Of a stretch of DNA of 32,762 nucleotides, positions 1 through 32,762 are shown piece after piece. The DNA comes from Candidatus Nanoarchaeia archaeon (lineage in GTDB: Archaea; Nanobdellota; Nanobdellia; SCGC-AAA011-G17; JACPNG01). How positions within the stretch are numbered: position 1 is the stretch's first letter; each line of letters starts with the position of its first letter. Under the pieces are notes generated by a model, which had not been told where the DNA came from, did not search any database, and saw nothing but the letters and a program-made list of their open reading frames with translations. A program made the position numbers and the translations under genes. The stretch lies in contig JASLOB010000022.1 of assembly GCA_030745695.1 (NCBI GenBank), forward strand, positions 1 to 32,762, given 5' to 3'.

Positions 1-1
1 A

Positions 2-247
2 CAAAGAGGAAGCAAATACAATAAAAGAACAATTCAACAAATTGTAAAAAATGCTTCTAGAAAAGTTGGAATAAAGAAAAACATTACACCTCACACTTTG
101 AGACACAGTTTCGCTACACATTTACTTGAATCGGGAGCAGACATAAGATACATTCAACAATTATTAGGGCACAAAGACTTGAAAACTACCCAAATTTATA
201 CTCATGTAGCTAATAAAGATATAAAAAATTTAGCAGAATTGCTATAA
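2..247 (+). CDS. Tyrosine recombinase (XerA/XerC-D or integron-integrase-like), C-terminal fragment truncated by the window edge
   Basis: Manual translation of frame 2: [81 protein letters not shown]. Contains HxLRHSFAT, LLGH and the catalytic Tyr (TTQIYTH). Not in the ORF track. Confidence 0.93.
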
Positions 248-430
248 ATCTTAAACCTTAATCCAGGAACTTACTCATTCCTAAAATCAAAACTCCCGTT
301 AACTTAACAGCTCAATAGCTTAGAAAGATTTAAAAACCCAAATTCTTTGTACCAGATAACAGAAGCGCTTATTCTAATGTTATCCAGTACGATATAGATA
401 GGAGAATTTCAATTTAAAAAACTTTCGAAA

Positions 431-2227
431 ATGGAAAATATATATGTAGTAGACACAAGCGTTATAATAGAAAAAGCTATTTCAAAATTCATAAAAAACA
501 AAGAAATAGAAGGAAAAATAATAATTCCAAAAGCAGTAATAGCTGAATTAGAACATCAAGCAAATAAAGGACAAGAAACAGGTTATTTAGGATTAGAAGA
601 GATACAAGAACTACAAAAACTAAAACAAGAAAATAAAATAGATTTAGATTTCACAGGACAAAGACCTAATCCTCTACAAATTAAATATGCTAAATCAGGA
701 GGGGAAATTGACGCACTAATAAGAGATGTAGCATATAATGAAGGAGCAACATTAATTACAGCAGATAGAGTACAAGCAGAAGCTGCAAAAGCTCTTGGAT
801 TAAATGTTAAATTTATAGAATTAAAAATAGATTATAAAGAGATTGGATTAGAAAAATTCTTTGATTCTAAAATAATGAGTGTACATCTAAAAGAAGATTG
901 TATTCCTAAAGCGAAAAAAGGACAACCAGGAGATTGGGAATTAGTTGGATTAGGGGATAAAAAAATAACACAAAAAGAAATAAAAGATTTATCAAAAGAA
1001 GTAGTAGAAAAATCTAATGTAGATCCAAAATCATTTGTTGAAATTTCTAGAAAAGGATCTACAATTATTCAATATAAAGATTTTAGGGTTGTAATAACCA
1101 AACCTCCAGTATCAGATGGTTGGGAGATAACAGCAGTTCATCCTCTAACACAATTAAAATTAGATGAGTATAATCTACCAGAAGAAATACTTGAAAGAAT
1201 AAAAACTAAAGCAAGAGGAATAATAATAGCAGGAGAAACAGGATCTGGAAAATCTACGATATCCCAAGCTATTGCTGAATCTTATGTTAAAGAAGGAAAA
1301 ATAACTAAAACAGTTGAATCTCCAAGAGACTTACAATTAACAGATTCAATAACCCAATATAGTAAAAATTTCACAAGTCCAGAAGAAATTCATGATATTT
1401 TATTCTTATCCAGGCCAGATAACATAATATTTGATGAGATAAGAGACACTCCTGATTTCAAATTATATATTGATTTGAGATTAGCTGGAAGTAATTGTTT
1501 AGGAGTATTACATTCAGCATCTCCAATAGATGCAGTACAAAGATTTATTTCTAGAATTGATACTGGAATAATTCCATCTGTCTTAGATACAATAATGTAT
1601 ATAAAAAAAGGAACAGTATCCAAAGTATTAACATTAAATATGATAGTTAAAATTCCATCAGGAATGAAGGAAGCAGATTTAGCCCGTCCTGTTGTAGAGG
1701 TTAAAGATTTCTTAACTAATAAGTTAGAATATGAGATTTATAGTTATGGAGAACAAACTGTTGTAGTTCCAATTAGTTTAGTAAAAGAATCTTCAGTTAA
1801 AAAATTAGCTAAAAAACAAATTGAAGCGGAGTTTTTAAGAAATGTAGATAATGTAAAAGTAGAAATTACTTCTGAAGATAGAGCTAGTGTTTATGTTAAA
1901 GAAGATGAGATAGGAAGAATAATAGGAAAACAAGGAAAAACTATAGAAACTATAGAAGCTAGATTAGGAATTCATATAGATGTTAAAGAATTAGAAGAAA
2001 CAAATAAAGAAGACTCATTAGAATATGATGCTAAAGATACAGGAAAATATGTTGTTTTTTATATAAATGAAGAAAATAAAGAAGTTGATATCCATATTAA
2101 TAAACAATTTTTAGTTTCAACAAAATCTTCAAAAAAAGGAGAAATTAAAATTAAGAAAAAAAGTAAATTAGGACAAACTTTATCAAAATCTTTAAGTTCA
2201 AAACAAAAAATAGAATTAAAAGGTTAA
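431..2227 (+). CDS. PIN domain - P-loop ATPase - KH domain protein (PINA / MJ1533 family)
   Basis: N-terminal PIN (YVVDTSVII...ELEHQAN...EIDALIRD...LITAD), Walker A GETGSGKST, VESPRDL, Walker B IIFDEIR, HSASPIDAVQRF, and KH motif IGRIIGKQGKTI. Confidence 0.92.
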   Translation: MENIYVVDTSVIIEKAISKFIKNKEIEGKIIIPKAVIAELEHQANKGQETGYLGLEEIQELQKLKQENKIDLDFTGQRPNPLQIKYAKSGGEIDALIRDVAYNEGATLITADRVQAEAAKALGLNVKFIELKIDYKEIGLEKFFDSKIMSVHLKEDCIPKAKKGQPGDWELVGLGDKKITQKEIKDLSKEVVEKSNVDPKSFVEISRKGSTIIQYKDFRVVITKPPVSDGWEITAVHPLTQLKLDEYNLPEEILERIKTKARGIIIAGETGSGKSTISQAIAESYVKEGKITKTVESPRDLQLTDSITQYSKNFTSPEEIHDILFLSRPDNIIFDEIRDTPDFKLYIDLRLAGSNCLGVLHSASPIDAVQRFISRIDTGIIPSVLDTIMYIKKGTVSKVLTLNMIVKIPSGMKEADLARPVVEVKDFLTNKLEYEIYSYGEQTVVVPISLVKESSVKKLAKKQIEAEFLRNVDNVKVEITSEDRASVYVKEDEIGRIIGKQGKTIETIEARLGIHIDVKELEETNKEDSLEYDAKDTGKYVVFYINEENKEVDIHINKQFLVSTKSSKKGEIKIKKKSKLGQTLSKSLSSKQKIELKG

Positions 2228-3939
2228 TATTTAACAGACTCTGTCTTTGGATGCTCATGTCCAACTTCTTTTCTTTCTTTCAAATGTTTAATTTGTTTAT
2301 TTCTTTCTTTTAGAAATTTATCTAAATTAAATCCATACCTATCAATTATATTTGACATATATTTTCCACCTAAGAAGTGAGGCATCAAAACATATGTTAC
2401 TCTTTTATTGTACAATCCATAAGCCTCATCAATATGGTGAGATACAACAATAATGATTGCTTTTCTATTTACTTTACGAATCTTTTCAATTAATAATGAA
2501 TTAGTCTCATAATATGGAATAGTAGAAACAGCCATCTTTATTTTATCTAAATTTAATTCATCTAAAAATTCAGGATCATCTACATCTCCATAAATACATT
2601 CTACCTTTCTATCTGTTAATCTAGAAATAATATCTGGATTGTAATCAACAACAAGAAACTTCTTTTTTAGTCTTTGAAATGTTTTTACAAAATCATATCC
2701 AACTCTATTGTAACCAAATAATATGATACTATATTTTTTAGATGATTCTTTAATTTTTTTAGGTTGTTTTCTTTCAAATATTGATAACATATTTGAGAAA
2801 TAAGGATATAATTTTTCAGAATAGATTATTAGATAAGATGAACCAGCTATTGTTATCAACCCTGTTAATGTAATTAATGATACAATATCATTTTGTATAT
2901 GTTCTGATCTAACCCCTAAAGCTATCACAATAAAAGAAAATTCGCTTATCTGTGCTAATGTCAATCCAACTAGAAATCCATTTCTTTTTTTATGTCCAGT
3001 CAATCCCATAAAAGTAAGAATTGTTAAAGGTTTTATGATAAAGATGAATAATGATAATATAAGAGCAGGAATTAATATTTTAGTTAATTCTTCAAAAGCT
3101 AATTGTGATCCTAAGAGTACAAAAAATAAAATCATAAAAAAGTCTCTTAATGGACGCATTTTAGCACTTATCTCATGGGAATAAGGAGACACAGATAAAG
3201 TAACTCCTGCAATTAAAGCCCCTATCTCAATTGATAAATTTAAAAATTGAAATAATATTGATAATCCAAAACCCCATGCAATTGAAAACAAAAATAAATA
3301 TTCTTGAGACTTTGCAAAGAATTTAGCTAAATGTGGAAGTATATATTTACTAATTAGTATTAATAAAACAATTATTATGGATCCAGTTATGATTGTTTGT
3401 GTTGCTAATTCACTTATTCCAATATTATTAGAAATTGAAGATATTACAATTAAAGCTAATATTGCTATTAGATCCTGAAGTAATAATATTCCAATTGAAA
3501 TTTTTCCATATAATGTTTCTAAATCTTTTTTATCTGATAGTAACTTCATGATCACAATTGTACTACTAAATGTTAAAGCAATTGCAACATATAATGCAGA
3601 AATAGATGGAAATCCAAGTAATTTAGTTATAACAAAACCTAATATAAAAGTAATGGATATCTGTCCTAATCCAGCTATTAAAGCTACTGGACCAACCTCT
3701 CTTATTACTTTTGGAGTTAAGTTCAACCCAACTATAAATAATAATAAAGCAATTCCAATTTCAGAAAATAATGATATTGTATCTGTTGATTCAACAATAT
3801 TAAAAACATATGAACTTACTAATATTCCAGTAAGTAAATAACCAATAATTGCTGGTTGTCTTAATAATCTAATTATTCCTGTAGTTACAGCCGCTATGAC
3901 TATAATCATACTTAACTCAAAAAATAAATTTGATGCCAC
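2224..3939 (-). CDS. CPA2 cation:proton antiporter (Kef-type K+ transporter) with C-terminal TrkA-N/KTN domain
   Basis: Multiple TM helices, FSSTIVIMKLL, LLLQD, LAQISEFSF, and KTN motif ILFGYNRVG...YGDVDD. GTG start. Confidence 0.9.
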   Translation of the reverse strand: MASNLFFELSMIIVIAAVTTGIIRLLRQPAIIGYLLTGILVSSYVFNIVESTDTISLFSEIGIALLLFIVGLNLTPKVIREVGPVALIAGLGQISITFILGFVITKLLGFPSISALYVAIALTFSSTIVIMKLLSDKKDLETLYGKISIGILLLQDLIAILALIVISSISNNIGISELATQTIITGSIIIVLLILISKYILPHLAKFFAKSQEYLFLFSIAWGFGLSILFQFLNLSIEIGALIAGVTLSVSPYSHEISAKMRPLRDFFMILFFVLLGSQLAFEELTKILIPALILSLFIFIIKPLTILTFMGLTGHKKRNGFLVGLTLAQISEFSFIVIALGVRSEHIQNDIVSLITLTGLITIAGSSYLIIYSEKLYPYFSNMLSIFERKQPKKIKESSKKYSIILFGYNRVGYDFVKTFQRLKKKFLVVDYNPDIISRLTDRKVECIYGDVDDPEFLDELNLDKIKMAVSTIPYYETNSLLIEKIRKVNRKAIIIVVSHHIDEAYGLYNKRVTYVLMPHFLGGKYMSNIIDRYGFNLDKFLKERNKQIKHLKERKEVGHEHPKTESVKY

Positions 3940-3999
3940 TATTTTTCCTCTTTTTTATTTAAATAGGATAGATTTATGATTAATAAATCTTATCAAGAT

Positions 4000-4015
4000 A
4001 AAGTTTTTTAAATAA
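4000..4015 (+). promoter_or_regulatory. Probable archaeal BRE/TATA promoter of tRNA-Arg
   Basis: AAAG-TTTTTTAAATA about 22-30 nt upstream of the tRNA 5' end. Confidence 0.45.
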
Positions 4016-4035
4016 ATACAATAATTTTATTAAAT

Positions 4036-4111
4036 GAGCCTGTAGCTCAGTCTGGATTAGAGCATCTGCCTCCTAAGCAGAAGGTCGAGGGTTCAAATCC
4101 CTTCAGGCTCG
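4036..4111 (+). tRNA. tRNA-Arg (anticodon CCT), no encoded CCA
   Basis: Acceptor stem GAGCCTG/CAGGCTC, anticodon arm TCTGC-CTCCTAA-GCAGA, T-loop GTTCAAATC. Confidence 0.96.
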
Positions 4112-4636
4112 TTATATAAATAATAAAATAGAAATTAAAGATAACAATCCAAATATAGTAAATCCTATAACTAATTTATTAATATTAAGTCTATATCTAA
4201 AGAACAATACCCCAAAAATAAAATAAGAAAATAATAATTCTCTTGTAAAAAATCTAGCTATACTACTCAATCCTAAAAATTGTAATGGTGTAGCTCCTAA
4301 AAATACCCAAACTATAACTGAGATGTAATCTATTACTGCATCTGAAATCCAACCATAAGCAAAAAATCTTAATCTTATGAATTTAAACCAAAAAAATGTA
4401 AATACTAATCCTATAACTAATTCTTCTAAAACTCCCAAAAACGGAAAAGTATTATAGATTTTAACTGTTTCATAACTAACTATAAACCCAACTGAATTTG
4501 TTTTAAGGAAAGTTACATAATACAAAACTTGTCTAAGTATGTTAGGAGCTAGAATAATTAGAAAAAATTTGAATATATCTACTTTATCATACTTAACTAA
4601 AGTCATACCTAAAAGATTTTTTAAGTCAAAATTCAT
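4112..4636 (-). CDS. Hypothetical multi-pass membrane protein
   Basis: 174 aa, about 5 hydrophobic segments, overlaps the upstream gene by 4 bp. Confidence 0.7.
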   Translation of the reverse strand: MNFDLKNLLGMTLVKYDKVDIFKFFLIILAPNILRQVLYYVTFLKTNSVGFIVSYETVKIYNTFPFLGVLEELVIGLVFTFFWFKFIRLRFFAYGWISDAVIDYISVIVWVFLGATPLQFLGLSSIARFFTRELLFSYFIFGVLFFRYRLNINKLVIGFTIFGLLSLISILLFI

Positions 4637-5115
4637 TTTTTCTTAAATAAACTAGACAATCTCTCAATAGATGATTGAATATTTGAATCTAAAGTGTCAT
4701 ATGATTTCGATTTTCTCTTTGTTCCTAAAACAACTTTAAGGGGTTTTTTCTCTACTTTTTGTGTTTTTTTCTTCTTTTTATACTTAAATGAATTTATTAA
4801 AGATACTGCCACTAAAATGAGTAACACTCCTATCAATCCGTATAACACAAAAATAAAATTAAAATCTCTTTTTTGTTTTATAGTTTGACATTCATTATCA
4901 CATAAATAACTTTTACATTCATAATCAAACAAACAAGGATCTCCATCATTTTTTGCTGTTTCTATTTTTCTATTTGAACTACAATAGATTTGTTCCCCAT
5001 ATTCTGATGTTAATCTTTGTGTTCCAACTTTAACACATTTATCATTATACTCACAACCTTCACATTGGGCATACACAAATGGAATTAATAATAACAAAAT
5101 TATCAATATTTTCAT
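4633..5115 (-). CDS. Secreted, membrane-anchored cysteine-rich protein
   Basis: Signal peptide, an 8-Cys module (CEGC...C...YC...C..DYECKSYLC...C), one TM helix and a basic cytoplasmic tail. Confidence 0.75.
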   Translation of the reverse strand: MKILIILLLLIPFVYAQCEGCEYNDKCVKVGTQRLTSEYGEQIYCSSNRKIETAKNDGDPCLFDYECKSYLCDNECQTIKQKRDFNFIFVLYGLIGVLLILVAVSLINSFKYKKKKKTQKVEKKPLKVVLGTKRKSKSYDTLDSNIQSSIERLSSLFKKK

Positions 5116-6158
5116 TTCTTTCCCCTATCTATTTTATATAATAGATTAACTGTTTCCTCTGCACCATTACATTTTATTTTACTTTTATTTATTTTTCTTT
5201 GAAGTTTCTTTAAATTATATAAAAATTCACCTAAAGATTCTTTAACATTATCTCCCACAATAACATAATCTTTAATTAAATCAGCATTTAATTGTTGTTC
5301 TACATGATTTTTTATAGGAAAAACTAAAATTGGCTTCTTCATAAAAAAAGATTCAGATAAAGTCAAATTCCCAGCTAAAGTTATAACTCCTTTAGAAACA
5401 TAAAGATAATCTAAAAAATTATCTTTAAAGATATAATGGGATTTTGTAACTTTTTTAGTTCCACCAAAAACAATGAAATTTTCTTTATATTTTCTATTTA
5501 ATTTCATTATCTCTTTAGCTAACTCTATCCCATAATCAGATCCACCTAACATGATTAATATAGGATTTTTTTTCAGTTCTAGTTTTTTCATAATATTTCT
5601 TTTCTTCTTATATTCTCTAACAATAGGACAAACATAAGAAATATTAGAAAAACTTTTTCTTTTTTTAAGTGAAGGAATGATAACCTTTGTTGAATTTTTG
5701 TAAATATTTTCTATAAACTTAGATTGGATATCCAATCTTTTAGATTTATTTTTATATTTCTTATAAGCTTTAGGATCATAACCAAAAATAGAAATACATT
5801 TTTTCTTTAAAGATTTAGCAATAAAAAGTGACATTGGTTCAAAATCAGATATAATTAAATCTGGATCAAATGATTTAAGTGTTTCTTTATGTTTTCTCCA
5901 AGTTAACATCCAAGAAAATGGTAGATAATAATTTTTTATAAGAAATCTATGTGTTTTAAATTCTAATCCATCATCTGGAAATTTATAACCTTCTACTTCT
6001 AAAACTTTAAATTTATCTTTAAAATATTTATAAGAATTGTCATATCCTAAGATTAAAACATCATTTAATTTATTTCTTTTTAGAAATTCATTTATTATAG
6101 TTTCTACTCTTATAGAATCACCATATCCAAATCCTGTTACAACAAATAAAAGTTTCAT
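5112..6158 (-). CDS. GT-B glycosyltransferase (MJ1255/VC2487-like, GT28-related)
   Basis: VTGFGYGDSIR, PDLIISDFEP, MLGGS, AGNLTLSES, PIKNHVEQQLNA. Confidence 0.82.
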   Translation of the reverse strand: MKLLFVVTGFGYGDSIRVETIINEFLKRNKLNDVLILGYDNSYKYFKDKFKVLEVEGYKFPDDGLEFKTHRFLIKNYYLPFSWMLTWRKHKETLKSFDPDLIISDFEPMSLFIAKSLKKKCISIFGYDPKAYKKYKNKSKRLDIQSKFIENIYKNSTKVIIPSLKKRKSFSNISYVCPIVREYKKKRNIMKKLELKKNPILIMLGGSDYGIELAKEIMKLNRKYKENFIVFGGTKKVTKSHYIFKDNFLDYLYVSKGVITLAGNLTLSESFFMKKPILVFPIKNHVEQQLNADLIKDYVIVGDNVKESLGEFLYNLKKLQRKINKSKIKCNGAEETVNLLYKIDRGKK

Positions 6159-6180
6159 CCTCTTTTTATATAATTTAATG

Positions 6181-6810
6181 TTACTTCAATTTATAAAATT
6201 TTTCTGCATATTTACAATTATTCTTATTTCCATATAATCTAGCCCTAAATATAACAGGTAATAATTGAACATATATAGACAACCATTGACTCTTAAAATG
6301 TTTAAGTATTCTTAATTTTTCTTTAAAAGTGTCACTTATATCTACATACACAACTGGTTTATTTTCATTAATAACATTCCAAACCTCAAATGCATAAACC
6401 CCCCCTTTATACTTCATTTCTTCAATAGAATCCATAACTAGATTATTAACTGCTCTATGATCTGGATGTGGATCTAAAGAGCATAGAGTATAAATTTTAC
6501 TTGGTTTATTTTTTTTAATAATCTCAATTATTTTTTTCTTTGTTTTTTCTGAATCTTCTTTAAACTTCCCCTCTTTTAATCCTAAAAAAATAGTTTTTCT
6601 TCCTAATATCTTATCTATTACATTTGTTTCTTTTTCTCTTTTTTTTGCAACAATTTTTTCTTTTAAATGTGGATGGCTTTTCTCTCCATATGAAAAAACA
6701 GTATGAACAATATTTTTACCTTCTTTTACAAATTTCAATATAGCTCCGCCACATCCTATCTCTGTATCATCTGAATGTGCACAAAACACTAATATATTTT
6801 CTTTAGTCAT
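6181..6810 (-). CDS. PIG-L/LmbE family N-acetylhexosaminyl deacetylase
   Basis: AHSDDTEIGCGG and HPDH metal-binding motifs, HFKSQ, AEKF. Confidence 0.9.
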   Translation of the reverse strand: MTKENILVFCAHSDDTEIGCGGAILKFVKEGKNIVHTVFSYGEKSHPHLKEKIVAKKREKETNVIDKILGRKTIFLGLKEGKFKEDSEKTKKKIIEIIKKNKPSKIYTLCSLDPHPDHRAVNNLVMDSIEEMKYKGGVYAFEVWNVINENKPVVYVDISDTFKEKLRILKHFKSQWLSIYVQLLPVIFRARLYGNKNNCKYAEKFYKLK

Positions 6811-6822
6811 TTTAAATTAAAA

Positions 6823-6912
6823 TGCACCGGCCGGGATTCGAACCCGGATCATCGGCTTACTTCGTTTTAGTATCTTGGAAGGCCGAGATTCTAGCCATTA
6901 AACTACCGATGC
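6823..6912 (-). tRNA. tRNA-Gly (anticodon TCC) with an 18-nt intron at 37/38 (6858-6875)
   Basis: Minus strand: GCATCGG...TCGGC-CTTCCA[AGATACTAAAACGAAGTA]A-GCCGA...CCGGGTTCGAATCCCGG-CCGGTGCA. CTTC pairs with intron GAAG to form the central helix of a BHB-like motif. Confidence 0.93.
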
Positions 6913-6955
6913 ATAACAAGAAAACTCAAAAACAACTTATATATTTTTCTATATA

Positions 6956-9598
6956 TTAAAACCAACTATTTGCTTTTTTAAATCCTTTATTTATTTGATC
7001 ATTAGTCCAACCTTTCTGCAATAATATCTTCTTTATATTCACATCATCCATCTTAGATTTTCTACATCTTCTAATATATTTTTTGACTACTTTAATATTT
7101 TGTCCTTTAGTTGGAACATCTATCTTTATCAACACCCATTTTTGTTCCCATTCTATCTCTTCAAAAGCATATCTTATTTGGCGTTTATTCCATCCTTTTC
7201 GTAATAATGTTTTAGATATATTCTTCTTTTCTATATTTTTACTTAATGAATTTTTGATAAATTTCTTAACATTTTCTAAATCATTTTTAGCTTTAAATGG
7301 ATTTTTTCCTTTAGTTAATTTTCTAAAATCTAATTTTCCTTTGTAAAAATTAAGATATATTACTCCAACAAGTATTACAATAATGGCTAATATTATCCAT
7401 AACCAAGAAAAACTTCTATTTTCACAGTCTATTGGACAACTTATTTTGTCTTCAAAAGGAATAGAACAAACTTCATCTCCACAAGTATGTGTTTCTTCTT
7501 GAGGTTCTTGTATAATTGTTGTTTCTACATCTAAAGGCACAATAATTGTCTTTAAATTTAATATTTTTTCAATAAACTCTCCATCTATCACATAACTAAA
7601 TTCTACATCACTATTCTTAACTAAACTAGAAAACTTTTTCCTTAACAAAGGATCTCTTTCTACAACTTCGAAATCATCAATGAAATTTATATTATCTACA
7701 TCATTTGTTATACTTTTAGGAATCTTCTCATAAACATAAACATCATCTAAATTTTCTTTTGGATTAATTATTTTTTTTATTAAAGTTTTTTTAACTTCAT
7801 TTCCAGAATTTAAAATTGTTTTTATTGTTGTAGCTTCTACATTAACATTAACTTTATTTTGTAACTCATAAACAGATATTTTGTCATTAGTATCAACAAT
7901 ATTATTTAAATCACTTGGTCCTACAACTGAAATATCTTTTAATATTTCAGTTTCTTTAATTGATTTAGGAAGATTATTCTTAAAAGAATTTATTTTATTT
8001 CTAAGTTTTTCAGTTTCATTTTCTACTTTATCCAAAGAAATATTTGATAATGAGTTTAATTCATTCTTATATTGATTTAGTTGGAATAAAGATTGATCTA
8101 TATCATATTCAAAATATCTTAAAAATTTATTGTTTTTTATTTGATTTAAATCATTTTTAATATCGGATATTTCATCTTCTAAATTAGATGAATCAAACTC
8201 AAATAAATTAATATTTATACTTTTAGCAATATCAGGCCCTAATGTAGCCTTTAAAACTTCTGATTTATTTTGTAATGTAAAATTAAAAGGTTTAAGAGAC
8301 AAACTAATTGAAACATTATCAACAGATTTTCTATTTATTTCATATATAACTCCTGGAAAAGTTATTAGATCATGAAATAGATTATATTCAACCCCTCCAA
8401 TATCTACTAATAGATTAGTTAATACTACTTTTCCTTTAGAATTAGAACTTACAGATATGGGAACTATACAAAAATTATCATCAGGAATCCTACAAAGACT
8501 AACTTCTTGTTCAATGGAATTTTTTAAAAGATTTGTAGAAACATTCACTTTAGATAATTTTATTGGTGTGGTAAAAACAACATTATAATTTGCACCTCTG
8601 GCTTTTATAAAATAATCAAAAAATGATTGTTGTTCACAACTAGTTGAATCTATACCACATTGAAATGAGTTAATTGATTCACTAAAATCAATTGCTATTC
8701 TATAAGCCCCTTCAGAATTCTCATTACGTAAACAAACTAAAAACTCTCCCTCTATTGCTTCTGAAAATTTTAAACTACAACTATTAAAAGAAAAAGAAGT
8801 TCCAGGTTCTGGTAAATCACAATTATTTCCTCCACCTAAAATTTGATTTGATAAAGAGTCATAGGATAGTATAGAAGCTGTTATGTTCCCTCCAATACTT
8901 GTATCATCAAAAAGTCTATAATTAGCATTTATCTCAAAATCTCTTGATGAAGGTAGATCTATTAAACTACAATGATAAGTTTGAGTATCATTCAATATTA
9001 CAGTAGCAGGAACAACATCTAAATCTAAAGTATCTGATTTTACAAATTCATTTTTCAAACCAGTCTTTTCTCCTAGATACCTCCAGTCTACATCTCCATC
9101 ACTCCCTACATCAAAAGTTAATGAAGAAGGATAACTTCCATCAATAACTTCACTAAATATATCCATATCAATAGAACTAATTGAAACTCCAAATGGCAAT
9201 CTAAATCCTATTAATCTTTCACCTAATTGATTATAAATCAATATTTTAGAATCACTAGGATTTATTGCTTTAGTCTCATCATCAGTATTAGCATAAGTTC
9301 TCCCTAATTGAAAAAGCACAGTTCCAATATTCTTGTTATACATAAAACTTCCAAATTTTATAGTAAGATTTGTATCTAATTTAATTGGTCCATTAAAATT
9401 AATAGTTAAATTTCCATCTATAATCTCATCAGTTTTGTAAGATTCTCTATTAAGTCCTATATTTAAACTAGGATTTATATGTTGTAAAGTAGTAAAACTA
9501 GTAAAAGTGTTGTCCATAGACATAAAAAAACCAAAAGCTAATAAAAAAACTAAGAGAACAACCTCTAATCTATGATTATTTACATCACCTCTTTTCAT
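6956..9598 (-). CDS. Large membrane-anchored surface protein (880 aa) with Cys-rich motif and duplicated C-terminal helical repeat
   Basis: N-terminal MKRG plus hydrophobic segment, many N-x-S/T sequons, CGDEVC...SCPIDC motif before a TM helix, and two LL.KGW...QI repeats. Confidence 0.75.
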   Translation of the reverse strand: MKRGDVNNHRLEVVLLVFLLAFGFFMSMDNTFTSFTTLQHINPSLNIGLNRESYKTDEIIDGNLTINFNGPIKLDTNLTIKFGSFMYNKNIGTVLFQLGRTYANTDDETKAINPSDSKILIYNQLGERLIGFRLPFGVSISSIDMDIFSEVIDGSYPSSLTFDVGSDGDVDWRYLGEKTGLKNEFVKSDTLDLDVVPATVILNDTQTYHCSLIDLPSSRDFEINANYRLFDDTSIGGNITASILSYDSLSNQILGGGNNCDLPEPGTSFSFNSCSLKFSEAIEGEFLVCLRNENSEGAYRIAIDFSESINSFQCGIDSTSCEQQSFFDYFIKARGANYNVVFTTPIKLSKVNVSTNLLKNSIEQEVSLCRIPDDNFCIVPISVSSNSKGKVVLTNLLVDIGGVEYNLFHDLITFPGVIYEINRKSVDNVSISLSLKPFNFTLQNKSEVLKATLGPDIAKSININLFEFDSSNLEDEISDIKNDLNQIKNNKFLRYFEYDIDQSLFQLNQYKNELNSLSNISLDKVENETEKLRNKINSFKNNLPKSIKETEILKDISVVGPSDLNNIVDTNDKISVYELQNKVNVNVEATTIKTILNSGNEVKKTLIKKIINPKENLDDVYVYEKIPKSITNDVDNINFIDDFEVVERDPLLRKKFSSLVKNSDVEFSYVIDGEFIEKILNLKTIIVPLDVETTIIQEPQEETHTCGDEVCSIPFEDKISCPIDCENRSFSWLWIILAIIVILVGVIYLNFYKGKLDFRKLTKGKNPFKAKNDLENVKKFIKNSLSKNIEKKNISKTLLRKGWNKRQIRYAFEEIEWEQKWVLIKIDVPTKGQNIKVVKKYIRRCRKSKMDDVNIKKILLQKGWTNDQINKGFKKANSWF

Positions 9599-9635
9599 AA
9601 AAATTTAGAGTAAAATGTATATTTAAGTTTTATGT

Positions 9636-10409
9636 CTACTTTACATTAATCTCTAAAATAGCATAATTATCTATTTTAGTTCCTTTAAAGAAAATTTTTA
9701 CATTAGTTATTTCAATATTATCAAAAGTCTTAGTTTTCCCTTCTAACAACCTTTGTTTAAGATCTTCATCTATATCTAATAAAATAACATTCTCTTTCTC
9801 TTTAAGAATAGATCTTATTATTATCTGTTTTCCACCAATATTTAATACATCCTCAGTCTTAACTAAATAACTATTTGTTTCTAAACCAAATTCTTCTACT
9901 TTTATACTAATACTTACATCATCACCCACTCCAATAATAGTATCAATAAAAAGGCTTACGTCTCCTACAATATCTTGTGTTTTTGTTCCATAAATTGTTG
10001 TTAATTTTCCTCCAACATCAAATACTGCATTTAGATTTTCTCCCACATCTAAACTTATTAATTTTATTTCTACATTATTAAATTTAATAGTATCACCTAT
10101 AGATAATTGATAATTTCCTTCTTCTAATTTTTCTGTTTCTAACACAGGTTCTTGAATCTCTTCTTCAACTTCTGGTTCTTCAACAATTATCTCTTCAACC
10201 TCTAACTCTTCTAAAACCAGAGTCTCTTGAACTTTTATTTCATCTTTATCACAAATAGAATTATTACTTTTATCTAAACAACATTCTCCCTCTTTATATT
10301 CAAAATAAGGATCTTTACAAAAACTTGATTCTTTGATTACTGTCTCTTTAACACAAGCGCTAATAAATAATAAACTTAAAAGAAATAAAACAATTGTTAA
10401 TCTTTTCAT
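9636..10409 (-). CDS. Putative lipoprotein / surface protein with acidic linker
   Basis: Signal ending FISAC, CC-D...C motif, Glu-rich linker, repeated beta-rich units. Confidence 0.7.
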   Translation of the reverse strand: MKRLTIVLFLLSLLFISACVKETVIKESSFCKDPYFEYKEGECCLDKSNNSICDKDEIKVQETLVLEELEVEEIIVEEPEVEEEIQEPVLETEKLEEGNYQLSIGDTIKFNNVEIKLISLDVGENLNAVFDVGGKLTTIYGTKTQDIVGDVSLFIDTIIGVGDDVSISIKVEEFGLETNSYLVKTEDVLNIGGKQIIIRSILKEKENVILLDIDEDLKQRLLEGKTKTFDNIEITNVKIFFKGTKIDNYAILEINVK

Positions 10410-10497
10410 AATCTTTTAAAAATAATGTATTATATAAATATTTCCTATCATTCATAAATAAAAAAGGTTATAAATAGTTGAGATGCTAATTTAGATA

Positions 10498-11373
10498 ATG
10501 AGTCTAAAAGAGTTTTATTTTAAAAATTTAAAGAAATTAATTTTTGTCCCTATCATCCTAATTATTTTAAGTTTGTTTATAATATCTACTTTATATTTTA
10601 AGACAGGAGATTTTGTCTATAAAGATGTTACATTACAAGGAGGAATTAGTGCTACTCTCCAAACAACTAAAGAATTTCCGAATTTAGAAAAACAAATAGA
10701 ATCACAAACAAATAAAGATGTTATAGTTAGACAGTCTACTCAATTTGGAACAGACAAACAAGTAGGATTGATTATAGAAAGTTCAGATTTAACTAATGAT
10801 GAATTAAAACCAATTCTAGAAAAGATAACTGGAATAAAAATAACAAATGAAAATTATTCTATAGAAGAAACAGGTTCAACATTAGGACAAGCATTCTATA
10901 AACAAATGATCTCAGCTATTCTTATTGCTTTTATTTTGATGAGTATTGTAGTATTTATTATATATAGGGCATTAATTCCATCTATAGCCATTATATTAGC
11001 TGCATTTGCTGATATGGTAGTAACAATTGCGATAATAGATATAATAGGATTAAGAATCTCAACAGCAGGGATTGCTGCAATATTATTATTGATGGGTTAT
11101 TCTATAGACACAGATGTTCTTCTAACTACAAGAATGATAAAAAGAAGAGAAGAAAGTGTAGAAAATAGAATCTTAAAATCAATTAAAACAGGATTAACAA
11201 TGACTTTTACAACAATAGCTGCTTTGACAACAGGTTATTTTATTACAAATTCTTTTGTTATAAAAGAAATGTTTCTAATATTAATAATTGGATTAATAGT
11301 AGATATAATCATGACTTATTTACTTAACACAAATTTATTATTAAAACATGTAAGGAAAAAAGAATATGGCTAA
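10498..11373 (+). CDS. secF: Protein translocase subunit SecF
   Basis: DVTLQGG, GSTLG, GYSIDTDVLLTTR, 6 TM helices; overlaps secD. Confidence 0.93.
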   Translation: MSLKEFYFKNLKKLIFVPIILIILSLFIISTLYFKTGDFVYKDVTLQGGISATLQTTKEFPNLEKQIESQTNKDVIVRQSTQFGTDKQVGLIIESSDLTNDELKPILEKITGIKITNENYSIEETGSTLGQAFYKQMISAILIAFILMSIVVFIIYRALIPSIAIILAAFADMVVTIAIIDIIGLRISTAGIAAILLLMGYSIDTDVLLTTRMIKRREESVENRILKSIKTGLTMTFTTIAALTTGYFITNSFVIKEMFLILIIGLIVDIIMTYLLNTNLLLKHVRKKEYG

Positions 11374-13093
11374 AAAGATTTTCAATTTAAGAATTTGGAT
11401 ATTAGTAATGGCTTTGATCATTTCATTAATTGCTATAAATCCAAATCCTGGAGCTTCTGGAGTTGTGATAAGTGATGTAGAATTAGGGAGTTTAGAATCT
11501 TATCAAGGTCTTAGTAAAGGAGAAAAGATAGAATCTATCAATGACATTCCTATAAACACATTAGCAGAATATCAAAATATCATTTCAGAATATCAAACTC
11601 AAATAAAAGAAGTAAAACTTGAAACAAATGTTTCTATATATAGATATAATATAACAGAAGATATTGGTTTTATTCATGATGATCTTACTATTCTATCTGT
11701 ACAAAAACCAGAACTGAATAGAGGAGAGAAAATATTAAGTATAAATAACAAGAAAATTAAATCAAGTAATGATTTTGATGAAGTAATAGAAAATTTATTT
11801 CCTGGGAAAAATATTGATATAAAAACTTCCAAATCATTATATTCTTACTCTACAAATACCCAACCAAAAATATCTGTTTCTAAAGCTCAATCTACTAATA
11901 TAAAAAAAGGATTAGAATTAGAAGGAGGAACAAGAGCATTGATCAAGCCAATATCAGATAAACAGATATCTGATTTGGACATCCAAAATTTAATTGATGT
12001 TATGGAAAATAGATTAAATGTTTTTGGATTATCAGATATAAAAATAAGATCTGCTGATGTAGGAGATGAAAAATTAGTTTTAATTGAAATCTCAGGAGCG
12101 AATAGTGAAGAAGTAAAAAAGATAATCTCTAAACAAGGAAAATTCGAAGCAAAAATTGGAGAAGAAGTAGTTTTTGTTGGAGGCAATAAAGATATCCCAT
12201 TTGTTTGTAAAGATGATGGAACTTGTGCTACAGTAAGTTATTGTAATCAATTTAATGAACAACATCAATGTGCTTTTCAATTTGCCATAACATTAAGTCA
12301 GGAAGCAGCTAAAAGACATGCAGAAGTAACTAAAAATTTAAACATTATAACTGATGATTCTGGAGGACATCTAGATCAAGAATTAGATTTGTATCTAGAT
12401 GATATATTAGTTACTAGCTTACAAATCTCTCCAGATTTAAAAGGTGTTGAGACTAATCAAATTTCTATTAGTGGTCCAGGTTATGGATCAACTCAAAATC
12501 TAGCTATAGATGACACTTCAAAAAGAATGAATGAATTACAAACAGTTTTGATAACTGGATCATTACCATTTAAAATAGAAATTGCTAAACTAGATAATAT
12601 CTCCCCAATACTTGGAGATAATTTCATAAAAAATGCATTTTTAGTTGGATTCGTTGCATTATTAGCTGTCATTGTTGTTGTTTATATTAAATATAGAAGA
12701 ATTAAAATTTTGATTCCCATGTTAATAACTAGTTTAAGTGAATTGTTGATAATATTAGGAGTGGCTTCTTTAATTGAATGGAATCTTGATTTAGTTGCGA
12801 TTGCTGGAATAATAGCTGCAATTGGTACAGGTGTAGATCATCAAATAATAATAGCAGATGAAATTATTTCTGGAGAATCTCAAAATCTTAATTGGCCTGA
12901 AAGAATAAAAAGAGCTTTCTTTATTATAATGGGTGCATATGCAACTACAATAGCCACAATGATTCCATTGTGGTGGGCTGGTGCAGGATTAGTACGAGGA
13001 TTTGCTGTTATAACAATAATAGGAACTTCAATTGGAGTATTTATAACAAGACCAGCTTTTGCTTCTATAGCTGAAAAACTATTTAATAAATAA
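11366..13093 (+). CDS. secD: Protein translocase subunit SecD with PDZ-like insertion(s)
   Basis: KKGLELEGG, RLNVFGL, GSLP, ISPILG, IGTGVDHQIII, RGFA. Confidence 0.93.
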   Translation: MAKKIFNLRIWILVMALIISLIAINPNPGASGVVISDVELGSLESYQGLSKGEKIESINDIPINTLAEYQNIISEYQTQIKEVKLETNVSIYRYNITEDIGFIHDDLTILSVQKPELNRGEKILSINNKKIKSSNDFDEVIENLFPGKNIDIKTSKSLYSYSTNTQPKISVSKAQSTNIKKGLELEGGTRALIKPISDKQISDLDIQNLIDVMENRLNVFGLSDIKIRSADVGDEKLVLIEISGANSEEVKKIISKQGKFEAKIGEEVVFVGGNKDIPFVCKDDGTCATVSYCNQFNEQHQCAFQFAITLSQEAAKRHAEVTKNLNIITDDSGGHLDQELDLYLDDILVTSLQISPDLKGVETNQISISGPGYGSTQNLAIDDTSKRMNELQTVLITGSLPFKIEIAKLDNISPILGDNFIKNAFLVGFVALLAVIVVVYIKYRRIKILIPMLITSLSELLIILGVASLIEWNLDLVAIAGIIAAIGTGVDHQIIIADEIISGESQNLNWPERIKRAFFIIMGAYATTIATMIPLWWAGAGLVRGFAVITIIGTSIGVFITRPAFASIAEKLFNK

Positions 13094-13147
13094 TTTTAAC
13101 ATAACCTTTTTATAGTAGAGTAATATATATTTTAAATAGGTGATTTA

Positions 13148-13300
13148 ATGGCTCTTGAAGAACAAATAGTTTTAATTTTATACATTCTTTTAGGTGCAGT
13201 AGCTGGAATGATATATGCATTAAGAAGAATATTTATCCTAGAAAGAAGAATTTTAGAAATGGATCAAAAACTAGTTACAGCTTTAAAGAAAAAGCGTTAA
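13148..13300 (+). CDS. Small single-TM protein (50 aa)
   Basis: Manual translation MALEEQIVLILYILLGAVAGMIYALRRIFILERRILEMDQKLVTALKKKR*, with AGGTGA ribosome-binding site just upstream. Below the ORF-track cutoff. Confidence 0.8.
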   Translation: MALEEQIVLILYILLGAVAGMIYALRRIFILERRILEMDQKLVTALKKKR

Positions 13301-14265
13301 TTTATTTTTTGATGCCAATTCCAAGCATGTTCTATCATTTCATTAATATTAAATTGTTCTTTCCAACCAACTTCTTCTTTAAATCTTTTAGGATCAGCAA
13401 CTAACATTGGAGGATCCCCCTCTCTTTTTTTATCAATAACAACATTAATTTCTTTTTTTGTAATTTGTCTACATAAATCTATTACTTCTTTAACACTATA
13501 ACCTTGTCCTGTCCCTATATTATAAGATTTAGTTTGCATATTTTTTCCTAAATAATTTAAAGCATCTAAATGAGCTTTTGCTATATCAACAACATGAACA
13601 AAATCTCTTATACATGTTCCATCTTTTGTATCATAATCCTCTCCAAATATTTTTATATTATCTCTCTTGTTTAAAGCAACATCTAATACAATTGGGATTA
13701 AATGTGTTTCATCTTTATGTTTTTCCCCTATACTATTATCTAAAGAAGCTCCTGCAACATTAAAGTATCTTAATGATATAGACTTTAAATTATAAGCAGT
13801 ATCATAATATCTTAACACTCTTTCAAAAACCATTTTTGATTCTCCATAAGAGTTAATAGGATTTAATGTATGTTTTTCAATTATTGGAATCTCTTTAGGA
13901 ATACCATATACTGCACATGAAGATGAAAAAATAATTTTATTTACATTATTTTTAATCATAACATCTAATAGATTAAATCCATTAACTAAATTATTTTCAA
14001 AATATTTACTTGGATTCTCAAAAGATTCCCCTACAAGCGCATAGTTAGCAAAATGCATAACAATCTCTATTTTATGTTCTTCAAATAATTCATTAAGTTT
14101 TTTAGTATCTGATAAATCTCCTTGTATAAAAATAGCTTTTTCATCTACAAACTCTTTATTACCTAATTCAAGATTATCATATACTATAACTTCATGTTCT
14201 TTAACTAATTCTTTAACTGCATGACTTCCAATATACCCTGCTCCACCAGTAACGAGAATTTTCAT
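13297..14265 (-). CDS. galE: UDP-glucose 4-epimerase
   Basis: TGGAGYIGSH, FSSSCAVYG, YGESK, LRYFNVAGA, DGTCIRDFVHV. Confidence 0.95.
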   Translation of the reverse strand: MKILVTGGAGYIGSHAVKELVKEHEVIVYDNLELGNKEFVDEKAIFIQGDLSDTKKLNELFEEHKIEIVMHFANYALVGESFENPSKYFENNLVNGFNLLDVMIKNNVNKIIFSSSCAVYGIPKEIPIIEKHTLNPINSYGESKMVFERVLRYYDTAYNLKSISLRYFNVAGASLDNSIGEKHKDETHLIPIVLDVALNKRDNIKIFGEDYDTKDGTCIRDFVHVVDIAKAHLDALNYLGKNMQTKSYNIGTGQGYSVKEVIDLCRQITKKEINVVIDKKREGDPPMLVADPKRFKEEVGWKEQFNINEMIEHAWNWHQKIN

Positions 14266-14266
14266 T

Positions 14267-15124
14267 TTAATATGGATTTTCAGATGTTGCTCCTTTAATA
14301 TCTAACCAATCTCTATTTTTTCTAAATAATAGATTAGTATTCCATATTGCTTCAAGAAGTTCAACAGAAATATTTAATTCTTTCGCAAGAAAAGTTGAAG
14401 CAAGAAGATCTTTTGGAAAGCATTTACCCCCAACACCATAATCTCCATCAGGTCCTGGAACTTCAGTATTAGTCCCAATTCTTTCATCAAGTAAAATTTC
14501 TTTTCTTAAAGTAGAATAATCTATACCTTGTTCTTCACATATCTTACAAATCACATTAGCAACCATTATTTGTCCAGTTAAAGTAACATTTGCTGCATAT
14601 TTTATCATTTCAGCTGTTTTTCTATTAACAATAGAATAGTGTGCATTAGGAAATACAGGTTTGTATATCTCCATTAATAAATCCTCACTCCATTTATCTT
14701 CTACTCCTAAAACTACTCTATTTGTATTCTCCATATCATCTATTGCAGTTTTTTCTCTTAAAAATTCAGGGTTAACTGCAAATTTAAATGGGTATTCCTT
14801 ATCAAGTTTATCTGTAGAACCAGATACAGCAGTAGATTTTATAACAACAAGAAGACCAGAAGGATCTCTTTCTATCTCTTCTACTTTATCTTGTAAAGAT
14901 TGAAGAGAATTATGGATAGGAGAATAGTCTATCTCTCCACTTTCTTTCATAGGTGTAGGCACACAAATAAAAGTAGCTCTTGCCTCTTTAGCAATCACTT
15001 CTAAATGTCTAGAGGTATTATAAGGTGATTTAAATTTGTCATAAGGAAATACATTATGGGCTTTGTCTAATACATGTTTAGTTGCTCCACCTACAAATCC
15101 AACTCCTATTATTCCAACTTTCAT
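14267..15124 (-). CDS. UDP-glucose/GDP-mannose dehydrogenase family protein, short form lacking the C-terminal domain
   Basis: GVGFVG, ICVPTP, IKST, NPEFLRE, AEMIKYAAN, GGKCFPKD; only 285 aa. Confidence 0.87.
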   Translation of the reverse strand: MKVGIIGVGFVGGATKHVLDKAHNVFPYDKFKSPYNTSRHLEVIAKEARATFICVPTPMKESGEIDYSPIHNSLQSLQDKVEEIERDPSGLLVVIKSTAVSGSTDKLDKEYPFKFAVNPEFLREKTAIDDMENTNRVVLGVEDKWSEDLLMEIYKPVFPNAHYSIVNRKTAEMIKYAANVTLTGQIMVANVICKICEEQGIDYSTLRKEILLDERIGTNTEVPGPDGDYGVGGKCFPKDLLASTFLAKELNISVELLEAIWNTNLLFRKNRDWLDIKGATSENPY

Positions 15125-15178
15125 TGAAGTAGAAATTATAAATTACAATTTTTAAACTTATGTGAGATAAAAGAAATA

Positions 15179-15700
15179 TTATTCTCCTTCAAAATCTACT
15201 AGTTTATAGATAGAATGACCATTTAATTTGTCTCTTCCGTTTAAATCTGGAAGCTCAACAACGCATCCAAATTCAACTAATTTAGCCCCTCTTTTCTCTA
15301 TTAATTCTGTTGATGCTTTAGCTGTTCCTCCAGTTGCTAATAAATCATCTATTAAAATAACTCTATCTCCTTCCTTTAAAGCGTCTAGATGTATCTCTAA
15401 TTTATCTATTCCATACTCTAACTCATATTCAATAGAATCCACATTTGAAGGAAGTTTTCCAGGTTTTCTAATTGGAATAAAACCTTTATTTAATTTATGA
15501 GCTATTGCTCCACCTAAAATAAAACCTCTGCTTTCAATTCCAACAACATAATCAAAATTCTCATTTTTATACCTCTTAACAAATTGATCTATAACATAAT
15601 TAAAGCCAATAGGATTTTTTAGTAAAGTTGTAACGTCTCTAAACATAATTCCTTCTTTTGGAAAATTAGGAATGGTCCTTATCATAGATTTTATATCCAT
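15179..15700 (-). CDS. apt: Adenine phosphoribosyltransferase
   Basis: IPNFPKEGIMFRD, GIESRGF, RKPGKLP, LEYG, IDDLLATGGT. Start moved to ATG 15700 (MDIKS), directly after the upstream stop. Confidence 0.96.
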   Translation of the reverse strand: MDIKSMIRTIPNFPKEGIMFRDVTTLLKNPIGFNYVIDQFVKRYKNENFDYVVGIESRGFILGGAIAHKLNKGFIPIRKPGKLPSNVDSIEYELEYGIDKLEIHLDALKEGDRVILIDDLLATGGTAKASTELIEKRGAKLVEFGCVVELPDLNGRDKLNGHSIYKLVDFEGE

Positions 15701-15701
15701 T

Positions 15702-16721
15702 TTAACTTTTTCTATACTTCTCAGTCTCAAGATTATATATCTTAATTACTGCTACTAACACTCCCAATAAAACAGGACCTAATATCAATCCTATAAAACC
15801 AAATAATTTTAACCCCCCTAACACTCCCAATAATACAACTATAGGATGTATTCTTGTTCTAGCACTTATTAATTTAGGTCTTAAAATATTGTCTATTAAA
15901 CTTATTATCACTACTCCATATACTATTAATCCAATTCCATTAAAATAATCTCCACTAAATAATTTAACTAATGCTGCTGGAAACCAAACTATAGATGCTC
16001 CAAAATAAGGGAACATTGCAGTTATTGTCATTACTAATCCCCAAATTATAGGATTTTCAATTCTAAATATAAACAACCCTATAGTCCCAATAATCCCTTG
16101 TGCTATTGCTGCTACAATAACTCCATAAATTGTAGCTTGCATAAACTCATTAAATTTGTTTATTATCTTTTCACTATGATCTTTTTTTAATAGTAGATTT
16201 TCTTTAAATTTACCAACTAAACTTTCTCCTTCTTTAAACAAATAATACATTGTAAAAAATATTATGAATAAACTAATTGCTTTTTGAGGAATCGTTAAAG
16301 CAATATCAGATAATGATGTTAAAATAAAATTTAATCCTCTATTAACTATCTCTTTAAAATATAAATTTAAATCAATATTCTCCCCTAAAACTCCTGATAA
16401 CATAGTAGACAATTCTTTTATGTCTGCTTTCTTAAAAGTATGATATAATGTAACTGATTCATTTATCAATAAATTTGTTATGAAAGACAAAAAAATTAAA
16501 GTTACGATTGTTATTATTAATATTAAAATAAAAGATCTTAATGATTTATTCCTAATAATGTTTTCAGATTTGGCATATAAAGGATAGAATATATAAGTTA
16601 ATACAAAAGCAGTTAATATTGCTGTTATGAATGGTTGAACTAATACAAAAGAAACTATAATTATTGATGATACTACAATAAAAAGAAATAATTTATTGTA
16701 GTCTAAACTCAGATTCTTCAT
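15702..16721 (-). CDS. AI-2E family transporter
   Basis: AIAQG, PYFGASIVWFP, IDNILRPKLIS, HPIVVLLGVLGGLKLFGFIGLILGP. Confidence 0.92.
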   Translation of the reverse strand: MKNLSLDYNKLFLFIVVSSIIIVSFVLVQPFITAILTAFVLTYIFYPLYAKSENIIRNKSLRSFILILIITIVTLIFLSFITNLLINESVTLYHTFKKADIKELSTMLSGVLGENIDLNLYFKEIVNRGLNFILTSLSDIALTIPQKAISLFIIFFTMYYLFKEGESLVGKFKENLLLKKDHSEKIINKFNEFMQATIYGVIVAAIAQGIIGTIGLFIFRIENPIIWGLVMTITAMFPYFGASIVWFPAALVKLFSGDYFNGIGLIVYGVVIISLIDNILRPKLISARTRIHPIVVLLGVLGGLKLFGFIGLILGPVLLGVLVAVIKIYNLETEKYRKS

Positions 16722-16753
16722 AATAATCTTTTAAGTATATAAAATATTTAAGC

Positions 16754-17269
16754 TTAACTATTATCAATTATAAAATTAGCAGCATCTAACAAATCTTTAG
16801 TTATATAATCAGCTAATCTTTCCTTATTTTTGATTCCCAAAAATATGGTTCTACATCCAGCATTCTTTCCAGCCTCAACATCAGACAATTTATCTCCAAT
16901 CATCCAACTTTGTTTTAGACTTATGTTATGTTCTTTAGCACCTTTTAGAATATTTCCTGGATTTGGTTTCCTACAATCACAATTTTCTCCTGATTTATGT
17001 GGACAAAAGTAGATTCCTGTAAATTCTACTCCTTCATTCTTTAATTGAGAAACTAAATATTCTGTAAATCTATAATAATCTTCTTTTGTGAATACATTTC
17101 TTCCAATTCCCGATTGATTTGTTATAATTATTAGCTTATAATCTTTATCAATAAATAATTTTAATGCTTCAATAACATTTGGTCTTAATTCAAAGTCTTC
17201 TACTCTATAAACATCTATTTTATCTACATTTATTGTATCATCTCTATCAAGAAATATTGCTTTATTCAT
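16754..17269 (-). CDS. gmhB: D-glycero-D-manno-heptose 1,7-bisphosphate phosphatase (HAD)
   Basis: FLDRDDTIN, ITNQSGIGR, Zn motif CPH...CDCRKP, MIGDKLSD; adjacent to rfaE genes. Confidence 0.9.
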   Translation of the reverse strand: MNKAIFLDRDDTINVDKIDVYRVEDFELRPNVIEALKLFIDKDYKLIIITNQSGIGRNVFTKEDYYRFTEYLVSQLKNEGVEFTGIYFCPHKSGENCDCRKPNPGNILKGAKEHNISLKQSWMIGDKLSDVEAGKNAGCRTIFLGIKNKERLADYITKDLLDAANFIIDNS

Positions 17270-17753
17270 TTTTTATTTTCTCAATCAATTTTGAAGTAGA
17301 CATTCCTTCTTTTAGTTTTATGATATGTATTTTTCCACCATATTTTTTAACAATGGGAGACTCAATACAATCTTCTCCATATTCTGATCCATTAACATGA
17401 ATATTTGGCTTGATGGATTCAACAAATTTCAAACAATCTGTTTTATTAAATATTGTAACAAAATCAACACATTCAAATCCTGCTAACAACTTTGCTCTAT
17501 TTTTTTCATTGTTGTAGGGTCTTTTTTCAAAATCTTCATTATTCATTAATCTTTTCCATTCCCTAACTGAATCATCAGAATTAACTCCAACAATTAAAAT
17601 ATCTCCTTGTTTTTTAGCTTCTTCTAAAATATATAAATGTCCGATGTGTATGATATCAAAACTACCATTTATTGTAACTATAGTTTTTCCTTTAGCTTTT
17701 AATTCATCTACTAATTTAGAAATTTCTTCTCTAGACTTAATTTTACTTATCAT
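17262..17753 (-). CDS. rfaE2: Heptose-1-phosphate nucleotidyltransferase (HldE domain II / HldC)
   Basis: NGSFDIIHIGH, GVNSDDSV, RP, STSKLIEKI. Confidence 0.9.
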   Translation of the reverse strand: MISKIKSREEISKLVDELKAKGKTIVTINGSFDIIHIGHLYILEEAKKQGDILIVGVNSDDSVREWKRLMNNEDFEKRPYNNEKNRAKLLAGFECVDFVTIFNKTDCLKFVESIKPNIHVNGSEYGEDCIESPIVKKYGGKIHIIKLKEGMSTSKLIEKIKNE

Positions 17754-18714
17754 TTTTCATTGATTTTTCAATTTCAATAGTAGTTGCAGTTGATGTGCCA
17801 AATTTATTTACAACTATTCCTGCAGCATAATTTGCTAAGGTGATTGCCTCTTCCATATTTGCTCCAGAGGATAAAGCTAAAGTTAAGATAGATATCACTG
17901 TATCTCCTGCTCCAGAAACATCATAAACTTCTCTAGCTTTAGTTGGAAAATGTTTAACTTCATCACTAAAAAGGATCATTCCTCTTGGACCTCTTGTGAT
18001 CAATAAATCAGAATCAAATTTTTCTCTTAATTTATTTCCAACTTTATTAATATTATCTTCTTCTTTTCCAAAAACCTCTGCCATTTGACTTGCTTCTTCA
18101 TAATTTGGGGTGATTAAATTAACTCCTTTGTACAACTCTTTATTTTCAGGTTTAGGATCTACAACTAAATATTTATTTTTATCCTTGCATAATCTGATTA
18201 ATTCATCCATAACTTTTTTGTTGATTAATCCTTTTCCATAATCTGAAACTATTACAGAATCAATTTCTGGAACTATTTGTTTTATTTTTTTAATAGCTTC
18301 TTCTTCAATCTCTTCATTTATTGTATCCTTAACATCATAATCTATTCTCAATAATTGCTGATTATTTGCAACTACTCTTTCTTTTAGTATAGTTCTTCTA
18401 TTTGCATCTTTAATTAATAAATCTGTTCTAATTTTTCTAGAATTTAATTTGTTTAATAATATTTCAGCATGTGTATCTTCTCCTATGACTCCAATTATAG
18501 AAACTTTAACACCTAAACTAGCTAAATTATTAGCTGCATTAGCTGCACCTCCAGGAACATAATTTTCCCATCCTACATCTACTAGAGGAATAGGTGCTTC
18601 AGGAGAGACTCTAGAAACATCTCCAAAAACATATTTATCTAATATGATGTCTCCAACTACTAAAACTTTTTTTTCTTTAAATTTACTCATAATTTTAATT
18701 AAATTTTCTTTCAT
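17743..18714 (-). CDS. rfaE1: Heptose-7-phosphate kinase (HldE domain I / HldA)
   Basis: VVGDIILDKY, RVSPEAPIP, GGAANAA, SDYGKG, VDPK, DVSGAGDT. Confidence 0.93.
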   Translation of the reverse strand: MKENLIKIMSKFKEKKVLVVGDIILDKYVFGDVSRVSPEAPIPLVDVGWENYVPGGAANAANNLASLGVKVSIIGVIGEDTHAEILLNKLNSRKIRTDLLIKDANRRTILKERVVANNQQLLRIDYDVKDTINEEIEEEAIKKIKQIVPEIDSVIVSDYGKGLINKKVMDELIRLCKDKNKYLVVDPKPENKELYKGVNLITPNYEEASQMAEVFGKEEDNINKVGNKLREKFDSDLLITRGPRGMILFSDEVKHFPTKAREVYDVSGAGDTVISILTLALSSGANMEEAITLANYAAGIVVNKFGTSTATTIEIEKSMKNDK

Positions 18715-19058
18715 AATTCTAATTCATCTAAATTTATTTTTTCGCTCTCTGTTTTTCTATATGTATCTTCATCTTGATGTTGGGTTGAAAACTCAAATAT
18801 TTCAGAATTTTCTAATCCAGTAAATCTATGCCATTGTTCTGGAACTAAATGTTGTATATCTCCTTCTTGCATTATCCATTTTTTATCTTCTAATTCCATT
18901 AATACTCTTCCAGATTGGATGTAAAATGTTTCTTCTTTAATTTTATGTTTGTGCATACTCCCTCTAAATCCTTTTTTTAATATTAATTTTTTACCACAAT
19001 ACTTCTCATTATTTATAATCCAATGTTCTTCACCCCACATTTTAGGAACTATTTTCAT
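18711..19058 (-). CDS. Cupin-fold protein (mannose-6-phosphate-isomerase-like), first gene of the heptose operon
   Basis: PKMWGEE, metal motif SMHKHKIKEETFY, PEQWHRF, EFST; overlaps rfaE1 by 4 bp. Confidence 0.85.
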   Translation of the reverse strand: MKIVPKMWGEEHWIINNEKYCGKKLILKKGFRGSMHKHKIKEETFYIQSGRVLMELEDKKWIMQEGDIQHLVPEQWHRFTGLENSEIFEFSTQHQDEDTYRKTESEKINLDELEL

Positions 19059-19086
19059 GATATATCAAGTATAAAATATAGAATTT

Positions 19087-19616
19087 TTAAGCTTTTCTAC
19101 AATAATTCTGAATCTTTCTAGAACATTCTTTAGAAGATAATTTTGAAGTATTGATGATTAAACTTCTTTTATAAGGATAAACTAATTCATCATCATATTT
19201 TTTTAGCCATTCCATCAACTTTTTATTAGTTGTTATTTTATCAAATTTTTTCCTAGATTTGTTATATGCTCTTTTATTCAATTTATTAAAATCACAATTA
19301 AGTTTGATAAGATAAACTTTTCCTTTATTTTCTTCTACAATCTTAATAACTTTTTTTATAAGCTCATTCTCTTGACTGTATATGCTAATGTGATTATTAG
19401 TCCATTAACATTTTCTTTAACAGCTTCTTTTATCAAATCTAATCTTATTTTTTTACAAAAAGACCAAAATAATTTTGATTTAGAATCAAGAATTGAAGAT
19501 ACTAAATCTATTACTAAATGATTATGAAACAATTTATATCTTGTTATTTTTTCTATTTTTTTAGCAATAGTTAATTTTCCTGATGCGGGAGGTCCATAAA
19601 TTAATAATAATTTCAT
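19087..19616 (-). pseudogene. Frameshifted P-loop nucleotide/shikimate-kinase-like (AAA_33-type) gene
   Basis: 5' part MKLLLIYGPPASGKLT...FHNH ends at 19356. The -1 frame from about 19378 continues SQENELIKKVIKIVEENKGKVYLIKLNCDFNKLNKRAYNKSRKKFDKI...INTSKLS to 19087. Confidence 0.75.
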
Positions 19617-19725
19617 AAAATATTAATATAAACAGTATTTTTAAATTTATATAATTGATTTTTTCTTCAAAATAACACTCTATTAAACAGACACATTTAA
19701 ATACCATTTTTTTATTAGCTAAAGA

Positions 19726-20094
19726 ATGGATAAAATAGTAATTGGCGTCATAGAAAAAGTAAAAATTAAAGGTAAAACTACAATAGAAATGCTGGCTAAG
19801 ATAGATACTGGAGCCCAACATAACTCAATTAGTATGAAATTAGCATCAGAACTTAAATTAGGCCCAGTAGTAAGAACAGCTATAATTAAGAACGCGCATG
19901 GAAAAGCAGTTCGTCCAGTAGTAAAAGCAGTTATAGAAATAAAAGGGGAAAAAATAGAATCAGAGTTTAACTTATCAAATAGAGAAAATATGAAATATCC
20001 TATATTAATTGGAATGAGTGTGTTAAAAAATGGATTTTTAATAGATCCTTCTCAAGATAATTCAAAAGATGAAACTAGCAATAATAAGTCTTAA
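19726..20094 (+). CDS. RimK-associated retropepsin-like protease (RimB-like / 'ATP-dependent Zn protease' family)
   Basis: IGVIEKV, AKIDTGA, RPVV, LSNRENMKYPILIG; overlaps rimK. Confidence 0.87.
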   Translation: MDKIVIGVIEKVKIKGKTTIEMLAKIDTGAQHNSISMKLASELKLGPVVRTAIIKNAHGKAVRPVVKAVIEIKGEKIESEFNLSNRENMKYPILIGMSVLKNGFLIDPSQDNSKDETSNNKS

Positions 20095-21133
20095 AGGAGA
20101 AAGTAGTTCTAAGATAGCAGATGAAGCTAAAGAATTGTTTAAAGTAGTTGATAGATTAGACATTAGAAAGATAGAAGTCCATGCTACCTCAAAAGGATTA
20201 AATGTTTTGTATGAAGGAAAATCTATAGAAAAATATGATTGTATCTATGTAAGAGGGTCTCATAAATATTTATTGTTACAAAGAACACTAACAGAAGCTC
20301 TAAATAAAGAAGCTTATATGCCAATACAACCAAGTGCTTTTACTATAGGTCATGATAAATTCTTAACATTAGCTGAATTACAAAAAAATAAAGTACCAAT
20401 TCCAACTACATATTTAGCAGCAACTGTAGGTAGTGCAAAAAAAATATTATCAAAAATAAATTTTCCAATTATTATGAAATTATCTTCAGGAACACAAGGA
20501 AAAGGAGTTATGTCTGCTGATTCTCTACAATCTGCTAATTCTATATTAGATACATTAGAAGTTTTCAAACAACCATACATAATTGAAGAATACATAGAGA
20601 CAAATGCAACAGACATTAGATTAATAGTAGCAGGAGATAAAATAATTGGGGCAATGAAAAGAAAAGCTACTTCTGAAGAGATGAGAGCTAATATACATAT
20701 GGGTGCTATTGGATCTAATTTTGTTCCTAGTCTAGAGATTGAAGAAATCTCACTTAAAGCTGCAAAAGCAATAAAATCAGATATATGTGCTGTTGATATA
20801 CTAGAAGGATTAAAACCAATGGTAATAGAAGTAAATTTATCTCCAGGGTTAGAAGGAATAACAAAAGCAACTGGAAAGAACATTCCAAAGTTAATAGCTA
20901 AATTTTTATATGAAAAAACTAAAAAATTTAAATCTTCTAAAACAACTAAAGATTATAATGATGTATTAAAAGAGATAGATAATGGAAAAGAAATTATAAC
21001 TAACTTAAACATAAAAACTGGTAAGATAAGGCTCCCTGAAATCATAACTAAAACAACAAGGTTTAAAGATGATGATGAAGTCTCAATAAGTATAGATAAA
21101 GGTAAAATTATTGTGAAAAAAATCAATGATTAA
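20069..21133 (+). CDS. rimK: RimK-family ATP-grasp ligase with C-terminal AbrB/SpoVT-like extension
   Basis: HDKFLT, PIPTT, KLSSGTQGKGV, EEYIE, DIRL, RANIHMG, AVDIL, IEVNLSPGLEGI. Confidence 0.88.
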   Translation: MKLAIISLKGESSSKIADEAKELFKVVDRLDIRKIEVHATSKGLNVLYEGKSIEKYDCIYVRGSHKYLLLQRTLTEALNKEAYMPIQPSAFTIGHDKFLTLAELQKNKVPIPTTYLAATVGSAKKILSKINFPIIMKLSSGTQGKGVMSADSLQSANSILDTLEVFKQPYIIEEYIETNATDIRLIVAGDKIIGAMKRKATSEEMRANIHMGAIGSNFVPSLEIEEISLKAAKAIKSDICAVDILEGLKPMVIEVNLSPGLEGITKATGKNIPKLIAKFLYEKTKKFKSSKTTKDYNDVLKEIDNGKEIITNLNIKTGKIRLPEIITKTTRFKDDDEVSISIDKGKIIVKKIND

Positions 21134-21165
21134 TCTTATATATTTTTCTCTTATATATTCTAGAC

Positions 21166-21690
21166 ATGATAAAATACATATTGATGACGTTATTAATGAG
21201 TTCTTTAGTTAGTGCTACTACTGAAACTATTAATTTGGATATTGGTGAAAGTTTTGTAATAAGAGATAAAAACATCACTTTAGTTAATATTAATGAAGAT
21301 GATGAAAAAGTGGTAGTTTGTGTAAATAATAAAAGAGCAATAGTTGAAGATAATGAAGGTGAGAAATTAGTTAATGGAGTTTATGTTGAAGTTAAAAGCG
21401 TAGATAGAGAAGATGCTAGACTAAAAATAGAGAGAGATTGTGATGACAATGATTGTGAATGTGAAAGTGATTGTAGTAATAATTTATGTGTTACTAAGAA
21501 AGAAGGGACAACACAAGAAACTCAAAATATTGAAGAGATTAAAGATATAAAAGATAATATTAATCAAGAAGATGAAGAAATAATAGTAATAAGAAACACT
21601 CAATCTCAATCTAATAATGGATTATTAATTTTAGGAATATTCATTCTTTTAGTGATTATTATCTTTATAATTATAAAAAGAAAAAAATAA
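21166..21690 (+). CDS. Secreted protein with Cys cluster and C-terminal membrane anchor
   Basis: Signal peptide, CDDNDCECESDCSNNLC, C-terminal TM followed by KRKK. Confidence 0.72.
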   Translation: MIKYILMTLLMSSLVSATTETINLDIGESFVIRDKNITLVNINEDDEKVVVCVNNKRAIVEDNEGEKLVNGVYVEVKSVDREDARLKIERDCDDNDCECESDCSNNLCVTKKEGTTQETQNIEEIKDIKDNINQEDEEIIVIRNTQSQSNNGLLILGIFILLVIIIFIIIKRKK

Positions 21691-21978
21691 TTATTTTTTT
21701 TCTAACTTTCTTTTATATGTTTCTGCATGTTCTTCACTACAGAATCTATAGAGCTCACCCTTAAGTTCTTCTTCAATAAAATCATCTGATAAAATTTTCA
21801 AACATAAAGAACATTTAGCTAGTCTATCACCTGCATCATAACCTTGCATAAATCCTTGTTCTACTTCATCTATCTCATCATCTTCAATAGATTCTTCTCT
21901 TCCTTCTTCAGAATACACATCTCTTAGCTCTTTATCTTCGTTTTCAACTGTTTCTTCAATAAATTCTTCTTCTTCCAT
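21691..21978 (-). CDS. Small acidic protein with C-terminal TRASH/YHS-like metal-binding motif
   Basis: Very Glu/Asp-rich N-terminus, EQGFMQGY, CSLC...YRFCSEEH. Confidence 0.75.
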   Translation of the reverse strand: MEEEEFIEETVENEDKELRDVYSEEGREESIEDDEIDEVEQGFMQGYDAGDRLAKCSLCLKILSDDFIEEELKGELYRFCSEEHAETYKRKLEKK

Positions 21979-22030
21979 AAAAAATGAATTATCAAAATAT
22001 TTAAAAAGATTTTTATTCTTAATAGATTAT

Positions 22031-22735
22031 ATGAACATTGCAATATTATTTAGTGGTGGAAAGGATTCAATTAATGCAGTCCAATTAGCAAAACAAAAAG
22101 GTTGGAATATTAAATATTTATTATCTGTTAAGCCAAGTAGAACAGATTGTTACTTATTTCATTTCGCTACAGTAGAACACACAAAAGAAATTGCTAAAAT
22201 TTTAGGTTATAGCCATATCTTAGTTGATTGTGATGTAGCTGATCCTCAAAAAGAAGCAGATATTGTTAAAGAAGTTGTAACTAAAAATCCGGTTGATGCT
22301 GTTGTTTTAGGAGGTATTGGATTACAAGAAACTCAACTAAAAGTTATTAGAGATACTTTATTTCCATTAGGTATTGAAGTATTTGCTTCCCATAAAGATG
22401 AAAATCACGAATCTTTAATGAGAAAACTAATAAAAGATAACTATGAGATCATAATAACTCAAGTAGCTTCAGATGGAATGAGTAAATGGTTAGGTAAAAA
22501 ATTAACAAAAGATAACTTTGAAGAACTAAAAAAAGATTCAATTAAGTATGGATTTCATGTTGGATTTGAGGGTGGATATGCTGACACATTTGTTGTTAAT
22601 GGTCCTATATTCAAAAAAAGATTTGAAGTTTTAGACACTGAAAAAGTTATGGATACTGAAGAAAGTGGTTATGTAATCATTAAAGATTATATAATTAAAG
22701 ATAAAAAAAGTAGAATAACTCAAATTTCTAAATAA
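22031..22735 (+). CDS. dph6: Diphthine--ammonia ligase (Dph6 / DUF71 PP-loop ATPase family)
   Basis: LFSGGKDS, YLFH, WLGKKL, GFEGGYADTFV. Confidence 0.82.
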   Translation: MNIAILFSGGKDSINAVQLAKQKGWNIKYLLSVKPSRTDCYLFHFATVEHTKEIAKILGYSHILVDCDVADPQKEADIVKEVVTKNPVDAVVLGGIGLQETQLKVIRDTLFPLGIEVFASHKDENHESLMRKLIKDNYEIIITQVASDGMSKWLGKKLTKDNFEELKKDSIKYGFHVGFEGGYADTFVVNGPIFKKRFEVLDTEKVMDTEESGYVIIKDYIIKDKKSRITQISK

Positions 22736-24037
22736 TCAATCCTCAACAATTGATAAACTAGGATCTTCTAAATATTTTTTTAGTTCATTCATAAATCTAG
22801 ATGTGGTTGCACCATCAAATATTCTATGATCAAATGTAACAGATATTGGTAGAATTTTTCTTATTACTATTTTTCCATCTACTACTCTAGGAATATCTTT
22901 AGCTCTTCCTAATCCTAAAATAGCTGCTTCAGGATAATTAACAATAGGGGTTCCATAACTCCCACCTATACTTCCATAATTTGTTATTGTAAATGTTCCA
23001 CCTTTTAAATCTCCTAAATCAACTTTTCTTTCTTTTGTTTTGTCAGCTAACTCTTTTATTTCTTTAGCTAAATCTAATATTCCTTTTTGATCAACCCCTT
23101 TTACTACAGGAACAATCAATCCATTTTCAGTATCAACTGCTATCCCAAAATTATAATATTTTTTTATGATAATCTCTTCTCCTTGTATTGAAGAATTAAC
23201 TATAGGATATGACTTTATTGCATGTATTAATGCTTTTATTATATATGGCAAGAAAGTTAGTTTAATCCCTTTTTTCTCTGCTACTTCTTTTTGTACTTTT
23301 CTTACATCACTTAATTCAGTAATGTCTATTTCATCCATGGAAGTAACATGGGCAACTTCATTAACTGCCCTCATCATATTATCAGCAATAGTTTTTCTTA
23401 TTCCTTTTAATGGAATTCTATCTACATAGCCATATAAATCATATTTCTTTGTAACTTTAATCTCTTTTTTCTCTTCAATCTCTACTGGAACTTCTCCTTT
23501 AGATGCTTTTTTGATATCTTCTTCTACAACTCTTCCACCTTGTCCAGTTCCTTCTAAAGTAGAAATATCAACATTTAATTCTTTAGCTAATTTTCTTATA
23601 GAAGGTGTTGCTAAAACTTTCTTTTTTTCTTTTGTTTCTTTTTTTGTTTCTTCAACTTTAAATTCTTCATCTGATTCTTCTAAATCTCCAACAACAGAGG
23701 TAGTCTTTCTTTTTTCTTTCTTAGGCTCTTCTTTTATTTCTTCTTTTACTTCCTTCTTTTCTTCAATTTTTTTCTCTTTAGTTTCTTCAACTTTCTCTCC
23801 TTCTTCCCCTATTACAGCTAATGTTTCTCCAACTTTAACAGTTTCTCCTTCTTTAAAGTTTAATTTTAAAATTTTACCAGATTTAGGACTTGGAATATCC
23901 ACAACAGCTTTATCAGTCTCAACTTTAGCTATTGGATCATGTTCTTTTATATCATCCCCTTCTTTAACAATCCATTCTACTAATTCACCTTCAGCTATTC
24001 CTTCACCAACATCTGGAAACTTAAACTCATATGCCAT
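22736..24037 (-). CDS. pdhC: 2-oxoacid dehydrogenase E2, dihydrolipoamide acyltransferase
   Basis: Lipoyl domain (PDVGEG...VETDKA), peripheral subunit-binding domain (ATPSIRKLAKE...GTGQGGRV), catalytic TFDHRIFDG. Start set at ATG 24037 after a GAGGT RBS. Confidence 0.94.
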   Translation of the reverse strand: MAYEFKFPDVGEGIAEGELVEWIVKEGDDIKEHDPIAKVETDKAVVDIPSPKSGKILKLNFKEGETVKVGETLAVIGEEGEKVEETKEKKIEEKKEVKEEIKEEPKKEKRKTTSVVGDLEESDEEFKVEETKKETKEKKKVLATPSIRKLAKELNVDISTLEGTGQGGRVVEEDIKKASKGEVPVEIEEKKEIKVTKKYDLYGYVDRIPLKGIRKTIADNMMRAVNEVAHVTSMDEIDITELSDVRKVQKEVAEKKGIKLTFLPYIIKALIHAIKSYPIVNSSIQGEEIIIKKYYNFGIAVDTENGLIVPVVKGVDQKGILDLAKEIKELADKTKERKVDLGDLKGGTFTITNYGSIGGSYGTPIVNYPEAAILGLGRAKDIPRVVDGKIVIRKILPISVTFDHRIFDGATTSRFMNELKKYLEDPSLSIVED

Positions 24038-24755
24038 GATAATCGACCTCTTTTTTATTGAATACTTCAGCAAATCTATAAACCAATTTATCTTTAACTT
24101 CTTGTAAAACTAATTCTCTACCTAAAATTGTTTGCATACTAATAGGTGGAGTTTTACTTACTGGAAATCCACAAGGATCTATTAATTCAGTGTAAGGAAT
24201 ATTATGAGAATTATTAACATTTAATGCAAATCCATGATGGGTATAAATCCATTCTCCTCTAGTTTCAGTTCCTATACCTTTAGTACAAAGGACTTTGTAT
24301 TTACCATCTTGATTATACCATGTTGCCCTATATGGTTTATCAGTTTTTGGATTCATAGTATCTACTCTTGTGATTAGAATGTTAAAATCTTTAGCAGTTC
24401 TTATCATAACTTCTTCAAAAGATATCATAAGTTCACGTATACTAGGTCGTCTCCATTTCATTATCGTATATCCAACAATTTGACCAGGACCTAAAAAAGC
24501 TGCTCCACCCCCTCTCTCAGTTTTCTCATGAAAATCTATATTATACTTACTTAATTCAGCCTTATCAACTTTTAATTTATTCCATCCATTATTACTTATT
24601 CCAAATGTAATTGTTGGTGGATGTTCCACTAATATTAAAGTATCAGATGTTTCTCCATCTATTCTTCTTTGAAGTTCTTTTTTTTGTCGTTCCCATGATT
24701 CTTCATAAGATATATTCCCTAAATCTATCACATCTAATCTATTTTCCAAATTCAT
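24027..24755 (-). CDS. lipB: Lipoyl(octanoyl) transferase, LipB-like (divergent)
   Basis: DLGNISYEESW, LVEHPPTIT, ERGGGAAFLGPGQIVGY, HGFALNV, IDPCG. Start set at ATG 24755 after AGGTG/GAGG. Confidence 0.85.
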   Translation of the reverse strand: MNLENRLDVIDLGNISYEESWERQKKELQRRIDGETSDTLILVEHPPTITFGISNNGWNKLKVDKAELSKYNIDFHEKTERGGGAAFLGPGQIVGYTIMKWRRPSIRELMISFEEVMIRTAKDFNILITRVDTMNPKTDKPYRATWYNQDGKYKVLCTKGIGTETRGEWIYTHHGFALNVNNSHNIPYTELIDPCGFPVSKTPPISMQTILGRELVLQEVKDKLVYRFAEVFNKKEVDYHGI

Positions 24756-24816
24756 TCCCTCACACCTAATAATATACAATAAAAACTTTTTTAAGTATAA
24801 AAATGTTATCTTAAAC

Positions 24817-25248
24817 ATGCCTGATTTTAAAACACATTATGCAACTATAATGATAACTTTACTTTTTGTATTAGGATTCTTTTGGTTTTTACAAAATCCG
24901 AGAAGTTTAGAAACAGATAGTGGATTAGAAGATATTACTGGAATGGATATTTCTGAAATTTTGTTAGATAGTATAACTTCTTCTAAAGAAGATAATAATG
25001 AGATTATGAAGAATGCTGAAAGGATAGTCTTTGATTATTTGATTAGTAATAATATAGATGGAGATATTCAAAAATCTTCTAAAGAAGATGAATTGTTTAG
25101 AATAGAAGTAGATCTATTTAATTCTGAATTTGATGTTGTATTTGATTTAGATAGTGGTGGAAATATAAAATGTTTTCAAAGATTCAATGATAAAAAATGT
25201 TATGATAACTTCGATGATCTTAACATAAGATTTTTATCTATGTCCTAA
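24817..25248 (+). CDS. Hypothetical N-terminally anchored membrane protein
   Basis: 143 aa, one N-terminal TM followed by GLEDITGM and an acidic domain. Confidence 0.7.
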   Translation: MPDFKTHYATIMITLLFVLGFFWFLQNPRSLETDSGLEDITGMDISEILLDSITSSKEDNNEIMKNAERIVFDYLISNNIDGDIQKSSKEDELFRIEVDLFNSEFDVVFDLDSGGNIKCFQRFNDKKCYDNFDDLNIRFLSMS

Positions 25249-25344
25249 ATTTACATTCTTTTCACTTGACTAAACACATTTATATAATATAAAATCTTAG
25301 ATATTTTATCAATAAAATCAATTCTAACACATAAACTTAAGACA

Positions 25345-25524
25345 ATGGAAATCGAAGCCTCCACCTCTTCAATAATAAGTCATATAGAAGAGATTGTAGC
25401 TCTTCTAGAAAGAAACCCAAATGCTACAGAAGGAGATCGTATTTATGTTGAAACTCAAATTAAAAATCTTCCTGAGAGACTACAGGGAGAATATTTAGAA
25501 AGAGTTGAGGTAATAACATATTAA
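25345..25524 (+). CDS. Small hypothetical protein (59 aa)
   Basis: Manual translation MEIEASTSSIISHIEEIVALLERNPNATEGDRIYVETQIKNLPERLQGEYLERVEVITY*. Fills the gap, and its stop overlaps the pdhB stop. Confidence 0.55.
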   Translation: MEIEASTSSIISHIEEIVALLERNPNATEGDRIYVETQIKNLPERLQGEYLERVEVITY

Positions 25525-26483
25525 AAACTCATAACTTTATCTATAGCTTTTTTTATTCTATCAATATTTGGCATGTAATACTTTTCTAATTTAGGAAGAG
25601 GGACTACAATATCGTATCCAGTTACTCTTTGTATAGGTGCTTCTAAACTTAATAATTCTTTTTCATTTATTAAGGCTATTATCTCAGAAGCTAATCCTAA
25701 AGTCTTTGGGGCTTCATGAACAATAATACATCTTCCTGTCCTAGAAACAGAATTTAAGATAGCTTTAGTGTCTAATGGCTTTAATGTTCTTAAATCAATT
25801 ACTTCTATATTATATTTAGAATCTTTAATTGCTTTTAGTGTTTCTCTAACCCAAGATCCATAAGTTATAATTGTTAAGTCTTCTCCTTGTTTAATTATAT
25901 TAGCTTTTCCTAATGGAATTGTATATTCTTTTTCTGGAACTTCTTCTTTAAATGCTCTATAAATTTTCTTAGGTTCAAAAAATATAACAGGATCAGGGTC
26001 TCTTATTGCACTTATTAATAATCCTTTAGCATCATAAGGTCTAGAAGGAATCACAACTTTTAATCCAGGTGTGTGTATAAAATAAGTTTCTGGAGAATCT
26101 GAATGATGTTCTAATGCTTTAATGCCTCCACCAAAAGGACTTCTTACTACAAGTGGAACATTAAACATTCCTCTTGATCTATTTCTGATTCTAGAAGCAT
26201 GACTTATTATTTGATCTAAAGCAGGCATTAAAAATCCTTCAAATTGTATTTCTGGAATTGGTTTTAATCCATTTAATGCTAACCCTATAGATGATCCAAC
26301 AATACCTGATTCAGCTAAAGGGGTATCAAAAACTCTATCTTTATATTTTTGAAACAATCCTTCTGTAACTCTAAAAACCCCTCCATCTATGCCTACATCC
26401 TCTCCTAATAGAACAATAGACTTATCTTTCTCCATTTCTTGGCTTAATGCCATATTTATTGCTTGAACTAAATTAGCTTTCAT
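25521..26483 (-). CDS. pdhB: 2-oxoacid (pyruvate) dehydrogenase E1 beta
   Basis: GEDVG..GGVFRVT, DTPLAESGI, EIQFEGF, EHHS, PGLKVV, DLRTLKPLD. Confidence 0.95.
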   Translation of the reverse strand: MKANLVQAINMALSQEMEKDKSIVLLGEDVGIDGGVFRVTEGLFQKYKDRVFDTPLAESGIVGSSIGLALNGLKPIPEIQFEGFLMPALDQIISHASRIRNRSRGMFNVPLVVRSPFGGGIKALEHHSDSPETYFIHTPGLKVVIPSRPYDAKGLLISAIRDPDPVIFFEPKKIYRAFKEEVPEKEYTIPLGKANIIKQGEDLTIITYGSWVRETLKAIKDSKYNIEVIDLRTLKPLDTKAILNSVSRTGRCIIVHEAPKTLGLASEIIALINEKELLSLEAPIQRVTGYDIVVPLPKLEKYYMPNIDRIKKAIDKVMSF

Positions 26484-27532
26484 TTTTCATTTTGTTGTTC
26501 TTTTAGATTATCAGTTAATTCTGAATACATATAATTGAATATTTCTTCTCTCTTTGGAGCTTCTAAAGATTCCATTTTTTTAACAGCTTCATCAATCTCT
26601 TCATTAAACTTTTTATCTAATTCATCTTCATAATCTTGAGCCCATAATTTTTTACTAGACATATAGTTTCTTAACCTATCAATAGGATCTTTTTTCTTCC
26701 ATTGATTAACCTCTCTATCTGTTCTATATTTTTTAGAATCATCAGATGTAGTATGATCTCCTCTTCTATAAGTTAAAGCTTCAATTAATGTAGGCTTGCC
26801 TTTCTTTGCTCTTTCTAAAGCTTCTTTTGTTGCCCTATACATTGCAAAAACATCATTACCATCTACTCTTATTCCATACATCCCATAAGCAATTGCTTTT
26901 TGTGCGATAGTTTGTGCTTTAGTTTGTTTGTTAACAGGAAGAGAGATAGCATATTGATTATTTTGACAAATAAAAACTAAAGGAACTTCAAAAACAGAAG
27001 CAAAATTCATAGCTTCATGAAAATCTCCTTCTGATGTTGCTCCATCTCCAAAATAAGTTATAACTGCTCTTGATTCTTTTTTTATTTTACAAGCCCAGGA
27101 ATAACCCATGGCATGTAACATATGTGAACCAACAGGAATAGAAACTGTAAAAATATTAGCATCTTTAGTAAATTTCATACCTCTTTCATCACCTTTCCAA
27201 TAAGCTAAGTATTGATCTATAGGAATGTTTCTTGATAAATAAACCCCTTGTTCTCTAAAACTTGGAAAAACAAAATCTTCTTTTCCTAAAGCAAAAGCAC
27301 TTCCAATATGTGTTGCTTCTTGTCCTAAACAAGATGCATAAGTTCCTAAACGACCTTCTCTTTGTAATTTCAAAGCTTTCTCATCAAGTATTCTTGTTAA
27401 TTTCATTAACTCAAACATTTTTTTAATATTTTCACCATTTAACTTTGGCATTAATTTAGAATCAACTTTTCCTTTCTCATCTAATACACTTAGAAATTCT
27501 ACATTAAATTGATGTATCACCTCTTTAGGCAT
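26480..27532 (-). CDS. pdhA: 2-oxoacid (pyruvate) dehydrogenase E1 alpha
   Basis: GQEA, TPP motif GDGATSEGDFHEAMN...QNNQYAIS, VDGND, YRRGDHTTSDD. Confidence 0.95.
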   Translation of the reverse strand: MPKEVIHQFNVEFLSVLDEKGKVDSKLMPKLNGENIKKMFELMKLTRILDEKALKLQREGRLGTYASCLGQEATHIGSAFALGKEDFVFPSFREQGVYLSRNIPIDQYLAYWKGDERGMKFTKDANIFTVSIPVGSHMLHAMGYSWACKIKKESRAVITYFGDGATSEGDFHEAMNFASVFEVPLVFICQNNQYAISLPVNKQTKAQTIAQKAIAYGMYGIRVDGNDVFAMYRATKEALERAKKGKPTLIEALTYRRGDHTTSDDSKKYRTDREVNQWKKKDPIDRLRNYMSSKKLWAQDYEDELDKKFNEEIDEAVKKMESLEAPKREEIFNYMYSELTDNLKEQQNEK

Positions 27533-27533
27533 T

Positions 27534-27791
27534 TTATTTAGAAGCCCATTTCTTTAGTTCTTCATAACTAACTGAACCACATATCCACTTTTTATTCTCT
27601 TCATTAAAGAAAAAAGGAACACCACCACACTTTCCATTATCTAATGCTTCCATATTTTTTTTATTTGTTTCATTGTGCCACACTTCTAATACTTTAACTT
27701 TAACTTTTGTCTCTTTTTCTAATTTTTTAACTAATGGATCCATCTCATGACAATGTGGACATTCTTTACCTGTAAACATGATTAAAGCCAT
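27534..27791 (-). CDS. Thioredoxin/glutaredoxin-like protein
   Basis: CPHC active site, GGVPFF cis-Pro motif. Start ATG 27791 after GAGGTGA; stop 1 nt before the pdhA ATG. Confidence 0.88.
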   Translation of the reverse strand: MALIMFTGKECPHCHEMDPLVKKLEKETKVKVKVLEVWHNETNKKNMEALDNGKCGGVPFFFNEENKKWICGSVSYEELKKWASK

Positions 27792-27896
27792 ATTTATCAC
27801 CTCTTATCTTTTTTAATAATATAATTTGCTTGTTTTTAAATTTAATGCTTAACATTAACAAAACCTATATAAATAAAGATATACAATTAATTATTA

Positions 27897-28760
27897 ATGG
27901 TATTGGAGTCATTAATTGGACCAGTCAAAGCAGAGAAAAAATTTTGGGAACTTTTCTTTTTTGGTGTTTTATATTCATCCATTGCTGTTATTTTAGCATT
28001 ATGGATCTTTAAAGATCAATCCAGTTTAATTGTTGTTTTTCTAACAGTTTTAGCTACAGTCCCTTTAATGTATAGAACAATCAAATTTGAAGAAAAAAAA
28101 GATTTGAAAATACAAAATGAAGTTAGTTTATTAAAAGCACATAGTAGGGCATTAGCGTTCTTTATGTTTTTATTTATGGGAATAACAATTGCATTTTCAT
28201 TATGGTATACATTCCTTCCAGAGGAATTAGTTAACACATTATTTTCTACCCAAGTTAAAACAATAGAATCAATAAACGCTCAAATCTTAAGAACTGGAAT
28301 ATCAAGTTTAACAATAGCTCAAGATTTTTATATGCAAATATTATCAAATAACTTTAAAGTTTTATTATTTAGTATATTCTTTTCTTTCTTTTATGGGGCA
28401 GGTGCAATTTTTATATTAACATGGAATGCATCAGTAATAGCAAGTGCTATTGGGATATTTATTAGGAGAAATTTAAGTGAGTTAGCTACTAGTTTTGGTT
28501 TGGGAAATATTGCTAGTTACTTCCAAGTATTCTCAATTGGAACTTTAAGATACATGACCCATGGTACATTTGAGATATTAGCTTATTTTATTGGAGGATT
28601 GGCAGGAGGATTAATCTCTGTAGCAATAATAAGACATAACATTGATAGTAAAGAATTTAGGCATGTTTTAATTGATTCAATAGATTTAACATTATTAGCA
28701 GTAGCAATACTAGTTGTAGCAGCTTTTGTTGAAGTGTATATAACTCCCTCTTTATTTTAA
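27897..28760 (+). CDS. SpoIIM / DUF95 family membrane protein
   Basis: ILSNNFKV, LTWNAS, HGTFEILAY...GG, AAFVEVYITP. Confidence 0.85.
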   Translation: MVLESLIGPVKAEKKFWELFFFGVLYSSIAVILALWIFKDQSSLIVVFLTVLATVPLMYRTIKFEEKKDLKIQNEVSLLKAHSRALAFFMFLFMGITIAFSLWYTFLPEELVNTLFSTQVKTIESINAQILRTGISSLTIAQDFYMQILSNNFKVLLFSIFFSFFYGAGAIFILTWNASVIASAIGIFIRRNLSELATSFGLGNIASYFQVFSIGTLRYMTHGTFEILAYFIGGLAGGLISVAIIRHNIDSKEFRHVLIDSIDLTLLAVAILVVAAFVEVYITPSLF

Positions 28761-28798
28761 AGGTAAAATTTTTAAACACAATATATTAATTATTATCA

Positions 28799-29410
28799 AT
28801 GAAATCTTCAATAATAAGAAAAGAAAAAATACCATTCTATAAAAATAAAAAGATACTAACTGGATCTATAGGATTGTTTATTATAGGAACTATGGTTTTT
28901 AGTATATTTGGTTATAGTAGCACACAGCATAGTAGGTCAGGAGATTCTAATTATTATGATTATGATGGTTATAGATTTGTAGCAACAAATCAAGGATGGT
29001 TAACACATCTAGGAGAAAATCCTATTTCATTTTATTTTGGCCCTAGAGAGCTAGAATATTTTAATCCAGAAATTGATTTTAAAATAAATAATTTAGATTA
29101 TTTAGATAAAATTTATGTAAGTTTGCATCCTAATGAAAATTTGCATCCTGCTGCCCAAGAGTTTACTAGATTTATTAATTTCGGGAATAACTATGTTATT
29201 GCTTGTTCAGAAGATGGACAAGGATGTGAAGATATTCCTATTAAAACATGTGAAGATGCAACTAATACTATTGGAGTGATAGAATTTAATTTTTCAAATG
29301 AAACAAAGATTATAACAGACAATACATGTGTAAAAGTTGAAGGATCACAACAATCTATAATCATGTTAACAAATAAAATTGTTTTAACTGAATTAGGAAT
29401 AATGAAATGA
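28799..29410 (+). CDS. Membrane-anchored hypothetical protein (paralogue of the next gene)
   Basis: N-terminal TM; C-terminal C..A....GVI.F.....TKI...CV.VEG...LGIM. Confidence 0.75.
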   Translation: MKSSIIRKEKIPFYKNKKILTGSIGLFIIGTMVFSIFGYSSTQHSRSGDSNYYDYDGYRFVATNQGWLTHLGENPISFYFGPRELEYFNPEIDFKINNLDYLDKIYVSLHPNENLHPAAQEFTRFINFGNNYVIACSEDGQGCEDIPIKTCEDATNTIGVIEFNFSNETKIITDNTCVKVEGSQQSIIMLTNKIVLTELGIMK

Positions 29411-29964
29411 AAAAAATATTAGTATTATTAATTTTAAGTATATTTTTTATATCAAGTTGTACTTTCTTTACTTCTGCTCCAGGAACTTATAAATATGGAG
29501 AATATGAAGTTACAAGAACTAGACAAGGAGGTTATGCAGGATATTTAACAACCGTTTATATTAATGATAATACTAATCCAACACAAATAAACACAAGACA
29601 TGACCCTCAAAGTTTAGAGAACATTAAAGTTGGAAAAAATGTTAGAGAGTCACTATTAACTAAAAAAGAATTATTTTTACATATTAATGATGAAAATTTA
29701 ACTGGACTTACTACAGTAGCTGGATTAGAATTTAATAATTTAATAGAAAGATTTTATAGCATCCCAGTAAGATATGAAGAAAATAAGTATGATTGTAGTC
29801 ATAATTTAGATAATAGGATAGGTATAGTTAAATTACAATTAGGAGATGAAACTAAAGTATTTGTTGAAGATAGTTGTGTGGTTTTACAAGGGCAAACTGA
29901 AAAAGATCTAGTTAGAGCAGCTGATAGAACAATATTTTTCTTATTAGGAATAATGGAAGAGTAA
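29407..29964 (+). CDS. Putative lipoprotein (paralogue of the previous gene)
   Basis: Signal ending ISSC; C-terminal GIVKL...ETKV...CVVLQG...LGIMEE; ATGA overlap with the previous gene. Confidence 0.75.
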   Translation: MKKILVLLILSIFFISSCTFFTSAPGTYKYGEYEVTRTRQGGYAGYLTTVYINDNTNPTQINTRHDPQSLENIKVGKNVRESLLTKKELFLHINDENLTGLTTVAGLEFNNLIERFYSIPVRYEENKYDCSHNLDNRIGIVKLQLGDETKVFVEDSCVVLQGQTEKDLVRAADRTIFFLLGIMEE

Positions 29965-29995
29965 TATTTAATAATGCTTTCTTATTCTTATAAAT

Positions 29996-30151
29996 GTGAA
30001 AGATCCAATATCTAAAGAACTATATGATTTATTAGCATGTCCAATATGTAAATCAAATATTATATATAATAAAGATAAAACATCTTTAATATGTAAAAAA
30101 TGTGATAAAAATTATCCAATAAAAGAAGGAATCCCTTTATTATTACCTTAA
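29996..30151 (+). CDS. Trm112-like zinc-binding methyltransferase activator (51 aa)
   Basis: Manual translation from GTG: MKDPISKELYDLLACPICKSNIIYNKDKTSLICKKCDKNYPIKEGIPLLLP*. LACPxC...LxC...YPIxEGIP is the Trm112/YcaR signature. Confidence 0.88.
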   Translation: MKDPISKELYDLLACPICKSNIIYNKDKTSLICKKCDKNYPIKEGIPLLLP

Positions 30152-30322
30152 GCCGAGATTCTATAACATTATTTAAATTTCTTATTTTGTTTAATTAAAG
30201 TCTGTGTTGTTAATATTTACAATTCTTTTCCCAGCTTTTTAGAGAAGTTCCATGATTCAGATACTAAACTTCTTAAAATTGGAGGGATACCTAACTATCA
30301 TGGTTTAGAGACTAGAGAATTA

Positions 30323-30622
30323 ATGGCTGGATTTTTAGAGTCACCTTTACCTAATCTTATTAAGATAGCTAATCAGGTGGATAAAAAAGGAGAGCTTACT
30401 TTATTAGCTAAAAATTATAGGGAACTTGCTCAGATAGCATTTGATGCAAATTTTAAAGCTATGTCTCCATCTGATTATAAAAATTTCATTAAGTCAACTG
30501 AAGGGATAGAATGTGAAGATGAAGCTTGTATTGAGTTTAGATGTTTAACTTACAAATATGCTTGTTGTGTTAATTTTCTAGAGTCTAATAATTGTCAACA
30601 AAAAAAAGAAGAAGTAGATTAA
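30323..30622 (+). CDS. Orphan hypothetical protein with Cys-rich C-terminus
   Basis: 99-aa ORF. The frame stays open upstream to about 30167 without an ATG, so the start is uncertain. Confidence 0.45.
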   Translation: MAGFLESPLPNLIKIANQVDKKGELTLLAKNYRELAQIAFDANFKAMSPSDYKNFIKSTEGIECEDEACIEFRCLTYKYACCVNFLESNNCQQKKEEVD

Positions 30623-30744
30623 TTTTATTTTATAAAAATATTTGGGACTGGGCGTTCTACATTCCATAAATCCTTTTTATTAAGTTGTTTAAATAACAAA
30701 TCTTATATATAAAAAGTTTGTAGTCCATTAAGGGCCACAATTAC

Positions 30745-30827
30745 GCCGAGATCGCATAATCTGGTATTGCACTGGCCTTGAGAGCCAGGCCCTTCGGGGC
30801 ATCTGGGTTCGAATCCCAGTCTCGGCG
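30745..30827 (+). tRNA. tRNA-Ser (anticodon TGA), long variable arm
   Basis: GCCGAGA/TCTCGGC acceptor stem, CTGGC-CTTGAGA-GCCAG, variable arm GCCCTTCGGGGC, GGTTCGAATCC. Confidence 0.96.
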
Positions 30828-30843
30828 TTCTACAATTAACAGA

Positions 30844-31404
30844 TTAAATAATAAAAATTCTCTCAATAATAACATCATTTACAGGCCTATCTGCACCATC
30901 TACTTGAGTTTTTCCAATATTCTCTAATATCTCCTCTCCTTTAGTTATTTGACCAAAAATAGCATGTTTATCATCTAACCAAGGTGTTGGAACTAAAGTT
31001 ATGAAAAATTGACTACTTCCAGTATCTGGACCTTTGTTAGCCATTGATAACAATCCTTTCTTATCATGTCTTAGTTCATTAGTAAATTCATCTTTTATTA
31101 CATATCCAGGACCACCAGTACCCCATCTATCTTTTTGATTAATATCTTTACTTAAAGGATCACCCATTTGAATCATAAAATCCTTTATAACTCTATGAAA
31201 TCTTTGTCCATTATAGAATCCTTGTTCTATCAATTTTTTAAAATTTTGAGTAGTTTCAGGAACTAATTCGTCAAACAACTCAAATTCCATCTCTCCTAGA
31301 TTAGTTTCAATCTTTACTTTAGTATTATTCATCTTATTTATGTTATCACAACCACTAATTAAAATTAAAGTTATAAAAAATAACATTAATATAACTTTTT
31401 TCAT
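30844..31404 (-). CDS. Cyclophilin-type peptidyl-prolyl isomerase with lipoprotein-like signal
   Basis: FYNGQRFHRVIKDFMIQMGDP, LSMANKGPDTGSSQFFIT, WLDDKHAIFGQ; N-terminal hydrophobic segment ending ISGC. Confidence 0.94.
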   Translation of the reverse strand: MKKVILMLFFITLILISGCDNINKMNNTKVKIETNLGEMEFELFDELVPETTQNFKKLIEQGFYNGQRFHRVIKDFMIQMGDPLSKDINQKDRWGTGGPGYVIKDEFTNELRHDKKGLLSMANKGPDTGSSQFFITLVPTPWLDDKHAIFGQITKGEEILENIGKTQVDGADRPVNDVIIERIFII

Positions 31405-31453
31405 TTTACAACATTAAAATATGTTATATAAAAAGCTATTTATTATTAAAAAT

Positions 31454-32335
31454 TTACCAAAAAAATCTTCTTGTTTTTCTTTTTATATATCTTCTATTCC
31501 AGACTAAAAGAAATAAAACAACAAGGCCAATTAATGTTAATATCCAATTATTTGCTAATTTATTTATTACTCTAGGCCTTCCAGTTGTTAATCCTGTTAT
31601 TTCTTCTAATCCTTTATCTCCTTCTTCCTCAGCAATTTCTTCTTCAATTACCTCTTCCTTCATTATCTCTTCAGCCTCTTCTTTAATTTCTTCTTCCACT
31701 TCTTTTTCTTGTTCCTCTTTTATTTCTATTGGTTCTTCTACAATAACCTCTTCATCTATTTCTTTAACCTCTTCTAAATCTCTTCCAAAAATCTCTTCTG
31801 AGAACAATCTTGATAAAAATCCCAGAATAGGATTTTCTTCTTTTTCTTCTACATTCTCTCTCTTTGTTAATCCAAATAATACAATTTTATCTGTCTTATC
31901 ATCTTCTTTTTTATGTTCTAAAGTAAGAGTAACTTCTTTATCATTTATACTACTTAATCTTAAGATCATATCTTCAAGACTATCTCTATCAAAATCTAAT
32001 CTAATGGCATTTTTTGATCCTAAATTAAGATATTGAGGGGTCTCAGCATCTTGTATAAATACTGTTAATCTAATAAAATTCCTATCTATTTCTACTTCTC
32101 TAATCATAACTTTATGTTCCTTTTCAATTAACTCATAATCTATCTCTCCTTCTTTATATTTATCAACATCATATTCTCTAAAAGGGACTACAAATCTAAC
32201 TACATCTCTTTCATTAATTGTGGTTTTTATTGTACTTTCTTTAGAAAAGTCTAAATCATGAACTTTTCCTGCAAAAACTAGATTTATACTTAATAGAATA
32301 AAAAGAGATACATATAACAATCTTACACCATTCAT
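31454..32335 (-). CDS. Surface protein with acidic stalk and C-terminal membrane anchor
   Basis: Signal peptide, LDFDRDSLEDMILRLSSI unit, Glu-rich linker, GLEEITGL, TM and basic tail. Confidence 0.75.
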   Translation of the reverse strand: MNGVRLLYVSLFILLSINLVFAGKVHDLDFSKESTIKTTINERDVVRFVVPFREYDVDKYKEGEIDYELIEKEHKVMIREVEIDRNFIRLTVFIQDAETPQYLNLGSKNAIRLDFDRDSLEDMILRLSSINDKEVTLTLEHKKEDDKTDKIVLFGLTKRENVEEKEENPILGFLSRLFSEEIFGRDLEEVKEIDEEVIVEEPIEIKEEQEKEVEEEIKEEAEEIMKEEVIEEEIAEEEGDKGLEEITGLTTGRPRVINKLANNWILTLIGLVVLFLLVWNRRYIKRKTRRFFW

Positions 32336-32414
32336 AAATGATAATTAAGATAGATTACTTATAAACATTTAGAAATTATAAAATATATAAATCAATATAA
32401 AAAAAGAAAAAGAA

Positions 32415-32762
32415 TTATTTCTTTTGCATAAAGTAGTACACAACTAACAATACTACTATCACTAATATCACTATAATAGTTATTGTTGTTCCATAACCTT
32501 TAGCTTCTGTTGGTGTTGGTGCTACTTCATCTACTGTTCCTGTAGTTGTTTCTTCAGCAGCTGCAGCTATCTCTTCTTCTGCTACAATAGCTGCTCCTTC
32601 TTCTACTTTAACAATAGATAAGTCTACAACTCCATTATCAACACTATTTAGAGTAACTTCTAAATCATCTAATCCATCATCATTAATATCAACACCTCTT
32701 GTCTCTCCTACATTCATCTCAAATGTTTGAGGATCTGAGGATATTGTTATTGTTGCAGATGT
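32415..32762 (-). CDS. Surface protein C-terminal fragment (5' end outside the window)
   Basis: Frame open to the window edge (TSATITISSDPQTFEMNVGETRGVDINDDGLDDLEVTLNSV...), Thr/Glu linker, C-terminal TM and KK. Confidence 0.8.
   Translation of the reverse strand, partial: TSATITISSDPQTFEMNVGETRGVDINDDGLDDLEVTLNSVDNGVVDLSIVKVEEGAAIVAEEEIAAAAEETTTGTVDEVAPTPTEAKGYGTTITIIVILVIVVLLVVYYFMQKK

Follow-up and report, generated by a model that had tools for sequence, protein, structure and literature searches.

Introduction

Among the described systems close to the locus analyzed here is the bacterial pathway to ADP-L-glycero-beta-D-manno-heptose, which comprises GmhA, HldE or the pair HldA and HldC, GmhB, and HldD. 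GmhA (TIGR00441, PF13580) is an alpha/beta protein of the SIS fold with about 190 residues and is itself metal-dependent; the conventional phosphoglucose isomerase (PGI) is a SIS-fold enzyme as well. Telling which organisms make ADP-heptose requires that all four or five enzymes of the pathway be recognized. The product is a building block of the LPS core, serves as a donor for glycosylation, and is a potent agonist of innate immunity through the ALPK1 pathway (PMC11461863). A precedent for exchange of the kind considered below is cPGI (PF06560), which is presented in PMC7304191 as a metal-dependent cupin that convergently replaced a conventional sugar-phosphate aldose-ketose isomerase. Two further groups of cupins are relevant. 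One consists of the minimal archaeal phosphomannose isomerases (PMI; Thermococcus, PDB 7zvm / 7zvy) and the cupin domain of type II PMI (PF01050), and the other of the CapF cupin domain and RmlC-like epimerases, which act on NDP-4-keto sugars.

Here we analyze a window of 32,762 nucleotides, the whole stretch of DNA under study, from a Candidatus Nanoarchaeia archaeon. Sequence comparison suggests, with a probability that we put at roughly 0.78, that a 115-aa cupin encoded in the window is a non-homologous, metal-dependent sedoheptulose-7-phosphate (S7P) isomerase that replaces SIS-fold GmhA at step 1 of the RfaE-type NDP-D-glycero-beta-D-manno-heptose pathway. Because an NDP-heptose pathway in archaea has already been described, together with viral homologues (Tang et al. 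2024, as related in the commentary PMC11461863), the new part is the cupin and not the operon; no paper linking a cupin to GmhA was found in the literature, in which Tang et al. 2024 was covered through that commentary only.

Results

The operon and its source genome

The ORF list places four overlapping reading frames on the minus strand of the window, in the order cupin, RfaE-type heptose-7-phosphate kinase, RfaE-type nucleotidyltransferase (NTase), and GmhB:

18711..19058, minus strand: single-domain metal-binding cupin, putative sedoheptulose-7-phosphate isomerase (GmhA analogue); 115 aa, Cupin_2 38.2 bits
17743..18714, minus strand: D-glycero-beta-D-manno-heptose-7-phosphate kinase (HldA / RfaE domain I type, PfkB family); 323 aa, TIGR02198 and PfkB
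17262..17753, minus strand: probable heptose-1-phosphate nucleotidyltransferase (HldC / RfaE domain II type); 163 aa, TIGR02199 and CTP_transf_like
16754..17269, minus strand: GmhB, heptose-1,7-bisphosphate 7-phosphatase (HAD-IIIA); 171 aa, TIGR00213

The overlaps are 4 bp (cupin/kinase), 11 bp (kinase/NTase), and 8 bp (NTase/GmhB), and the coordinates, overlaps, and assignments given in the initial annotation were recovered without change. The kinase exceeds the cut-off for TIGR02198 rfaE_dom_I (375.9 versus 345 bits), matches PfkB at 162.7 bits, and shows 48% identity to its counterpart in a gmhA-type operon. The phosphatase likewise exceeds that for TIGR00213 GmhB (163.6 versus 149.6 bits). 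The NTase matches TIGR02199 rfaE_dom_II over its full length (151.4 bits, E 1.4e-44), under the cut-off of 181.5 yet by far its best match, and CTP_transf_like at 58.1 bits. The kinase and phosphatase, and probably the NTase, are of the same orthologous type as in the bacterial ADP-heptose pathway, from which the locus differs in the first enzyme and in the absence of HldD from the window. The short-chain dehydrogenase/reductase (SDR) nearest to the operon is GalE, some 2.5 kb off, and none adjoins it; with GalE only and no HldD in the window, a D,D-heptose is the probable product.

The absence of a SIS-fold gmhA from the window, as originally reported, was confirmed, and a search of the rest of the genome, an assembly that is 76.6% complete, found none: TIGR00441 had no match at E<=1 in window or assembly, and SIS (PF01380) none at E<=0.01 in the assembly. 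The only SIS-like match in the genome (PF13580, 14.6 bits) sits inside an IspH/LytB-like ORF and was rejected as a gmhA. Since the assembly is only 76.6% complete, the missing gmhA in this genome alone is weak evidence. Three GT9 (PF01075) heptosyltransferase-like genes lie on contig 23, all over the cut-off (115.8, 97.8, and 71.5 bits). Neither transketolase nor transaldolase was found in the incomplete source genome, so no S7P-forming enzyme was seen there; transketolase is present in 14 of the 19 cupin-bearing genomes of the phylum described below, and gmhA-bearing relatives from the same order are likewise without it.

The cupin protein

The cupin exceeds the cut-off for Cupin_2 (PF07883; 38.2 versus 27.2 bits) and falls below threshold for MannoseP_isomer (PF01050; 20.5 versus 23.6), Lyx_isomer (19 versus 20.8), and, far below, GMP_PMI (TIGR01479; 20.6 versus 372.95). 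The Pfam search gave no match to the cupin-type phosphoglucose isomerase PF06560 at E<=0.01. As to membership in SIS-fold GmhA, the protein matches cupin models only, and its AF2 model (pLDDT 95.8) is an all-beta barrel. The HxH...E...H metal motif that had been pointed out in the initial annotation corresponds to H36, H38, E43, and H77, invariant in 47/47 aligned family members. Across these 47 sequences 22 residues are invariant, the metal site included, and members from Dependentiae, Planctomycetota, CPR, and phages keep 21–22 of the 22 at about 45% identity. Conserved basic or polar positions are K6, K23, K41, S91, T92, and R101. A catalytic role is favored by the intact four-ligand metal site and by the strict retention of the 22 residues in different domains of life and in viruses.

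The structure that the model fits best is 7zvy, the Thermococcus cupin PMI (Z 15.4, with 100 residues superposed at an rmsd of 1.5 A), and D-lyxose isomerase is among the nearest structures (28% identity). The non-isomerase cupins Pac13, KdgF, and CapF (cupin domain, Z 14.6–14.8) lie within 1 Z of the top match, and because isomerase and non-isomerase cupins tie in this way the comparison identifies a minimal cupin and is not diagnostic of function. The Thermococcus PMI resembles the window protein in being a single small cupin of about 105–115 aa with analogous aldose-ketose chemistry to a manno product, and differs in sequence (18–21% identity), in that the window cupin has its own 22-residue signature, and in that the latter's gene context is heptose rather than mannose. 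cPGI differs in substrate and context. With GmhA itself the cupin shares no sequence similarity, and a 115-aa beta-barrel stands against an alpha/beta enzyme; the likeness lies in the same inferred reaction, place in the pathway, operon slot, and fusion position C-terminal to the kinase, and in mutual exclusion.

Distribution of the cupin and gmhA in the DPANN phylum

The co-occurrence of the cupin and gmhA was compared across 301 genomes of the window's phylum, 300 of them at least 90% complete. Against the A1 profile, cupin family members score 134.6–196.4 bits and the protein that follows reaches 95.2, and a strong gmhA was taken as at least 147 bits. The cupin occurs in 19 genomes (one of which, G271, represents unpublished data), a strong gmhA in 57, and both in 0; the kinase is present in 18 of the 19. 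The 72 kinase-positive genomes divide into 18 with the cupin, 38 with gmhA, and 16 with neither (Fisher p=5e-8, uncorrected for relatedness and thus overstated, as related genomes are not independent). The mutual exclusion that the initial annotation suggested testing therefore holds in that the strong forms are never found together, with the cupin tracking the RfaE kinase and often fused to it.

Both states occur inside families f30, f49, f50, and f86 and inside genus g13. Within g13, one genome (G014) has the cupin, the kinase, and an NTase-GmhB fusion, and another (G016) has gmhA>gmhB>NTase and a syntenic kinase 83% identical to that of the first. A swap in place was considered and rejected for this pair: although synteny extends over the kinase loci, no gene is common to the cupin locus of G014 and the gmhA locus of G016, which indicates replacement at a different position.

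Several genomes depart from the simple pattern. In G250 and G128 the cupin is accompanied by a SIS gene of lower score (117 and 87.5 bits), next to a GHMP kinase in a separate, GDP-heptose-type cluster, and at locus L081 a cluster with the cupin and one with gmhA are found together. G030 encodes the cupin and kinase without a recognizable NTase or GmhB. At 51 of the 80 genome loci, the 8 kb to either side of the cupin contain no pathway gene. The absence of gmhA is not diagnostic alone, given that 16/72 kinase-positive DPANN genomes and 15/132 kinase-positive Planctomycetota have neither isomerase. Cupins of middle score (60–96 bits) mostly occur with gmhA (7/8 in Planctomycetota, and G235) and were treated as a different subfamily. 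The related cupin of G235, alongside a strong gmhA, retains 17/22 signature residues and carries H36Q and R101G; that of G005, a genome without gmhA, retains 21/22.

Bacterial replicates

An even sample of 151 Planctomycetota genomes gave the same result. The cupin is present in 8, with gmhA in 0/8 and the kinase in 8/8, and gmhA is found in 118 of the other 143. Among the 132 kinase-positive genomes, 109 have gmhA, 8 the cupin, 15 neither, and 0 both. The Planctomycetota that display this exclusion are of free-living size (3.2–5.5 Mb). In a further 42 cupin-bearing Dependentiae, Planctomycetota, and other bacterial genomes, in which the cupin is unlinked to pathway genes, the kinase is found in 41, any gmhA match at E<=1e-15 in one (101 bits), and a strong cupin together with a strong gmhA in 0. 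A canonical gmhA routinely accompanying the cupin, which would speak against the original assignment, was thus encountered in none of the three samples (301 DPANN-phylum, 151 Planctomycetota, and 42 other bacterial genomes).

Gene order, fusions, and viral clusters

The order cupin>kinase>NTase>gmhB (G000, G002) corresponds to gmhA>gmhB>..>kinase>NTase in G021. In G027 two fused genes, kinase-cupin and NTase-GmhB, make up the pathway. Kinase-cupin fusions are found in G004 and G097 as well, and kinase-GmhA fusions of the same architecture occur as frames of 506–527 aa in six genomes (G177, G249, G133, G087, G199, and G163). Among 51 long family representatives the fusion partner is a PfkB kinase in 21, an RfaE-type NTase in 5, a HAD protein in 2, and a GT9 protein and an SDR in 1 each, and the orders cupin-kinase, kinase-cupin, and kinase-NTase-cupin were all seen. 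Relatives carry genes for GT9 heptosyltransferases on the flanks of the cluster. One clade has an SDR gene inserted between cupin and kinase, and the SDR adjacent or fused to the cupin is HldD-like (TIGR02197, 265–272 bits).

The cupin stands beside the kinase, NTase, and HldD in 35 cyanophage records, the phage HldD-like SDR scoring 210 bits to TIGR02197. Since the HldD epimerase is already in the cluster in relatives and cyanophages, only the isomerase step is left unfilled. The kinase is found at 50 of 80 viral loci, and a nearby gmhA at none. A cyanophage protein labeled 'phosphoheptose isomerase' next to the cupin was considered as GmhA and rejected; it matches no SIS model and resembles HAD phosphatases only weakly (TIGR01689 35 bits, HAD-IIIA), which makes it a mini-HAD. 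SIS_2 gave no match in S-SM2 or P-SSM2. Phage records label the cupin 'cysteine dioxygenase'.

Discussion

Complementarity with gmhA, association and fusion with the kinase, the already filled HldD slot, the GT9 genes, the phage clusters, residue conservation, and the structures of cupin isomerases together support assignment of the cupin as an S7P isomerase. The proposal of the initial annotation that a non-orthologous isomerase completes the pathway finds strong support in comparative evidence, above all in gmhA exclusion, kinase tracking, and kinase fusions. On the same grounds, GmhA has most likely been exchanged for the cupin elsewhere too, in further archaea, in several phyla of bacteria, and in ocean phages.

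In the proposed pathway the cupin would convert S7P to D-glycero-D-manno-heptose-7-phosphate, which the kinase would phosphorylate to the 1,7-bisphosphate, GmhB would dephosphorylate to heptose-1-phosphate, and the NTase would activate to NDP-heptose for use in a surface glycan by the GT9 heptosyltransferase-like enzymes encoded on the other contig. The chemistry is modeled on that of cupin phosphomannose, phosphoglucose, and lyxose isomerases. With the sugar in its open-chain form, a divalent metal on H36/H38/E43/H77 may polarize the oxygens at C1 and C2, and a 1,2-proton shift via a cis-enediolate would give the manno configuration, as in the conversion of fructose-6-phosphate to mannose-6-phosphate. 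K6, K23, K41, R101, S91, and T92 are candidates for binding the phosphate. Gene identities, operon structure, complementarity with gmhA, kinase association and fusion, and residue conservation are observations; the substrate, catalytic mechanism, and residue roles are inferred. A bolder version, suggested by the frequent fusion to a beta-specific kinase, is that the cupin could release the beta-anomer without a further step, or could yield another C2 epimer.

An improbable alternative is that the cupin acts late, as a tailoring enzyme that epimerizes or isomerizes NDP-heptose or an NDP-4-keto sugar, similar to the CapF cupin or the RmlC 3,5-epimerase and with an SDR partner. The close structural match of the CapF cupin domain, the SDR gene between cupin and kinase in one clade, and the single cupin-SDR fusion are what such a role would predict. 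However, the SDR of that clade is HldD-like and not a 4,6-dehydratase, HldD needs no cupin in the known pathway, and the window operon has no adjoining SDR. A tailoring enzyme should also be found with gmhA, whereas the two coincide in 0/19 and 0/8 genomes, with 1 weak case in 42, and the commonest fusion partner is the kinase rather than the NTase or SDR. Finally, the tailoring role would leave the cupin genomes without any step 1; the phyletic pattern points instead to the first, pre-nucleotide step.

Still harder to sustain is the possibility that the cupin has the ordinary role of a phosphomannose or other hexose-phosphate isomerase and happens to lie next to heptose genes, or that the operon makes NDP-mannose via mannose-1,6-bisphosphate. 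The weak MannoseP_isomer and GMP_PMI matches, the top fold match to the Thermococcus PMI, the name 'mannose-6-phosphate isomerase-like' that homologues bear in some sources, and the lack of a detected S7P-forming enzyme in the 76.6%-complete source genome fit this possibility. Against it, the kinase exceeds a curated equivalog cut-off for heptose-7-phosphate kinase and resembles its counterpart in a gmhA-type operon, the cluster is accompanied by GT9 heptosyltransferases and HldD, and the family follows the heptose kinase and excludes gmhA, which is not expected of a general PMI.

The least probable account, that the cupin is a sugar-binding, regulatory, or accessory protein and that heptose-7-phosphate or an S7P-derived sugar comes from a host or from an unrecognized third isomerase, draws on the host reliance of DPANN archaea, Dependentiae, and phages and on the kinase-positive genomes with neither isomerase, which indicate another solution or incompleteness, but it sits poorly with the exclusion shared by free-living-sized Planctomycetota, with the invariant metal site and signature residues across domains and viruses, and with the loss of H36 and R101 in the G235 relative that co-occurs with a strong gmhA.

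Returning to the isomerase assignment, the large unnamed family to which the cupin belongs (292 representative clusters, E<=1e-30) is probably one of S7P isomerases, and would constitute the standard first ADP-heptose enzyme in Dependentiae, a block of Planctomycetota, many DPANN archaea, CPR bacteria, T4-like cyanophages, and other large viruses. If so, an apparent gap in the pathway would be closed for several phyla as well as for phages abundant in the ocean, surveys based on GmhA would miss these heptose producers, and the propagated cyanophage labels 'cysteine dioxygenase' and 'phosphoheptose isomerase' would be corrected. The family would add a further case, after PGI and PMI, of a cupin replacing a conventional sugar-phosphate isomerase, and at 115 residues the enzyme should be easy to test and crystallize.

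Other features of the window

A scan for bacterial-type promoters returned 45 sites against 47.2 expected and is uninformative. An archaeal origin of the window is supported by its PIN-ATPase-KH protein and diphthamide synthase genes and by the source name Woesearchaeota carried by close homologues. An AT-rich, TATA-like stretch, a candidate element, lies directly 5' of the cupin start.

A cupin proposed to take the place of GmhA

We judge it probable (roughly 0.78), from sequence, that the cupin heading the NDP-heptose operon is a sedoheptulose-7-phosphate (S7P) isomerase non-homologous to GmhA and acting in its place as the first enzyme of the pathway. The initial annotation described four genes overlapping by 4, 11 and 8 bp, which the ORF listing bears out, placing all four on the minus strand, and profile scans agree with its identities of cupin, rfaE1 kinase, rfaE2 nucleotidyltransferase (NTase) and gmhB, the NTase match lying under its cut-off:

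18711-19058, minus strand: cupin, 115 aa; Cupin_2, 38.2 bits (cut-off 27.2)
17743-18714, minus strand: RfaE-domain-I heptose-7-phosphate kinase, 323 aa; TIGR02198, 375.9 bits (cut-off 345)
17262-17753, minus strand: RfaE-domain-II NTase, 163 aa; TIGR02199, 151.4 bits, E 1.4e-44, full length (cut-off 181.5 not reached)
16754-17269, minus strand: GmhB, 171 aa; TIGR00213, 163.6 bits (cut-off 149.6)

Matches of the cupin to phosphomannose isomerase (PMI) and lyxose-isomerase profiles stay sub-threshold. Downstream on the operon strand lie genes for an AI-2E-family permease, a phosphoribosyltransferase, a short nucleotide-sugar dehydrogenase-like protein and GalE. The dehydrogenase-like protein (14267-15124, minus strand, 285 aa), between the phosphoribosyltransferase and GalE, aligns only to profile positions 73-294 of 413 and lacks the C-terminal domain. 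The window is archaeal, because it encodes a PIN-ATPase-KH protein and diphthamide synthase and the nearest homologues are named Woesearchaeota.

The proposed search of the remaining genome for gmhA found none in the assembly to which the window belongs (35 contigs totalling 546,515 bases, completeness 76.6%), where TIGR00441 gives nothing at E≤1 and the SIS profile PF01380 nothing at E≤0.01. The sole PF13580 match (14.6 bits) was rejected as gmhA since it lies inside an IspH/LytB-like ORF. This 303-aa ORF (contig 7 of genome G000, locus L001:850-1761, minus strand), identified from its sequence pattern, is itself odd, because archaea normally use the mevalonate route and IspH belongs to the MEP pathway. 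As absence is unprovable from an incomplete genome, a comparative test was needed.

Distribution of the cupin and GmhA

Among 41 close relatives the cupin occurs in 11, strong gmhA (frames near 190 aa, E≤3e-37) in 6 and both in none; 16 carry the kinase, accompanied by the cupin in 11, by gmhA in 4 and by neither in 1. We also drew 301 genomes evenly from the phylum, 300 of them at least 90% complete. Cupin scores in this sample are bimodal, with 19 genomes at 134.6-196.4 bits (one of them, G271, unpublished data) and the next best at 95.2, and gmhA is strong (≥147 bits) in 57 and weaker (71-127 bits) in 24. The mutual exclusivity set beforehand as a test holds, with no strong cupin and strong gmhA together in any of the 301 genomes, nor in any of eight cupin-bearing Planctomycetota. 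The kinase, found in 72 of the 301, accompanies the cupin in 18 of 19 cupin genomes, and among these 72 the cupin occurs in 18, gmhA in 38 and neither in 16 (Fisher p=5e-8, relatedness ignored). Both states are found within four families (f30, f49, f50, f86) and one genus (g13), in which G014 combines cupin and kinase with a fused NTase-GmhB gene, G016 has gmhA>gmhB>NTase plus a syntenic kinase 83% identical to that of G014, and G015 has the kinase alone.

An independent replicate comes from bacteria. An even sample of 151 Planctomycetota contains the family in 8 (152.8-164.7 bits), all 8 with the kinase and none with gmhA (E≤1e-20), vs gmhA in 118 of the other 143; among the 132 with the kinase, gmhA occurs in 109, the cupin in 8, neither in 15 and both in none. 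A scan of species-representative genomes gave 231 relatives, and in 29 of the best 80 loci a kinase lies within 8 kb (DPANN 18/25, MAGs labelled 'Methanosarcinales' 7/9, CPR 3/3, Bdellovibrionales 1/1, Dependentiae 0/12, Planctomycetota 0/20); at one locus, L112, ORF calling yielded no cupin ORF. Among 42 bacterial genomes with an unlinked cupin, 41 encode an RfaE-type kinase, the frame being of HldE size in most, and gmhA at E≤1e-15 occurs in one (101.5 bits).

Viral contigs hold at least 585 relatives, and the exclusivity check proposed for phages came out likewise: the best 80 loci have a kinase in 50, an NTase in 52 and gmhA in none within 6 kb. All 35 phage records with the cupin (40-48% identity) are marine cyanophages or marine viruses. 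In S-SM2 and P-SSM2 the cupin is labelled 'cysteine dioxygenase' and neighbours an NTase, a PfkB kinase and an HldD-like epimerase, adjoined by small genes of about 103-114 aa labelled 'phosphoheptose isomerase' (L044:4661-5005 in P-SSM2; L043:4676-5005 and 3035-3346 in S-SM2). We rejected these as GmhA: they match no SIS model, only weak HAD-phosphatase models (TIGR01689 at 35 bits, HAD-IIIA), and SIS_2 has no match in either genome. They look like minimal HAD phosphatases and probably stand in for GmhB. The label reappears in a published genome note (PMC7378029).

Exceptions

In two genomes, G250 and G128, the cupin is accompanied by an SIS gene of lower score (117 and 87.5 bits) adjoining a GHMP kinase, in a second cluster additional to the cupin-headed RfaE-type one. 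In G250 (L030:1205-6433) it comprises SDR, NTP_transferase, GT2, GHMP kinase, SIS GmhA-like, GmhB-like HAD and transaldolase genes; in G128 (L031:3547-5300), the GHMP kinase and SIS gene. We take this layout to be a separate GDP-alpha-heptose route, and the weaker TIGR00441 class may be the isomerase of such a pathway. Locus L081 has a cupin cluster plus a second NTase/gmhA/kinase cluster, and G235 has strong gmhA plus a distant cupin (89.8 bits) without H36 and R101. In G030 (95% complete) cupin (C1:77381-77731) and kinase (C12:2135-3067, 367 bits) lie on separate contigs, and neither GmhB nor an RfaE-type NTase turned up at E≤1e-15.

Neither isomerase was found in 16 kinase-positive genomes of the phylum and 15 of Planctomycetota. 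High-scoring RfaE-type kinases without strong gmhA or cupin occur in G317, G101 and G181, also in G044 and G054 (SIS matches of 91-96 bits), and in the 15 Planctomycetota. Incompleteness, a divergent GmhA or a third kind of isomerase could account for such genomes.

Arrangement and fusion of the genes

Loci mapped by BLAST are ordered as follows:

G000, G002, G243-type: cupin>kinase>NTase>gmhB
G126, G072, G250, G108: cupin>HldD-like SDR>kinase>GmhB-NTase fusion
G175: cupin>HldE-like kinase-NTase
G021: gmhA>gmhB>...>kinase>NTase
G027: two genes only, kinase-cupin fusion then NTase-GmhB fusion

The kinase-cupin fusions of G004, G027 and G097 equal in architecture the apparent kinase-GmhA fusions of G177, G249, G133, G087, G199 and G163, where both matches fall in one 506-527-aa frame. 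A large protein collection adds cupin-kinase, kinase-NTase-cupin and cupin-HldD fusions. In the 51 family representatives that exceed 190 aa, the partners are PfkB kinase (21), RfaE-type NTase (5), HAD (2) and, once each, GT9, SDR, NTP_transferase and NUDIX. The NUDIX-cupin fusion, P0147 (326 aa), lies inside the cupin family, and its hydrolase could act on the NDP-heptose product. GT9 heptosyltransferase genes lie beside the cluster in relatives, and the window's genome has three, all on contig 23.

The protein and its proposed reaction

An alignment of 47 members has 22 invariant positions, among them K6, K23, K41, S91, T92 and R101 and the cupin metal site (H36, H38, E43, H77), in keeping with the HxH...E...H motif claimed initially; members from Dependentiae, Planctomycetota, CPR and cyanophages keep 21-22 of the 22. 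Ranked by Z, the best match of the confident AF2 model (pLDDT 95.8) is 7zvy, a minimal cupin-type phosphomannose isomerase from Thermococcus (Z 15.4; 100 residues at rmsd 1.5 A), and D-lyxose isomerase has the highest identity among structural matches (28%). The fold leaves the function undecided, because Pac13, KdgF and CapF come within 1 Z of the top match. By analogy with cupin PMI and phosphoglucose isomerase (PGI), S7P isomerization would proceed by a metal-assisted 1,2-proton shift via a cis-enediolate, yielding the manno configuration.

Neither transketolase nor transaldolase was found in the window's genome (76.6% complete). Transketolase is present in 14 of 19 cupin genomes, and none was found in G019, G021, G096 and G121, which belong to the window's order and carry gmhA; cupin carriers are therefore not alone in this gap in S7P supply.

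Relation to published work

NDP-heptose enzymes were reported from archaea, viruses and eukaryotes by Tang et al. 2024, as described in a commentary (PMC11461863), and cupin-type PGI is a published precedent for such replacement (PMC7304191). No paper connecting a cupin with GmhA, S7P isomerase or ADP-heptose was found by full-text searches, Tang et al. being covered via the commentary. What is new would probably be a widespread, non-homologous first enzyme for a known pathway.

Elsewhere in the window, Pfam gives no match at E≤1e-4 for ORFs of 880 aa, 257 aa and twice 160-174 aa (6956-9598, 9636-10409, 4112-5115, all minus strand); their neighbours are a PIG-L deacetylase and a GT1-like glycosyltransferase, and the ORFs may encode surface or glycan-related proteins. 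Divergent from the heptose operon is a conserved-looking pair (19726-21133, plus strand): a 122-aa protein with a retropepsin-like or 'ATP-dependent zinc protease' domain, whose gene runs into the beginning of that for a 354-aa RimK-type ATP-grasp ligase.
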